A stretch of DNA of 64,000 nt from Salinivirgaceae bacterium (GCA_050251815.1 JBFWMB010000001.1:43054-107053), one strand, 5' to 3'; shown: positions 1 through 64,000, counted from the first letter of the stretch. Numbers and translations are program-made. Notes: generated from the letters alone by a model not told the origin.

Positions 1-468
1 AACAGCCGTTAGTTTGTCGGTTAACAATTGCTTTAAGAGCAAGGCCAGTTTTTCGCGCAACAAATACATGCCCACCGAATGGGCCTGCAGAACTGCTGTT
101 CCGTTGTAATAATCCACAATTAAGCCGGGCAGCCCATCACCTTCGCCATGAACGAGCCGAAAAACATTTATATCGGGCTTATCGAAAAAGCCCAACTGCT
201 GGCGGAAGCTGATGGCCGCTTTTAGTTTATTTTTCCAGAAAATATCGTCGATGCGAACTTTTTCGAAACTGAAAATACGCACTGCAATGGAACCTACCTG
301 GAAATGCCCCAAAGCCAGGAACTCGTTCTTGTTGTCGAGCACTTCCACCACATCGCCTTCGGCAGGCTTTCGGCTCATTTCCTTTATGGCTCCCGAAAAA
401 ATCCAGGGATGTAACCTGCGGATGGATTGTTCCTTACCCGATTTTAAAATCACTTGAATCAGTTCCAT
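1..468 (-). CDS. Class I SAM-dependent rRNA methyltransferase, RlmI/RlmK-like (N-terminal part; runs off the window)
   Basis: Manual translation from ATG 468: MELIQVILKSGKEQSIRRLHPWIFSGAI...FRLVHGEGDGLPGLIVDYY; PUA-like N-terminus (HPWIFSG) and the GEGDGLPGL motif of RlmI; open to position 1. Not in the ORF track. Confidence 0.85.
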   Translation of the reverse strand, partial: MELIQVILKSGKEQSIRRLHPWIFSGAIKEMSRKPAEGDVVEVLDNKNEFLALGHFQVGSIAVRIFSFEKVRIDDIFWKNKLKAAISFRQQLGFFDKPDINVFRLVHGEGDGLPGLIVDYYNGTAVLQAHSVGMYLLREKLALLLKQLLTDKLTAV

Positions 469-503
469 GTGTTTACTGTGTTAAGCCGTTTGGTTATGTG
501 TGG

Positions 504-1085
504 TTATGATGCCTGCTCAATCTCGAGCAGTCGGTTGTAAATTTCGAGCGAAACCCAGGCATCGGTGGCGGCATATTTAAGCTGCGCTTCGGTGAGTTGC
601 TCGGCTTCCCAGTTTGATGTTTGCTGTGCTTTTGAGATGCGAAACCCCAGGAGCAGACCTGAAAGCTTTTTCAATCCAAAGTTTTCGATAGCAAAGTCTT
701 TAACTTTTTCCTGAATCTCGACAAAACCACCGGGCTTGAAATTGGTAAGACAACGCAATGCCTTAATATCATCGTTAATGGCCACTCCTACTTTGGTGAT
801 GCCAGGATTGGCCAAAACATCGACCAGTTCGGCAGGTAAGCCCATTTTATTTATTCGGAAAAGAAAAGCTGACTTTTCGGTAGCTAATTGCAGCAGGGCC
901 ACCTGGTTTTTCTTTCCCTTGGCAAAGGTGGGCTTGGTCTCTGTATCGAAACCCAGCACCTTTTGCTTTAACAAATAAGGAAGAATCTTTTTAAGGTCGC
1001 GGGCGTAGTCGATTACCACAATTTCACCTTCGAAACCTTGCACAGGAAGCAGATTTAATTCTTCTTTTGAAATTGATTTATTCAT
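504..1085 (-). CDS. 3'-5' exonuclease (RNase D/WRN-like DEDDy)
   Basis: Motifs LGFDTETKP (ExoI), QLAT, K.GV...DD, LS...L...ISK.QQTSNW, YAATDAW (ExoIII). Start moved to MNKSISKEE (1085); the ORF-track extension overlaps the upstream gene. Confidence 0.88.
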   Translation of the reverse strand: MNKSISKEELNLLPVQGFEGEIVVIDYARDLKKILPYLLKQKVLGFDTETKPTFAKGKKNQVALLQLATEKSAFLFRINKMGLPAELVDVLANPGITKVGVAINDDIKALRCLTNFKPGGFVEIQEKVKDFAIENFGLKKLSGLLLGFRISKAQQTSNWEAEQLTEAQLKYAATDAWVSLEIYNRLLEIEQAS

Positions 1086-1701
1086 ACGTATCTTCACTTT
1101 CGCTTTGCAAGCCCAAATCGGACCAATCTTTTTTGCCCCAGTTTTCGGGATCAAAATCCGCTTCGCTGAGGGCATCGGTTTCGTTAAGGGAAACTCCGCC
1201 ATACAACAGGTGATGCAAAACGCGGGTAATATTCATCAGACGCTGTCCCCAGAATTGTTTGAAATTGTTTTTGCACTCCCAAATGGCATCGTTCATAATT
1301 TCGGGAGTTCCCATATTATAAAGCGTAATGTAATCTTTCAAATCCTGGTAGATATCGGTAAAGCCTTCGGACAAGCTAATCATTTGCTGCGAATCGTTCA
1401 GGGCATCCCAAACCTCCTGGTACTCATCCACCCCTTTAAGCTTTTTTAACAGGGTAGTATGCACCGCTTCCCACTCTTCCTGAGTAACCGATTTATCAAT
1501 CATATCGGGCATCTCGGGTTCTACGTCGGGAAGAATAATTGCTTTTAAATAAATCAGCGGCAGCAAACGGTGTGCTTTGTCGATAAAATCTTTTTGTGAG
1601 AGTAAGGCTACGCCGTCGAGCAGGTTGCAGTACTCAGCGGCCAGGGTGGTAAAACCAATTACGTTCTCAGAATAAACCCGGTTCTCAATATCGTGTTCCA
1701 T
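1078..1701 (-). CDS. DUF5063 family protein
   Basis: Resembles Bacteroidota DUF5063 (F.T.AAEYC..L, LP.IYLKA..LP, DIYQDLKD, F...WGQ.L). Start taken at MEHD (1701) because the TTG at 1719 lies inside a -7 box. Confidence 0.7.
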   Translation of the reverse strand: MEHDIENRVYSENVIGFTTLAAEYCNLLDGVALLSQKDFIDKAHRLLPLIYLKAIILPDVEPEMPDMIDKSVTQEEWEAVHTTLLKKLKGVDEYQEVWDALNDSQQMISLSEGFTDIYQDLKDYITLYNMGTPEIMNDAIWECKNNFKQFWGQRLMNITRVLHHLLYGGVSLNETDALSEADFDPENWGKKDWSDLGLQSESEDTYE

Positions 1702-1716
1702 AAATAAAAATATGGG

Positions 1717-1724
1717 CAAAAGTA
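1717..1724 (-). promoter_or_regulatory. Bacteroidota sigma-A -7 element (TACTTTTG)
   Basis: Plus strand CAAAAGTA = TAnnTTTG on the minus strand, 15 bp upstream of ATG 1701. Confidence 0.55.
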
Positions 1725-2253
1725 ATAAACCTATCTTTATTAAGCAACGAATGATTTATCTGTAGTATATGACATTGAGCAGCTAAAAAGCTATAATGTC
1801 CTTATTTTTATCGAAAAAGTCTTTTTAGTACCCTGAGCTGAGGGAACAAATAGTTGGAGTTTATGGCAATTGTTTATTGTTGGTGTTAAAGGCCAATGTT
1901 TGGTTTGCTTCTTATTTTATGTTGTAGTTTACTATGACTAGTAAATTGAAGGTGTGAGTTTTCAATGAAACGCAAGCAAACCATTTCTATGTGGTTTAGC
2001 TATTAAGCCTTAGGCCTGTGGAAATGCAACGAATAATGCGCTTTGATAATACCATAAAACCACCAAGAACCTAATGGCATAATTAATGCATTCTCTTTTT
2101 CTTTTGTGACCAAAAGAAACAAAAGTCTTGCAAAACCAACGAATTTCGATAAGTACTTCTGTGCATTCTGTTAATTCCCTAACTCAAGGTTATGAAGATT
2201 CGGGTTCGTCCTGAAACGGGGGTGTGAACGGTTGCAAAAGCCATTATTCGGTT

Positions 2254-4161
2254 TCACTTTTTTTTCCAATGCAGCAGTAAGGATTCGTCGCGGTGTAGTT
2301 TTTGGTTGTCGAGCAGCCATTGAATAACTTTAATTGCTTTTTCGTTGGGTTGTTTAATGGCATCAACCAGTTGTTCCAGGTTTAAGGGTTGTTTTCTTAG
2401 TTCCGTTTTTATGGCTTCGGCCACTAAATCGAACTCCATTTTGCTTAAATCGAGTTTGTTTCGTTCGGTGCAAACATCGCAAACCCCGCAACGGGTAGCC
2501 TGCATGTCGCCAAAATAATTGAGCAACTGCTGCGAGCGGCATTTCTTGCGGGTGGCATAATCAACCACGGCAAAAATTTTTTCGCTGTACAGGTTTTTCC
2601 GGTCCTGGTACTTTTCGCGGGTAAATAACAAAGATGCTGTGGGCAGGCGCTCTTCGGTATAAAAAATCTGGGGTACCTTTTTTCGCGGAATATAATTGAT
2701 AATCTTATCGCGACCCAGTTTAATCAGGTAAGTGGTAATCGTTTCGAGTTTTACTTTTGTTTTACGGGCCAGGTCATTTTCATCGATGGGCCGGTATTCG
2801 GTAAACATTCCCGAATAACTCCGCAAGAGCAACTTAATAAAGGCATCTTCGGCCGCATTGGCTACCTGGTATTTGTACAAATCGTCGCGGGTAACGGTGA
2901 AAATTATTCTTGAGGGATTATCTACTTCTTCGCTCAATTCAAGGTATCCACTCTGCTGAAGCAGTTTCAGACTGTTGTAAACGGTCAAAATATTGAACTT
3001 GTAGGCCTTCACAAAAGCCGATATATCGAAATCGAATCCCATTCCTTTTCCACCACCCACGGGCAACTGAAAAAAATTACCCAGGGCCTCGTACACCCTT
3101 TTAATTTCATCGACTTCGGGGAAAGTAGCATCGATACGGCGCTCCAGTTTATTACGGTCGCCCGGATGGTACAGTAAAATAGCAAAAGCCTGTTTCTCGT
3201 CGCGACCCCCGCGTCCGGCCTCCTGAAAATAAGCCTCGAGCGTATCGGGCAAATCCATATGAACCACAAAACGCACGTCTGCTTTGTCGATACCCATTCC
3301 AAAGGCATTGGTTGATACCATAATGCGGATGGCTCCCTTTTTCCACTGGTTTTGTTTAAAATCGCGTTCGGCCGAAGTCAGCCCTGCATGATAGTAATCG
3401 GCTGTAACTCCCTGCTGATTCAAAAGCAAGGAAATCTCTTTGGTATGAAGCCGGTTGCGAACATAAACCACCCCTGTGCCGTTAATGGCTTTGGCTATCT
3501 TTATCAGGTATTTCTGCTTATCTTCCACCTCGCGAACCAGGTAAACCAGGTTCTTGCGTTCAAAGCTTTTACGAAAGACATTTTTTTCGGCAAAGCAGAG
3601 CTTCTCCTGAATATCGTCGATAACGCGCGAAGTGGCTGTTGCGGTAACCGCCAGCACCGGCACACCAGGCATGAGCTGACGCACTTCGGCAATCTTCAGG
3701 TACGACGGACGGAAATCGTAACCCCACTGCGAAATACAATGCGACTCGTCGATGGCCAGCAAATTCACATTCATCTGCCTGACCCGGGTTCTGAACAACT
3801 CGGTACCCAAACGTTCGGGCGAGCAATACAGGAATTTCATGTTGGCATCGTGGACACAGTTTTCGAGGGTCACATCAATTTCGTGTCGGGTCATTCCCGA
3901 ATAGATGGCCGCAGCTTTTATTTTGCGTGCTTTCAGGTTTTCCACCTGATCTTTCATCAAGGCGATAAGCGGGGTTACCACAATGCAAATGCCTTCCTTG
4001 GCCAGGGCCGGCACCTGAAAGGTGATTGATTTTCCGCCTCCGGTAGGCATCAAGGCCAGGGTGTCGCGCCCCTCGCCCACCGACCGGATGATGTCGTGCT
4101 GCAAAGGCCTGAAACGGGCATAACCCCAGTATTTGGTTAATATTTTCTGATACTCATCCAC
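2254..4161 (-). CDS. recQ: RecQ family ATP-dependent DNA helicase (no HRDC domain)
   Basis: MPTGGGKS Walker A, SPLIALM-like VTPLIALM, IDESHCISQWGYDFRP, AFGMGIDKADVR, QEAGRGGRD, Zn site CRSQQLLNYFG...CGVCDVC; GTG start. Confidence 0.93.
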   Translation of the reverse strand: MDEYQKILTKYWGYARFRPLQHDIIRSVGEGRDTLALMPTGGGKSITFQVPALAKEGICIVVTPLIALMKDQVENLKARKIKAAAIYSGMTRHEIDVTLENCVHDANMKFLYCSPERLGTELFRTRVRQMNVNLLAIDESHCISQWGYDFRPSYLKIAEVRQLMPGVPVLAVTATATSRVIDDIQEKLCFAEKNVFRKSFERKNLVYLVREVEDKQKYLIKIAKAINGTGVVYVRNRLHTKEISLLLNQQGVTADYYHAGLTSAERDFKQNQWKKGAIRIMVSTNAFGMGIDKADVRFVVHMDLPDTLEAYFQEAGRGGRDEKQAFAILLYHPGDRNKLERRIDATFPEVDEIKRVYEALGNFFQLPVGGGKGMGFDFDISAFVKAYKFNILTVYNSLKLLQQSGYLELSEEVDNPSRIIFTVTRDDLYKYQVANAAEDAFIKLLLRSYSGMFTEYRPIDENDLARKTKVKLETITTYLIKLGRDKIINYIPRKKVPQIFYTEERLPTASLLFTREKYQDRKNLYSEKIFAVVDYATRKKCRSQQLLNYFGDMQATRCGVCDVCTERNKLDLSKMEFDLVAEAIKTELRKQPLNLEQLVDAIKQPNEKAIKVIQWLLDNQKLHRDESLLLHWKKK

Positions 4162-4179
4162 GCACTATCTGGTTTAATG

Positions 4180-4187
4180 CAAAGGTA
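4180..4187 (-). promoter_or_regulatory. Sigma-A -7 element upstream of recQ (TACCTTTG)
   Basis: Plus strand CAAAGGTA, 18 bp upstream of the GTG. Confidence 0.55.
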
Positions 4188-4226
4188 GTTTTTTTACCCG
4201 GCTCAACCACGTGCTTTTCTTTAAGC

Positions 4227-4273
4227 AAAATAAAAAAAAGGATAGCTCCCCCAATAATGGAGCCATCCTTTCT
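4227..4273 (-). terminator. Rho-independent terminator closing the GH51-GH43 unit
   Basis: AAGGATAGCTCC/GGAGCCATCCTT stem with an A-run on the plus strand (U-tract on the minus strand), ~30 bp after the GH43 stop. Confidence 0.75.
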
Positions 4274-4304
4274 TAAACATATTAACTTAAATTGATTTAT
4301 GAAC

Positions 4305-5294
4305 TCATGGATTGGGTAGTTCGATTACGACAGGCCAGCCCTCAGTATCCCAGTTCAACTTATGAACCAGCAATTTGGGTTTGCCTTTATCGTGCATGTC
4401 GTAACCGTGACTAAACATATAATACTGCCCGCCAAACTCATATACAGCGTTATGACCGATGCCATAGTAATTTTCATCACCTTTAACCACTAGGGTTCCT
4501 CCGCCCTGAGTCAGTGGTACATTATCCTTATCGAGATACGGTCCTTTCAATTCCGTTGAACGCCCCACCCGAACATTATAGGTACTACATGAACCACGGC
4601 AACACAAATCGAAGGATACAAACAAATAAAAATACCCATTGGCATTGATAATGAAAGGCGCTTCGATGGCTCCGTTTCCCGGATCCCTATCATCGAGTTG
4701 AAAATCACGTTCACGGGACGCCAGTGTTTCCCATTCCTGAGGCTCTGCCACCGAAAGCAAGTCGGAATTTAATCGTACCAGTTTTAAACCACCCCAAAAC
4801 GAACCAAAAGTCAGGTAAGGGGCACCATTCTCATCAAAAACCAGGTTTGGATCAATAGCATTCCAATTGTCGCGACCGGGAACCGATTCTATCACGGGTC
4901 CATGATCGACCCAACGATAGTTTTCATTTTTTGGATCGAGCGTAGTATTTGTAGCCACACCAATTGCTGAGCGATTGCTGGCAAACGACGATATGGAATA
5001 GTATAAATAGTATTTACCGTTATGAAAGGAAATATCGGGAGCCCAAATGTTTCCATCGAACCTGGGAACTTCTTGTTTACACCAGGTCGGAATTTCAGCA
5101 AAAACCTGGGCTAAAAACTTCCAGTGCAGCAAATCGTCCGATTGCCAACTGGCAATACCCACTCCGGTACTGTACATGTAATATTTTCCATCGGCCCCAA
5201 TGGCCACCGGATCGTGTACCACAATCTGTGTACTTTGGGTGCATCCGCTTAAGCTAAGAACCCCCAGGAATAAGGTTGCTACGAATTTGAGCAT
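4305..5294 (-). CDS. GH43 arabinanase (Cellvibrio Arb43A-like, GH43_5 type), lipoprotein
   Basis: VHDP (base), WAPDI, NAIDP (pKa modulator), FGSFWGGLKL, IEAPFI (acid), DLCCRG, GHNA; lipobox LSGC. Confidence 0.9.
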   Translation of the reverse strand: MLKFVATLFLGVLSLSGCTQSTQIVVHDPVAIGADGKYYMYSTGVGIASWQSDDLLHWKFLAQVFAEIPTWCKQEVPRFDGNIWAPDISFHNGKYYLYYSISSFASNRSAIGVATNTTLDPKNENYRWVDHGPVIESVPGRDNWNAIDPNLVFDENGAPYLTFGSFWGGLKLVRLNSDLLSVAEPQEWETLASRERDFQLDDRDPGNGAIEAPFIINANGYFYLFVSFDLCCRGSCSTYNVRVGRSTELKGPYLDKDNVPLTQGGGTLVVKGDENYYGIGHNAVYEFGGQYYMFSHGYDMHDKGKPKLLVHKLNWDTEGWPVVIELPNP

Positions 5295-5303
5295 TGTTTT
5301 TAC

Positions 5304-6893
5304 TTATTTAAGTTTAGCCCTTAACTGTGTAAACGAATGAGCCGGGAAATTATAAGTCAATACATTTCCTTTAGCTTTTACCGACTGCTTTTGTTGGGTT
5401 TTTACTTCGGTTATTCCAAAATCGTTTCTGGACTTAACCGATTTTCCATTTACTTCGAGCACCTGAATTGCCCCATCAAAGTCACCAGATTGAGAAATCA
5501 CATCGGTAGCGATGGCTTTGTCGTGATGGCGATTCACTACATTTATGATTATTTCACCGTTCTGATAAGCTACAGAAACATCGAGGTAAGGAACGGCATT
5601 CTGCTGTGTGGTTGATTCACCCAATCCGACAAAAAACTCTTCGGTTTTGTAAGTCTCGCAATCTACAAAAACATCGAGTGATGTTCCGTGCACATTTTTG
5701 GCAAATAACTGCAAGGGATAATAAATTGTTTGAAGAAACAAATCGGTTTCGTTGGTGAAGATGGGTGCAATTACATTTACCAATTGGGCCATATTGGCCA
5801 TTTTTACCACGTCGGCATTGCGGACAAACGAATTCAGAAAACCGGCAATAACCAGCGCATCTTCAAGGTTATACAACTCTTCCAAAGCACTGGTACCCGA
5901 CATGGTTTCGGCATCGCGTGCACGGTACCACGAGTTGTATTCGTCCCAGGCAATGTAAATGGGTTCGCGTCCGTTGCGGTTGGCATTGGCCATTTCGCGT
6001 TCAATCAATCCTTTCACTACGCGGGTGCGTTCGTCGAGCACCATGGGTGTGGCCATATAGTTGTAATAATTATCGTTGGGATTGCCCACATACATATGCA
6101 ATGCCAGGTAATCGACCACATCGCGCAATTCGTGCAAAATAGTAGCATTCCATTCATTGGGGTCTGCATCGGGACGGTAATTTGAAGAACCGGCAGCCAC
6201 CAGTTTTATTTCGGGCGAGGTTAACTTCATAAGCTTTGCTGCTTCGCGGGCTTTTTTAGCATAATCTTCAGCATTCAAATGCCCCATTTGCCAGAAGCCG
6301 TCCATTTCGTTACCTAAACTCCAGTAAATTATGTTATGTGGTTCAGCATATCCATGTTTTTTTCGTAATTCAGCATAGTAAGGCCCCTCTTTTACGTTAC
6401 AGTATTCCACCCATTGCTGTGCTTCTTCAATGGTTCCGGTACCCATATTTACAGAAAAATAGGGTTCGGTATTCATTAAGCGGGCATATTCCATAAATTC
6501 GTTGGTGCCAAAACGATTGGTTTCCAACCGGTTCCAAGCCAATTCCATTCTGGGGGGACGTTCATCTTTGGGTCCAATACCATCTTTCCAATGATAGTTG
6601 GAAACAAAATTCCCTCCCGGATAGCGGGTAATGGAAACATTCAAATCCTGAACGGCTTTAAGCACATCTTTTCGGAAACCTTTCTCGTCGGACAAGGGCG
6701 AGCCCTCTTCGTAAATTCCGCCGTAAACACAACGTCCAAGATGTTCCACAAAGTTTCCGTAAAGTTTTTTATCAATTTCACCCACTTTGCGGTCCACATC
6801 AATTTTTATGCGTGCATTTTGCGCCGATGAATAACCTACACTTAATAAAATGGTGGTTAGAAATACTATACTTTTATTTAATGTTTTTTTCAT
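5304..6893 (-). CDS. GH51 alpha-L-arabinofuranosidase (AbfA type), secreted
   Basis: YGNFVEHLGRCVYGGI, RYPGGNF, LGNEMDG.WQMGH (acid/base), WDEYN (nucleophile), AQLVNVI, C-terminal PAHSFT; signal peptide from MKKTLNK (6893). Confidence 0.92.
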   Translation of the reverse strand: MKKTLNKSIVFLTTILLSVGYSSAQNARIKIDVDRKVGEIDKKLYGNFVEHLGRCVYGGIYEEGSPLSDEKGFRKDVLKAVQDLNVSITRYPGGNFVSNYHWKDGIGPKDERPPRMELAWNRLETNRFGTNEFMEYARLMNTEPYFSVNMGTGTIEEAQQWVEYCNVKEGPYYAELRKKHGYAEPHNIIYWSLGNEMDGFWQMGHLNAEDYAKKAREAAKLMKLTSPEIKLVAAGSSNYRPDADPNEWNATILHELRDVVDYLALHMYVGNPNDNYYNYMATPMVLDERTRVVKGLIEREMANANRNGREPIYIAWDEYNSWYRARDAETMSGTSALEELYNLEDALVIAGFLNSFVRNADVVKMANMAQLVNVIAPIFTNETDLFLQTIYYPLQLFAKNVHGTSLDVFVDCETYKTEEFFVGLGESTTQQNAVPYLDVSVAYQNGEIIINVVNRHHDKAIATDVISQSGDFDGAIQVLEVNGKSVKSRNDFGITEVKTQQKQSVKAKGNVLTYNFPAHSFTQLRAKLK

Positions 6894-6926
6894 TCTATTA
6901 TTCTGTTTTAAATAATTAATTGTTTT

Positions 6927-6981
6927 CAAAACTAATTTATATGCCTCCCAAACAGGTGGATTTTTATGCATGGTATGTGGA
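6927..6981 (-). promoter_or_regulatory. Candidate HTCS-activated promoter: TCCAC-N16-TCCAC direct repeat, N21, then -7 box TAGTTTTG
   Basis: Plus strand: CAAAACTA (6927-34), 21 bp, GTGGA (6956-60), 16 bp, GTGGA (6977-81). Same geometry as 18300-18354. Confidence 0.6.
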
Positions 6982-7214
6982 CGTATCCACAAATTCGGGA
7001 GCAAAAGTTAAGCACCTAATTTTCATTAATTTACTACTAAAAAAGAAATTATCCCCGTTAACTATTAAGTAAAACTTAGCTGCTGAATCCTGGGTTACCA
7101 AACAAGGACCTGTGTGACCCATGCATTTATTTTTATTTGAAATACACACTAAGAACCAAGAATCTATTACCCGGGAATAAATAACATATAATGGTTTGCT
7201 ATATTTCATACCTA

Positions 7215-9593
7215 TCAATTACGCAATAGTCTTATGCCATAAATGCCACCAGCCACAGAACCACTATGGGCAATAAATTTCAATTCTATCGGTTTGTTTT
7301 GGTCAATCAGCCCGACTGGGATGGAATAATTTTGTGTGAAAAAATTATCGCCCTTAGTCCCGTCAAGATGCACTTCAGCTATTGTAACGCCATTGACAAG
7401 CATACTAAAGTTTCTTTGGTTGTCAAGGCCATAAAAGGTAATTTCAAGGGTACATTTTTCATTTTTAGGATTGTTCAGCTGGTAACTAAACCAACCTGTA
7501 GCATCGCGCCAATGCCTGTTTTTGTGTACTCCTGTTCTTGAATCCTTAAATTTAACAAAATGGTCGGCTTCAGGTTGCTGCTCGCCAGGCCAAACCAAAT
7601 CAATGGTCCTTCGGTTCAGTTCCTGCAATTCATTCTCCTTTTGAACCAATTCTGCTTTCATTACCTCGTACTCTTTTTGCGTATTAACCGGCCAATAAAC
7701 CATATACCTGGCTTCGTGGATGGTATAAAAGGGTTGCAATAACACAGCGCCAGCGGGAGTATTTATTACATGAGACAGCTTAAAATGCATGGGTAATGAA
7801 TCGATGGGTTTTACCAGAGATGATAAATCGTCACAATCGTTGACAATAAGTCTTGGAGCTTTATCTAAAGGGTATTTTGGTCCACTGGCCACATGTCCCA
7901 TACGACTTTCGTCGGCCCATAAGCCTTTCAAATCGGAAGTATCGGTAATAGCTCCCAGTACAATTGGACCATGCAAAAAGGAAACCCAATGTGAACTATC
8001 GGGTAAAAATTCGGCATAAGTTTTCATTACAAAATGCATCGAAACCTTATCCCCATTGTTCCATTTGCGTTTCAGGCGGATAAATCCATCAGAAATTTTC
8101 ACCTGCTCCAGTAACTCATTATTTACTTTAATTTCCAATTTATCTCTATGCATCCAGGGGGCCACCCGAATATTTAGTGAAAATTGTTGCGGTTTATTTG
8201 TACTCACGGTGAAATGAGTGGACGATTGATATGGAAATTCTGTATCCTGAATCAGGCTTACCTCTTTGTCTGTCCATTTAACCTCGGAGGCAATAAACAT
8301 ATTCACAAACAGCTCATTCGTATTTTTCACATAAATCATTTCGCCATATTTACCCGGATTTTCAAGTCCGGATCCAACGCAACACCAAAAACTGGTATGA
8401 GGTTGGGAATATACCCGATAATGCCGGGGACGCATGGGTGTAAAATATACAAATCCACCTTTTACCGGGTGTTCAGACGATAAAATATGATTAAACAAGG
8501 CGCGTTCGTAATAATCGAGATATTTTTGCCCGGGATGAGCCAGATACAACAGTTTGGTTAATTTTAACATGTTGTAGGTGTTGCATGTTTCCGGTCCCTG
8601 CTCCGATTCAATCATACTCGAAAAATCGTTGGCCGGATGAAAATGCTCCCGCACACTATTTCCTCCAATAGAAATGGTCCAATCGTTAATTACGGTATTC
8701 CAAAAGAAGACTGCTGCACTGTCCCAGGCTTTGTTTTGTGTAGCCTGAGCGTAGCGCTCAAAGCCTATTACTTTCGGTATCTGCGTATTGGCATGAAGAC
8801 CTGCCAATTCATTTTTTTTCTGAATTAAAGGCCCTAATAGGGCTTTATGAGAAAATTTTTGAGCCATTTCAAGGTACTTTTCATCACCCGTAAGTTCTGC
8901 TATATTAACAAATACTTCGTTTAATCCACCATGCTCACTGATAAGCATTGTTTGCACCTGCTCAGCAGAAAGGTTTTTGGTGGTTTCATAAAACCAATCG
9001 GTAAGTTTAATGAGTATATCCCTTGCATCTGAACTCCCAGTATTTACATAAACATCATACAAACCCGCAAAAAGTTTATGCATATTGTATAAAGGAACCC
9101 ATCGGTTGTTTAACGAAAAAGCTCCCGCATTTATCTTGCCTTCAGCTACTTCTTTCCAAATCTCCTGGCCCATAGGAATTCCCCCAACGTAACCGTTTCC
9201 ATTCTTATCCTGGCAATGTTTTAACCCGGTGAGCATGTATTCAATCCGATGCAACAATTCACTATTTTTGGTCGTTGCATACATAAAAGATAAAGCCGAA
9301 AGATAATGCCCTCCTATATGTCCATCAAGCCCCGTATTTTCCCAATTGCCATAATTATCTTTAATTGGTTTTAATCCGGCATCTTTTAAAAAAGGGGCCA
9401 GCAAGCGATCGGGTTCCATAGCCAGCAAATAAGCTAAATCAGCTTGTTGTGCCTGTAAAAAAGGGCCCTCATGAATCCGGACTTCTGACAATTTAAAAGC
9501 ATGTAATTTATCATCGAGCGTATTGTTACATCCTGAAAAAACAAACAGGGAAAGTAAAGTGTAAAGCTGTAATCGTATCATAGCATTCATCAT
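7215..9593 (-). CDS. GH127/GH146 beta-L-arabinofuranosidase, lipoprotein
   Basis: YGNWE..GLDGHIGGHYLSA, EHGG.NE, LHANTQIPK, GGNS.REHF, ETCNTYNMLKL, FWCCVGSG.E; lipobox FSGC. Confidence 0.88.
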   Translation of the reverse strand: MMNAMIRLQLYTLLSLFVFSGCNNTLDDKLHAFKLSEVRIHEGPFLQAQQADLAYLLAMEPDRLLAPFLKDAGLKPIKDNYGNWENTGLDGHIGGHYLSALSFMYATTKNSELLHRIEYMLTGLKHCQDKNGNGYVGGIPMGQEIWKEVAEGKINAGAFSLNNRWVPLYNMHKLFAGLYDVYVNTGSSDARDILIKLTDWFYETTKNLSAEQVQTMLISEHGGLNEVFVNIAELTGDEKYLEMAQKFSHKALLGPLIQKKNELAGLHANTQIPKVIGFERYAQATQNKAWDSAAVFFWNTVINDWTISIGGNSVREHFHPANDFSSMIESEQGPETCNTYNMLKLTKLLYLAHPGQKYLDYYERALFNHILSSEHPVKGGFVYFTPMRPRHYRVYSQPHTSFWCCVGSGLENPGKYGEMIYVKNTNELFVNMFIASEVKWTDKEVSLIQDTEFPYQSSTHFTVSTNKPQQFSLNIRVAPWMHRDKLEIKVNNELLEQVKISDGFIRLKRKWNNGDKVSMHFVMKTYAEFLPDSSHWVSFLHGPIVLGAITDTSDLKGLWADESRMGHVASGPKYPLDKAPRLIVNDCDDLSSLVKPIDSLPMHFKLSHVINTPAGAVLLQPFYTIHEARYMVYWPVNTQKEYEVMKAELVQKENELQELNRRTIDLVWPGEQQPEADHFVKFKDSRTGVHKNRHWRDATGWFSYQLNNPKNEKCTLEITFYGLDNQRNFSMLVNGVTIAEVHLDGTKGDNFFTQNYSIPVGLIDQNKPIELKFIAHSGSVAGGIYGIRLLRN

Positions 9594-9734
9594 TCATCGG
9601 TAAACCTGCCACGCGAACTATTTATCGTACCTGCGGTGCAAATGGTGGTAAAATATATTGGAAGGTTTCGGAACCCATTCATTTAAAGTAATCAGGTTTT
9701 AATAAACCTTGAACCCATCCAATTCAACCAGTTA

Positions 9735-11408
9735 CTAATTTTTCTTTTTTCCCCAATAGGTTGCGTTAAGGTTTTTTTCTGTTCCTGCATAAACAAAGGT
9801 TACTCGGCGTGGAGTTGCTTCCCAATCAACTTCTCGTTCAACACAAACCACAACTTTTCCCAAGGTGAGATACTTTGTTGTGGCATCGTAGTTCCAATTT
9901 CCTGTAAGTGCTCCCGTCATAGTGCCATCGGCATTAAGGCTTAGTTCAGTAGCTCCATTTTGCTGGCCATAGCTGTATGCAAGGTTAATGTGTTCCCAAG
10001 TTCCAATTAACGAGTCTTTGGTAATGTTACCGTAATCAGGAACAGCTGCATAGCGTTCGGGTAATGCTATGGGCCAAAGGTTGTCGGGTTCGCTTACCGA
10101 TGCCGGACACCAAACAATGCGTCGAACGTGCCCCATCATAATGGCATTGGAATAAGGATTGCCTCCAACGTTTTCAGGCAATCGACCCTGCGACATGTAA
10201 AACCACTCATCGGTATTTTCTTTTTGAAAGATAGCACAGTGTGATATGCCTACCCATCCGTAGCTCAGGTTAAATTTGTATGGATGAGTTACTATTGGGT
10301 AGCAGTCACCCCGTCCATTGGTAAAATTGCGTCCGGTAATGTCATAGTAAGGTCCTTCGATGTTTGTACTTCGAACCACCCGAGTATTGTAAGGTACTGC
10401 AAGACCATCGTATGCCATAAACAAATAGTAGTAACCCTCTTTGTATATTATTTCGGGTGCTTCGCTGCCTTGCCAACGCGAGCCATCGGTGCGTGTACCA
10501 ATTCGCAAACCATACCGGCTTGTTAATTCACTAACACTGCTTGCATAAGGTTCCCCTAGCGTATTTAAAGGCTTACCTGTGCTTGCATCGACCTGCAATA
10601 GGGCAAAACCGCTATGCCATGAGCCATGTATCAGGTAATGATTTCCTTCGGGTGTTACAATGTATGTTGGGTCGATGGCATTGTAGTAAAAATAGGCACT
10701 CCAATCCGATAAACTGGTACGACTGTATTCTTTACCCCTGTCTGAGGATGAACTGGTAACGAACCCTTTGTCGATCCAGACAGCTCCGGCAGGATCAGTT
10801 GATTCGCACATCCCGATAAAGGCGCGTTCAGTCCAGCTTCCATCAAAATTAGCCGGGGTGTTGGCATTTCCTGTTTTAATGTAGTTATCGATAATTATGC
10901 AGTAATACATCCGCAACATATCTTTCCCACCCACGTTAACCCGGCGCACTACCGGTGCCCAGTACCCGTATTTAATATTTTCATTGGCAATGGCATTGAG
11001 CCCCATACGTAAACGAATGGCATTGAGCGAGTCGGCTACCCAGGAGGGGGCATCGTAAAAAGGCCCGCCTACCCAATCCCAATTAACCAAATCGAGTGAA
11101 CGTTTGCCCTGAAAATGTCCGTGTCCTTCGGCCTCATTACCATAGGAAGCATCGGTACCATACATATAGTAATAGCCATCATAAAAGGCAACCGATGGAT
11201 CGTGCACATTGGCCAGGTTCCACTCATTTCGGTTTGTCCACGAGGCTATCGGTGAATAATCGTCAGCATAGGTTGGAATGGTAAAATTTGCAAGGGTATC
11301 GGGTTCATTCTCTTCAGGTTCTACTCCATTATCTTCACACCCTACAAAAGAAAAAGCAAATAGGGTGATGGGTAAAATCAGTAATAACTTTAGTCTCATA
11401 TCAAACAT
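9735..11408 (-). CDS. GH43 endo-1,5-alpha-L-arabinanase (large, GH43_4-like), surface lipoprotein
   Basis: NVHDPSV, WAPVV, NAIDP, HGSWHSG, SEAPEI; C-terminal lipocalin-like extension (L.GTWE.I); lipobox FVGC. Confidence 0.85.
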   Translation of the reverse strand: MFDMRLKLLLILPITLFAFSFVGCEDNGVEPEENEPDTLANFTIPTYADDYSPIASWTNRNEWNLANVHDPSVAFYDGYYYMYGTDASYGNEAEGHGHFQGKRSLDLVNWDWVGGPFYDAPSWVADSLNAIRLRMGLNAIANENIKYGYWAPVVRRVNVGGKDMLRMYYCIIIDNYIKTGNANTPANFDGSWTERAFIGMCESTDPAGAVWIDKGFVTSSSSDRGKEYSRTSLSDWSAYFYYNAIDPTYIVTPEGNHYLIHGSWHSGFALLQVDASTGKPLNTLGEPYASSVSELTSRYGLRIGTRTDGSRWQGSEAPEIIYKEGYYYLFMAYDGLAVPYNTRVVRSTNIEGPYYDITGRNFTNGRGDCYPIVTHPYKFNLSYGWVGISHCAIFQKENTDEWFYMSQGRLPENVGGNPYSNAIMMGHVRRIVWCPASVSEPDNLWPIALPERYAAVPDYGNITKDSLIGTWEHINLAYSYGQQNGATELSLNADGTMTGALTGNWNYDATTKYLTLGKVVVCVEREVDWEATPRRVTFVYAGTEKNLNATYWGKKKN

Positions 11409-11423
11409 GTTAACTTATTGTAA

Positions 11424-11465
11424 AACTTCCTTATCAACATACAAAAATAAGTTGATAAGGAAGTT
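11424..11465. repeat. Perfect 15-bp inverted repeat with a 12-nt loop between susD and GH43
   Basis: AACTTCCTTATCAAC (11424-38) / GTTGATAAGGAAGTT (11451-65), read directly from the sequence. Confidence 0.9.
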
Positions 11466-11486
11466 ACTTATTTAAGAAAATAATCG

Positions 11487-13241
11487 CTACTCAATAACAG
11501 GGCGAACAGACCATTTAGCTAAAAAAGCAGGACCATTATCTTCATTTTTGTTAGCTGAATTACCTACCAGGTTGGGGTTAGCATTCAGCGTTGATTGAAA
11601 TATAGGAATATATTCATGACCCGGATAGTAATATTGAAACGATGAAGCACTGGCGGTTTCCGCAGTTAGCTCATCGGTATTGGCCGTACCATCAAGCTTG
11701 TAATAAGCATGTTCAATCAACTGATTCAAACGAGCTGCATCGTAAAAGAACCCCCAACGAAGCAAGTCGATACCACGACCATTCTCACAACCAAATTCTT
11801 TTGGACGTTCCACATTTGCAATCTGCTCAAAAAGATGATCAGCCGTCGGGAAATCTGCCAGGTCAAGGTCCGGAAGAGCCACGCGACGACGTACTTCGTT
11901 AATGTAATCGATAGCCGTTTGGGTTGGACCATTGATTTCATTTTCGCATTCAGCTGCACGCAGTAAAACATCGCTATAACGCATCAGGCGCAGGTTGACA
12001 CCACATTTTAAGCCGTTTGTTATCGAACTATAGATGTTATTTCTTGCATTGGTGAACTTGGCAATTGAAATACCTCCCTGAGATGTGTTTGATAACGGGG
12101 TTGCTGTGATGTCCTCTTTATAAACCATATTGCTACGCGGATCTCCATTAGGATATGCTGCTGTATTCAGACCGGTATAACTGCTGTATTCTGCTTCGTA
12201 GGTTACCAAGGTCCAATACAAACGCGGATCGAGACGACCATCGGTGCTATTCTCTTTTTTGAACAGGTTATACAACCAGGGAGACCCGGCCAGGTCGCCC
12301 CAGCTGCCTAACTGCTGCGATGCGTAGTTGCTTTCTATCGCATGACCCTGAGTAGCTTCTGAGCTTATATTAACCGGAGTCCATTCTTCGTCGGTACCTC
12401 CTGTACCATAATCCATAAACTGAACTTCGAAAAGACTTTCTGAATTGTTTTCGTATTGTGCACCTTCCCTAAAGTTATCGCCATAATCGGCTGTAAGTTC
12501 GTAATGTCCAAACTTCCCGCCTATAATGTCGCTAAGAACAACCAAGGCTGTGTCAAATTTATGACGAAACATAAACGCACGGGCCAAATAACCGGCGGCA
12601 GCACCACTAGTTGCGCGACCCAGTGCCCACTCGCCGCCCTTATCGCGCGAGGGCAAGATTTGCATCGCTAAAGTGAAGTCACTTTCTATTTGGTTGAACA
12701 CCTCGTCTTGCGTTGCATTGGCAGCATACATTGTGGTAATGTCTGAGTAATCTGAATAATCAGTAAACAATGGAACTGTCTGGTAGTAAGTTGCCAAATT
12801 ATAGTAAGCCAAACCGCGGAGAAACAACGCTTGTCCTTTTATTTGATTATAAGAATCTTCTGACATTGAAACCCCATCGACTTTCGATAAAACAAAGTTT
12901 GTACGGTTCACTACGTGGTAGTTGTCGCGCCAAATCCATTGGTCGCCAATATCTATGGTACCCGGTGAATTGAGGTTGTCGTAGCTGATATACCACTGCT
13001 GCGAGGAGTTCCATACTTCGTCGCCACGCACGGCATCCATGGTGTAACCAACGCGGGCAAAAGTACCCTCAAGGCGTATACGGTTATAGCAGGCAATAAT
13101 AGCTTCTTGCAATTCTGACTCAGAATCACCAAAATCGTAGGTTGTCTGACTGTTCGGGTTCTGAACATCAAGTTCGTCATCACAGGCAGTAAAGCCTCCA
13201 ATAAACGCCAACAGAATTAGAATTATCGTTAAACTTTTCAT
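11487..13241 (-). CDS. SusD/RagB family outer-membrane lipoprotein
   Basis: Lipobox FTAC; GQALFLRGLAYYNLA, GRAT.GAA, ESLFEVQF, DPRL, MRYSDVLL.AAE, INEVRRR, ER..EFG.E..R..DL.RWG; directly after susC. Confidence 0.93.
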   Translation of the reverse strand: MKSLTIILILLAFIGGFTACDDELDVQNPNSQTTYDFGDSESELQEAIIACYNRIRLEGTFARVGYTMDAVRGDEVWNSSQQWYISYDNLNSPGTIDIGDQWIWRDNYHVVNRTNFVLSKVDGVSMSEDSYNQIKGQALFLRGLAYYNLATYYQTVPLFTDYSDYSDITTMYAANATQDEVFNQIESDFTLAMQILPSRDKGGEWALGRATSGAAAGYLARAFMFRHKFDTALVVLSDIIGGKFGHYELTADYGDNFREGAQYENNSESLFEVQFMDYGTGGTDEEWTPVNISSEATQGHAIESNYASQQLGSWGDLAGSPWLYNLFKKENSTDGRLDPRLYWTLVTYEAEYSSYTGLNTAAYPNGDPRSNMVYKEDITATPLSNTSQGGISIAKFTNARNNIYSSITNGLKCGVNLRLMRYSDVLLRAAECENEINGPTQTAIDYINEVRRRVALPDLDLADFPTADHLFEQIANVERPKEFGCENGRGIDLLRWGFFYDAARLNQLIEHAYYKLDGTANTDELTAETASASSFQYYYPGHEYIPIFQSTLNANPNLVGNSANKNEDNGPAFLAKWSVRPVIE

Positions 13242-13265
13242 ATTGATATCGTATTAATTAAATTT

Positions 13266-16200
13266 TTAGAATGAAAATTGTGCTCCAAACATGATGGTTC
13301 GTGGTGTTGGATACGAAGCATAGTTGTATCCCGGAGTGAATGTACCTCCGGCAAAGTCTACGTTGTAACCTTTGTATTTAGATAAAGTGGCTAAATTCTG
13401 ACCTGAGGCGTAAATACGAAGGCCTTTAACATAACCACTAAACCAGCTGTCAGGGAAATTATAACCCAATTCAATATTGGCTATTTTCAGATACGATGCA
13501 TTTTGAATAAAACGCTGGCTGAACAAATCATTGGTAATTGAGCTCGATGTTTTGTAGGCTACACGGGGTACATCGGTGTTTGTATTTGTTGTAGTCCAGG
13601 CATTCAACAAATCGGTACTCTTATTAAGTGCACCGTATGAGCCACGCAAGGTAACATCTACAAAGTCGACTGCATTAAACTTAGCCGCTCCATAAGTAGA
13701 AACACTCACATCAAAACCTTTATATTCTGCACGAATATTCAAGCCGTAATGAATTTTGGCCAAACCACTGCCAAGGAAAGTCTGGTCTCCTTCAAGGGTG
13801 ATTGTACCATCGTTATTCACGTCTTTATACCTCACATCACCTGGTTGTGCGCCATTCTGTGTCACTAATCCGCCTTCCTGGTTGTAGTTATTGTCGATCT
13901 CTGCTTGTGATTGAAAGATGCCTTCCGAAACCAAACCATAAAACTCGCCAACTTCACGCCCTACTTCTGTACGACTATATCCATTAGTAATTGGAGTATT
14001 TAATACTCCCAATTTGGTTACTTCGTTCGCCAAAGTCGATAAATTGGCTGAAACATCAAACTTAACGGCGTGATCGCGATTGTGATAAGCAAGCAGGAAT
14101 TCAAAACCAGAGTTTTCCATTGTTGCCGCATTCATTTTAACTATGCCGTTAGTAACACCTGCTTCCGCCGGAACGGGCACATCATAATGAAGTTCTTCCG
14201 AGATAGATTTATAGTAACCAAAGGTAAACTCTAACCGATTATTAAACATAGCCAAATCAAGTCCCAGATCAAGCATTTTCTTTTTTTCCCACTTAAGCAC
14301 TTCGTTTACATAATTTGAAATGGATGAGCCGGTTACTTTCGAATTACCAAAACTATAGGTATAGTCGTTCCGAAACATCGTAAGCATGTAATCGTATGGG
14401 CCAAGGTTCACAATACTACCCAATTCACCGTAGCTACCACGAATTTTTAACAGGTTGACGATGGATTCCGCCAAAGGAAAGAAGCTTTCACGGTCGATGC
14501 GCCAACCTGCTGAAACAGAGGGAAACCAATCGGTCCTGTCTTTTGCTGAAAGACGGCTTGAAGCATCGCGTCGTACGGTTGCCGATAAAAGGTATTTCTC
14601 ATCAAAATTGTAGTTTAAACGACCGATTAACGAAGCCAGTACGCTTTCGCTTTCATAGCTTGTAGCATCACTCTCTTCTGCATTATTTAAATGCAAATAA
14701 TATGGTTCAGACAAGGTATAACCTACCCCGGTGAGCCTGTACTCATAATTGCGTTCAAAAGTCTGACCCACAACCAAATTGAGATTATTGCGACCGAACA
14801 CTCCATTGTAAGTCAGGGTATTTTCTATCAATCCATCGCTATAGTTAACCGCCTCGTGTGTTAGAATCTCACTACTCTTCGATAAGTAGTTGGTTGTACT
14901 CTGTATAAATGAGGGAACGAAGATAAGGCTTTTTACAGCGGTTTTACTCTGCGACAGGTTTAGGTTATAGGCCAATTTGTGATTCGTATTTCTGATGCCT
15001 AACATTTCCATAAAGTCAACGTTCACTGAACCGCTTGCCACAATGCGATCAACAATAGAATTTCTTTTTAGCAAACTATTGGTAAGCAGTACGTTTGTTA
15101 CACGCAAGTCTCCATGAACATCATCATAATAGGTACCAAAACCATACGAATCGTAACTGTATTCTGATGCAGCCGAAAGCTTATCATCGAGCACCCAGGT
15201 TGATGGATCATAAGCCTTAATTGTCGGAGGTGTTATAAGTGCTGAAGCCATAACCGGAAATTGTGCACCATAGAGACCCGCTACGTATTCATTGGCATTA
15301 CTCAAAGCCATATTATCCTGATCGCTGTGACTATAAACAATATTTGTTTTAAATTTGATGAATTTAACATCCATATTGTTATTGATACGAGCCGTATACC
15401 GATCGAAATTTGGACCAGCACCTACCATAGTACCATTCTGACTGTAATAATCAATACCAATATTGTATGTATTGTTTTCACCTCCTCCAGACATGTTAAT
15501 GTTGTGATTCTGACGGATACCTGTTTTGAATGCCTCATCGAACCAATTGGTGTTTACTTTTGCAGTACCATCGGCATTATACAAATAATTTTCGCTTGCC
15601 GGATCGTATCCTGAAGGAACATCCATCCCACTATTTGCATAGGCCATGTTGATGTATTGTCCATACTGTTCCGAATTCATCACATCGTACACTCCATTCT
15701 GCACCTGGTCGAAGCCCAGGTAGCCGCTGTAATCAATCTTCATGGGCTGGTTCTTTTTACCTTGCTTTGTGGTAATAATAACCACGCCGTTAGCAGCCCG
15801 CGAACCGTAAATTGCCGCAGCAGAAGCATCTTTTAGTATTTGAAGGCTTTCAATATCGTTTGGTGAGAAATCGCGTATGGTAGTTCCCATGGGTACACCA
15901 TCGATAACGTAAAGCGGCGACGTATTACCAAAAGAACCAATACCCCGGATACGCACCGTAGGGTCAGCACCTGGCTGTCCATCGCTGGTAATTTGCACCC
16001 CGGCAACTTTTCCTTCAAGCATTGTTGAAATGTTTGAGTGCGATACTTTTTTCATCTCCTCCGTGTTAACAACGGCAACAGAACCGGTAAGGTCAACCTT
16101 GCGTTGTGTACCGTAACCTATAACTACCACTTGTTCGAGTCCAATTAAATCAGAAGCCAGGGTGATGACTCCCAGATCTGTCCTTCCTTCAATGTTTACT

Positions 16201-16481
16201 TCAATACTTTTAAATCCTATAAAAGAAACAATTAGTGTAGCATTAGAAGGAACTGAAAGCTGGAAGCTACCATTAGCATCGGAAATGGTACCCATGGAAG
16301 TACCTTTTTGTATTACACTTGCGCCGGGAAGCGGTTCTCCGTTTTCGTCAACGATTGTACCTTTTACAGTAATGTCGTCTGTTTGAGCTATTGTCCGCTG
16401 GTTAGCATCATTGTTGCCTTCGGCGTAGGTTGCCGGTACTAAAGCCAGCAATCCCAAAAGAATTAAATATAAATATTTCAT
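13266..16481 (-). CDS. SusC/RagA TonB-dependent transporter
   Basis: N-terminal CarbopepD-like domain (GEPLPGASV..KGT), VVIGYGTQ, IRIRG, PLYVIDGVP, ILKDASAAAIYGSRAANGVVIITTK, LKWE, PGDVRYKDVN.DG, ends YP.PRT..FGAQFSF. Confidence 0.96.
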   Translation of the reverse strand: MKYLYLILLGLLALVPATYAEGNNDANQRTIAQTDDITVKGTIVDENGEPLPGASVIQKGTSMGTISDANGSFQLSVPSNATLIVSFIGFKSIEVNIEGRTDLGVITLASDLIGLEQVVVIGYGTQRKVDLTGSVAVVNTEEMKKVSHSNISTMLEGKVAGVQITSDGQPGADPTVRIRGIGSFGNTSPLYVIDGVPMGTTIRDFSPNDIESLQILKDASAAAIYGSRAANGVVIITTKQGKKNQPMKIDYSGYLGFDQVQNGVYDVMNSEQYGQYINMAYANSGMDVPSGYDPASENYLYNADGTAKVNTNWFDEAFKTGIRQNHNINMSGGGENNTYNIGIDYYSQNGTMVGAGPNFDRYTARINNNMDVKFIKFKTNIVYSHSDQDNMALSNANEYVAGLYGAQFPVMASALITPPTIKAYDPSTWVLDDKLSAASEYSYDSYGFGTYYDDVHGDLRVTNVLLTNSLLKRNSIVDRIVASGSVNVDFMEMLGIRNTNHKLAYNLNLSQSKTAVKSLIFVPSFIQSTTNYLSKSSEILTHEAVNYSDGLIENTLTYNGVFGRNNLNLVVGQTFERNYEYRLTGVGYTLSEPYYLHLNNAEESDATSYESESVLASLIGRLNYNFDEKYLLSATVRRDASSRLSAKDRTDWFPSVSAGWRIDRESFFPLAESIVNLLKIRGSYGELGSIVNLGPYDYMLTMFRNDYTYSFGNSKVTGSSISNYVNEVLKWEKKKMLDLGLDLAMFNNRLEFTFGYYKSISEELHYDVPVPAEAGVTNGIVKMNAATMENSGFEFLLAYHNRDHAVKFDVSANLSTLANEVTKLGVLNTPITNGYSRTEVGREVGEFYGLVSEGIFQSQAEIDNNYNQEGGLVTQNGAQPGDVRYKDVNNDGTITLEGDQTFLGSGLAKIHYGLNIRAEYKGFDVSVSTYGAAKFNAVDFVDVTLRGSYGALNKSTDLLNAWTTTNTNTDVPRVAYKTSSSITNDLFSQRFIQNASYLKIANIELGYNFPDSWFSGYVKGLRIYASGQNLATLSKYKGYNVDFAGGTFTPGYNYASYPTPRTIMFGAQFSF

Positions 16482-16506
16482 AGTCTAAATATTTTTTATC
16501 ATAGTG

Positions 16507-18201
16507 TTATTCAACTGATGTTATATCGAGGTAAGCTCCCTCAATTACAAGTGCTGTAGTTAAGTCAGAACTATTTACAGTTATCCCTTCATATTTTTGG
16601 AAATGGGTCTCGCTATTAGCGTATGTAACATTGTATAGTACATCAGCCGTATTGTCTCCATTATTGGTAATTGTGATTTCAATATACGAATCATTAATAC
16701 TTGATGTAAACACATCCCAATTCCAGTCGGATGTTAATATAGCTGTGCTATATCCATCGCCCCATCCAAAGTTATCCATACGGACTACAGCATACTCCGC
16801 CATGTTCGCTTTGCGAAGAATTGTACTTGGGCTATGCCAATTGGCAGCATTATCGGAGTAACATTTCATTTTAAAAGTCCTGCTTTCCCCTGATGGGACT
16901 GGATAGTTATTTGAGAATTTTGTCCACCATGCGGTCAACAAATCAGTACCTACCTGATAGGTTCCTCCCACCACGTTGGTTATGGGGCAGGTTGTTGTAA
17001 CGGTGCTTGTTGCCCCAACAAAAGTAATTACAGCATTCTGCGCTCCATCTCCTCCCGGATTCTCAAAGCGAAGATTATCATTTGTTACTACACCTGTTGT
17101 ACCGTCAGAATAAGTAGCAGTTACGACCATACCCGTTGGATCAAAAACAGGTGCTGCAGGTCCAGGGAAAGTATAAGTTGTTACATTGGGCAATGTTGTC
17201 ACCTCAAGCGCTGTAACTGCATTTGTTACTTCTAAAGTGTAGAAAGTTGATACAGCCTGACTGTATGCACCCTGTTTGGTTTTGCTATAAGCAACAACAA
17301 CGGTTTTTTCTCCGACTGTAGTCATATCAGGAACCACATTAAATGTTATATCTGAAGTATCAACTTCAGTTGAAGATCCATCAGCGAATGTAACGGTAGC
17401 TATGCCATCACCCCAAAAGTCTTCGTCGCCTAATTCAACAAAAGCAGGAGTTCCTTCCACAGTGATTGAAATCGGATCTACATCTTCGACAACAGTAACT
17501 TTTGAAGGTATGAGGTAGGCTTTATTCATTTCAAAATAACTGCCATCGCAAATTAAGAATGCTACGATATCAGCACTTGCAGAAACGGGTTGGTTATAGG
17601 TCATGACCAGCTCTGTACCATTTGTACCTTTAGCAGAGGCTGTTACAAATACGTATCCGGTAGCTGAGTGGTCAACCTCGATGGTAACCTGAGCACCTTG
17701 CATGGTTGTACGAAAGTCGTTCCAAATATCGCCATCTCCGTCGGTATCGGGATAATTGTGTTCGATTAAGCCTAAGTCGAAATCCGTGTTACCCCATCCG
17801 TAGGCATCAGAACGGAGAACAAAATATTCTGCATAACCCTCACCATCACGGTCTGCAATTTCATTGGTTATGGCAAGATTCCAATTGTTCCAGTTATTCA
17901 CTCCGGTACCGTGGTTCACAAACTCTAAATGCAATAACTTGTTTGTAGGTACGGCAAAATAATCAGAGAAAAAAGCCCACCATCCGGCACTGTTATCTTC
18001 AGGTCCTACAATTGCTGCATTAATAGTTAGGTAAGTAGTGTCTCCTGTATTTGGTTTTGCAGCGGCAATGGAGTCAATTCGGTCTTGCAGGTTAGCGGGC
18101 GCATCAATTGAATAAATATCCAAATCATCGCACCCAACTAAGCCAAATGCTACCAAAATTGATGCGCTCAAAACGAACATCATTAGTTTTGTTGTTTTCA
18201 T
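16507..18201 (-). CDS. Surface glycan-binding lipoprotein with Ig-like (Big_3-like) domains
   Basis: Lipobox LVGC; two Ig-like segments (VTF/YADG/SDG.T..V); first gene of the susC/D unit, where Bacteroides arabinan PULs carry an SGBP. Confidence 0.7.
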   Translation of the reverse strand: MKTTKLMMFVLSASILVAFGLVGCDDLDIYSIDAPANLQDRIDSIAAAKPNTGDTTYLTINAAIVGPEDNSAGWWAFFSDYFAVPTNKLLHLEFVNHGTGVNNWNNWNLAITNEIADRDGEGYAEYFVLRSDAYGWGNTDFDLGLIEHNYPDTDGDGDIWNDFRTTMQGAQVTIEVDHSATGYVFVTASAKGTNGTELVMTYNQPVSASADIVAFLICDGSYFEMNKAYLIPSKVTVVEDVDPISITVEGTPAFVELGDEDFWGDGIATVTFADGSSTEVDTSDITFNVVPDMTTVGEKTVVVAYSKTKQGAYSQAVSTFYTLEVTNAVTALEVTTLPNVTTYTFPGPAAPVFDPTGMVVTATYSDGTTGVVTNDNLRFENPGGDGAQNAVITFVGATSTVTTTCPITNVVGGTYQVGTDLLTAWWTKFSNNYPVPSGESRTFKMKCYSDNAANWHSPSTILRKANMAEYAVVRMDNFGWGDGYSTAILTSDWNWDVFTSSINDSYIEITITNNGDNTADVLYNVTYANSETHFQKYEGITVNSSDLTTALVIEGAYLDITSVE

Positions 18202-18299
18202 AAATCCTTAGTTTAGTTGTTTTTCATCTATTAAAATTATTTTCAATTCACTTTATATTTTATGCTTACACCTTGTGATTTGTTGTTTTGTCGTCGCTA

Positions 18300-18354
18300 T
18301 AAAAGTAATTTTAAGCATTCTTAATAAAGTGTACTGATAGGTATTTGAGGTGGA
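18300..18354 (-). promoter_or_regulatory. Candidate HTCS-activated promoter of the SGBP-susC-susD unit: TCCAC-N16-TACAC, N21, then -7-like box TACTTTTA
   Basis: Plus strand: TAAAAGTA (18300-07), 21 bp, GTGTA (18329-33), 16 bp, GTGGA (18350-54). Confidence 0.55.
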
Positions 18355-18814
18355 CAAATGGCTAAAAATGTAAAAACAGAGCCCAACTAAGCTGCTGTAA
18401 TACTATAACATATTGCTATTTAGCTAAAAAACACTACTTGATTAAATTCTCCTGTTTAAGAAACTTTTAAAATAGCTAAAACTAAAACCAGCAACGGGTG
18501 AACCAACAAGTATGGTTTTTTAACTATTGTGCCCATACACAACCTTACTTTTGGAAGTGAACATTGCAGGTAAACAATTAGTTAATGGAAAATATTTCTA
18601 AGATAGAAATAATATTAGTGGATCAAATGTTCAATCGGAAAAATACTCCGATTTACTTTTTTTACACAGGTTCATTTTAGCTCGGGTAAATCCTACTTGT
18701 AAATTACAACTAAATTATGTTTCAAACATCGTTATCAAACCCAATTGAAAGCTATATTCAGCATTAGAATAATTTGATAAGAATTCGTATTTTTAGGAGG
18801 TTAAAAAAAACGAC

Positions 18815-21800
18815 ATGCCTAAAATAATCCTCATCCTAATTGTTTTACTATTCTCATTGTTAAATAAGCAAATTCTACGTGGCCAATCGAATAATTCAAG
18901 GAATTATCGTTTTCAGTATTTTATGATAGAAGATGGCTTGCCGCAAAACACCATTACCTGTATTGCAAAAGACCATTATGGCTTTATGTGGTTTGGCACC
19001 AACAATGGTATTTGTCGATACGATTCGTATAATTTTGAATTGTTTCAGGCTGACGAATCGAATAGGCATGCTTTGCCCGATAACTTAATCCGAACCATAA
19101 CTCCCGGTACCCACAACCTGGTATGGGTAGGCTCATTAAAAGGTTTATCGTATTTTGACCACGATAAAAAACAAATCACGCAATTTACTGATAGCAGCGC
19201 ATATGGAGAACCCATACGCAAAGTAAGTTCAATTGTATCAATTAAAAACAAAGTTTGGGTGGCTACTGAAAATCAGGGTGTTTTTTTATTACAGAAACAA
19301 AAAGATTCGTACCGAATTCAGGCTCAATATTGTCAGGCCAATAACAAACTGGCAAACAACCAGGTAAATGTATTATACCAGGCAAGAGATGGAAATATGT
19401 TAGCCGGAAGCAGTGACGGGTATTTTATTTTTGATTCAATCAACAACAAATTTATTGAACCTGAGTCCGATAGAATTTTACCGCCTCAGTCGAACGTTAA
19501 CGATATTTATGACGACAAGCACAAAAATTTATACTTTGCAACCAACAACGGACTATTTATCCATCACTTTAAAAATAAAACGCTAAACTGGCATCCATCA
19601 ACAAACAACACAAACACCCTGGTACACAGCACAGTTAATATGGTTCGGCAGGATGTTTCGGGACAAATATTGGTTGCATCGCTGGGTGGTTTGCAAAGCC
19701 TTGATTTGGAGACGGGTATTTTTTCTGATTTTGGCAAAGATGGTCCGGAAAACTTCTCAATTAACAATGAATTTGTAAATGCACTGTTTTGCGATTCCAG
19801 CGGAAATATATGGATTGGAACAGAAAAAGGGGGCATCAATAAATTTAATATTTATCAAAATCCACTATCGTTTTACACCAACAATCCAAACAACCCAAAC
19901 AGTCTGAACAACAACACCATAAATTCTGTGCTACGCGAAAACAACAACCTTTGGATAGGTACAGCCGGAGGTGGTTTAAACCTGCTCAATATTGAACAGA
20001 ATAAATTCTCACATTTTACCTACAGCGCTACCAATTCCCAAACATTAAGCAGCGATTATGTAACTTCAATTGTCCGAGGAAAAAACGGAGTATTGTATGT
20101 AGGTACCTGGGGTGGCGGTTTAAATGCACTTACAACCCATGGCAACCGCATTACCATTGACCGCATAACTTTGTCCGATCCCAATTATAAAAACGATTTG
20201 GTTGATGGCTTTGTATCCTCTCTGTCAGATAATCCATTGGGCTATTTATTGATAGGAACACAAGGCGGTTTATCGATGTTAAATTACCACAGTCACAAAT
20301 TTACCACATTAAAAGCACCGTTTAACCACAACCCCCAATTAACTGAAATTGGCTGTGTACTACTCGACTCAAAAGGCTATTACTGGATTGGAACCCGAAA
20401 CGGACTTTTCCGTTTTCCACAAAGCGCTTTACGTGAAACCAAAGACGACGATATAATAATTAGTCAATTGGAGTTTTACAAACATAAACCCAACAACGAA
20501 TGGTCGTTGCCCGGTGATTATGTTATTTCGTTAATGGAAGATTCCAGCGGCGATATCTGGATTGGAACTTATGGACATGGTCTTGCACATTCGTATTTCA
20601 ATTTAAATGGCGAGCTTGTATTTAAGACCTATACCAGCGATGATGGCATTGCCAACAATGTTGTTTATGGAATTCAGGAAGACCGACACAAAAAAATATG
20701 GATAAGTACAGACTACGGTTTAAGTGTTTTAAACACCCGGAATAACGTTATTCGTAATTTTTTTAAACAAGATGGGTTACTTAATAACCAATTTTATTGG
20801 TCAGCTTCACATAAATCGGAAGATGGAATTATGTATTTTGGAGGAATTCAGGGATTGAATTATTTCAATCCCGACCACTTTTACGATTACACTCTCACTC
20901 CCACACCAAAAATAACGCGACTAAAAATTTATAATCAGGAAGTTAATCCGGGAGAAAAATTTCACAAAAAAGTAGTGATTACTAAACCCATTTACGATGT
21001 CGACACCATTTTTCTTACCTATAAAGACAACAATATCTCGTTCGATTTTTCAGCCTTCGATTATTACCAGCCCGAAAAATCGAGGTATGCATATAAAATG
21101 AGCGAAGTGGATAAAGAATGGGTGAATGTTTCGTCGCAACGTCGGTTTGCCAGTTACAACAATCTGGAGGGCGGAACCTACACCTTTTTACTAAGAGCTT
21201 CGAACTGTGATGGAATCTGGACCGAAGAACCAACCCAGGTTACCATTATTGTTACACCTCCTTTTTATAAAACTATTTGGTTTGCCATTGCACTGTTCTT
21301 GTTTGTTACGCTTTTAACCTATCTTTTTATCCGGTATCAGATGCGACGAATTATTCTTCAGAAAAAAATACTTGAAGAAAAAGTACAGCGCAGAACCCAA
21401 AAAATTGAAGATCAAAAAGTAATTCTGGAACAACAGGCAAATGAACTTATTGAAACCAACCATCAGCTTGAAAATCGTCAAATACAAATTGAACATCAAA
21501 AAGAAGAACTGGAATCAAAAAACGCTGAAATATCAAAACAACGCGACGAACTCATTGTATTGAATCAAAAAGTCAATGAAATTAACCTGCTGCAATTGAG
21601 GTTTTTTACCAATATTTCGCACGAATTTCAAACGCCACTCACCCTAATACTATCGCCCATTGAGCGCTTACTCAGGCAATTTAAAGACGATAAGGAAACC
21701 CACCACCTGCTAAACATCATCAACCGAAATGCATTACGCCTGCTTATGCTTATCAGGCAATTGCTCGAAATCAGAAAAATTGAAACCGGCAATCAAAGTC

Positions 21801-23161
21801 TTCAGGTTGAGTTAACCGAAACCAAAGCCTTTCTTTTGGAAATCTTTAAAACATTCGAAGAGCTTGCACAAAAAAACCAGATTACCTATACACACGATAT
21901 TCAGGTGTCGCAAACCGCATGGATTGACAAAGAAAAACTTGAAAACATTCTTTACAATTTACTATCGAATGCGTTTAAATTTACCCCTCAGGGTCAATCC
22001 ATTCAACTTAAAGCCTCATCGAAAAAAGAAAACCTTTACGACATACTTACCCTTAGGGTTAGCGATACCGGTGAAGGCATTGAAGCCAATCAGATTACCA
22101 AGTTATTCGACCGTTTTTTACAGGTCACCGAATCGCGAAAACATAAGCGGGCCGGAACCGGCATTGGCTTGTCGATGGTGAAAAGCCTGGTAGAGATAAT
22201 GTACGGAACCATTTCAGTGGAGAGTGAACCCGGAAAAGGAAGCTCTTTTACAATTGAAATTCCGGTAAACCGAAGTGTTTTTGCAAGCCATGAGATTGAC
22301 ACTACCGGACAAATTTTTGAATCGAATCTGAAAGATAAAGTGGCCCTGTTAAGCGAACAAATTATTGAAACTAAAGCTATTGAATACAACAGTCATGGCG
22401 ATGTTATTGAAAAAGTTCTGGTTATTGAAGACAACACCGACATGCGTTCGTTTATTTGTTCAAACCTGGCTCCTTATTTTGCAACCATTGAAGCCGAAAA
22501 CGGAAGCATTGGTTATGAACTGGCAAAAAAAGAATCGCCGTCAATTATTATCAGCGATATAATGATGCCCGAAATGGACGGTTTGGAATTGTGTAAAAAA
22601 ATAAAAAATAACTTTTACACCAGCCACATTCCTATAATTTTGCTCACCGCACGCATTACCACCGATGAGCAAATTGAAGGCATTAAACAAGGAGCCGACG
22701 ATTATATGGTAAAACCCTTTAACATGGATTTACTTTTAGCCAAGATTAAAGGCTTTATTGAAAACCGAAATAAACTACGCGCCAAATTTGGTAAACTCGA
22801 AGACGTTAATCCGGATGAATTGACTTTATCGAACCTCGATTCCCGTTTTTTCACCAAAGCAAACGAAGTGGTTTTGAAATTTTACACTGATCCCACTTTC
22901 GATGTCGATCAGTTTGCTTCCGAAATGTTTGTAAGCCGAAGTCAGCTATACAATAAACTTAAAGCCATTACCAACCTTTCGGCAAACGAATTTATTAATA
23001 CCTGTCGCCTGAAAAAAGCACATGAATTATTACAGCAAGGCGAATTGCAGGTTAGCGAGATTGCTTATGCTACCGGATTTAACGACCCCAAATATTTTAG
23101 CCGTATATTTAAAAAGTATTACAAACAAGCACCATCTGATTTGGTAAAAAAAAGAATCTAA
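18815..23161 (+). CDS. Hybrid two-component system sensor kinase/response regulator (arabinan PUL activator)
   Basis: Repeated beta-propeller motifs (D..G.IWIGT..GG), Y_Y_Y (Y.NL.GGTYTF.LRASN.DGIW), TM helix, HisKA FTNISHEFQTPLTLI, NLLSNAFKFT, GTGIGL, REC (ISDIMMPEMDG, KPF), AraC HTH (GFNDPKYFSRIFKK). Confidence 0.95.
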   Translation: MPKIILILIVLLFSLLNKQILRGQSNNSRNYRFQYFMIEDGLPQNTITCIAKDHYGFMWFGTNNGICRYDSYNFELFQADESNRHALPDNLIRTITPGTHNLVWVGSLKGLSYFDHDKKQITQFTDSSAYGEPIRKVSSIVSIKNKVWVATENQGVFLLQKQKDSYRIQAQYCQANNKLANNQVNVLYQARDGNMLAGSSDGYFIFDSINNKFIEPESDRILPPQSNVNDIYDDKHKNLYFATNNGLFIHHFKNKTLNWHPSTNNTNTLVHSTVNMVRQDVSGQILVASLGGLQSLDLETGIFSDFGKDGPENFSINNEFVNALFCDSSGNIWIGTEKGGINKFNIYQNPLSFYTNNPNNPNSLNNNTINSVLRENNNLWIGTAGGGLNLLNIEQNKFSHFTYSATNSQTLSSDYVTSIVRGKNGVLYVGTWGGGLNALTTHGNRITIDRITLSDPNYKNDLVDGFVSSLSDNPLGYLLIGTQGGLSMLNYHSHKFTTLKAPFNHNPQLTEIGCVLLDSKGYYWIGTRNGLFRFPQSALRETKDDDIIISQLEFYKHKPNNEWSLPGDYVISLMEDSSGDIWIGTYGHGLAHSYFNLNGELVFKTYTSDDGIANNVVYGIQEDRHKKIWISTDYGLSVLNTRNNVIRNFFKQDGLLNNQFYWSASHKSEDGIMYFGGIQGLNYFNPDHFYDYTLTPTPKITRLKIYNQEVNPGEKFHKKVVITKPIYDVDTIFLTYKDNNISFDFSAFDYYQPEKSRYAYKMSEVDKEWVNVSSQRRFASYNNLEGGTYTFLLRASNCDGIWTEEPTQVTIIVTPPFYKTIWFAIALFLFVTLLTYLFIRYQMRRIILQKKILEEKVQRRTQKIEDQKVILEQQANELIETNHQLENRQIQIEHQKEELESKNAEISKQRDELIVLNQKVNEINLLQLRFFTNISHEFQTPLTLILSPIERLLRQFKDDKETHHLLNIINRNALRLLMLIRQLLEIRKIETGNQSLQVELTETKAFLLEIFKTFEELAQKNQITYTHDIQVSQTAWIDKEKLENILYNLLSNAFKFTPQGQSIQLKASSKKENLYDILTLRVSDTGEGIEANQITKLFDRFLQVTESRKHKRAGTGIGLSMVKSLVEIMYGTISVESEPGKGSSFTIEIPVNRSVFASHEIDTTGQIFESNLKDKVALLSEQIIETKAIEYNSHGDVIEKVLVIEDNTDMRSFICSNLAPYFATIEAENGSIGYELAKKESPSIIISDIMMPEMDGLELCKKIKNNFYTSHIPIILLTARITTDEQIEGIKQGADDYMVKPFNMDLLLAKIKGFIENRNKLRAKFGKLEDVNPDELTLSNLDSRFFTKANEVVLKFYTDPTFDVDQFASEMFVSRSQLYNKLKAITNLSANEFINTCRLKKAHELLQQGELQVSEIAYATGFNDPKYFSRIFKKYYKQAPSDLVKKRI

Positions 23162-23197
23162 AAAAAAGCCTCTGAACGTAATATTTCAGAAGCTTTT
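23162..23197. terminator. Bidirectional terminator between the convergent HTCS and mutarotase genes
   Basis: AAAAGC-C-TCTGAA...TTCAGA-A-GCTTTT stem flanked by an A-run and a T-run. Confidence 0.7.
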
Positions 23198-23226
23198 ACA
23201 ATGAACTTATTATAATCAACTAATTA

Positions 23227-24378
23227 TTATTCAACAGAAAAGCGGTATTCGCAGGTATGCGAATAAGTCTGATCAGGTTTTAATAAAGTGGATGGAAAAT
23301 TTGCTTTATTTGGTGAATCGGGAAAATGTTGCGTTTCAAGACAAACAGCACTGCGATGCGGGTATACTTTTCCACTTTTCCCGATTAAGGTACCGTCAAT
23401 AAAATTACCACCATAAAATTGCAGGCCCGGCTGATCGGTAAGCACCTCCATTTTAATTTGGCTAATGGGCGAATAAAGTGAAGCTACCAGCTCTATCCCC
23501 TTACTTTCCTTATTCAATACCCAGTTATGGTCGTATCCGGCTCCATAAACCAATTGCTGATCTTCTTCATTCACGCGCGCCCCAATCGTAACCGGTTGGT
23601 TAAAATCAAATGCTGTGCCGTTTACAGGAGCTATTCTTCCGGTTGGAATTAAAGTGCTATCTACCGGTGTAAAACCGTTGGCACGAATAGTTAGTATATG
23701 ATCGTTAATTGTTTCACTTCCCTCTCCCGATAAATTAAAGTAAGAATGATGGGTAAGATTACAAATCGTAGTTTTGTCGGTGGTGGCGTGATAGGTAATT
23801 TTAAACCCATTTTCGGGTGTGAGTTCATAAACCATTGTAACCGAAAGGTTTCCTGGGTAACCCGCTTCACCATCAACAGACACATAAGTAAATTCTATTT
23901 CGGAGGAACTCAGCTGTTGAGCATTCCAAACAACATCAAAAAAACCTTTGGGTCCTCCATGCAACTGATTATTTCCTTCGTTTTTGGTCAGTTCATACCT
24001 CATTGAGTCTATAGTAAACTGTGCACCACCAATGCGGTTTCCGTAGCGGCCAATAGCTGCTCCCAAAAAATTCTCAGGTCGATTCACATATTCATCCAGG
24101 GTATTATAGCCCAATACCACATCAACGGGTTTTCCATCAGCATCAGGAACACAAAGTGCTACAACCCTGGCACCAAAGTTTGTTACTTTCATTCCCATCC
24201 CGCTATTATTGGTCAAGGTATAAAGGGCAACTGGTTTTTCATCGATGGTTTGGTTAAACGCAGCCTCATCAATAGCTGCAACCGTATCGGTAAATACACT
24301 TTTATTTTGGGTGTTACAAGCAAAGAGTAGAAAACCCAAGCCAATAACAGCAGTCCATTTTATCCATTGTTTTTTCAT
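23227..24378 (-). CDS. galM: Aldose 1-epimerase (galactose/arabinose mutarotase), lipoprotein signal
   Basis: GRYGNRI, LHGG, GYPGNL, NLTHHSYFNL, GYDHNW, QFYGGNF, CLETQHFPDSPN; lipobox LFAC. Confidence 0.92.
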   Translation of the reverse strand: MKKQWIKWTAVIGLGFLLFACNTQNKSVFTDTVAAIDEAAFNQTIDEKPVALYTLTNNSGMGMKVTNFGARVVALCVPDADGKPVDVVLGYNTLDEYVNRPENFLGAAIGRYGNRIGGAQFTIDSMRYELTKNEGNNQLHGGPKGFFDVVWNAQQLSSSEIEFTYVSVDGEAGYPGNLSVTMVYELTPENGFKITYHATTDKTTICNLTHHSYFNLSGEGSETINDHILTIRANGFTPVDSTLIPTGRIAPVNGTAFDFNQPVTIGARVNEEDQQLVYGAGYDHNWVLNKESKGIELVASLYSPISQIKMEVLTDQPGLQFYGGNFIDGTLIGKSGKVYPHRSAVCLETQHFPDSPNKANFPSTLLKPDQTYSHTCEYRFSVE

Positions 24379-24401
24379 TGAATGTATGTTTTAGTAATAC
24401 A

Positions 24402-24432
24402 AATAAAATCCCCACCACAAGATGTGGCGGGG
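24402..24432 (-). terminator. Terminator or attenuator hairpin between GH51 and the mutarotase
   Basis: Minus strand CCCCGCCACA-TCT-TGTGGTGGGG followed by ATTTTATTT. Confidence 0.65.
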
Positions 24433-24446
24433 AACTAAACCTAAAC

Positions 24447-25976
24447 CTATTTTAATTGCACCAACACAACCGAATGCGCGGGTATGGTAACACTTAATTT
24501 ACCATTTTTTGGTGCTGGCACCTTAAAATCCTTTAATGTAACTTTCTCTTCCTGACCAAAATCGTTATAATCGTAAATATTTTGAGCAGTAATAATTTGC
24601 CCGTTGCCCGATTTTAAATCCTGGCCGGTAATGGTAAGCTCAACCTTTATGTCTTTATTGGGATTGACATTGCTCAGTGATATATTTACCACTCCATCTT
24701 TTATCGATGCGGATGAACTAAGCGCCGGAATTTTTTGATCTTCAAATTCATAAGCTTCGCTTTTTAAATTCGATGGAATCAAAGTTGCCTCCTGATGCAC
24801 ACTGTACATTTTAAACAGATAATAAGTAGGTGTTTTCACCATTTGTTCATCTTTTGTCAAAATCACTGCCTGCAAAACATTCACCATCTGAGCTATATTG
24901 GCCATTTTAACCCGATGCGCATTATTGTTGAAGGTATTCATGGTGATACTACCCGAAACAGCATCACGTAAGGTATTTTGTTGGTACAAAAATCCCGGAT
25001 TGGTTCCCTGTTCTACATTAAACCAATTACCCCATTCGTCAACAATCAGCCCCACACGATGATTGGGATCGTATTGATCCATAATGGCTGTATGGCGTTT
25101 AATCAAGACTTCCATCCGTCTGACATCGTTCATGTTCGAGAACCATTCCGATTCATCAAATCCGGTGGCATTTCCTTTAACTTCCCAGCTGTGGGCAAAG
25201 GAGTAGTTGTGTAACGAAACACCCTGAACCAACCAGGGATAACGCGAGGTTTTTTCCATTACTACTTTCATCCAGTTGTAATCGGCCACATTGGGTCCGC
25301 CAGCAATTTTGTATTTAGCGCCACCACAATACGTAGCAAACCGATTGTATAAATCGGCATAATATTCAGGAGTCATGTGTCCGCCACACCCCCAGTTTTC
25401 GTTACCAATACCCCAATACTTAACTTCCCAGGGGTCTTCGCGGCCATTCTTTTTCCGCCAATCAGTCATTGGACTTTCATTACTGCTGGTCACGTATTCA
25501 ACCCATTCGGCAGCTTCCTGAACGGTTCCCGAACCAACATTAATATTAATGTAAGGCATGGCATCAATTAATTCACAAAAATCGAGAAATTCGTGTGTAC
25601 CAAAACTATTGTCTTCGGTAACACCTCCCCAGTGTGTATTTACAATCGAAGGCCTTTTTTCACGTGGCCCCACGCCATCTTTCCAATGGTAAGTATCGGC
25701 AAAACAGCCTCCGGGCCATCGCAACAAAGGAATTTGCATTTCTTTTAAGGCTTTAATCACATCGTTGCGAAACCCTCTGGTGTTGGGTATCGGTGAATCT
25801 TCCCCTACAAATATTCCTCCATAAATACAACGTCCCAAATGTTCGGCAAAATGACCGTAAACCTCTTTGTTTATTTTGGCTTCTGCCTGATCAACATGCA
25901 GTGTCAAGGTATTCTGAGCAGTTACCGGTAGTATAAAAAACACCAGGGCAAACAAACTCCAGGTAAATTTCTTCAT
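24447..25976 (-). CDS. GH51 alpha-L-arabinofuranosidase (Abf2 type), secreted
   Basis: YGHFAEHLGRCIYGG, RWPGGCFADTYHW.DG.GP, GNENWGCGG, VDEWG.W, NIAQMVNVLQA; signal peptide. Confidence 0.93.
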   Translation of the reverse strand: MKKFTWSLFALVFFILPVTAQNTLTLHVDQAEAKINKEVYGHFAEHLGRCIYGGIFVGEDSPIPNTRGFRNDVIKALKEMQIPLLRWPGGCFADTYHWKDGVGPREKRPSIVNTHWGGVTEDNSFGTHEFLDFCELIDAMPYININVGSGTVQEAAEWVEYVTSSNESPMTDWRKKNGREDPWEVKYWGIGNENWGCGGHMTPEYYADLYNRFATYCGGAKYKIAGGPNVADYNWMKVVMEKTSRYPWLVQGVSLHNYSFAHSWEVKGNATGFDESEWFSNMNDVRRMEVLIKRHTAIMDQYDPNHRVGLIVDEWGNWFNVEQGTNPGFLYQQNTLRDAVSGSITMNTFNNNAHRVKMANIAQMVNVLQAVILTKDEQMVKTPTYYLFKMYSVHQEATLIPSNLKSEAYEFEDQKIPALSSSASIKDGVVNISLSNVNPNKDIKVELTITGQDLKSGNGQIITAQNIYDYNDFGQEEKVTLKDFKVPAPKNGKLSVTIPAHSVVLVQLK

Positions 25977-26080
25977 CGCTCTTTAGTTTTATAAGTTCAA
26001 TAATAAGGATTAGCTAAAATGCTAAGTATTCAAAAAATGAATAGTCTATTTATTAAATGTGTGCTCCACAGCCAAAAGCT

Positions 26081-27709
26081 TTATTGGTAGCCCAATTTCA
26101 GGTATTTTTTGTATAAGTTCTCATAGGTTTTAACGTTATCCGGAATGGGCTGGTATTCTTTTTCAAAACCTTGTCCCATTGCTTTTTGTGCATCTTCAAT
26201 TGTTGCATAAAATCCTGCCGCCACAGCGGCAAACATAGCTGCTCCCAGTGCTACTGTTTGTTCGGCACGGGCTACTTTTATGGGCATATTCATAACATCG
26301 GCCATGGTTTGCATTACAAAAGGCGATTTTTTTGCTACTCCCCCAATTGCCACTACCGATTTTATGGTAATGCCATTTTCATTAAAGCGGTCGGCAATTG
26401 CTTTTGAACCGTAGGCAGTGGCCTCAACCAAAGCCCTAAAAATTAAAGGTGCTGTAGAACCCAGATTTAATCCCGAAATGGTTGCAGTAACATTTTGATC
26501 GGCATCGGGTGTACGTCGGCCGTTCAACCAATCGGTTGCAATCAATGTTGATTCTTCCACAGGAACTTTCATTGCTTTATCAGAAAGAGATGGTATTATT
26601 TTATCCTCAATGGCCTTTCGTTGGTTCTCATTATCCAAAAACTGTAGCGGCCAACTTAACAAGTTTTTAAACCAGGCATATACATCACCAAAAGCGGATT
26701 GACCTGCTTCCAAACCAACCATTCCCGGAATCACAGAACCATCAACCTGGCCGCAAATTCCGGGAATTAACCGGTCTTCCATTGCTTCGTAGGGCGACAC
26801 AATAATATCGCAGGTTGAAGTACCCATTACCCGAACCAGCATATTAGGTTCAATTTGTGCGCCTACAGCACCCATATGACAATCGAAAGCACTTACTCCC
26901 ACCACAACATTGGTTGACAACCCTAATTTACCGGCCCATTCGGCTGTAAGTGTTCCCATTGGCTGATCGCTGGTATGGGTTTCGACAAACAGGTTTTCGC
27001 GTATTCCAGCTAACTCAGGACCTAACTGGGTTAAAAACTCCTCGGGTGGTAACCCATTCCAATCGGGATGCCAAAGGGCCTTATGTCCGGCTGCACAGCG
27101 GCTGCGTTTAATCGATTTTAATCCGGTTTTTCCGGTCAAAACAGCTGGTAACCAATCACAGTATTCTACCCACGAAACCGCTTTTTCATGTAACGATTTA
27201 TCGTTACGAAGCACGTGCAAAACTTTAGACCAAACCCATTCCGACGAGTAAATTCCACCTGCGTATTTGGTATAATCGACTCCCCATTTGCGAGCCAGTT
27301 CGTTAATCTCATCGGCTTCTTTAACAGCAGTATGGTCTTTCCAAAGAATGAACATCGCATTCGGATTTTCAGAAAACTCAGGTAACAAGGCAAGCGGAGT
27401 TCCCTGCGTATCGGTTAAAGCCGGCGTGCTGCCTGTAGTATCGAACGAAATTCCAACAACGTTGGCTCTAACTTCGCCATTGCAAAGTTGTAAGGCTTCT
27501 TTTATCGATGATTCCATTACCTCGAGGTAGTCGAGGGGGTGTTGCCTGTATTGGTTTTTTGCGGGATTACAATACCGGCCTTCCATCCATCGGGGATAGT
27601 ATTTTACCGATGTGGCCATTTCATTACCGTTAAAGGCATCAACCACCAATGCACGACACGAGTCGCTGCCAAAATCGATTCCAATTACATATTTTTTCAT
27701 CATTCTCAT
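26081..27709 (-). CDS. araB: L-ribulokinase
   Basis: IGIDFGSDS.RA, LWKDHTA, YSSEW.W.K, C.AGHKALW, MGTSTCD, GICGQVDGS, EAGQSAFGD, DWLNGRRTP. Confidence 0.93.
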   Translation of the reverse strand: MRMMKKYVIGIDFGSDSCRALVVDAFNGNEMATSVKYYPRWMEGRYCNPAKNQYRQHPLDYLEVMESSIKEALQLCNGEVRANVVGISFDTTGSTPALTDTQGTPLALLPEFSENPNAMFILWKDHTAVKEADEINELARKWGVDYTKYAGGIYSSEWVWSKVLHVLRNDKSLHEKAVSWVEYCDWLPAVLTGKTGLKSIKRSRCAAGHKALWHPDWNGLPPEEFLTQLGPELAGIRENLFVETHTSDQPMGTLTAEWAGKLGLSTNVVVGVSAFDCHMGAVGAQIEPNMLVRVMGTSTCDIIVSPYEAMEDRLIPGICGQVDGSVIPGMVGLEAGQSAFGDVYAWFKNLLSWPLQFLDNENQRKAIEDKIIPSLSDKAMKVPVEESTLIATDWLNGRRTPDADQNVTATISGLNLGSTAPLIFRALVEATAYGSKAIADRFNENGITIKSVVAIGGVAKKSPFVMQTMADVMNMPIKVARAEQTVALGAAMFAAVAAGFYATIEDAQKAMGQGFEKEYQPIPDNVKTYENLYKKYLKLGYQ

Positions 27710-27724
27710 TTCTTAATTCATAAA

Positions 27725-28408
27725 CTACTGACCATAATAAGCATTGGGGCCATGTTTGCGCAGGTAATGCTTTTTTACCAGGTGTGGGTTCATTGATAAG
27801 CCGGGATTTAAGGCAAATGAAACAGCTGCCATTTTGGCCACCTCTTCCATTACCACGGCATTGTGAACTGCCTGGTCAACATTTTTTCCCCACGAAAACG
27901 GTCCGTGGTTTTGCACCAACGCACCGGGAGTTTCGTTGGGATTCAATTGTTTAAAACGTTCTACAATAACTTTCCCGGTTTCTTTTTCATAAACACCAAA
28001 CACTTCCTGCTCAGTCATTTGACGGGTACAGGGTATTTCTCCAAAAAAATAGTCGGCATGGGTTGTACCAATAACCGGTATTCCCAGACCAGCCTGAGCC
28101 CAAGCAGTCGCATGAGTCGAATGCGTGTGTACAATACCGCCAATTGTTTCAAAATGCTCATAAAGATACAAGTGCGTAGGCATATCGGATGAAGGTTTTA
28201 ACCTACCTTCCACAACCTTGCCTTCCATATCGACCACAACCATATCGTCAGATTTCATGCTTTGATAATCAACCCCGCTGGGTTTAATTACCACCAATGA
28301 TTTTTTGCGATCGATGGCACTTGCATTTCCCCAGGTAAAAACTACCAAACCGTGTTTCACCAAATCAAGGTTTGCCCGATAGACTTGTTCTTTTAATTCT
28401 TCCAACAT
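27725..28408 (-). CDS. araD: L-ribulose-5-phosphate 4-epimerase
   Basis: [48 protein letters not shown]. Confidence 0.95.
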
Positions 28409-28453
28409 AATCTGATGTTTTTTGAATTGTTTTTTATCTTACATCAATAAACT

Positions 28454-29965
28454 TTATGCTTTTAAACCATTGGCGAGCATGTAATAAACCTCATTCCAAC
28501 GCAATTCTTTCTTCAATTCTGTTACATTGGTTTTCTTATCAATTAATACAAACTCCACATCGGCCATTTCTGCAAATGTTTCGATAAAATCGGGGGTAAG
28601 TGCTAAAGTAAAAGCGGAATGGTGCGTTCCCCCGGCATAAATCCAGGCAGCGGCTCCATCGGCCAGGTTGGGATGTGTTTTCCAAAAAGCCGAAGCAACA
28701 GGCAAAAGAGGTAATTTACCCAGCGGTTTAATTACATCGAGCGTGTTCACAATGAAACGGAACCGGTTCCCCATATCAATTAAGGTTACATTCATAGCAG
28801 GTCCGGTAGCACTTTCAAATACAAGCCGTGCCGGGGCATCTTTACCTCCGATTCCCAAAGGATGTACTTCGAGTCGAGGTTTTGCTGCTGCAATGGATGG
28901 ACAAATTTCGAGCATGTGTGAACCCAACACTCCTTCGTTGGCTGGATCGAGATGGTAGGTATAATCTTCCATAAAGGAACTCCCTCCCGATAAATCTTGC
29001 GACATAGTTTTTATTATGCGTAACATGGCCGCCTGTTTCCAGTCGCCCTCGGCACCAAAACCGTAACCGGCAGCCATTAAACGCTGCGAAGCCAGACCCG
29101 GCAACTGACTCAATCCAGTCAGGTTTTCGAAGTTGGTGGTATAGGCTTTAAAGTTACCCGCTTCCATAAATCGTTTTAGCGCGATTTCGTATCGTGCCTG
29201 CACCCTTACATTTTCATGATATTTATGGCCGGGTTTACAATTATCAGCCACCTGATACAGTTTTTCGTATTCCTGATAAAGTGCATCTACCTCGCTGTCG
29301 GTTACTTTATCTACGTAGGCAATTAAATCGCCCACACCAAAAGCTGAAATCTGCCAGCCAAACTTAATTTGGGCCTCCACCTTATCACCTTCGGTAACAG
29401 CTACTTCACGCATATTATCGCCAAAGCGGGCTACTTTTAATCCTTGTGAATCGTCCCAACCTATGGCTGTTCTGCACCAGGCTCCCACTTGTTCCTGCAC
29501 AGCCTTATCCTGCCAAAAGCCCACCACCACTTTACGGTTTTTCCGCATCCGGGAATTTATGAACCCGTATTCTCTATCGCCGTGAGCACTTTGGTGCAGG
29601 TTCATGTAATCCATATCAATTTTATCCCAGGGCAAATCGCGGTTAAATTGGGTGTGCAGGTGCATAAAGGGTTTATTCAATACTTTAAGTCCTGCTATCC
29701 ACATTTTAGCTGGCGAAAAGGTGTGCATCCAGGTAATGATACCTATACAGTTTTTATCGGAATTAGCTTCGATGCAAACTTCCAAAATCTCGTCCGGCGT
29801 TTTAACTACCGGTTTAAATACAATTTTTACCGGAACTTTTCCACTTTTGTTTAGTCCATCGACAATGGTGGAAGAATCTACATCAACTTGTTTCAGGGTT
29901 TCGGACCCGTAAAGGTGTTGACTACCTGTTATAAACCAAACGGTTTTATTTGATAAATTACTCAT
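28454..29965 (-). CDS. araA: L-arabinose isomerase
   Basis: WFITGSQHLYG, WMHTFSPAKMW, MNLHQSAHGDRE, RFGDNMR.VAVTEGDK, GFGAEGDWK, FMEDYTY, LGSHMLE, GGTHH. Confidence 0.97.
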   Translation of the reverse strand: MSNLSNKTVWFITGSQHLYGSETLKQVDVDSSTIVDGLNKSGKVPVKIVFKPVVKTPDEILEVCIEANSDKNCIGIITWMHTFSPAKMWIAGLKVLNKPFMHLHTQFNRDLPWDKIDMDYMNLHQSAHGDREYGFINSRMRKNRKVVVGFWQDKAVQEQVGAWCRTAIGWDDSQGLKVARFGDNMREVAVTEGDKVEAQIKFGWQISAFGVGDLIAYVDKVTDSEVDALYQEYEKLYQVADNCKPGHKYHENVRVQARYEIALKRFMEAGNFKAYTTNFENLTGLSQLPGLASQRLMAAGYGFGAEGDWKQAAMLRIIKTMSQDLSGGSSFMEDYTYHLDPANEGVLGSHMLEICPSIAAAKPRLEVHPLGIGGKDAPARLVFESATGPAMNVTLIDMGNRFRFIVNTLDVIKPLGKLPLLPVASAFWKTHPNLADGAAAWIYAGGTHHSAFTLALTPDFIETFAEMADVEFVLIDKKTNVTELKKELRWNEVYYMLANGLKA

Positions 29966-29992
29966 AGCAATAGTTTTAATTAATTCAATATT

Positions 29993-31711
29993 TTACCAGA
30001 AATAGATATAAAAGGCAACGGTGATGCTGATAATAATTGCCGAATGAATAACATCCCACTTGTCCCAACTGGCTCTTGTTTCTGCTTTTTGCTCCGGGGT
30101 AGCCGACCCAAAAGTAAGTCCCTGAATTTGCACAGCAGGTGCTGCTTTTGTAAAACGACTAACAACCATAATAACCAACATACTAAACACCAACATTCCA
30201 CCACTAAAAAACAACCAGTTTACATCGTAAAAAAGTACATAAAAAGGATTGTTTACTCCCATATCGGCTGCCCACACTTTAACATCGGAATATCCGGCAT
30301 TTCCGGCAAGCGTAGTGTATAACACCTTGGCTCCTAAACGTAAAATACCCACAATAAATCCGGCAATCATTCCCCACATTCCACCTTTAGGCGTTGGCCG
30401 GGTTGAAAGTACACCCAGTAAAAAGGCCGCTGCAATTCCCGGTGCCAAAACCGATTGTACATCCTGTAAATAGGTATACAATACATTGCCAATGCTTCGC
30501 ATTACAGGAATCCATAATATTCCAAGAACTACCACAACAATAGTCGCTGTACGGCCAACACTCAATAGCTTTTTTTCTGTTGCCTGGGGCCGGTATTTTT
30601 TATAAAAATCGATGGTGAATAACATCGATGAGGAATTAAATAAGGAAGCCAATGAACTCATGAGAGCCGCTAAAATTCCTGCTACTACAAGTCCTTTTAC
30701 CCCGGCGGGCAATAATTTTGCTACCAGGGTAGGAAAAGCAGCATCGGCCGAAGTTAAAGCAAATACTTCACCGTTAATCACCACGCCTTTTTGTGCCATG
30801 GCAAATGCAATCATTCCCGGAATCATAAATAAAAATACAGGGGTTAATTTAAGGTAAGCACCAAAGATGGTTCCCCGACGCGATTCTTTTTGGTTTTTAC
30901 CTGAAAGTACCCGTTGAACGATAAACTGGTCGGTACACCAATACCAGAAACCAATTACAGCGGAGCCAATAAAAACTCCCAGCCATGGAAAATCGGCATC
31001 ACGATTGCTTCGGATCAAATTCACCATACTGTCGCCGTATTCGTTCACCTGAACAGCGCTGGTAATTGCCAGTACTTCGTCCCAGCCACCCACAGCACGC
31101 AGACCAAGAACCACTATTATTAAAGAGCCTAACAATAAAATTGGCGTTTGCAAGACCGAAGTATACAATACCGATTTCATTCCACCAATTACGGTATAAA
31201 CAGCCGTAAGCAAAACCAGTCCAATGGCCGAAATCCAAAAGAAATCGATGCCCCAAACACTTTCGATACCAAATACCTCTTTAAAAACCAATCCGCCGGC
31301 ATAAACCGTAACAGCCACTTTGGTTAACACATAACTAACCAAAGAAATCAATGAAAGAATGGTGCGCGATTCGGAATTGTACCGTTTTTCGAGAAACTCG
31401 GGCATGGTAAAAACCATACTTCGCGAATAAAACGGAACAAATACCCAACCCAATATCAGAATCATCCACCCCTGAATCTCCCAGTGAGCCATAGCCATAC
31501 CACTGGAAGCTCCGGCTCCGGCTAAACCAATCAGGTGTTCAGAACCAATGTTTGATGCAAAAATGGAAGCTCCGATAGCAATCCAGGTTGCATCGCGCCC
31601 GGCCAGGAAGTAATCGCCTGAGCTATCCTGCTTTTGTTTAAATACCCACACGATGATTCCAACGAGTGCAAGCCCGAAAAGGCCTATTACAATCCAATCT
31701 AATGCTGCCAT
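29993..31711 (-). CDS. Sodium:solute symporter (probable L-arabinose permease)
   Basis: DYFLAGR, ASNIGSEHLIGLAG, TMPEFLEKRY, WYWCTDQFIVQRVL, AALMSSLAS.FNS; ~14 hydrophobic segments; lies in the ara operon. Confidence 0.9.
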   Translation of the reverse strand: MAALDWIVIGLFGLALVGIIVWVFKQKQDSSGDYFLAGRDATWIAIGASIFASNIGSEHLIGLAGAGASSGMAMAHWEIQGWMILILGWVFVPFYSRSMVFTMPEFLEKRYNSESRTILSLISLVSYVLTKVAVTVYAGGLVFKEVFGIESVWGIDFFWISAIGLVLLTAVYTVIGGMKSVLYTSVLQTPILLLGSLIIVVLGLRAVGGWDEVLAITSAVQVNEYGDSMVNLIRSNRDADFPWLGVFIGSAVIGFWYWCTDQFIVQRVLSGKNQKESRRGTIFGAYLKLTPVFLFMIPGMIAFAMAQKGVVINGEVFALTSADAAFPTLVAKLLPAGVKGLVVAGILAALMSSLASLFNSSSMLFTIDFYKKYRPQATEKKLLSVGRTATIVVVVLGILWIPVMRSIGNVLYTYLQDVQSVLAPGIAAAFLLGVLSTRPTPKGGMWGMIAGFIVGILRLGAKVLYTTLAGNAGYSDVKVWAADMGVNNPFYVLFYDVNWLFFSGGMLVFSMLVIMVVSRFTKAAPAVQIQGLTFGSATPEQKAETRASWDKWDVIHSAIIISITVAFYIYFW

Positions 31712-31754
31712 AAATTATAAGTTTTGCGTTTCTATTTTGGTTAATATAAATTGA

Positions 31755-32447
31755 TTAGATACCCGTCACATCAAAGGCAAAACCTCTGGCTGAAAGGTCT
31801 TCATACTTTTCGCGATTAAATGCATACAAATAAGCGCCCTTGCGCGAACTTGTCTTGTCTTTAGCTTCGAGTCGATCCAACAATTTCATCGATAAAAACT
31901 TGCGCCGAAAGTTAGCCGGATCGACCGACCGTTGATAAATTGCCTCGTAAAGGTTTCGTAACTGAATAATGGTAAACTTTGACGGCAAAAGCTCAAAACC
32001 AATGGGTTGTGTTTTTGCTTTTCGTTTTAAGCGTCGCAAGGCTTTTTCAAGTATTTCAGTGTGATCGAAAATCAAAGGCGGTAATTGATCGAGTGTAAAC
32101 CATCGGGCACTGTATTGATCCAATAATTTTTTATCGTAATCATTTATATTTATTAAAGCATAATACCCAATGCTGATAACCCGGGCTGCCGGATCGCGAT
32201 TTACCTCAGAAAAAGCGCTTAATTGTTCAAGATAAACATCTTTTAAACCAGATATCCGTGCTAATACACGACTGGCTGCCTGGTCTAAGTTTTCCCCTTT
32301 TTTAAGAAAACCACCCATTAAAGACCAACTGCCCTGCTCGGGCATAAAGTCGCGCTGATAAACCAGGAGTTTAAGTTGAGCACCATCGAATCCAAAAATC
32401 ACACAATCGACAGCTAAATAGAAGGTATCTTTATCGGTATAAGTCAC
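31755..32447 (-). CDS. NrtR-family Nudix-wHTH regulator, AraR-like
   Basis: AVDCVIFGFD, WSL.GGF, YLEQL..F....RDP..RV, L.FDH, GFELLP.KFT..QL..LYE, D.ANFRRK; first gene of the ara operon as in Bacteroides araR; GTG start. Confidence 0.85.
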   Translation of the reverse strand: MTYTDKDTFYLAVDCVIFGFDGAQLKLLVYQRDFMPEQGSWSLMGGFLKKGENLDQAASRVLARISGLKDVYLEQLSAFSEVNRDPAARVISIGYYALININDYDKKLLDQYSARWFTLDQLPPLIFDHTEILEKALRRLKRKAKTQPIGFELLPSKFTIIQLRNLYEAIYQRSVDPANFRRKFLSMKLLDRLEAKDKTSSRKGAYLYAFNREKYEDLSARGFAFDVTGI

Positions 32448-32836
32448 AATAATCTTTTGTTTATTGTTATTCGTATTTACAAAAGTCGCTAATACCTTTA
32501 TCTTTTACAATAGCTTTTAATGAAATAATTATTTGTCCACTGTTTTGGATGTTTATCCACCTATAAAAAGCTTCAAACACCTGATATTATGGCTCTAACA
32601 ATAATAATAGAAATCATTACTAGTTAGGCGAGGCTGGCACAACATGTGTATGATGAGTTAAACCCATTCCGACTTAGTAAACCTCTAATCCTATCATTTC
32701 AGGGCAAGATGTGACAGGTACATTTATTTGTTATGGCCTGAAGAAAAGAAATAGCCCATATAAACAGCAAAAGCATATTGTATGTGGTTGTATTCTATAA
32801 CAACTGTTGGCTGTCTGAATATAAGATTTTACAATA

Positions 32837-33667
32837 TCAGCGCATATCCGGTTCCACAAACCTGTTGCGGTTGGCCTGAAACTGTTTGATTAGCAGTACG
32901 GAAAGAGTTCCGGGCATCCCGGTTCCAACCGGTTTTCCGTTAATTGAAACAATGGGCATTACCTGTTTGGTGGTACTGGTAATAAACACTTCCTGCGCAG
33001 CAGAAAGCAACGGCACCGGAACATCGGTAATTTTCAGGGGAAGGTTCAATTCCCGAATCAATTCGATTACTATGCTCCGGGTTATTCCAAATAAAATATT
33101 AGCCCCAGGGGTATAAATAAGCTCATCGATTGCCAGAAAAATATTTCCCCGCGAGGTTTCACGCAGGAGATTGTCGGAGTAATAAAGTACATCGACTGCA
33201 TTGATCTGGTCCATTTCGTGTTTATAATATTCGGATGCCTGGTAATCGGTTGATTTGGCTTCGGGTAAAAAGCGCTGGTATTCTTTCATTAAAAGATGCA
33301 TTCCCTGCGTGTAGGCCGATTGGGGAAATGGAGGAATATGAACCGGAAACATATACAAACCAGCCTGAATTGCGTTATCGGAAGATTCCTTTGGCAAAGC
33401 CAGGATTTTTATGTAAGCGTTTTTAATTTGGTTCCTTGCTATCAGATCCTCAACAAGATCTTCCAGCTGGCCGGTAAAAGCAGTTTCAAGACGCATTAGC
33501 TTAAGCGTGTTTCGGAAACGGGCCAAATGCCTTTCTACAAACAAGGGCCTGCCCAACAATACCTCAAAAAACTCATAGGCTCCATAGCCCCTGTTAACAG
33601 CCAGGCTATGCACGGGGAAATTCAAGTGAGCGCTATTTTCAAATACCCCATTATTAAATGCAAGCAT
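32837..33667 (-). CDS. Class IV PLP-dependent aminotransferase (BCAT/D-AAT/ADC lyase family)
   Basis: RGYG.YE, H..R, AKSTDY (PLP Lys), ETSRGNIF, IL.GITR, EVFITST...MP. Confidence 0.82.
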   Translation of the reverse strand: MLAFNNGVFENSAHLNFPVHSLAVNRGYGAYEFFEVLLGRPLFVERHLARFRNTLKLMRLETAFTGQLEDLVEDLIARNQIKNAYIKILALPKESSDNAIQAGLYMFPVHIPPFPQSAYTQGMHLLMKEYQRFLPEAKSTDYQASEYYKHEMDQINAVDVLYYSDNLLRETSRGNIFLAIDELIYTPGANILFGITRSIVIELIRELNLPLKITDVPVPLLSAAQEVFITSTTKQVMPIVSINGKPVGTGMPGTLSVLLIKQFQANRNRFVEPDMR

Positions 33668-33768
33668 AAATCTTTGAGAGACAGGTTCAAATTTTCAAAA
33701 ACATAAAATTACTTAACTATAAAATTAGCTTTCTTAGATCTAAACAAATGCGATGCCTATAAAACAGT

Positions 33769-35589
33769 TTATGCATATTCATGCACTGAAATGGCTTTGT
33801 ATTTTGGGCTATTAGCCGGTACAAGCATTTGTTTTGCAACCAACTCGGCCAAATCGCTTACCTTAACAGGCGAAACAGCCCCTAAGGTTTTTTTACACAG
33901 GGGACATGCTGTAACCAACAATTCGGGATTAGGCTCGCTTAACTTAACAACTGTATCCTGAGCAATAGTCTGCTTGTTTTGTTCCGATATACACTGATTG
34001 GCCAAACTACCTCCACAGCACAACGCATTTTCATTTGAATAATTATTCTCCATCAAAAACGCTGTCGATTGAATAACATTGCGAGGCGCTTTATAAATAC
34101 CTGAACCGCGGCCCAATTCGCAAGGATCGTGGTAAACCACTTTTAAGGCTGATCTTTTAAGCTTTAACCGTCCTGCTCCTAATAACTGATTAATGTATTC
34201 GCTGTGATGCAACACATGTAATGGCAGTCGGTAGTCTTCCTTAAAGATTTTATAACATATGGGACAAGAAGTGACCAAAGTATGTGCTCCACTCTGCATT
34301 ATCAATTGTCGGTTTCGCTTTACCAATTCCTCCGCAGCTTTCAACTGACCCGCCAGTTTTAGTGGCCGTCCGCAACACGCACCCTGTTCCTTATCCATAA
34401 ACCAATAATTTTCACCAGCCTGTTTAAAAATCTGTTCCATGGAGTTTTTTATGTTTGGGGTTAAATGCGTCATGCAACCGGCAAAATATACCACATCGGC
34501 GGTGTTGGTTTGTTCGGGTATGAAAGCATAGTTTTCTTTTTTGCTTTCATAAAAATCGGGTTTATGCATCAGGCGCAAAGCGGTTAAATCAATTCCAACC
34601 GGACAAAGCGACTCGCAGCGTCCACATAGTAAACAATTCTCAGCCAATTCCCGGTAATTTTCATCATTTCGCACACGCTGAATAAAATATACCGACTGGC
34701 TTTTATTTACCTGGTTTAAATTGTTTAGCTGACAGGTATCGATACAAATACCACATTTGGGACAGGAATAGATTTCGACTTCTTTTAATACCCGATTGTT
34801 TGCTTTTAATTTTAATCCCCAATGACGGAAAAAAATCAAAAGCATTTCGGTTGGTATATGCATGTATCGGGTAAAAGGCAAACCCACAAAAAATACCCCC
34901 AATGAAATAGAATAAGCCCACCAGGCAGGATAAATAAGGTGTTCAAGAGGCAAAAAAGACTGGAACGTACTACCCAGAGAGGCAGTTAAAAATCCACCCG
35001 ACTGATAATAACCCGATGTAAAGCTTTCGGCTAATAAACGTAAGGGGAAAATGAACCACAAAGCAGTTAATACGAGCTTATCGACAAGTTTTAGCTTTGT
35101 GGTTTTCTTTAATCCTACTGTTTTGGCATTAAACCGTTTGGCAAAGGCCATAAACAAACCCGAAAGCACAAACAACAAGAGTAAATCCATTAACTGGGCA
35201 AAACCCCACGAAAAAAAGAAATGGTGTTGTTCAGGTACAAAGTAGCGAAAGAATATGGGGAAATACAGGGGAGCCGATCCTTTTACAAAAATGTGAGCTT
35301 CGATAGCACCCACCACAATAAGCAAGAACCAACCAAAGGCAAGGCTCATATGCATGTATCCCAGGCGGGGATTCACTTTAAAAATTTTCCGGTGGATTAA
35401 TCCTTCTGCAACTATTTCCCGAAGCGCAAAGAGTGTTCGGCGGGTTAAAAGCCGGTGCCTAATCTTTTTTTTGTCTTGTGCATCCAAGTGCCAAATCCAG
35501 GTTCCATATTTAACAAACAAAAACCCCAATAACAGAAGCATTCCTACTGTAAACGGAAGAACAAAAGGATCATAATACATGGCATTCAT
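33769..35589 (-). CDS. Membrane-anchored Fe-S oxidoreductase: NarI-like TM domain + 2x[4Fe-4S] + two CCG domains (HdrE/D- or HdrF-like fusion)
   Basis: About 5-6 TM helices ending LPFTRYMH; CPKCGICIDTC and CLLCGRCESLCP; FAGC..CCG..SCPIC and HDPC..CCG..ACPLC. Confidence 0.82.
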   Translation of the reverse strand: MNAMYYDPFVLPFTVGMLLLLGFLFVKYGTWIWHLDAQDKKKIRHRLLTRRTLFALREIVAEGLIHRKIFKVNPRLGYMHMSLAFGWFLLIVVGAIEAHIFVKGSAPLYFPIFFRYFVPEQHHFFFSWGFAQLMDLLLLFVLSGLFMAFAKRFNAKTVGLKKTTKLKLVDKLVLTALWFIFPLRLLAESFTSGYYQSGGFLTASLGSTFQSFLPLEHLIYPAWWAYSISLGVFFVGLPFTRYMHIPTEMLLIFFRHWGLKLKANNRVLKEVEIYSCPKCGICIDTCQLNNLNQVNKSQSVYFIQRVRNDENYRELAENCLLCGRCESLCPVGIDLTALRLMHKPDFYESKKENYAFIPEQTNTADVVYFAGCMTHLTPNIKNSMEQIFKQAGENYWFMDKEQGACCGRPLKLAGQLKAAEELVKRNRQLIMQSGAHTLVTSCPICYKIFKEDYRLPLHVLHHSEYINQLLGAGRLKLKRSALKVVYHDPCELGRGSGIYKAPRNVIQSTAFLMENNYSNENALCCGGSLANQCISEQNKQTIAQDTVVKLSEPNPELLVTACPLCKKTLGAVSPVKVSDLAELVAKQMLVPANSPKYKAISVHEYA

Positions 35590-35908
35590 CGTTTAATAAG
35601 GTTTCACGTGTTTTGAGTATCAAATTTCTCAGATTCACTCCCCGGGGGCAGGCCAGCGTGCATTTTCCACACAACATGCACTTTGCCACTTCCGATTTTA
35701 AATCGTCGTATTCGCCTCGCTGAAGCAAAACATTCAAACGCCTGATATTAAATGGGGTCAGGTTGCCTGCTGTGCAGGTCGCTGTGCAGGCTCCACAGGC
35801 AATACAGATACGAAGCGAAGGCTCGAGCGCTAAAACTTTATTCATTATAGCCCGATTGTTTTTATCGTAATTAATTTGATTTGTTGTTTCTATTTTAAAA
35901 CCCCACAT
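35570..35908 (-). CDS. Small HdrC-like 2x[4Fe-4S] protein
   Basis: CIACGACTATC and CMLCGKCTLACPRGV; overlaps the next gene. Confidence 0.82.
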   Translation of the reverse strand: MWGFKIETTNQINYDKNNRAIMNKVLALEPSLRICIACGACTATCTAGNLTPFNIRRLNVLLQRGEYDDLKSEVAKCMLCGKCTLACPRGVNLRNLILKTRETLLNDECHVL

Positions 35909-35913
35909 GCTAC

Positions 35914-36936
35914 TTAATTTGTTAAATACTCATGAATGCGCAATGCAGCTGCCCTTGCCTGCGAAATGGTGTCGGTAATATTCATGGGAGCCAGACAGGC
36001 TCCGGCCATAAACACTCCCGGGGAATCGCTTAACTGATAGTCGAAGTGATTGTCCTTACTTTTAAAAAAACGGTTATCGCCCATTGGCAGTTTAAATTGC
36101 CGCGAAATTTGCTCGCTTCCCACAGCCGGAATCATTCCTGCCATTAATACCAACAAATCGGTATTCATCCGCAATGGTTTCGATGCCAATGTATCTTCGG
36201 CCTTAATTTGCAGCGAGCCATCTTTATTTTGCGAAGCTTCGGATATTTTCCCCCGAATAAACACGATTCCCCACTTTTCCTGGGCCTCGCGATACAGTTC
36301 TTCATAGTAAGGGCCAAACATCCGCATATCCATATAAAAACAAAACACTTCGGTTTCGGGCATGCGTTCTTTAAACTCAATGGCCTGTTTAACCGCTGTA
36401 ACACAACAAACCTTTGAACAGTAGTGGTTGTTAACTTTAGCATCGCGCGAGCCCACACAGTGCACAAAGGCAACGCGTTTAACGGGTTTTGTGAATTGAG
36501 CAGCCAAATCGTTAGTCTGAAAAAGTTGCTCTAAATCACTATTTGTTATTACCTGATTGTAAATACCGTAGCCATACTCTTCTTTTTTCTCCGCATCAAA
36601 CAATTCAAATCCTGTAGTAATAAGCACAGCATTGGCATCAATGGCTTTTTTTTCACTCAAAACCAATTGGTACCGGGAATCTTTTTGTGTTACATCGAGA
36701 ACAGCAGTATTTACCATGACATCAATATTTGCCTGATTAACCTCCTGTTTGAGTTTATGTAATAAATCCTTTGCCGGACGCCGATCGGGGAATAAATGGT
36801 GCCAATTAGTTAAATGACCTCCCGTAGACTCTTTTTTCTCGATAAGAACGACGTGGTGCCCCAGTTTTGCCAGACTGGCCGATGCCTCCATACCTGCCGG
36901 CCCTGCTCCTATTATTGCTATTGTTTTTGTTTGCAT
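35914..36936 (-). CDS. Short HdrA-like flavoprotein (340 aa, no ferredoxin insert)
   Basis: IIGAGPAG Rossmann fold, EYGYG, HCVGSRD...YCSKVCC cluster motif, YMDMR, FIRGK, G.C..P..I..TI.QA.AAA. Confidence 0.88.
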   Translation of the reverse strand: MQTKTIAIIGAGPAGMEASASLAKLGHHVVLIEKKESTGGHLTNWHHLFPDRRPAKDLLHKLKQEVNQANIDVMVNTAVLDVTQKDSRYQLVLSEKKAIDANAVLITTGFELFDAEKKEEYGYGIYNQVITNSDLEQLFQTNDLAAQFTKPVKRVAFVHCVGSRDAKVNNHYCSKVCCVTAVKQAIEFKERMPETEVFCFYMDMRMFGPYYEELYREAQEKWGIVFIRGKISEASQNKDGSLQIKAEDTLASKPLRMNTDLLVLMAGMIPAVGSEQISRQFKLPMGDNRFFKSKDNHFDYQLSDSPGVFMAGACLAPMNITDTISQARAAALRIHEYLTN

Positions 36937-36940
36937 AATT

Positions 36941-38005
36941 TTAAACCATCAGTTTTAAAGGTTTTTTGGGAATTGCATTCGGCTGTTGTGTCTTGTATTT
37001 GTTTGATTTACTGTAGTCGATTCCCATTTTGTCAAGTAAAGGTTCAACTGATACCTGATGCATTTGAAGCCCCAGGTCCCAAGGATCGTAACCCAGAACC
37101 AGTCCGGCCATTTCTTCATAAGTTAAAACCGGAATTCCGTAGCCATTTTGTCCGTAGGTTGTACCTTCCATTTCGGCAATGGTGTATTGCCACTTATCCA
37201 TAAACATGGTACAACCCGGGCAATTAGCTACAATAAAATCGGGTTCGTATGGAGCCATTGAATCAAATTTCTTTTTTGAGTTTGAAACCGAATACCCCCG
37301 GTTAGCCATAACCAAATATTGCCTGAACCCAAAGCCGCAACAATGACGCCGTTCCGGATAATCGACCACCTCGCCGCCCCACGATTCAATCATTCCCGCC
37401 AAAACAACGGGAAACTCCGCACCCCCAACCCCTTTTTCAGGAAAGAGTTTGGCATAATGACAACCAATATGCTCCACAACCTTAAGCGCTTGACCGGTTT
37501 TTGCATGAACTAGTTGTCGTTTTGCCTTTGCATTTATCTCATTTCTGAAATGATAAATAATATCGGAACTATGTGCCAGATTTTTGGGAATTAGAAACTC
37601 CCGGCGGGTTGCTTTCCAAAGCATTTCGCGAATTTTTACTTCCTCTTCAGGAAAATGTTTCCAGGTTTCCAGCAATTCCGTGTAAAGTCCAAACGAGGTA
37701 ACGCATGAAATAGCCAGATTCTCATACCCCAATTCAGTCATTAAGGCAAAATGGCGGGCAATTACTGTTGCCGTAGTTTCCTGGGGTATGATATCAGCAT
37801 GGTAGGCAATTCCCGTGCAGGTAGTGTGGCGCGGGTCGTCGTAAATATCCTTATTCAATTCCTCTTGCAGGATCTTTAAAAAAAGTTGTTCCGATGCCGG
37901 AAAGAAATTTTGACGTATGCAACTGCGTGCAAAATAATAGTGATTGTCGGCTATCTCTTTCTGGTATTTATTCCAGTTGGGATTGTTATTTTTTGGTTTC
38001 AACAT
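36941..38005 (-). CDS. HdrB-like CCG-domain protein
   Basis: First domain SC..TTCTG..SCVTS (degenerate), second domain HIGCH..HCCGFGFR..NCPGC; LGLQMH; start taken at MLKPK (38005). Confidence 0.85.
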   Translation of the reverse strand: MLKPKNNNPNWNKYQKEIADNHYYFARSCIRQNFFPASEQLFLKILQEELNKDIYDDPRHTTCTGIAYHADIIPQETTATVIARHFALMTELGYENLAISCVTSFGLYTELLETWKHFPEEEVKIREMLWKATRREFLIPKNLAHSSDIIYHFRNEINAKAKRQLVHAKTGQALKVVEHIGCHYAKLFPEKGVGGAEFPVVLAGMIESWGGEVVDYPERRHCCGFGFRQYLVMANRGYSVSNSKKKFDSMAPYEPDFIVANCPGCTMFMDKWQYTIAEMEGTTYGQNGYGIPVLTYEEMAGLVLGYDPWDLGLQMHQVSVEPLLDKMGIDYSKSNKYKTQQPNAIPKKPLKLMV

Positions 38006-38741
38006 TAGCTGTGCTTTTATTGTGTTGATTTGAATTCTCGCTGTATACTTCGTAGAAATACTCATTCGTTATATTGTCGCTAAAATCCAGATGCATCTGC
38101 TTAGCCTTTTCCCGGGAAAAATTTTCAATGGCCTGGTACATGGCCGTTCCTCCGGTAACATCAAAAATAGCTTGAAGTTCGTCTAAATCTTCCCGGGAAA
38201 TTTTTCGTAAAGTACCCGCTCCCGGTTTGTTGTAATTGGCTCCCAATCTATCCATAATATCATCAGCATTATCAACAACCCAGCGCCAAACCGGTCCCTG
38301 TTCAGGATGCAACTCAGGAGCAAGTCCCTGTGGATGTACGCAATATCCAAACTTCAGAATATTTTCGCCCACCGTACGTTTAATGGCAAATTGCTGTCGA
38401 CCTTTTTCCGACTCAACAAAATATCCCAGATTAATGGACAATTTACGTAGGGCCTGAATTACAAAACCCGGTGTATTATCGCGGGGACAACGGGTTTTGC
38501 ACGACATACACTGCCCACAATACCATATGGTTTCTGACTTTAGTAAGTCGATTATTGATTCGTCGGATTTATCCTGCAACTGATTTAAAAGCCTTCGTGG
38601 ATCGTAATTGTAAAACTCTGCCGCAGGGCAAACTGAAGTACAAATCCCACAATTCATGCAGGTATGGTAACCTTCAACAAATCGAACATCACTTAATAAC
38701 TGTTCAAATAAAGGTTTCATCTGTTTATAATTTGTTTTCAT
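37986..38741 (-). CDS. HdrC-like 2x[4Fe-4S] protein with long C-terminal extension
   Basis: CMNCGICTSVCP, IWYCGQCMSCKTRCPR, PELHPEQGP; start may be 38720 (MKPLF). Confidence 0.85.
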   Translation of the reverse strand: MKTNYKQMKPLFEQLLSDVRFVEGYHTCMNCGICTSVCPAAEFYNYDPRRLLNQLQDKSDESIIDLLKSETIWYCGQCMSCKTRCPRDNTPGFVIQALRKLSINLGYFVESEKGRQQFAIKRTVGENILKFGYCVHPQGLAPELHPEQGPVWRWVVDNADDIMDRLGANYNKPGAGTLRKISREDLDELQAIFDVTGGTAMYQAIENFSREKAKQMHLDFSDNITNEYFYEVYSENSNQHNKSTANVETKK

Positions 38742-39163
38742 TCGTCAGATGCCTGCTCCGATAAATCGGGGGAACAACCATAAAATAATCGAGCGCATGC
38801 ATTAAACTAATGTTTCATTGGTTGAAATATGAATGATAATTTCAAACGAAATTAAAGAGAAAGCGAAAGCTATTTTACCGTAATATTACCCAAACACTGA
38901 GCGTTTTAAAGCATATTTTGGGGTGGTATTTATACGAATTAGCACCACTGTGTGCAGGTTACGGATGGTTTGAACCTGGAAGCCTGCCCTGCCAGTAGCA
39001 GATTAGGATTTAGACCTTAGGCTGAAGACGCATTACGTAATGTGAAGGTTTTGGAAAAACATGTCCTGTGTTTCCTGCCTAAAGAAAAACGTGGTTTAAT
39101 AACTATTTGTAAAGCAATCATTGAGTTTTCACTTTAAGAATCCTTATCATTGTCGAAAAAAAG

Positions 39164-39955
39164 ATGCACCGGATTCAACTCGTGTTAGCCTACATAAAAT
39201 TCTGGTTTACTGCCCGAAACCGCAAGGGATTTGGTATTCATTCTCCCTTTGTTTTTAAGCTTGTTACCCAGGTAATCCACGATTACACCCCATTTTACTG
39301 TTATGCCGAAATTGAAAAAGAGCGTAATTCGCTGCTCAATAATCATTCATTTATTCCGGTAAACGATTTGGGAACGGGAAAAACCAAATACAAATGGAAC
39401 CGGCGAAAAATTTCGAAAATTGCCAAATACTCCTTAAAACCAGCCAGACAAGCACAATTATTGTTTCGCCTGGTTAATTATTTTGGGTACAGAAACCTGC
39501 TTGAGCTGGGCACCTCGCTGGGAATAACCAGCAGCTACCTGGCAAAAACCGACAGCCGGACAAAACTCATTACACTCGAAGGTTGTGCAAACACAGCCGG
39601 ATTAGCCCATGAAACTTTCAAAAAACTGCATATCAACAATGCGGAACTATGGGTTGGCGAATTTGGACAAACCTTGCCGCAAGCCCTCGGAAAATTAGAC
39701 AAACTCGACTTTGTTTTTTTTGATGGCAACCACACCCAATCAGCAACACTTGAGTATTTTGAGCGGTGCCTTAAAAAGACTCATAACGAAACCCTGTTTG
39801 TTTTCGACGATATTTATTTGAATAGCGAAATGGAGGTTGCCTGGCAAACCATAAAAAAGCATCCCCAGGTTCGCGTTACGCTAAACCTGTTTCATCTGGG
39901 ACTTGTGTTTTTCAGAAAAGAACTTAGCAGGCAGCATTTTAAACTAAGGTTTTAA
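39164..39955 (+). CDS. Class I SAM-dependent methyltransferase (Methyltransf_24-like)
   Basis: G.GIHSPFVF, DLGTG, LELGTSLGI, TLEGC, FFDGNH, VFDDI. Confidence 0.82.
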   Translation: MHRIQLVLAYIKFWFTARNRKGFGIHSPFVFKLVTQVIHDYTPFYCYAEIEKERNSLLNNHSFIPVNDLGTGKTKYKWNRRKISKIAKYSLKPARQAQLLFRLVNYFGYRNLLELGTSLGITSSYLAKTDSRTKLITLEGCANTAGLAHETFKKLHINNAELWVGEFGQTLPQALGKLDKLDFVFFDGNHTQSATLEYFERCLKKTHNETLFVFDDIYLNSEMEVAWQTIKKHPQVRVTLNLFHLGLVFFRKELSRQHFKLRF

Positions 39956-39986
39956 GCAAAAAACTTTTAAAAGGTAATTAAACCAT

Positions 39987-39994
39987 TACTTTTG
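39987..39994 (+). promoter_or_regulatory. Sigma-A -7 element (TACTTTTG) upstream of the ABC ATPase
   Basis: Exact TAnnTTTG, 32 bp before ATG 40027. Confidence 0.5.
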
Positions 39995-40026
39995 CGTTTA
40001 ACAAAAATTATAAAGTCCAAACCAAC

Positions 40027-40740
40027 ATGGAGCAGGTAATAATCATAAAAGATATAAAAAAAATATATCAGGTTGGATTTCAGGAAGTAAACGCCTTAGC
40101 TGGCATAAACCTTTCGATACACAAAAATGAATATGTGGCCATTATGGGGCCTTCGGGTTCCGGAAAATCAACCTTAATGAATATTATTGGCTGCCTCGAC
40201 ACGCCTTCGCTTGGCGAATACTGGCTGAATGGAAGCGATGTGAGCCGTTTACAGGACGAAGCGCTGGCTGCAATCCGAAATAAAGAGATTGGCTTCATTT
40301 TTCAAACCTTCAATTTGCTTCCGCGATACAATGCCATTGAAAATGTAGCCGTTCCTCTTATTTACGCCGGAATAAGCCGACAAGAGCGGGTTGAGTTGGC
40401 CAAAGCTGCGCTCACACAAGTAGGCCTGCACGACCGGATGGATCACAAACCCAATGAAATGTCGGGTGGCCAACGCCAAAGAGTAGCCATTGCCAGGGCT
40501 TTAGTTAATAGCCCATCGATAATACTAGCCGATGAACCTACCGGAAATCTCGATTCCAAAACATCGGAAGAGATTATGCGTTTACTGGGTGATTTGCATC
40601 GAAAAGGCAATACCATTGTTTTGGTAACCCACGAAGAGGAAATTGCCCTGAACGCAAAGCGTATTGTGCGCTTACGCGATGGAATAATTGAAAAAGATGA
40701 ACTGGTTAACAAGTACAATGAAGTAAAAAACTTAGCTTAA
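40027..40740 (+). CDS. ABC transporter ATP-binding protein (LolD/MacB-like)
   Basis: [51 protein letters not shown]. Confidence 0.93.
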
Positions 40741-40791
40741 AAACAAACATCAAAAAAAAAAGCACATAACGTAATTATTAATAACCCATTT

Positions 40792-41343
40792 ATGAAAATA
40801 TACACCAAAACAGGCGATAAGGGAACAACAGCTTTAATAAGCGGTAAACGGGTTTCAAAATACCATTTGCGGATTGAAGCTTACGGATCGGTTGACGAAC
40901 TGATGGCTTTTACCGCAGTTCTTTACGACAGCATTCAAAACCCCCGTCATAAAACCTTTTTACTCGAAGTCCAGGACCGGCTAATGACCGCAGCCACCAT
41001 ACTGGCTGCCGACTGTGAGGACTGTGATTTTAAATTGCCTGAAATTATTGACGCTGATATTGATGCCATTGAAAAAGAAATTGATGCATTGGATGCCGAT
41101 TTACCCCAATTAAGCCATTTTATTTTACCCGGGGGACACCCAGCCATTTCAAACTCCCACGTTGCCCGAACCGTTTGTCGGCGATGCGAGCGGCTGGCCC
41201 TGAAAGTGCACGACCGGGAAGCACCCTGCCTTGATGTGGTAAAATACCTGAATCGTTTATCCGATTATTTCTTTGTTTTATCAAGAAAACTGGCAAAAGA
41301 GTTAACTATTGATGAAATAAGTTGGATTCCACGATCCAAGTAA
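40792..41343 (+). CDS. ATP:cob(I)alamin adenosyltransferase, PduO type
   Basis: KIYTKTGDKGTT, RIEAYGSVDEL, FILPGG, HVARTVCRRCER, YLNRLSDYFF.L.R. Confidence 0.93.
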   Translation: MKIYTKTGDKGTTALISGKRVSKYHLRIEAYGSVDELMAFTAVLYDSIQNPRHKTFLLEVQDRLMTAATILAADCEDCDFKLPEIIDADIDAIEKEIDALDADLPQLSHFILPGGHPAISNSHVARTVCRRCERLALKVHDREAPCLDVVKYLNRLSDYFFVLSRKLAKELTIDEISWIPRSK

Positions 41344-41357
41344 GGATTTTTTTTGTA

Positions 41358-41365
41358 TATATTTG
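41358..41365 (+). promoter_or_regulatory. Sigma-A -7 element (TATATTTG) upstream of DUF2795
   Basis: Exact TAnnTTTG followed by CA, 37 bp before the ATG. Confidence 0.6.
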
Positions 41366-41402
41366 CAACTTTTAAAAAAAACGGTAACTAAATTAAATAA
41401 CT

Positions 41403-41624
41403 ATGTATTGGACACTTGAATTAGCCTCAAAATTAGAAGATGCTCCATGGCCTGCCACCAAAGAAGAATTGATTGATTTTGCAATCCGTTCAGGTGCACC
41501 GCTAGAGGTTATCGAGAACCTTCAGGAGATTGAGGATGAAGGCGACATTTACGAAAGTATTGACGACATCTGGCCTGACTATCCAAGCAAAGATGATTTC
41601 TTCTTTAATGAAGATGAATACTAA
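41403..41624 (+). CDS. DUF2795 family small acidic protein
   Basis: MYWTLELASKLEDAPWPATKEELIDFAIRSGAPLEVIENLQ...FFFNEDEY, recognised as the highly conserved Bacteroidota DUF2795 sequence. Confidence 0.85.
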   Translation: MYWTLELASKLEDAPWPATKEELIDFAIRSGAPLEVIENLQEIEDEGDIYESIDDIWPDYPSKDDFFFNEDEY

Positions 41625-41635
41625 AAAAATAAGTT

Positions 41636-41663
41636 AAAAGCCACTTTATTCGAGTGGCTTTTT
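41636..41663 (+). terminator. Rho-independent terminator (possibly bidirectional)
   Basis: AAAAGCCACT-TTATTCG-AGTGGCTTTTT perfect 10-bp stem, 12 bp after the stop. Confidence 0.85.
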
Positions 41664-41848
41664 ACGTTTTATCTATTTTATACCACATACCCCGCAGCAA
41701 GCTGATGGAACAGCAAAAAAGAACTACAACCATTACCGCAGCATAGTGCAGGAAATAAAACCTCAAGATTCCCTTTGTTTCACGCCGGGAGCAGTTCGAT
41801 TTGGTGCTTTCAGTTCATCATCACAGATGAAAGCATAGTATCAGAGAT

Positions 41849-43375
41849 TTAAGGCCATACAAAAACTTCCAGCGGCTTTTTAGGCCTGAAAAGCAAATGC
41901 CACTCAAAACCCTTAACCTTTAATTCAGCTGGTGGCAAATCCTCCAAAGGATACATAGCTCCTTCGTAATTACTCCTGTAGGTAAGCCGGTTCAACTTAT
42001 TATTCTTTAACGTTATGGATATATTGCTGCTTTTACTCTTATTGACTCCCATAATGCCATATTCATCGACCGGGAAGTATATGGTTTCGCTTTTTTTGAA
42101 CACATCAATCTTCGACAGTTGATTGTTTTTCAGGTAGCCTATCATTTCATCGCCTTTCACCTGATTGAAATGGAGGGAATCTTCCTTTGAAATAATCAAT
42201 CCGCCATTGTAGAGTTTAAAATGATCGAGTTTTTCATCCACCACAAAACCTTCGATATAGGTTGCCGTAATCTGATTCTCTTCGGCCCATAAAATGGGTG
42301 AACCATAAAATCTGACAATGGAATCGGCCATGGAAAAAACCAAGCTGTCGGTTTTTGCCTGAAAGTTCGATTTATAAATTTTGGTGTGATAATATCCCCT
42401 AAAAATGCGGTGTTCACCCGAAGTGTCCATCTCAGCATAAAGCGTATCGGCATGCATAAAAAGGCTGTCACCCTGCATAATATGAATGAGTAAAGCACTA
42501 TCGGTAACAAAAAACCGATCTTCGCTTTTCAACACCTCCAGGTAATTTCCTTTTACTATAAGATCCTGAGTTGTATCGGTAGCTACAACATTCGAATACG
42601 CCCGACCAATTTCCTTGTCGCGATCGTAATAAATACTGTCGGCCTGAATGTTTTGTTCTGAATTTGAAAAGTAAGCTTTCTTTTTAAAAAATGCCACATT
42701 ATTGGTGGTGTTGTACCACCCAAATTCGGCATACATATAATTGGTATCGTTGTAAAATTCAGTGGGGCCGTAGAAATAAGCAATTTCCGATTTAGTATTG
42801 TATTGCAGACTGTCGGAATAAATCTGAAACTCACCTTCGTTATGATTTACCGTAACTTTATCGGTAAAATAAACAATGCTGTTGTTCTGATAATAATGAC
42901 CAATGGTACTGGTTAAAGTAGTTGCACTATCGACAATCTGTGCTCCGTTCAGGTAATAACCAATGTCGCGCCGGGTGTCGTAGTCGAGCGAATCAGTGTA
43001 TAAAACCACCTGGGTATCGCGCATAACTACATTGTTACGGAAATGGGCCATTTTTTTATTTCCGTCGTAAAAAAGGTACTTGCTCCGAACATCGATGGTT
43101 GCATCGCCCTCTTTAAAAAGATGCACGTTTCCATAGGCTTCAAATTTGTTTTTACTGCCCATAAAATAAGCGCTGTCGCAGGTCATAACCGTACTGTCCT
43201 GCCAAAAACGCACATTGCCAATCAAACGCCGGGCTCCATCGCGTATGTTTTTATCTGACCGGAAATAATCGGCTTTTCGTATCTCAATTTTTGATGAATT
43301 TTGAGAAAAACCTTTACCCAGTGTTAGCAAAACAAGAAAAAATACAACGACTATTTTCAATACTATTGGTTTCAT
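41849..43375 (-). CDS. OstA-like (LptA/LptD N-terminal beta-jellyroll) protein
   Basis: Signal peptide; L.GNV.F....T.M.CDSA, repeated L.TDSL.Y / I.ADSIYY / AKTDSLVF units typical of Bacteroidota OstA_2 proteins. Confidence 0.75.
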   Translation of the reverse strand: MKPIVLKIVVVFFLVLLTLGKGFSQNSSKIEIRKADYFRSDKNIRDGARRLIGNVRFWQDSTVMTCDSAYFMGSKNKFEAYGNVHLFKEGDATIDVRSKYLFYDGNKKMAHFRNNVVMRDTQVVLYTDSLDYDTRRDIGYYLNGAQIVDSATTLTSTIGHYYQNNSIVYFTDKVTVNHNEGEFQIYSDSLQYNTKSEIAYFYGPTEFYNDTNYMYAEFGWYNTTNNVAFFKKKAYFSNSEQNIQADSIYYDRDKEIGRAYSNVVATDTTQDLIVKGNYLEVLKSEDRFFVTDSALLIHIMQGDSLFMHADTLYAEMDTSGEHRIFRGYYHTKIYKSNFQAKTDSLVFSMADSIVRFYGSPILWAEENQITATYIEGFVVDEKLDHFKLYNGGLIISKEDSLHFNQVKGDEMIGYLKNNQLSKIDVFKKSETIYFPVDEYGIMGVNKSKSSNISITLKNNKLNRLTYRSNYEGAMYPLEDLPPAELKVKGFEWHLLFRPKKPLEVFVWP

Positions 43376-43435
43376 TCAAATAATATAAAGCTCACAGTGC
43401 ATTACAAATGCTGTTCCACAAAACACAAAAGCTTA

Positions 43436-44419
43436 TTAATTAAAATCTTTTTGGCTGTCGATGAGTTTTTGCACAATATTGTCGACAGTTATACCCTCAG
43501 CCTCAGCCTTGTAGTTGCGCACAATACGATGCCGTAAAATTGGGAAGGCTACCGCATTAACATCTTCCACATCGGGTGAATATTTTCCGGAAACCGCTGC
43601 GTGAACTTTTGCTCCAAGAATAAGGAACTGTGATGCGCGGGGTCCGGCCCCCCAATTTACATACTGGTTGGTAATTGCCAGGGCGTGTTCGGTATTGGGA
43701 CGAGACTTGGCAGCCAAATTTACCGCATATTTCAACACATGCTCGTTTACGGGTATCCTCCGGACCAAATGTTGAAAATAAATTATTTCTTCAGCATTCA
43801 TTACTTTCTCAACCGTTTTTATTGCATCGGAGGTTGTTTCCGAAACAATAGCAATCTCATCGTGCAACTTTGGATAGTCGAGTAAAATATTAAACATAAA
43901 ACGGTCGAGTTGTGCTTCGGGCAAAGGATAGGTACCTTCCTGCTCAATTGGGTTTTGTGTTGCCAATACAAAAAAAGGTTCCTGCAATTTGTAGGTATTA
44001 CCGGCAGCCGTTACCGATTTCTCCTGCATGGCTTCGAGCAAAGCCGACTGGGTTTTGGGAGGTGTTCGGTTAATTTCGTCGGCCAATACAATGTTGGCAA
44101 AAAGCGGCCCTTTAACAAACTTAAAGTTGCGATCTTCGGTTAAAATTTCGGCACCAATAATATCGGAAGGCATTAAATCGGGAGTAAACTGAATGCGCTT
44201 GTAATTTAAGCCCAACGCTCCGGCAATGGTATTCACCAACAATGTTTTTGCCAGACCAGGAACGCCCACCAACATGCAGTGCCCACCGCTAAAAATTGAA
44301 AGCAAGGTATTTTTAACTATTTCATCCTGGCCAATAATCACCTTTTGTACTTCGGCCAAAAGCTTTTCGAACGATGCTTTTAAAGCATCTACGGCTTCCA
44401 CGTCACTTTTATAATTCAT
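43436..44419 (-). CDS. MoxR family AAA+ ATPase
   Basis: GVPGLAKT, RIQFTPDLMPSDIIG, LADEINRTPPKTQSALLEAMQE, ATQNPIEQEGTYPLPEAQLDRF, WGAGPRA. Confidence 0.95.
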   Translation of the reverse strand: MNYKSDVEAVDALKASFEKLLAEVQKVIIGQDEIVKNTLLSIFSGGHCMLVGVPGLAKTLLVNTIAGALGLNYKRIQFTPDLMPSDIIGAEILTEDRNFKFVKGPLFANIVLADEINRTPPKTQSALLEAMQEKSVTAAGNTYKLQEPFFVLATQNPIEQEGTYPLPEAQLDRFMFNILLDYPKLHDEIAIVSETTSDAIKTVEKVMNAEEIIYFQHLVRRIPVNEHVLKYAVNLAAKSRPNTEHALAITNQYVNWGAGPRASQFLILGAKVHAAVSGKYSPDVEDVNAVAFPILRHRIVRNYKAEAEGITVDNIVQKLIDSQKDFN

Positions 44420-44422
44420 AGG

Positions 44423-45772
44423 CTACCTGTTTTTCCAAATTTCGTTTTGGAATTTACAGTTTTTATAATCGTCGTCTATTTTAATATAGGTTTCTTTCAA
44501 ATTTTTCTTAACCCATTCTTCCATATATTCACCACTTTTTTTATTCAGGGCCATATCCTGTATTCGCTGATAATCGTCTTTTAAGTTTGCCGGATGAGGC
44601 TCTGACTTACTTTTTAGTAAAACCATTTTATAAACGGTTTGACCATTTTCATCTTCATCTTCGAAAGGTTTCGAAATATCGCCTACCTGCAAATCTTTTA
44701 TGGCAAAGGCAATTTTAGGGGTTAGATGACCTGCCTCCCAGCGGGAATTTCCGGTGGCCGGATTAACCATTACGCCGCCGTTTAAGCGGGTATTATCGTC
44801 TTCAGAGAATTTCCAGCAGGCTTCTTTAAACGTTAATTCCTTATTTAGAATGGCTGTACGAACGCTATCGAGCCGGTTTTTAGCCTTAGTTTTTTCATCG
44901 AGGCTGATTTTTGGTTTCATTAAGATATGCCGGCAATTGATGCGTTCCCCTTTTTTCTCAACTAATTGAATGATGTGATAACCGTAATCGGTTTTCACAA
45001 TTTTTGAGATTTCTCCCACTTTAAGATTAAACGCAACAGCCGAAAATTCGGGAACCAAATCGCCACGACTCACAAATCCCAATTCGCCACCGCGGGCTGC
45101 AGAACCCGGATCTTCAGAATACAAAACAGCCAGAGTAGCAAAGCTTTCACCATTGGTAATCCGTTCCTTGAACTCACGCAGGCGGTCTTTAATCCGAAGA
45201 ATTTCAACTTCCTGAACCTTAGGATTTACAATAATCTGCTCCATTTCAAATTCGGTATTGATGATGGGTAAACTGTCGGTGGGAATGCTTTTGTAAAAGG
45301 CTTTTACCTCCTGCGGAGTTACTTTTAAATCGGTTGTAACCTGTTGTTGCATGCGTTGGCTTAAAAGCTGTTCGCGAATAACGTCAGAGAATTCCTCTTT
45401 TATCTCCGGGATTGATTTTTTATAGTATTCTTCCAGTTTTTCCTCGCTTCCTATCTGATTGATGAAATAATTCAGGCGACGCTCCATTTCTGATTTTACT
45501 TCCGCATCACTAACCTCAACACTATCGAGAATCGCCTGATTAACAAGCAATTTAGCATAAAGCATTTCCTCAAAAACCTCGCAGGTAATATCGCCTGTGG
45601 TATAATAACCCTGAGCCCTAAGCTGCAAGGCCTGATTTTCGATGTCGCTCTGGAGTATGACTTGTTTCCCAACAATAGCCACTACCTGATCAATAATTTG
45701 CTTATTCTGAGCTGAAGTTGGGTTGATGAATAGAATGGTTAAAACGATTAAAATACTGTTTCTTAATAACAT
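44423..45772 (-). CDS. SurA-like peptidyl-prolyl isomerase/chaperone
   Basis: Signal peptide; IDQVVAIVG..VIL.SDI (SurA N-terminus); F..LA..YSEDPGSA.RGGELG, V.TDYGYHIIQL, RHIL; start taken at 45772. Confidence 0.85.
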   Translation of the reverse strand: MLLRNSILIVLTILFINPTSAQNKQIIDQVVAIVGKQVILQSDIENQALQLRAQGYYTTGDITCEVFEEMLYAKLLVNQAILDSVEVSDAEVKSEMERRLNYFINQIGSEEKLEEYYKKSIPEIKEEFSDVIREQLLSQRMQQQVTTDLKVTPQEVKAFYKSIPTDSLPIINTEFEMEQIIVNPKVQEVEILRIKDRLREFKERITNGESFATLAVLYSEDPGSAARGGELGFVSRGDLVPEFSAVAFNLKVGEISKIVKTDYGYHIIQLVEKKGERINCRHILMKPKISLDEKTKAKNRLDSVRTAILNKELTFKEACWKFSEDDNTRLNGGVMVNPATGNSRWEAGHLTPKIAFAIKDLQVGDISKPFEDEDENGQTVYKMVLLKSKSEPHPANLKDDYQRIQDMALNKKSGEYMEEWVKKNLKETYIKIDDDYKNCKFQNEIWKNR

Positions 45773-45782
45773 AAATAAGTTT

Positions 45783-46640
45783 TTAATTGGTATGAATGGT
45801 AAATTTCTGCTGGTTAACCGCATCGTTATAAATATTTATCTCGAGGTCTTTTATAAGCTTTACCTTACGGTGATTAATCAGAATGTCGTTTATTTGTGGC
45901 TTTACAAAAACAAGAGGTGTGGTATCGGATTTCAATTTATAGTCGGTAATGGCCATAAAATAGCGATACAATGAATCGGAAGCCTCGAGGTAGCGGTTGT
46001 ATTTTAAAAAATGTTCCTGATCGCTCACCTTGCGGGGGAAGTAGTCCAAGATAGTATTAAAATACTGCCATTCTTCGCCCATATAAAAGTTTCGGGCATT
46101 CTGATAGCAATAGTCTTCGAGCGAAATCATATTCTCTTCGGTTTGTTTTTTTATCCAGTTACTAACCTGGTAGCCATCGTGAACTGATTTTGGAATCTGA
46201 ACAAAAATAGCTTTTACCACATTGCTGTCGAGCCGAAAATTACCGGCATGCTCGTTATAATATTCCTCAATTTGACTTTCTGTAACTACCGTATCGAGTT
46301 TTTCCTGAATCAGCATTTGCTGATACTTAAACAAAAACAACGAGGTACGATAATTATCTATCATTATATCAATACTTTGTTGGGTTTTTTTATCCAGGTT
46401 CAATTCTGCTTTTTCAAGCAACAATTGATTCCTTACCCATTTTTCAATGTAATTCTGAGCAAAGGAGATACTGTCAATTTCTTTCATGTCGGCAGGAACA
46501 GCCATTTTCAACTCCGAATAAGTAAGCTTTTTACTGCCTACCACTGCTATAATTTTATCGTGATGATTCCCGTTAAAAAGCTGGGAACATCCGGTAATAA
46601 AAATTACCAACAGCGCAAGTACACTAAATTTAATTCTCAT
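45783..46640 (-). CDS. Conserved lipoprotein with a SurA-N-like helical domain (PPIase-cluster partner)
   Basis: Lipobox ITGC; IAVVG..KL..SEL, I.KWV..QLL...AE, I..YY; no parvulin catalytic signature seen. Confidence 0.6.
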   Translation of the reverse strand: MRIKFSVLALLVIFITGCSQLFNGNHHDKIIAVVGSKKLTYSELKMAVPADMKEIDSISFAQNYIEKWVRNQLLLEKAELNLDKKTQQSIDIMIDNYRTSLFLFKYQQMLIQEKLDTVVTESQIEEYYNEHAGNFRLDSNVVKAIFVQIPKSVHDGYQVSNWIKKQTEENMISLEDYCYQNARNFYMGEEWQYFNTILDYFPRKVSDQEHFLKYNRYLEASDSLYRYFMAITDYKLKSDTTPLVFVKPQINDILINHRKVKLIKDLEINIYNDAVNQQKFTIHTN

Positions 46641-46672
46641 TTTTGTAAAAAATCGGCAATTGCTTGCCTGGT

Positions 46673-48655
46673 TTATGGTTTTACCATGGCATTAAAAACT
46701 TCCTGATGAATGCTTACCGGATATTTCTCACGCAATTCTTTTAGCCATTCTTTTTCCAGAAAGTTTTGATAATCGGCTGTAATAAGGCCCCGAACATCGC
46801 TCAGTTCTTTAGGTTCCGGTGCAACCACCCGGTTTATATAAACCAAAATGTATTTATTATCTGCATTCACCACAGTTTTAATCCCGGGTTTCCACGATAC
46901 GGCATCGACCCATTCATTGGCTCCCTTCTCATACAAATTGTTGGTTATATCCAAACTAAAAGTCGAATCTTTGGCCATTGCCCTGGAATTAAAATCAACT
47001 TTAAGCTGAGTCAGATTCGTATTTTTCTTGCCGGTTTTTTTTGCCAGTTTGATAATTTTTTTCTCAAAAGCCTTATTATTAAAAGTATAAATAGTTGCAT
47101 CGGCACGTTCGCCCCAAAGGTAATTTTGCCTGTTTAATTCATAATATTTTTCAAGTCCAACTGTATCTTCAACGGCTTTCGACCAAACCATTTTATCCGT
47201 TAAATTAAAAAGCAGGATTCCGTCGTGATATTCCTGCAACAAATGTTTAAATTCGGGATGTTTTGCAGGCAACAAGTGCGTTTCATAATCGCGTAATTTG
47301 GTTTCAACCATGCGCTCCAACTCGGTATCGATTAATACAGGGATTGGTTTTTTAACCCTGCGTGATTTGGTTTCAGCCAGGAATTCAGCAAAATCGGCCT
47401 GGGTATAAACCAGGGTATCGGCTATAGTAAAAACCGGCTCGCTCAGGTTTTTGATTTTTTCGTTAGTCCAATTTCCTTCATAAATTGAAGAATCGACCAG
47501 TGAATAAAACACTTCAATCGCTTTTTTATTCAAAGCCAAGCGGTACTCATTTTTTAAACGATTGATTACCATTTGTTCTGCTCTTTGCGCTCTAACATCT
47601 TTTGAAATCTTACTTTTAATTGACGGTTTCAATACATCGTAAGCATCCAAAGGTTTTTTGTCGATAAGTTTAACAATATGCCACCCGTAAGCGGTTTGAA
47701 CCGGTTCTGAAATTCCCCCAACTTCAGCTATTGAAAAAGCAGCTTTTTCAAATTCCGGAATCATTCGTCCGGACTGAAAATAAGGCAATTCACCACCCCG
47801 GGCACTGGTTCCTCGGTCGTCGGAATAGGTACGAACCAGGTCTTCAAAATTTGCTCCGGCTTGCAAGGAATCGTATAGCTGATAAATTTTTTCACGCTCC
47901 TTGGCAACTTTTTCAGCATTGCTTCCCTGCGGAACAGCCCGCATAATATGGGCCACTTTAACCTGCCCCTTATCGGGGCGTTTATCGGCAACTTTTATTA
48001 TATGATAACCAAAACGGGTACGCACTATCTCAGAAATTTCGCCTACTTTAGTATTGTAAGCACCACTTTCGAAAGGATATACCATACTAAAAGCCGTAAA
48101 ATAACCCAAATCGCCTTTGTTATTTACTACTGACGGATCTTCAGAGTTTTGAACGGCTAATTCAGCAAAATCCTCCCCTTTGATTGCCCGCTGACGTATT
48201 TTTTTAATTTTATTATAAGCCTTCAATGTATCGGCAGGTAAAGCATCTTCGTTGCAAGTTATCAGAATATGACTGGCGCGAATATTCCATTTCATTCGCT
48301 CATAAGCCTCACGAATCAATGCCTCGTCGGTATCTTCATCGGTAAAATAAGGTTTTTCCAACTGCTTACGGTATCCTTTCAGTTCCGAAATAAATGCTGG
48401 CAGGGTGTCCATTCCCAGGGCTTCAGCTTCCATTACTTTCAACTTAAAATTCACAAACAGCTCCATATATTCTTCGAGCGATGCTTTATCGTAAGCCGGC
48501 TCCTGATTATTTTTGGTATAAATCCGTTCAAATTCTTCCAGCGAAACATCTTTATTGCCAATTGTCAGCAAAACATTGTCAGAATTGGTTTGAGCCGTTA
48601 AAAATGAAAAAGAACTAACAAAAAATAACAAAATAATAAGTGATTTATGCTTCAT
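46673..48655 (-). CDS. Peptidyl-prolyl isomerase with two parvulin domains (SurA/PpiD-like)
   Basis: IRASHIL, F.ELA...SEDP....KGDLGYF, RTRFGYHIIK; second VAHIM, SDD..T..RGGELP, QTAYGWHIVK; signal peptide. Confidence 0.87.
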   Translation of the reverse strand: MKHKSLIILLFFVSSFSFLTAQTNSDNVLLTIGNKDVSLEEFERIYTKNNQEPAYDKASLEEYMELFVNFKLKVMEAEALGMDTLPAFISELKGYRKQLEKPYFTDEDTDEALIREAYERMKWNIRASHILITCNEDALPADTLKAYNKIKKIRQRAIKGEDFAELAVQNSEDPSVVNNKGDLGYFTAFSMVYPFESGAYNTKVGEISEIVRTRFGYHIIKVADKRPDKGQVKVAHIMRAVPQGSNAEKVAKEREKIYQLYDSLQAGANFEDLVRTYSDDRGTSARGGELPYFQSGRMIPEFEKAAFSIAEVGGISEPVQTAYGWHIVKLIDKKPLDAYDVLKPSIKSKISKDVRAQRAEQMVINRLKNEYRLALNKKAIEVFYSLVDSSIYEGNWTNEKIKNLSEPVFTIADTLVYTQADFAEFLAETKSRRVKKPIPVLIDTELERMVETKLRDYETHLLPAKHPEFKHLLQEYHDGILLFNLTDKMVWSKAVEDTVGLEKYYELNRQNYLWGERADATIYTFNNKAFEKKIIKLAKKTGKKNTNLTQLKVDFNSRAMAKDSTFSLDITNNLYEKGANEWVDAVSWKPGIKTVVNADNKYILVYINRVVAPEPKELSDVRGLITADYQNFLEKEWLKELREKYPVSIHQEVFNAMVKP

Positions 48656-48693
48656 TGTTTGTTTTTTTAGTTGCGTTTTAATAATCGGTTTTA

Positions 48694-50160
48694 TTAACGT
48701 GAATAATTGGGAGCTTCTCTGGTAATGGTAACATCGTGGGGGTGACCTTCGGCCATACCGGCGTTTGTAATTCGCACAAACTGTGCCTTTTTCAATGCTT
48801 CGATATTAATAGCTCCGCAATAGCCCATTCCGGCTCGCAAACCACCAATCATTTGGTAAATAACTTCCTGTAAAGTTCCTTTGAAGGGAACACGGGCCGA
48901 GATTCCTTCGGGAACCAGTTTCTTGATATCGTCTTCGGTATCCTGGAAATAACGGTCTTTAGAGCCTTGCTGCATGGCCTCAACCGAGCCCATTCCACGG
49001 TACGATTTGAATTTTCGTCCCTGGTAAATAATTGTTTCACCCGGCGACTCGTCGGTTCCGGCAAAAAGGGAACCAATCATAATGGAATCGGCACCTGCAG
49101 CCAGACCTTTTACCACATCGCCCGAATAGCGGATACCTCCGTCACCAATAATGGGAACACCTGTTCCACTTAATGCTTCAGAAACCCAGCTAATGGCCGA
49201 TAATTGGGGAACACCCACTCCGGCAACAATTCGGGTAGTACAAATGGATCCGGGTCCAATTCCTACTTTTACCGCATCGGCTCCGGCCTCAACCAAGGCC
49301 AGTGCTGCTTCGGCTGTGGCAATATTTCCCACAACAAAATCGACTTGTGAAAACTTCTTTTTAGCCATTTTCAGGGTTTCAATTACTCCTTTTGAATGGC
49401 CATGTGCCGTGTCAATCACAATGGCATCGACACCAGCTTCGACCAAAGCGGCAATGCGATCCATGGTGTCGAACGTAACGCCGACTCCTGCTGCTACGCG
49501 TAACCTTCCTTTACTGTCTTTACAAGCGTTGGGACGATCTTTGGCTTTGGTTATGTCTTTATAGGTAATTAGTCCGATTAATTTGTTGTCGTCATCAACC
49601 ACGGGCAGTTTTTCGATTTTGTGCTTCATCAGAATTTTTGCCGCCTGCTCCAAATCAATGGTTTGCTTGGTGGTGACAATGTTTTCGGCAGTCATTACAT
49701 CGGCAATTGACTTTTCGGTGGTTTCAAAACGCAAATCACGGTTGGTAACAATGCCAATTAAGGTATTGTAATTATCGACCACGGGAATTCCGCCAATTTT
49801 AAATTCTTTCATTAACTGAAGGGCATCAGAAACGCTTTTATCTTTGGTTATTGTAACCGGATCGATAATCATTCCGTTCTCAGCCCGTTTTACCATTTTA
49901 ACCTTTCGTGCCTGCTCCTCAATGCTCATGTTTTTATGGATTACACCAATACCTCCTTCACGAGCAATGGCAATTGCCATGGTCGATTCGGTTACGGTAT
50001 CCATTGCTGCAGAAACAATGGGTGTATTCAAGCGTATGTTTCTCGAAAACTGTGTAGTAATGTCGACGTTTCGCGGTAATACATCAGAATAGGCCGGTAC
50101 CAGATACACATCATCAAAAGTAAGCCCTTCGCCAATAATCTTATCGTTAATAAATGCCAT
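48694..50160 (-). CDS. guaB: IMP dehydrogenase
   Basis: [20 protein letters not shown] pair, [31 protein letters not shown]; start at MAFINDK. Confidence 0.97.
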
Positions 50161-50400
50161 AGTTTTTAAGCGTTCTGTAGTTTTTAAAATTGTGCCAAAA
50201 TACAAAAAAATCGGGTACGGAGGCCTTAAAAAATTGATTTTTAAAATTGGCTGCCTGTACTGACCAGGTTAAAACCGTTTACTTTTAAACTCCAGATTGC
50301 CCAATAATTATAGCTGTTGGCCCAAGGTTTAGCAAAATTTGCCAATTCTGGTTTGAAACAGCACCCGGTTGATTAACGCTTTTTCAGCAAAAAAAGTATA

Positions 50401-50426
50401 AAAAAAGGCCGCCTGGGCGACCTTTC
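50401..50426 (-). terminator. Terminator after pepF
   Basis: Minus strand AAAGGTCGCC-CA-GGCGGCCTTTTTTT. Confidence 0.7.
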
Positions 50427-50459
50427 TCGTTGAATAACCTATAAACTTGCTTACAGGTT

Positions 50460-52349
50460 TTATTTTATCTTTCCTACTTTACGCAATTCCACTTCCAACT
50501 GATTTACCAACTGATTCATTTGACTTACCACTGCTTCGAAAGGTTCGGCGGTTGTTAAATCAACTCCCGCATCTTTTAAAATTTCGATAGGGAAATCACT
50601 GCTTCCGGCACTAATAAAATCGATGTATCGGGCAATGGCTTCTTTTTTATCTTTTTTGCTTCCGTTTAACACATCGTTCGATAATTTGGCTGAAGCCGAA
50701 TAACTGGTTGCATATTGATAAACGTAATAGTACAATTCATAAAAGTGCATTACTCGGGCCCAATTGTATTTTCCGTATTCGGTTTTTTCAACGGCATCGC
50801 CGTAGTATTTCTGATTGAGCGATTCCCAGATTTCGGACAGTATTTTCTCATTTACAGGCTGACCTTTTTCAATCAGGGTATGAACCTGCAATTCGTAGTC
50901 GGCAAACATGGCCTGCGTATAAAAAGTACCACTAATATTCTCAATTTGTTGCACCAATAAAGCAATGCGCTGATTGGGATCTTTGGTGGTTTTTAGCAAA
51001 TAATCCATCAACAAATGTTCGTTAAAAGTAGAGGCAACTTCAGCAACAAAGCGGCTGTACTGAGCTGTGGCAAAGGGTTGCTTTTCGTTTGAGAACATGC
51101 TGTGCATGCTGTGTCCCAGTTCGTGGGCTAAGGTAAAACTATCGTCGAGGGTACCGGCATAGTTCAGCATAATAAAGGGATGAATTCCGTACAATCCCAA
51201 ACTGTAGGCACCAGGTTCCTTACCGGGCGTTTCGTAAACATCGATCCAACGATTTTCGAGCATAAAATCAACCCTGTTTTTGTAGGTTTCACCCAAAGGT
51301 TCAATGGCTTCGAGAACCAGCTTTTTTGATTCGGGATAAGTTAGTTTGGTTTCGGCTTTTACCAATTCAACCATACCATCGCTGCCATAATATTTCTCAA
51401 GACCCAGCGCTTCTTTTCGTAGTTGCAAATATTTTTGCAAGGGCTTGGTATTGTTACCGGCTGTAGTTATTAACGAAGTGTACACGGTAGTGGGAATACT
51501 GTCGCCCGACATGGCTGCTTCAAGACAGGATTCAAATCCCCGTGCATTGGCACTGGCCCAGCGGGCTTCCAAAATTCCGGAATAAATACTGGCATAGGTG
51601 TTTTTGTTTTTTGCATATTCTTTACGATGCAATTCACTAACCATCAAGCGTTCGTCCTGGTTAGGATTTTCAGCCATTACCTGGCGCACACCCACCGGAC
51701 TGGCCACCACAACAGAACTGTCTTTAAGGGTAACTTCGGGAAATTCCATGTCGGAATTGGCCAAAGCCCCGTAAGTTCCCGAAAGAGAACCCAACGCTTT
51801 GGAATAATAAGCCAGCACTTCGTTTTTCTCGGCACTTAAAACAAAATCCTGCAAGCGGTATTGATCCATAAGGGCAAAGCGGCTTTTATTCAGGTATTCC
51901 GACTGACTAATCCATTTACTCATGGTTTCTTTGGGAATGGCAATCATTTCCGATTCAACCCACGATGTAGCCATGCCGTATTGCGAAAATAAGGTGGAAA
52001 CCAATTGCATTTTGCTCATCAAATCGGTATTTTTTGAATCAATGGAACGTTGCAGGCTTACGTAAGGGTACAAACGCATAATTATTTTGTACATGGCTTC
52101 CTGTTTCTTGAAAAACAATTCCAGATTTTCTGAGCTTTCTTTCAGCTTTCCCTGAAACTGGTTTAATTCGGGAATTAAGGCCATTACTTTATCGTAATCG
52201 GCCTGCCAGGCATCCCAACCGGAATACAAATCGTTAAAATTCCAGGTGTATTCTACGGGAACCTCATCTCTGCTTTTATAATTCACGCTTTGAGCGAAAA
52301 GGTTTAAAGAAAAGACAGTGGTTAGTAAAAGGATAAATAATTTTCTCAT
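50460..52349 (-). CDS. pepF: Oligoendopeptidase F (M3B) with N-terminal signal peptide
   Basis: R.EVP.EYTWN..DLY, WIDVYE..GK..GAYS, HPFIMLNY, TLAHELGHSMH (HExxH), FVAEVASTFNE, YYVYQYAT; start MRKLFILL. Confidence 0.88.
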   Translation of the reverse strand: MRKLFILLLTTVFSLNLFAQSVNYKSRDEVPVEYTWNFNDLYSGWDAWQADYDKVMALIPELNQFQGKLKESSENLELFFKKQEAMYKIIMRLYPYVSLQRSIDSKNTDLMSKMQLVSTLFSQYGMATSWVESEMIAIPKETMSKWISQSEYLNKSRFALMDQYRLQDFVLSAEKNEVLAYYSKALGSLSGTYGALANSDMEFPEVTLKDSSVVVASPVGVRQVMAENPNQDERLMVSELHRKEYAKNKNTYASIYSGILEARWASANARGFESCLEAAMSGDSIPTTVYTSLITTAGNNTKPLQKYLQLRKEALGLEKYYGSDGMVELVKAETKLTYPESKKLVLEAIEPLGETYKNRVDFMLENRWIDVYETPGKEPGAYSLGLYGIHPFIMLNYAGTLDDSFTLAHELGHSMHSMFSNEKQPFATAQYSRFVAEVASTFNEHLLMDYLLKTTKDPNQRIALLVQQIENISGTFYTQAMFADYELQVHTLIEKGQPVNEKILSEIWESLNQKYYGDAVEKTEYGKYNWARVMHFYELYYYVYQYATSYSASAKLSNDVLNGSKKDKKEAIARYIDFISAGSSDFPIEILKDAGVDLTTAEPFEAVVSQMNQLVNQLEVELRKVGKIK

Positions 52350-52421
52350 ATGTTCTTTTTTAGTTGATTTTGTAATACAAGCATAAAACGCTAAAAAAAC
52401 GGATCGGTTACACCCCGTCAT

Positions 52422-52457
52422 TCAGGTTTTTCAACATAAGCGTTGAACCAAACCTGA
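52422..52457. terminator. Long imperfect hairpin downstream of the TonB-receptor remnant
   Basis: TCAGGTTT-TTCAAC [ATAAGC] GTTGAA-CC-AAACCTGA. Confidence 0.5.
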
Positions 52458-52468
52458 CACAAGGGTAT

Positions 52469-52828
52469 TCAGTAAGTTAAAAAATGCTGCAACAGGCATT
52501 TAAATTTGATTAGAAAATCATGCAGCTTTAATTGTAAATATCCGGATTGTAATTGCTGTTGTAGAGCGAATCGAGGAAGGTCCTGAAAGGTTGAATATCC
52601 TACAAACGAAATGGTTAGTTTTACCTTACCTGCCGGTAGTGTTAAGGAATAAAAACCATAAGTGTTGGTGATGGTTCCCAGGTAATCATTGGCATTATAA
52701 ACGTTGGCACCAATAAGCACCTCGCCATTCTCCGAATCGCTAATATAACCACTAAGGGTAAATTTTTGTACAAACAAAACACCGAACCATCCACACAAAA
52801 AAGAAATGAGCAGTATTTTTTTTATCAT
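52469..52828 (-). pseudogene. Truncated TonB-dependent receptor (signal peptide + CarbopepD-like domain only)
   Basis: MIKKILL...QKFTLSGYISDSENGEVLIGANVY...GTITNTYGFYSLTLP...ISFVGY is the typical receptor N-terminus; the sequence then loses similarity and stops at ~119 aa, with no plug or barrel. Confidence 0.72.
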
Positions 52829-52949
52829 AAGGGCTAATTTTGACTGCTCAAATAAACGAAAATGCAATTACATTATTGTTAATAAAAACTTAAAGTTTCC
52901 ATTAAATGAAAAAACTTACCCTAAAAACACATTTAAAGGAAAATTTGCA

Positions 52950-54485
52950 CTACAAAGGAATATTGCCATGTTTTTTAGGTGGATTGCTTTCATTCTTATT
53001 CCGGCACATTTCAAGGGCCTGAACTAACTTAAACCGGGTTTCACGGGGTTTAATAATTTCATCGATATACCCTAATTCGGCCGCTTTGTAGGGATTGGCA
53101 AATTTTATCCGGTAATCTTCAATAGCCTCAGCACGTTCAGAATCTGTTAATCCTCTTTGAAGGATATTCACCGCTCCCTCGGCTCCCATTACGGCAATTT
53201 CGGCCGTTGGATAGGCCAGATTTACATCGGCTCCAATGTGTTTGCTGGCCATTACATCATAGGCCCCTCCATAAGCTTTTCGGGTAATTAAGGTAATTTT
53301 GGGAACGGTGGCTTCGGCAAAAGCATACAAAAGTTTGGCCCCGTGCTTTATAATTCCTCCAAACTCCTGACTGGTACCGGGCAAAAATCCGGGGACATCG
53401 ACCAGGGTAATTAAAGGAATATTAAATGCATCGCAAAAGCGCACAAACCGGGCTGCTTTTACAGAACTGTTGATGTCGAGAACACCTGCCATGTATTCCG
53501 GATTGTTGGCAACAATACCTACCGAAAATCCACCCAGGCGCGCAAAACCAATGGTAATATTTTGCGCATACAGTGGCATCACTTCAAAAAAGTTGTGATC
53601 GTCAACAACCGATTCTATAATGTCTTTCATGTTGTAGGGTTTGTTCGGATCGGCAGGAACCAGCGTTTGCAGTTTTTCGTCCTCGCGATAAACAGAATCG
53701 TTGCAAGGGCGAACCGGAGCATCATCCAGGTTATTTGAAGGAATAAAACCAATTAACTCGCGAAGCATCATCATGGCCTGCTCGTCGTTGTCGGCGGTAA
53801 AATGAGCCACACCGCTTTTGCTGTTATGCGTAAGTGCACCGCCTAGTTGTTCTTTGGTAACTTCTTCGTGGGTCACCGTTTTTATAACGTCGGGGCCGGT
53901 AACAAACATGTAACTGGTATCTTTCACCATCATAATAAAATCGGTAAGGGCAGGCGAATAAACAGCACCGCCGGCACATGGCCCCATAATTACCGAAATC
54001 TGGGGAATTACTCCCGATGCTTTTACGTTCAGATTAAAAATATCGGCATAACCCGCAAGACTCTCTACCCCTTCCTGGATGCGTGCTCCGCCCGAATCGT
54101 TTAAACCAATCAGGGGAGCACCCATTTTCATGGCGAGTTTGGTAATTTTCACAATTTTATCGGCATTGGCCCGGCTAAGTGAGCCTCCGAATACGGTAAA
54201 ATCCTGAGCAAAAACATAAATCAGCCGGCCATCAACTTTTCCGTAGCCACAAACCACGCCATCGCCAAGGATGCGGTTTTTCTCCATGCCAAAATCGTGG
54301 GAGCGATGGATTACCAGTTTATCTACTTCAACAAAAGTATCGGGGTCGAGCAAATCGGCAATACGCTCACGGGCGCTTTTTTTGCCTGAAGCATGCTGTT
54401 TTTCAATTCTGTCAGCTCCTCCGCCCAATTCAGCGGCCCTATTTTTCTCATCAAAAATCCGGTATTTATCGTCGAGTGTTTGCAT
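52950..54485 (-). CDS. Acyl-CoA carboxylase carboxyltransferase subunit (PccB/MmdA type)
   Basis: [86 protein letters not shown]. Confidence 0.93.
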
Positions 54486-54509
54486 AGAAATATCTTTTAC
54501 ATTTTTTGC

Positions 54510-55019
54510 TTATTCAATTTTTAGTAGTGGTTGATTTCCATCAATGGTTTGGTCTTCTTTTACATAGATATCAGTTATCACCCCATCTTTCATGGCTTTG
54601 TACTCACTTTCCATTTTCATGGCTGCAATAATAATTACGGTCTCGCCTTTCTGAACCTTGTCGCCGGGCTTTACCGGAATCTTAACCACTTTACCGGGCA
54701 TGGGCGATACCAGCGTACTCTCTGCTTCGAATTCATTTCCTGCACTCCGGGCCCGCTGATACCGGGTTTCGGCATCGATAATCTCTGCCTGATAGGAATG
54801 ATAAAAAGTATTTATGGCATATTTTTTTGGGCTATCGGTAGCAATTAACTCCACATTGTACGATAATCCATTGTATAAAACCGAATAGACCCCCTGTTCT
54901 ACCTGAATCATATCTAACTGATAAACTTTATCATCGACCTTAATGGTGATAATGTTTCCATCTTCGGCCAATAATTCCACTTTTGCCAGGCGTTCATCCA
55001 ATTGTACTTCCATAGCCAT
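54510..55019 (-). CDS. Biotin carboxyl carrier protein with N-terminal BT-like domain
   Basis: SPMPGKVVKI..K.GD.V..G, AMKME biotinylation motif. Confidence 0.92.
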   Translation of the reverse strand: MAMEVQLDERLAKVELLAEDGNIITIKVDDKVYQLDMIQVEQGVYSVLYNGLSYNVELIATDSPKKYAINTFYHSYQAEIIDAETRYQRARSAGNEFEAESTLVSPMPGKVVKIPVKPGDKVQKGETVIIIAAMKMESEYKAMKDGVITDIYVKEDQTIDGNQPLLKIE

Positions 55020-55057
55020 ATCAGAATGTTTTTAGTTGTGAATGATTTTATTCGTTG

Positions 55058-56578
55058 TTAATTCATGCGTTTTACCTGCTGACTTCGGTGAAAGTCTTTC
55101 CAGCGGCTGGATTTTCCTGCTTGATTAAACCCATTCCGGCATTTTTTAATTTTTTGATGGAAATCCATAAAAGCGGTAACAATAGCCAGATCTTCAAATT
55201 GAGTTTTAGCCTCGTCGCCAGCCAGCAGAAACGACTCATTATTCTTAATAAAATGGGTGTTGTAATTTCCTTCCTTAAAGTCGGGGCAGTCCATTATGCG
55301 TTCCAAAAATTTAATGTTTGTTTTTACACCGGTAATTTTATACTCGTACAAAGCCCGGCGCATGCGCTCAATGGCTTCTTTACGTGTAGGTGCCGAAACA
55401 ATCAGCTTCGAAATCATGGGGTCGTAATCCATAGGAATCCGAAATCCTTCGAAAACATAGCCATCGGTACGAACACCCAAACCAAGAGGCTCGGTAATGT
55501 GCGTAACCAAACCCGGACTGGGCATAAAATTGTTATCGGTATCTTCGGCATAAATACGTGCCTCAATGGCGTGACCAAATTGAATTACCTGCTCCTGCTT
55601 TATTTCTAACGGACGCCCTTCGGCTATCAGAATCTGTTGCTTTACAATGTCGTACCCGGTTACGCGCTCTGTTATCGGGTGTTCCACCTGTAAGCGGGTG
55701 TTCATCTCAAGAAAATAATAATTCAGCTGGTCATCGACCAAAAACTCAATGGTACCCGCCCCGTAATAATTAACCGCTTTAGCAGCAGCAATGGCATGCT
55801 GTCCCATTTTCTCGCGCAGTTCAGCATTCATAATGGGTGAAGGGGTTTCCTCCACAACTTTTTGATGCCTACGCTGAACCGAACACTCGCGTTCACAGAG
55901 ATGAATTACATTTCCGTGCTGGTCTCCCAATATTTGAAATTCGATATGATGCGGCGAGGCAATGTACTTTTCGACATACACCGTATCGTCGCCAAAGGCT
56001 GTTTTTGCCTCAGAACGGGCTCCGCGCAAAGAACTAATTATTTCAGATTCCTTTTCGACCAGACGCATACCCTTTCCTCCGCCCCCGGCCGATGCTTTTA
56101 TCATTACCGGAAGTCCAATTTCATTAATTAGTTCAACAACTTTTTCATCGTCGGAAAGTTTTGTGTTTGTGCCCGGAACTACGGGAACACCACTCTTTAA
56201 CATGGTGGTACGAGCCGTAATTTTGTCGCCCATGGTACTTATCACTTCGGGTGTGGGACCAATAAAAATTATTCCTTCCTGCTGACACCGCTGACTAAAC
56301 GCAGCATTCTCGCTTAAAAAACCATAACCCGGATGAATGGCATCGGCTTTTGAAAGTTTTGCCACTTCAATAATCTTATCAATATTCAGGTAACTTTCGC
56401 TCGAAGGGGCCTCACCAATAGGGTATGCCCGGTCGGCATAGCGAACATGCATGGCGGTTCGGTCAACATCAGAATAAACGGCTATAGATTTAATGCCCAT
56501 CTCCCGGCACGAACGCATAATCCGAAGAGCAATTTCGCCCCGATTGGCAACCAATACTCTGTTAATTTTTTTCACCAT
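55058..56578 (-). CDS. accC: Biotin carboxylase subunit
   Basis: VLVANRGEIALRI, HPGYGFLSEN, IKASAGGGGKGMR, RECSVQRRHQK, GAGTIEFL, EMNTRLQVEHP, YDPMISKL; start MVKKINR. Confidence 0.93.
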   Translation of the reverse strand: MVKKINRVLVANRGEIALRIMRSCREMGIKSIAVYSDVDRTAMHVRYADRAYPIGEAPSSESYLNIDKIIEVAKLSKADAIHPGYGFLSENAAFSQRCQQEGIIFIGPTPEVISTMGDKITARTTMLKSGVPVVPGTNTKLSDDEKVVELINEIGLPVMIKASAGGGGKGMRLVEKESEIISSLRGARSEAKTAFGDDTVYVEKYIASPHHIEFQILGDQHGNVIHLCERECSVQRRHQKVVEETPSPIMNAELREKMGQHAIAAAKAVNYYGAGTIEFLVDDQLNYYFLEMNTRLQVEHPITERVTGYDIVKQQILIAEGRPLEIKQEQVIQFGHAIEARIYAEDTDNNFMPSPGLVTHITEPLGLGVRTDGYVFEGFRIPMDYDPMISKLIVSAPTRKEAIERMRRALYEYKITGVKTNIKFLERIMDCPDFKEGNYNTHFIKNNESFLLAGDEAKTQFEDLAIVTAFMDFHQKIKKCRNGFNQAGKSSRWKDFHRSQQVKRMN

Positions 56579-56652
56579 AAAACGGGAGTTATTAATTAAT
56601 TCAACACAAGATACTATAAACAAGCGGTTTTTTATAATGTTGTATAAAACAG

Positions 56653-56682
56653 AAAAGGCTGCCCCGAATGGAACAGCCTTTA
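56653..56682 (-). terminator. Terminator after rnfA
   Basis: Minus strand AAAGGCTG-TTCC-ATTC-GGGG-CAGCCTTTT. Confidence 0.7.
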
Positions 56683-56702
56683 ATTATATTTTGGAAATTC
56701 TA

Positions 56703-57275
56703 CTAAACCAAGCCGCTAAAGCCCATAAAAGCCATGGCTAAGATACCTGCTACAACCAATGCAATAGGCATTCCTCTCATTCCTTTGGGAACATTCATTA
56801 AATCGACATGCTCGCGTAAGCCGGCAAAAAGTATTAAAGCCAGGCCAAAACCCAAGGCCGAAGCAATGGCAAAAACAACACCCTCCATCAAATTGTAATC
56901 TTTTTGAATGGTCATAATGGCCACACCCAAAATAGCACAGTTGGTAGTAATTAAGGGTAAAAAAACACCCAAGGCCTGATACAGGGCAGGACTAACTTTT
57001 TTAAGAATAATCTCGACCAACTGGACCAGCGATGCAATCACTAAAATAAAGGTGATGGTTTGCATAAAACCAATGCCGAATTTATCGAGTACGGCTTTTT
57101 GTATCAGGTAAGTAACAATGGTGGCAATAACCATTACAAAAGTTACTGCTCCGGCCATACCAGCTGCCGTTGAAATTTTCTTTGAAACCCCCAAAAACGG
57201 GCAAATACCCAGGAACTGGCTAAGGACAATATTGTTAACAAAAATTGCGGCTATAACTATAAATACATATTCCAT
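56703..57275 (-). CDS. rnfA: Rnf complex subunit A
   Basis: [38 protein letters not shown]. Confidence 0.95.
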
Positions 57276-57286
57276 ATATCTTCCTC

Positions 57287-57871
57287 CTAAGCTTTATTCA
57301 GTTTGTTAACCAGTAAAATAAGATAGCCTAAGGCTATAAATGCTCCGGGAGCTAGAATAAATACCAGCATTCCATAATTGGAATCGAAAATTTGTAATCC
57401 GAAAACCATACCTGAACCAAAGAATTCACGCACAGCACCCAATATGGTTAAAGCCAGTGTAAAACCAAGTCCCATTCCCAGTCCGTCGATTGCCGACGAA
57501 AGCACATTATTCTTTGAGGCAAAGGCTTCGGCTCTACCCAATACAATACAGTTTACCACGATAAGCGGAATAAACAGTCCCAAACTTTCAAACAGTGAGG
57601 GAAGATAGGCTTGCATGGTAAGTTCAACCACGGTAACAAATGAGGCAATAATTACAATAAATGCAGGAATGCGTACCTTATCGGGAATCCCGTTTTTAAC
57701 CAGTGAAACCACAATATTTGCCATTACCAGCACAAAAGTAGTTGCTAAACCCATGCCCATTCCATTAACAGCAGTAGTAGTTACCCCAAGGGTTGGACAC
57801 ATTCCCAATAAAAGTACGAATACCGGATTCTCCTTTAATAATCCCTTGGTAAAATTCTTCATCTGATTCAT
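57287..57871 (-). CDS. rnfE: Rnf complex subunit E
   Basis: [50 protein letters not shown]. Confidence 0.95.
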
Positions 57872-58614
57872 TCGTTACCTCCTTTGTTATGAGCCACTTC
57901 TTCAGCAAATGTATCAACTGCGGACGAGTCGGCTGGGTTGGAACTATTTTCTATTGCATTATTTTTTTTCATATATCCGTTGTAGGCGCGGCTAACTGCA
58001 TCTAAAAATGCACGTGAGCTGATGGTTGCAGCGGTAATGGCATCCACATCGCCCCCGTCTTTACTAACCGTTAAATTCATTTGGCCCGGATTTTTCCCTA
58101 CAATAACTTTCCCATCGCCTCCTGAACCGGGCTTAATACCAAACAGCCAATCGAAGAATGAAGCTTCTTTTGGTAACGAATCGGTTACCACCACAGGTTT
58201 AAACCAGTCTGCCATTTTAGTTCCCAATCCGGGAGTTTCTTTATGTTCAAGCACCTGATAATTGTAGATGGAACCATCAGGAGTAAACCCGACCATAACG
58301 CGGATTAATCCGGAGAAACCCATATTGGTGTATGTTTTAACAGCAGCACCCACCAGTTGTCCGTTCATTTTTGCCGGATAAACTTCTAGGGCCTCCCCTC
58401 CTTCAACCTCAACCAAAAACATTTCGGCATTCGGATCATTATCAAATGCAGGAACAACTTCTTTTATCGCATTTAGCTTTTTATTCAACTGTGCACCTGC
58501 AATGGGATCTTTTGTCGATTCGTAAACAAACCCCAGGGTGGCCGATGCTATAAGCGATACAATTAGTAAAGCCAGTACCATATTTATAAATGTCGATTCT
58601 TTTTTACTTGCCAT
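57868..58614 (-). CDS. rnfG: Rnf complex subunit G
   Basis: Single TM helix, GFSG.I.VMVG, HKETPGLG, DAITAATISS FMN-Thr motif. Confidence 0.92.
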   Translation of the reverse strand: MASKKESTFINMVLALLIVSLIASATLGFVYESTKDPIAGAQLNKKLNAIKEVVPAFDNDPNAEMFLVEVEGGEALEVYPAKMNGQLVGAAVKTYTNMGFSGLIRVMVGFTPDGSIYNYQVLEHKETPGLGTKMADWFKPVVVTDSLPKEASFFDWLFGIKPGSGGDGKVIVGKNPGQMNLTVSKDGGDVDAITAATISSRAFLDAVSRAYNGYMKKNNAIENSSNPADSSAVDTFAEEVAHNKGGNE

Positions 58615-59605
58615 TTTTTACCTCCTCTCCAAAGCGTTTAGGTTTTATGTAGCGGTTAATGATGGGAACAAATGCATTCATTATCAGAATGGCAAAGGAA
58701 ATTCCCTCGGGATAAGCTCCAAAAATCCGTATCAATACGGTAATTACACCAATTCCAATAGCAAAAACAGCCATACCTTTCGGGTTCATGGGCGAGGTAA
58801 CCATATCGGTTGCCATAAAAATGGCTCCCAACATAACACCCCCCGTAAGAATATGGAAAACAGGATCAGCAAACTTTTCTGGATTTGTCAGGTTTAAAAT
58901 TCCTGTAAAAGCAAATATGGTTCCAATTAAAAATACGGGTATGTGCCAGGTAATTATTTTACGGTAAAGCATAAAGGCAAAACCAAGCAGCAGGGCAATG
59001 GCACTCACTTCGCCCATACTTCCACCCATGTGACCGTAGAACAATTCCATGTGTTGCGGGATTCCAATTAATTCGCTGATTCTTTCCCCATTTCCAACGC
59101 CCTCTTTTACCAAAGCCAGGGGAGTAGCCCCGGTAATTGCATCGGCATAACCGGTAGCAAAACCTTTTGGTACAGGCCAGCTGGTCATTTGCACAGGGAA
59201 CGAAATCAATAAAAACACCCGTCCAACCAAAGCCGGGTTGAATGGGTTCTGTCCCAAACCACCAAACGATAATTTACCGATACCAATGGAAACCAAAGCT
59301 CCAATAATGATAATCCCTATCGGCAAATTACTGGGAACGTTAAAAGCCAACAACAATCCGGTTAAGATGGCTGAACCGTCGCTTATTTTTGGTGTGGTTT
59401 TTAAAATAAACTTCTGAATCAGGTATTCAAAAGCTACACAGCTCACAATAGCTGTCAGGGTAACAATTATGGCGCCCATGCCAAAAAAGTATATCGAAGT
59501 GGCCAGGGCTGGCAGCAATGCCAGAACTACCCCAAACATTATCTTTTTTACAGAATACTCGCCGGCAATGTGGGGCGAGGGTGCTACATGTAGTAATCTA
59601 TCCAT
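58604..59605 (-). CDS. rnfD: Rnf complex subunit D
   Basis: SPHI, DGSA..TGLLLA, FGGLGQNPFNPALVGR, DAITGATPL, GS.GE, FMATD.VTSP, YPEG; start moved to MDRLLH. Confidence 0.94.
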   Translation of the reverse strand: MDRLLHVAPSPHIAGEYSVKKIMFGVVLALLPALATSIYFFGMGAIIVTLTAIVSCVAFEYLIQKFILKTTPKISDGSAILTGLLLAFNVPSNLPIGIIIIGALVSIGIGKLSFGGLGQNPFNPALVGRVFLLISFPVQMTSWPVPKGFATGYADAITGATPLALVKEGVGNGERISELIGIPQHMELFYGHMGGSMGEVSAIALLLGFAFMLYRKIITWHIPVFLIGTIFAFTGILNLTNPEKFADPVFHILTGGVMLGAIFMATDMVTSPMNPKGMAVFAIGIGVITVLIRIFGAYPEGISFAILIMNAFVPIINRYIKPKRFGEEVKNGK

Positions 59606-59621
59606 TTTGATGAGATTATGG

Positions 59622-60953
59622 TTATTGTTTACGAGTTCTGATGATATTACCCACGGTCGATTTTCCCAAGCGGATGTAATCGAGCAATGGACGGTCGGCC
59701 GGACAAGTGTACATGCACGAACCACATTCAATGCAATCCATGGTACGCTCCTGCTCTGCCTCTTCCCACATCTTCTTATCGGAATAAGTCATAAGTAAAA
59801 AGGGTTCCAGTCCCATAGGGCAAACCGATACACATTTGCCACAACGTATGCAAGGTTCCACCGTACGACGCCCTGATTCGGGTTCACGGAATAGCAATAC
59901 GCCTGATGAGCCTTTGGCAATAGGAGCATCCAACGATTTCAGGGCTTTTCCCATCATGGGGCCACCACTTACCACCTTGCCGGTATCTTCAGGAACACCG
60001 CCGGCGGCTTCAATCAGCTGACTGGTTGGGGTTCCGATGCGAACCAAAAAGTTCGACGGATTCTTTACCGATTTTCCGGTTACAGTAACCACGCGCTCAA
60101 ACAAGGGTTTGTTTTTTTGCACTGCTTCGTAAACCGCAAAAGCTGTTCCCACATTGTGAACTACGGCACCCACATCAATAGGCAGAGCCCCTGAGGGAAC
60201 TTCACGGTTAATAACCGCTTTTATCAATTGCTTTTCGCCTCCTTGCGGATACTTCACTTTTAAAGGTACAATTTCAATGCCTTCAAAAGCCGATGCTTTT
60301 TCTTTTAAATGACTTATGGCATCGGGTTTGTTATTTTCAATGCCTACGTATGCCTTGGAAACGCCCAAAGCCATCATCAGCAATTTGGTTCCAATAAGCA
60401 CTTCCTCGCCTTTTTCAAGCATTAAGCGGTGATCGGCCGTAAGGTAAGGCTCACACTCCACTCCATTAATTAAAAGTACTTCTGCTTTTTTGCCCGGAGG
60501 AACTGAAAGTTTGATATGTGAGGGGAAGGTTGCCCCACCAAGCCCCACAATTCCAGCTTCCTGTACCTTTTTAATAATTTCTTCAGGGCTTGCTTTTATT
60601 TCGTTTGCAATTTCCGGTGAACGATCAATGGTTTCAATCCATTCGTCGCCATCGACCGTAATATGAACTGCCTGGCGTGAAAAACCGCTGGCATCCATTA
60701 CTGTATCAATTTTAAGTACTTTTCCGGAAACGGAAGCGTGAATATTTGCCGAAACAAACCCGCTGCTTTGTGCAATCAGTTGCCCGACTTTAACTTCATC
60801 GCCTTTTTGAACCAGTGGACTTGCAGGCGCTCCAATATGCTGCCCAAGAGGAATAATAGCAACCTTTGGCAATTCGGCGGTTACAATAGGAGCATTGGCC
60901 GAAAACTTATTCTCTGCCGGATGAACACCACCTTTTTTAAATGTTTTTAACAT
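59622..60953 (-). CDS. rnfC: Rnf complex subunit C
   Basis: GGVHP, QHIGAPA, AGIVGLGGATFP, INGVECEPYLTADHR, YPQGGEKQL, GGPMMG, CIRCGKC..VCP, CIECGSC...CP. Confidence 0.96.
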   Translation of the reverse strand: MLKTFKKGGVHPAENKFSANAPIVTAELPKVAIIPLGQHIGAPASPLVQKGDEVKVGQLIAQSSGFVSANIHASVSGKVLKIDTVMDASGFSRQAVHITVDGDEWIETIDRSPEIANEIKASPEEIIKKVQEAGIVGLGGATFPSHIKLSVPPGKKAEVLLINGVECEPYLTADHRLMLEKGEEVLIGTKLLMMALGVSKAYVGIENNKPDAISHLKEKASAFEGIEIVPLKVKYPQGGEKQLIKAVINREVPSGALPIDVGAVVHNVGTAFAVYEAVQKNKPLFERVVTVTGKSVKNPSNFLVRIGTPTSQLIEAAGGVPEDTGKVVSGGPMMGKALKSLDAPIAKGSSGVLLFREPESGRRTVEPCIRCGKCVSVCPMGLEPFLLMTYSDKKMWEEAEQERTMDCIECGSCMYTCPADRPLLDYIRLGKSTVGNIIRTRKQ

Positions 60954-60972
60954 AGAATCTCCTATTTATAGA

Positions 60973-61854
60973 TTATGCTTTGTTTTCTTCAGCCTTGGTC
61001 TCACCAGCTTCTTCTGCAACTTTTGCAGGCTTACGTGGTGGAAAATTAATTTCGTGAATGGCGTTGGTAGGACAAACCTCAACACATTTACGACACAGTT
61101 TACACTTATTGTAATCGATATAGGCCAGGTTATTTGCCATGGTAATGGCATCGAAGGCACACACATTAAAACATTTGCTACAACCAATACAGGCTACCTC
61201 ACACGATTTTTTAGCCACGCCGCCTTTGTCCTTATTTACACACGATACAAAAATGCGACGGCTCTTTTTGCCCACATTTCTAAGCTCAATAATGTCTTTT
61301 GGACAGGCCTTAACACAAGCACCACAAGCCACACAATTCTCTTCGATAATTACCGGCAATCCGGTAACCGGATCCATGTACATGGCATCGAATTTACAGG
61401 CAGCCACACAATCACCTTCGCCCAGACAACCGTAACTACAGCCGGTATCGCCCGAATACAAGGCAGCTGAAATAGCGCACGATCCGGCACCGTCGTAGCG
61501 ATTCACTTTAGGACGAAACTCGCAGGTTCCATTACAACGAACTACGGCCACCTGAGGTTCGGTAATATTTGCCGTATGTCCCAGATAAGTTGCAATGGCT
61601 GTCATGCCGGAAGCATCGGATACCGGACAATTCAGGTTTGAAATATCGTCGGCTTTAACCATAGCTTCAGCAAAACCCCGGCAACCCGGGAATCCACAAC
61701 CACCGCAGTTTGCCCCCGGAAGCATGCCTTCCACTTCGTCGATGCGGGGATCTTCAATTACTTTGAATTTTTGTGCCACAAAATAAAGTATGATGGCGGC
61801 AGCTACTCCCAAAGCACTTAACGAAAGAATGGTATAAATAACTGTAATGCTCAT
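60973..61854 (-). CDS. rnfB: Rnf complex subunit B
   Basis: LPGANCGGCGFPGC, C.YGCLG.GDC...C.FDA, CVACGAC...CP, CIGCSKC...C, CKLCRKC..VCP. Confidence 0.94.
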   Translation of the reverse strand: MSITVIYTILSLSALGVAAAIILYFVAQKFKVIEDPRIDEVEGMLPGANCGGCGFPGCRGFAEAMVKADDISNLNCPVSDASGMTAIATYLGHTANITEPQVAVVRCNGTCEFRPKVNRYDGAGSCAISAALYSGDTGCSYGCLGEGDCVAACKFDAMYMDPVTGLPVIIEENCVACGACVKACPKDIIELRNVGKKSRRIFVSCVNKDKGGVAKKSCEVACIGCSKCFNVCAFDAITMANNLAYIDYNKCKLCRKCVEVCPTNAIHEINFPPRKPAKVAEEAGETKAEENKA

Positions 61855-61866
61855 ATAACCAAATAT

Positions 61867-62280
61867 TTATTGTTTGATTTCGAATATAAACGATTTCTTT
61901 ACTGTATCGCGGGTAACATACAATACGGTATAATAAGGAATTAGTACAGCCAGGGAAATTAACCCGGCTTTAGTTTCAGATAACTGAAGTGAGGTGCCAA
62001 TTATTAATGTGGTAAGCACCAATAAAAAAGGCAGGAGATAACCTAAAAACAAAGCCTTGAAACCCATCGATTCTTTTGCCCATACGGTAACCCAATCGCC
62101 AACTTTGTAGGTTTTTCCGTTCGACAGGGCATCAATAATTTTTTCTTCCTGATCAGAGGCATTGCATGCTCCTTTGGCATGACAGGCCGAGCACGCCGAC
62201 ATGCTGGTGATTCGTACCTTTACCAAATCGTTGGTTACCGATTCAACAAAGCCCTGATGTGATATGGTTCCGTCTTTCAT
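61867..62280 (-). CDS. RseC/MucC family (SoxR-reducing system) membrane protein
   Basis: H.G.V, SACSACHAKGAC, Y.VGD.V, two TM helices (YLLPF); first gene of the rnf operon; start MKDG. Confidence 0.85.
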   Translation of the reverse strand: MKDGTISHQGFVESVTNDLVKVRITSMSACSACHAKGACNASDQEEKIIDALSNGKTYKVGDWVTVWAKESMGFKALFLGYLLPFLLVLTTLIIGTSLQLSETKAGLISLAVLIPYYTVLYVTRDTVKKSFIFEIKQ

Positions 62281-62301
62281 TACCTTCCCACTATTTTGAG
62301 G

Positions 62302-62309
62302 CAAAAGTA
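62302..62309 (-). promoter_or_regulatory. Sigma-A -7 element of the rseC-rnf operon (TACTTTTG)
   Basis: Plus strand CAAAAGTA, 21 bp upstream of ATG 62280. Confidence 0.55.
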
Positions 62310-62602
62310 TAATGTTTGTAAATGTTTTGGAAACATCCGCATTTCTTTTTAATCACCTAAAGCTAATTTAGGATGATTTTAAATAGTGAATTATCTACAT
62401 ACATTAATGTTTTATTTACCTGATTATGTGCACGTAAAAATAATTCACTGCCACACTTTTGGTTTTGCATCAATCAAAAAAACGATGTAAATCAACTCAA
62501 ATACATGCTCTTAAAAATCAATTCCGCGGCTTATTTATAATCATACCAAATAAGAAAGTGGCTTTTAAAGAACATCATCAAAAATAACAAAAACAAATTC
62601 AT

Positions 62603-64000
62603 TCAGGATATCTGACTCCAATTGAACTCATATTTCCATTTTTGTTCCATCTGCTTTTTAAGCACAAAGTTTTCTGATTTTGCCAGCCGGGGATCATCGG
62701 CCAAAACATCTTGTGCCACCTGGCGTGCAAAGGATAAAATCTGCGAATCGCGCCCCAGGTTGGCAATCTTCAAATCAAGAGGAATACCGCTTTGTTGTGT
62801 CCCTTCCAAATCGCCGGGTCCACGCAGCTTTAAATCAACTTCCGAAATCTCGAATCCGTCGTTGGTATCCACCATGGTTTTAATCCGGGTGCGGCCATCG
62901 GTGGTCAGCTTGTTTCCTGTCATCAGGATGCAATACGACTGGTCGGCGCCACGCCCCACCCTGCCGCGTAACTGGTGCAACTGTGAAAGACCGAAACGCT
63001 CGGCACTTTCAATTACCATGACCGAAGCATTGGGAACGTTTACTCCAACCTCGATAACTGTAGTAGCAATCATTAGCTGTGTTTGCCTGCGTACAAACAA
63101 ATCCATGGCCTTATCTTTCTCTTCGGGCTTCATTTTTCCATGAACCACGCTTATGGCATAGTCGGGAGGAGGAAATGCCCGGGAAATACTTTCCAGTCCG
63201 TCTTCCAAATCCTTATAATCCATGGCTTCCGATTCCTTTATCAAGGGATAAACCACATAAACCTGCCGGCCTAAGGCAATTTGTTCTTTTAAAAAACCAA
63301 AAACCCTAAGTCGCTTTGAATCGTTATAGTGCAGGGTTTTTATCGCTTTTCGCCCCGGAGGTAATTCATCAATTATTGAAACGTCCAAATCGCCGTACAA
63401 GGTCATGGCCAGGGTACGAGGAATGGGAGTGGCTGTCATTACCAATACATGAGGCGGATTCACATTTTTTTTCCACAAACGGGCCCGTTGTGCCACGCCA
63501 AAGCGATGCTGCTCATCGATAACCACAAATCCCAGATTTTTAAACTGAACCGTATCTTCAATTAATGCGTGTGTACCTATTAAAATATGAATTTCGCCCG
63601 ACAACAAACCTTCATGAATTTTGCGCCGTCGGGCCTGTCGGGTTGAACCGGTTAAAAGCTCCACAGTTACACCCATACCCTCGATGAATTCGGCAATACT
63701 TTTAAAATGTTGATTGGCCAGAATTTCGGTAGGAGCCATCAAACAAGCCTGAAATCCATTATCGATGGCCAGGAGCATCGACATTAGTGCTACCAGGGTT
63801 TTTCCACTGCCCACATCGCCCTGTAAAAGCCGGTTCATTTGGTGGCCCGTATTGGTATCCTGTCTTATTTCGCGTAGCACTCGTTTTTGCGCATTGGTTA
63901 ATTCAAAAGGCAGGTAATCCTTATAAAAGGTATTGAATTTATCGCCCACCTGTTCAAAACGAAAACCTCCCAGGTGGGTTGTTTGGTAATGCTTTAAGCG
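62603..64000 (-). CDS. recG: ATP-dependent DNA helicase RecG (C-terminal part; runs off the window)
   Basis: RLLQGDVGSGKT, MAPTEILA.QH, GTHAL, IDEQHRFGV.QR, MTATPIPRTL, TTVIEVGV.VPNA, GLSQLHQLRGRVGRG, RGPGD; frame stays open to 64000. Confidence 0.96.
   Translation of the reverse strand, partial: RLKHYQTTHLGGFRFEQVGDKFNTFYKDYLPFELTNAQKRVLREIRQDTNTGHQMNRLLQGDVGSGKTLVALMSMLLAIDNGFQACLMAPTEILANQHFKSIAEFIEGMGVTVELLTGSTRQARRRKIHEGLLSGEIHILIGTHALIEDTVQFKNLGFVVIDEQHRFGVAQRARLWKKNVNPPHVLVMTATPIPRTLAMTLYGDLDVSIIDELPPGRKAIKTLHYNDSKRLRVFGFLKEQIALGRQVYVVYPLIKESEAMDYKDLEDGLESISRAFPPPDYAISVVHGKMKPEEKDKAMDLFVRRQTQLMIATTVIEVGVNVPNASVMVIESAERFGLSQLHQLRGRVGRGADQSYCILMTGNKLTTDGRTRIKTMVDTNDGFEISEVDLKLRGPGDLEGTQQSGIPLDLKIANLGRDSQILSFARQVAQDVLADDPRLAKSENFVLKKQMEQKWKYEFNWSQIS

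Follow-up and report, generated by a model that had tools for sequence, protein, structure and literature searches.

What does an Hdr-like operon that ends in its own membrane protein do in Bacteroidales? The locus that raises this question lies in a Salinivirgaceae genome, within a window (the whole stretch of DNA that was analysed) of 64,000 nt, where the ORF listing places five minus-strand genes across 38741..33769. An earlier note had read them as HdrC1, HdrB, a short HdrA, HdrC2 and a membrane/CCG fusion, and had suggested a quinone-linked relative of sHdr acting on an unidentified persulfide or disulfide.

A conserved five-gene locus

The features of the locus, with the evidence for each, are as follows.

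37986..38741, minus strand: HdrC1-like subunit, 251 aa (ORF; Pfam; NCBIfam)
36941..38005, minus strand: HdrB1-like catalytic subunit, 354 aa from Met21 (ORF, Pfam, NCBIfam, cysteine pattern, tree)
35914..36936, minus strand: short sHdrA-type flavoprotein, 340 aa (ORF; match to 6TJR_A)
35570..35908, minus strand: HdrC2-like ferredoxin, 112 aa (ORF; Pfam; NCBIfam)
33769..35589, minus strand: membrane anchor with HdrD-like module, 606 aa (Pfam, NCBIfam, AlphaFold2 model, Foldseek)
38742..39163, no strand assigned: 422-bp intergenic region 5' of C1 (gene layout)

The genes overlap by 20 nt at the C1/B and C2/fusion junctions, and are separated by 4 nt at B/A and 5 nt at A/C2. The complete B frame (36941-38065) would encode 374 aa; since its orthologues measure 353-357 aa, Met21 (at 38005) is the likely start. 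Pfam and NCBIfam identify Fer4 dicluster domains in C1 and C2, CCG in B, Pyr_redox_2/HdrA in A, and Fer4 with two CCG domains in the fusion, while all matches to Hdr models fall below the equivalog cut-offs. The positions, lengths, junctions and domains given in the earlier note were thus confirmed, as were its quoted motifs, all of which are present in the translations (PELHPEQGP in C1; TTCTGIAYH, CVTSFGLYTE, CCGFGFR and QMHQVSVEPLLDKMGID in HdrB). The intergenic region is common to C1 and a divergent plus-strand gene and, judging from gene layout, presumably contains the promoter; none could be assigned within 38742..39163, where a sigma-70 scan scored below chance and no exact TAnnTTTG motif occurs.

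To define the extent of this arrangement, 80 loci were fetched from genomes of other species, 72 of them spanning enough sequence for all five genes and hence counted as complete. The order C1-B1-A-C2-anchor is colinear and on one strand in all 72, among them loci from Alistipes, Butyricimonas and Odoribacter, which places the arrangement far beyond chance. Together with the overlapping gene ends, this colinearity makes it likely that the five genes form one unit, a conclusion reached without transcript data. Even in a rearranged locus (L111, C1-C2-anchor-B1-A) C2 still adjoins the anchor gene. No conserved flanking gene was found around the fetched loci. Of 121 sampled Bacteroidales genera, each representing its own family, 44 carry an HdrB orthologue, or about one third. 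As the earlier note had stated, the cluster is annotated yet uncharacterised in many Bacteroidota, and we found no paper describing the complex. The carriers of the module are fermentative anaerobes.

An sHdr-type core

HdrA carries an FAD-binding GAGPAG motif and a four-cysteine [4Fe-4S] motif (HCVGSRD...YCSKVCC), and lacks the ferredoxin and MvhD-binding domains. Its best PDB match is sHdrA of Hyphomicrobium denitrificans (6TJR_A), aligned over its full length (residues 4-333 to 2-335, E 1e-60), and it is 33% identical to the Hyphomicrobium-type sHdrA of reference locus L104 (E 1.6e-69). Methanogen HdrA aligns to residues 96-333 only, and the NCBIfam HdrA models cover residues 95-338 only. 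A flavin/NAD(H) site had been proposed for the complex; for an NAD(H) site we found no evidence.

HdrB1 is the best-conserved subunit, with a median identity of 73% over the 80 loci. It possesses eight of the ten cysteines of methanogen-type HdrB, comprising a degenerate N-terminal CCG site (C-T-C-C-S) and a complete C-terminal site of five cysteines, and the N-terminal pattern C-(S/T)-C-C-S is common to HdrB1 and Hyphomicrobium sHdrB1. In phylogenetic analysis the HdrB1 clade is sister to the Hyphomicrobium-type sHdrB1 clade (support 100/97) and not nested inside it, with methanogen HdrB in the opposite half of the tree. The proposed resemblance to sHdr over methanogen Hdr therefore holds for A, through 6TJR, and for B, through its cysteine pattern and phylogeny. 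Sister lineages in Terriglobales and Acidimicrobiales combine the same C-B1-A core with a QmoC-like membrane subunit (254-267 bits to the qmoC model), a recurrent link to quinone, and in Acidimicrobiales the cluster goes on with genes for an NrfCD fusion and for a molybdopterin oxidoreductase.

HdrC1 contains two CxxCxxCxxxCP [4Fe-4S] motifs and a C-terminal extension, matches Fer4_8/Fer4_17 in Pfam and the NCBIfam HdrC models at 94.6 bits, under the cut-off, and shares 32% identity with Hyphomicrobium-type sHdrC1 (E 5e-27) and a median of 56% with its orthologues (80 loci). HdrC2, whose 3' end provides the 20-nt overlap with the anchor gene, is a 2x[4Fe-4S] ferredoxin, about 30% identical to sHdrC1 and equally to sHdrC2.

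Several partners of the sHdr pathway are missing. Between A and C2 there is only the 5-nt gap, and tblastn with a Hyphomicrobium-type sHdrH gave no match in the whole genome, in agreement with the absence of sHdrH inferred earlier. Neither an sHdrB2 homologue nor DsrE3C was detected in the genome by tblastn; the TusA family had no match there, and the DsrE family just two weak ones elsewhere in the genome. LbpA and lipoate-assembly genes are present in none of the 80 loci. The genome encodes GcvH and, on contig C54, two GcvH-like proteins with a membrane tether, the latter missing from several carriers such as an Alistipes genome, and no dedicated LbpA copy was found besides the ordinary GcvH. 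Because sHdrH, sHdrB2, dedicated LbpA, TusA and DsrE3C are absent, the operon is not a canonical sHdr-LbpA system.

A membrane anchor of the EtfD/EMO fold

The 606-aa fusion comprises five predicted transmembrane helices, two [4Fe-4S] clusters and two complete CCG sites, whose ten cysteines (C372, C405, C406, C442, C445, C490, C524, C525, C562 and C565) are invariant in 35 orthologues. Its AlphaFold2 model (mean pLDDT 86) has M. smegmatis EtfD (9ojn) as top Foldseek match over the whole length (TMq 0.69, E 2.5e-18), and profile search likewise favours 9ojn (2.3e-28) over HdrB (1e-8). The qmoC model scores only 44.6 and 27.2 bits against proteins of the operon, for a cut-off of 300. H80 and H244 are invariant among the orthologues; a weak HMM segment pairs H80 with His78, a haem ligand of EtfD (PMC13083937), and H244 is matched to EtfD His241 by position only. 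We infer from the sequence that this pair probably binds a single proximal haem b, haem binding itself being an inference. No counterpart of the distal-haem ligand His233 of Syntrophus EMO (bioRxiv 10.64898/2026.08.18.745454) was found in the fusion, and Ile444 occupies the position of His583, the plugging histidine of EtfD. This is the only EMO-like gene in the genome, and it always accompanies Hdr genes. The last gene thus likely encodes a membrane anchor, by inference of haem-b type, fused to an HdrC/B (HdrD)-like module; the cytochrome-b-like anchor with a second C/B module described in the earlier note is upheld by the whole-length fold, with haem still inferred.

Linkage to cysteate synthase

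In three families the module shares an operon with cysteate synthase or sulfonolipid genes. It accompanies a bona fide cysteate synthase in one genome (G416; 442.6 bits, cut-off 324.9), a cysteate-synthase-like enzyme in a second (G441), and an alpha-oxoamine synthase, a cysteate-synthase-like enzyme and an SDR in a third (G497). In two other families (G427, G472) the same cysteate-synthase-like gene shares its operon with CysH-CysD-CysN. Sulfite is a substrate of cysteate synthase (PMC13692747), and CysD is absent from the three genomes that place the module and this sulfite-consuming synthase in one operon. A cysteate synthase of one type or the other occurs in 43 genomes, and in this set the presence of the Hdr-like module is anticorrelated with that of CysD (odds ratio 0.13, p 0.007; a post hoc test, uncorrected for phylogeny); 40 of the 43 have the module and/or CysD. 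CysD also serves PAPS-dependent sulfation. The linkage has clear limits: no cysteate synthase was detected in 25 of the 44 Hdr-positive genomes, the genome-wide association between module and synthase is not significant (p 0.24), and no sulfonolipid gene lies within 8 kb of any of the 80 closest loci.

Proposed function

Homologies, cysteine patterns, anchor fold, strict synteny and distribution are shown by these analyses; function is inferred, with no experiment available for any member. Menaquinone-linked oxidation of reduced sulfur to sulfite is, in our judgement, the most likely function among the readings considered, and remains unproven; the full proposal of a membrane-bound complex with this activity is slightly more likely to prove wrong than right. 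The quinone-linked sulfur or thiol function suggested earlier is still an inference, for which comparative genomics points to sulfite formation.

In this proposal the five gene products would form one membrane-bound complex, in which a cytoplasmic sHdr-type core of C1-B1 bound to the short FAD/[4Fe-4S] HdrA, probably as a dimer, would be connected by the small ferredoxin C2 to the EtfD/EMO-type subunit; through the iron-sulfur chain and the single haem b of that subunit, electrons would pass to or from menaquinone. The HdrB1 site would oxidise sulfide, persulfide or another sulfane carrier, as in sHdr, without a lipoate-binding protein or TusA/DsrE relays; since LbpA, TusA, DsrE3 and sHdrH are missing, its chemistry may differ from that of sHdr. 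Sulfite, the proposed product of sHdr, would be released, with cysteate synthase for sulfonolipid head groups as one consumer, and electrons would pass through menaquinone to fumarate reductase. An electron acceptor and sink are available, as the genome encodes MenA and a b558-type fumarate reductase cytochrome b. A point against the proposal is that, by textbook potentials, taking sulfide to sulfite with menaquinone as acceptor would yield little energy.

In the Salinivirgaceae genome the module stands alone, and the CysH-CysD-CysN route from sulfate to sulfite is also present, so that this organism could form sulfite without the module, whose role would then be to add a second source of sulfite that starts from sulfide and/or to dispose of sulfide. 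The operon may be how these Bacteroidales anaerobes make sulfite. A bolder reading, which we think more likely wrong than right, is an oxygen- and lipoate-independent sulfite-forming enzyme that serves as a functional alternative to CysD-CysN-CysH. If true, strictly anaerobic Bacteroidales of gut and sediment would carry out a cytoplasmic oxidation of sulfide or sulfane sulfur, with electrons passing via menaquinone to fumarate, and would thereby provide cysteate synthase with sulfite for making sulfonolipids.

Alternative explanations

A thiol or disulfide:menaquinone oxidoreductase that forms no sulfite remains possible. Such an enzyme would act on a dithiol or persulfide, either a small molecule or part of a protein, by oxidising it, or on the corresponding disulfide by reducing it as HdrDE does, with the B1 site and the ten-cysteine site of the anchor both catalytic. 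In its favour, the anchor has all ten HdrB/HdrD cysteines without the blocking histidine of EtfD/EMO, the module occurs in the 25 genomes without detected cysteate synthase, and sulfur-relay proteins were not found in the genome. Against it, B1 groups with sHdrB1 and not with disulfide-reducing HdrB, the operon shows no link to a candidate pathway for a thiol cofactor, and both the cysteate synthase linkage and the swap with CysH-CysD-CysN are left unexplained.

We consider it unlikely that the operon is a Qmo-like electron-delivery or confurcation module, in which electrons from menaquinol, perhaps joined by those of a second donor that acts at the HdrA flavin, would reach an unlinked reductase; in one version the system would run in reverse and serve assimilatory sulfite reduction or another reductive process. 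The QmoC-like subunit of the sister lineages, the extended Acidimicrobiales cluster with its NrfCD fusion and molybdopterin oxidoreductase, and the capacity of the Salinivirgaceae genome to make sulfite via CysH are consistent with this view. The operon, however, encodes a single HdrA-like protein and lacks QmoB, its neighbourhood contains no conserved partner reductase, and the three synthase-operon genomes, which lack CysD, would be left without a source of sulfite were the module a consumer of it.

It is very unlikely that the 606-aa protein simply works as an ETF:menaquinone oxidoreductase for EtfAB in fatty-acid or butyrate metabolism, with the Hdr genes merely co-operonic or modulating. 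EtfD is the closest solved structure, the genome carries two EtfAB pairs, and type II sHdr clusters hold etfAB-emo (PMC11094781); however, etfAB lies neither within nor beside any of the 72 complete loci, the fusion gene is translationally coupled to C2, its non-cubane sites are of the catalytic ten-cysteine type, unlike those of EMO/EtfD, and the sole EMO-like gene always goes with Hdr genes. Canonical dissimilatory sHdr-LbpA sulfur oxidation for energy, the interpretation given to the hdr set of Bacteroidota in a study of Black Sea isolates (PMC11129491), has in its favour the relatedness of the core subunits to sHdr and is likewise very improbable, given that sHdrH, sHdrB2, TusA and DsrE3C are absent from the genome and LbpA from the operon, that several carriers (an Alistipes genome, for example) lack the extra GcvH-like proteins, and that the carriers are fermentative anaerobes.

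Comparison with known systems

Methanogen HdrABC differs in that its HdrA is about 650 aa long and includes the ferredoxin and MvhD-binding domains, and that its HdrB has ten cysteines, compared with 340 aa and eight cysteines here. QmoABC shares HdrA-like flavoprotein(s) coupled, as proposed here, to menaquinone through a membrane subunit, and a QmoC-like subunit is used by sister lineages of this HdrB1 clade; it has two HdrA-like subunits and QmoC, whereas in the present operon a single HdrA-like gene is combined with HdrB and the anchor is of EMO type. HdrDE of Methanosarcina, for which no direct sequence comparison was made, resembles the fusion in its membrane part with haem b (inferred for the fusion), HdrD part, two cubane clusters and ten-cysteine non-cubane sites, and is quinone- or phenazine-linked, a quinone link being proposed here. 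In our operon both parts are fused in one protein and combined with an HdrCBA-type module, and no CoM/CoB pathway is in view in the organism.

The fusion, to judge from its predicted helices and modelled fold, is built like EtfD/EMO (M. smegmatis 9OJN; Syntrophus aciditrophicus), in which one chain carries a NarI-like membrane domain of five helices, two cubane clusters and a pair of CCG domains. The putative proximal-haem histidines fall at nearly the same positions (H80/H244 here, H244 by position; H78/H241 in EtfD; H87/H251 in EMO). The non-cubane sites of EtfD/EMO are degenerate, shielded and non-catalytic, with Thr or Gly for Cys and a plugging His (PMC13083937; bioRxiv 10.64898/2026.08.18.745454), while the fusion has all ten cysteines and Ile at the plugging position, and lacks the distal-haem histidine, the long C-terminal tail and an ETF partner gene nearby.

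Type II sHdr (shdrC1B1AHB3-etfAB-emo; Sulfobacillus, Chloroflexota, Actinobacteriota), in which EMO is proposed to pass electrons to menaquinone (PMC11094781), likewise encodes an sHdr core with an EMO-type membrane oxidoreductase. The present operon lacks sHdrH, sHdrB3 and etfAB (the two EtfAB pairs lie outside it, on contigs C90 and C91), and its EMO-like protein follows C2 directly and has both CCG sites complete. Type I sHdr (shdrC1B1AHC2B2 with lbpA; Hyphomicrobium denitrificans, Aquifex aeolicus) shares the order C1-B1-A...C2, the short sHdrA, with 6TJR as best solved relative, the degenerate N-terminal cysteine pattern of HdrB1 and its sister place in the tree, and a second module that keeps ten cysteines. 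C2 and B1 are shorter here (112 against 260 aa, and 354 against 466 aa), the C-terminal site of B1 has five cysteines where Hyphomicrobium has Asp at one position, and in place of the soluble sHdrB2 of type I the operon encodes a membrane-anchored HdrD/EMO-type fusion.

An sHdr-type core in a five-gene module

An ORF listing of the window recovered, with exact agreement, the five reading frames that the earlier note had described as a heterodisulfide reductase (Hdr)-like operon, and every motif it had quoted was found in the translations. For the second gene (B, also B1 or HdrB), a start at Met21 was adopted because it fits the lengths of the orthologues (353-357 aa).

Genes of the Hdr-like module (window coordinates)
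37986-38741, minus strand: C1, ORF of 251 aa
36941-38065, minus strand: B, ORF of 374 aa, 354 aa from Met21 at 38005
35914-36936, minus strand: A, ORF of 340 aa
35570-35908, minus strand: C2, ORF of 112 aa
33769-35589, minus strand: anchor, ORF of 606 aa

Successive genes are separated by a 20-nt overlap (C1/B), a 4-nt gap (B/A), a 5-nt gap (A/C2) and a 20-nt overlap (C2/anchor). Pfam and NCBIfam assigned the expected domains to the five proteins; all Hdr models scored well under the equivalog cut-off, and the proteins are therefore relatives of heterodisulfide reductase rather than orthologues. Promoter and terminator scans around the operon returned nothing above chance, and an exact TAnnTTTG motif was not found upstream. 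Downstream on the same strand lie genes for a class IV aminotransferase-like protein (32837-33667), a NUDIX/NrtR-like regulator (31755-32447) and a sodium:solute symporter (29993-31711), named only by reading their translations; none is conserved beside the operon in relatives.

The best solved relative of HdrA is sHdrA of Hyphomicrobium denitrificans (6TJR), part of the sulfur-oxidizer Hdr-like (sHdr) complex, which aligns colinearly over residues 4-333 (E 1e-60), whereas the match to methanogen HdrA is restricted to the C-terminal two thirds. Two types of sHdr cluster have been described (PMC11094781). Against a Hyphomicrobium-type type I reference cluster (DsrE3C-C1-B1-A-H-C2-B2-hyp-LbpA, with TusA nearby), identities are 32% for C1, 27% for B1 and 33% for A. 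We then compared HdrB at the ten cluster-binding cysteines of the methanogen protein. The N-terminal CCG site reads C-T-C-C-S in the window protein and C-S-C-C-S in Hyphomicrobium-type sHdrB1, with all five cysteines present in methanogen HdrB and sHdrB2; of the C-terminal site, the window protein keeps every cysteine and sHdrB1 has one position replaced by Asp.

We inferred a maximum-likelihood tree from 35 full-length HdrB relatives, which came from exhaustively searching 1.84 billion cluster representatives. It places the window clade as sister to the clade containing sHdrB1 (support 100/97), with methanogen HdrB and sHdrB2 in the other half. This phylogeny covers HdrB and no other subunit. 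The cysteine pattern and the sister position together uphold the claim that the motifs recall sHdrC1/B1 more than methanogen Hdr, and show that the core of the module is of sHdr type.

A conserved module widespread in Bacteroidales

With HdrB as query, a scan limited to a single genome for each prokaryote species found close relatives in 456 species genomes, the nearest in a Salinivirgaceae MAG (90% identity) and HGW-Bacteroidetes-4 (88%). Among the best 80 are Butyricimonas synergistica DSM 23225, B. muris, B. virosa, Odoribacter and many Alistipes, together with Rikenellaceae, Marinifilaceae, Prolixibacteraceae, Lentimicrobiaceae and Salinivirgaceae. The five genes are colinear on one strand in all 72 of these loci long enough to judge, and B1 has the highest median identity across the 80 (73%, with 46-56% for the other subunits). 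ORF clustering of the flanks of these 80 loci found no gene conserved across families. We therefore reject conserved neighbors of the operon: the flanking genes are merely housekeeping ones specific to a lineage, for example DHFR, ThyA, rubrerythrin and PdxA.

An even sample of the order, 121 Bacteroidales genera each from a different family, yielded an HdrB orthologue in 44. About a third of the sampled genera thus carry the module, which also occurs in the human-gut genera Alistipes, Butyricimonas and Odoribacter, producers of immunologically active sulfonolipids. Across the phylum, a full-length anchor was present in only 3 of 401 genomes; the C2 ferredoxin always accompanies it, even in a rearranged operon (genome G497). 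Ten of the 44 carriers (e.g., G472, G464, G481 and G417) have two HdrB1 copies, on different contigs or far apart and 64-72% identical to the window protein, which suggests paralogous modules.

The fifth gene encodes an EtfD-type anchor

Among solved structures, the 606-aa anchor has a single sequence relative, EtfD of Mycobacterium smegmatis (9ojn), which a profile of 35 anchor orthologues matched at 2.3e-28, against 1e-8 for HdrB. The AlphaFold2 model (mean pLDDT 86, pTM 0.80) predicts five long membrane helices followed by iron-sulfur and CCG domains, and its Foldseek alignment with EtfD spans the entire protein (TMq 0.69, E 2.5e-18). This fold match shows that the module contains an anchor with an EtfD fold, as predicted by the model.

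EtfD holds a single haem b ligated by His78 and His241 (PMC13083937), and in the related Syntrophus EMO, His87/His251 bind the proximal haem and His233 a distal twin haem (bioRxiv 10.64898/2026.08.18.745454). Three membrane histidines, H66, H80 and H244, are invariant in the 35 anchor orthologues. Since H80 aligns with EtfD His78, within a weak HMM segment, and none of the three corresponds to the distal EMO ligand, the anchor likely carries a single proximal haem b; this is inferred, without haem-binding data. A single haem without a distal ligand would in turn imply simple, uncoupled electron exchange with menaquinone. H66 itself lies in a short helix before TM2, beside conserved E58 and E62, and has no counterpart among the reported EtfD or EMO haem ligands.

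The non-cubane sites of EtfD and EMO are degenerate and plugged, serving electron transfer only (EtfD Thr539, His583; EMO His534, Gly535). In contrast, all ten cysteines are invariant in the anchor and the plugging His is replaced by Ile, so that in cluster ligands its cytoplasmic part resembles catalytic HdrD or sHdrB2.

Missing sHdr partners and an inferred quinone link

The genome that contains the window is 99% complete. It encodes no homologues of sHdrH, sHdrB2 or DsrE3C, and no TusA-family protein whatsoever. Its GcvH-like proteins, apart from GcvH itself, are two membrane-tethered ones encoded on contig C54, which could represent a hidden lipoate-binding protein (LbpA). They keep the lipoyl-lysine position, yet they are absent from several other carriers of the module and are therefore not obligate partners; we rejected this candidate.

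In each of these two proteins (C54:20411-24979, outside the window), a cytoplasmic GcvH/LbpA-like domain comes after a membrane helix; one of them starts with a periplasmic binding-protein-like domain as well. Between the two are encoded a Tat-signal NrfC-like ferredoxin and an NrfD-like membrane protein, with a histidine kinase and a sigma-54 response regulator as neighbors. The pair is shared by genomes of Prolixibacteraceae and Salinivirgaceae but is absent from Alistipes.

The module is therefore not a canonical sHdr system. As judged from sequence, it is an sHdr-like, membrane-anchored, LbpA-independent and widespread one, which confirms what the earlier note had observed and supports its structural interpretation, that of a membrane-coupled derivative lacking sHdrH.

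The same genome encodes MenA and a b558-type fumarate reductase cytochrome, and thus has a menaquinone pool as well as an anaerobic sink at its disposal. Two EtfAB pairs are located away from the operon. At C90:2205-6258, an EtfB-EtfA pair is followed by a 4Fe-4S dicluster and a reading frame with two CCG domains (LutA-like); this is a second CCG-domain system of the genome, likely a lactate- or Etf-linked dehydrogenase cluster.

The nearest HdrB1 relatives outside Bacteroidota belong to Terriglobales and Acidimicrobiales (43-45% identity). In a Terriglobales locus (L108:6738-11103), a QmoC-like membrane subunit (266.6 bits, qmoC model) lies upstream of the C-B1-A core. In an Acidimicrobiales MAG (L107:6705-15573), a QmoC-like part is fused to HdrC (763 aa), with an NrfC-NrfD fusion (511 aa) and a molybdopterin oxidoreductase (951 aa) downstream of the core. 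A quinone-interacting membrane module has thus become attached to this core on more than one occasion, which is the strongest indirect support for a quinone link.

Pairing with cysteate synthase

Sulfonolipid synthesis begins with sulfite, the capnine/sulfobacin head-group steps starting from O-phosphoserine and sulfite (PMC13692747, PMC11211663). When the same 121 genomes were searched with a cysteate synthase model (cut-off 324.9 bits), 20 proteins qualified as true cysteate synthases, and a further 23 were weaker matches of the ThrC family, termed "cysteate-synthase-like". Three genomes, each of a different family, have a match within 5 kb of HdrB. In G416, a bona fide cysteate synthase gene (442.6 bits) lies 17 nt downstream of C1-B1-A-C2-anchor, in the same orientation; G441 is organized likewise, but with the cysteate-synthase-like type. 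In G497, genes for an alpha-oxoamine synthase, a cysteate-synthase-like enzyme, an SDR and an unknown 356-aa protein precede C1-C2-anchor-B1-A, and the first three are consistent with the published capnine/sulfobacin head-group steps (PMC13692747, PMC11211663). In G427 and G472, the cysteate-synthase-like gene is instead operonic with APS/PAPS reductase CysH, CysD and CysN, the route from sulfate to sulfite. The consumer gene is thus paired with either the sulfate-to-sulfite pathway or the Hdr-like module.

Across the 121 genomes, neither the association between module and cysteate synthase (19/44 vs 24/77, p 0.24) nor that between module and CysD (p 0.54) was significant. Among the 43 carriers of either type of cysteate synthase, the module is negatively associated with CysD (odds ratio 0.13, p 0.007), in a post hoc test uncorrected for phylogeny. 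All but three of the 43 have the module, CysD or both, and two of the exceptions are less than 90% complete. The pairing and the anticorrelation fit a sulfite-producing complex, as sHdr is proposed to be. They do not amount to proof, and no experimental data exist for any family member.

No sulfonolipid genes were found within 8 kb of the 80 closest loci. In the sample of the order, 25 carriers of the module lack cysteate synthase, so sulfonolipid supply is not its sole role. The window's own genome has, on separate contigs, a cysteate-synthase-like gene (C74), an alpha-oxoamine synthase (C32) and an SDR with the 356-aa unknown protein (C51); with CysH-CysD-CysN on C67, both routes are present.

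The cysteate-synthase-like enzyme (C74:6753-8066; L110:5215-6531, L111:14450-15670, L112:6195-7526 and L113:10219-11538 in fetched loci) is a ThrC-family protein of ~440 aa with a Cys-rich N-terminal segment. It reaches the cut-off of neither the cysteate synthase nor the threonine synthase model and is only ~23% identical to true cysteate synthase. Its operons with CysH-CysD-CysN, sulfonolipid genes or the Hdr-like module could be indicative of a second type of cysteate synthase, an inference from context alone. The conserved ~356-aa protein (C51:22356-23402, L111:12169-13239, L113:3318-4397), without Pfam or NCBIfam match, accompanies sulfonolipid-type genes: beside the SDR in the window's own genome, directly upstream of the module in G497 and beside CysH in G472.

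Proposed mechanism and comparison with known systems

We propose that reduced sulfur would be oxidized at B1, the donor and the means of sulfur delivery without TusA/DsrE or lipoate being unidentified. Electrons would pass from C1 to the [4Fe-4S]/FAD of HdrA, C2, the four anchor clusters, haem b, menaquinone and fumarate reductase. Its intact ten-Cys site may let the anchor stand in for sHdrB2 as a second site for substrate. Textbook midpoint potentials are about -116 mV for sulfite/sulfide, -74 mV for menaquinone and +30 mV for fumarate; oxidation of sulfide to sulfite with menaquinone is therefore feasible, yet close to equilibrium. Consumption of the sulfite by cysteate synthase would help to draw the reaction forward.

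The literature searched gave no account of the C1-B1-A-C2-anchor arrangement, its anchor or the sulfonolipid link, and only incidental mentions of Hdr in Alistipes, Marinilabiliales and related taxa. A study of Black Sea isolates remarks in passing that Lentimicrobiales, Ancylomarina and Labilibaculum have a "heterodisulfide reductase system", perhaps for sulfide detoxification (PMC11129491). The sulfonolipid papers do not state the sulfite source of sulfide-dependent anaerobes (PMC13692747, PMC11211663). The operon is now linked to a specific, testable functional hypothesis, sulfite formation. If the complex makes sulfite while reducing menaquinone, it would fill this gap in sulfonolipid synthesis and constitute a new respiratory input to Bacteroidales electron transport.

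Compared with canonical sHdr, such a complex would mean that sHdr-type chemistry is possible without lipoate-binding and sulfur-relay proteins. Compared with EtfD and EMO, the anchor provides a natural example of the same type in which catalytic-type non-cubane clusters are retained, which is relevant to the proposed evolution of EMO from HdrDE.
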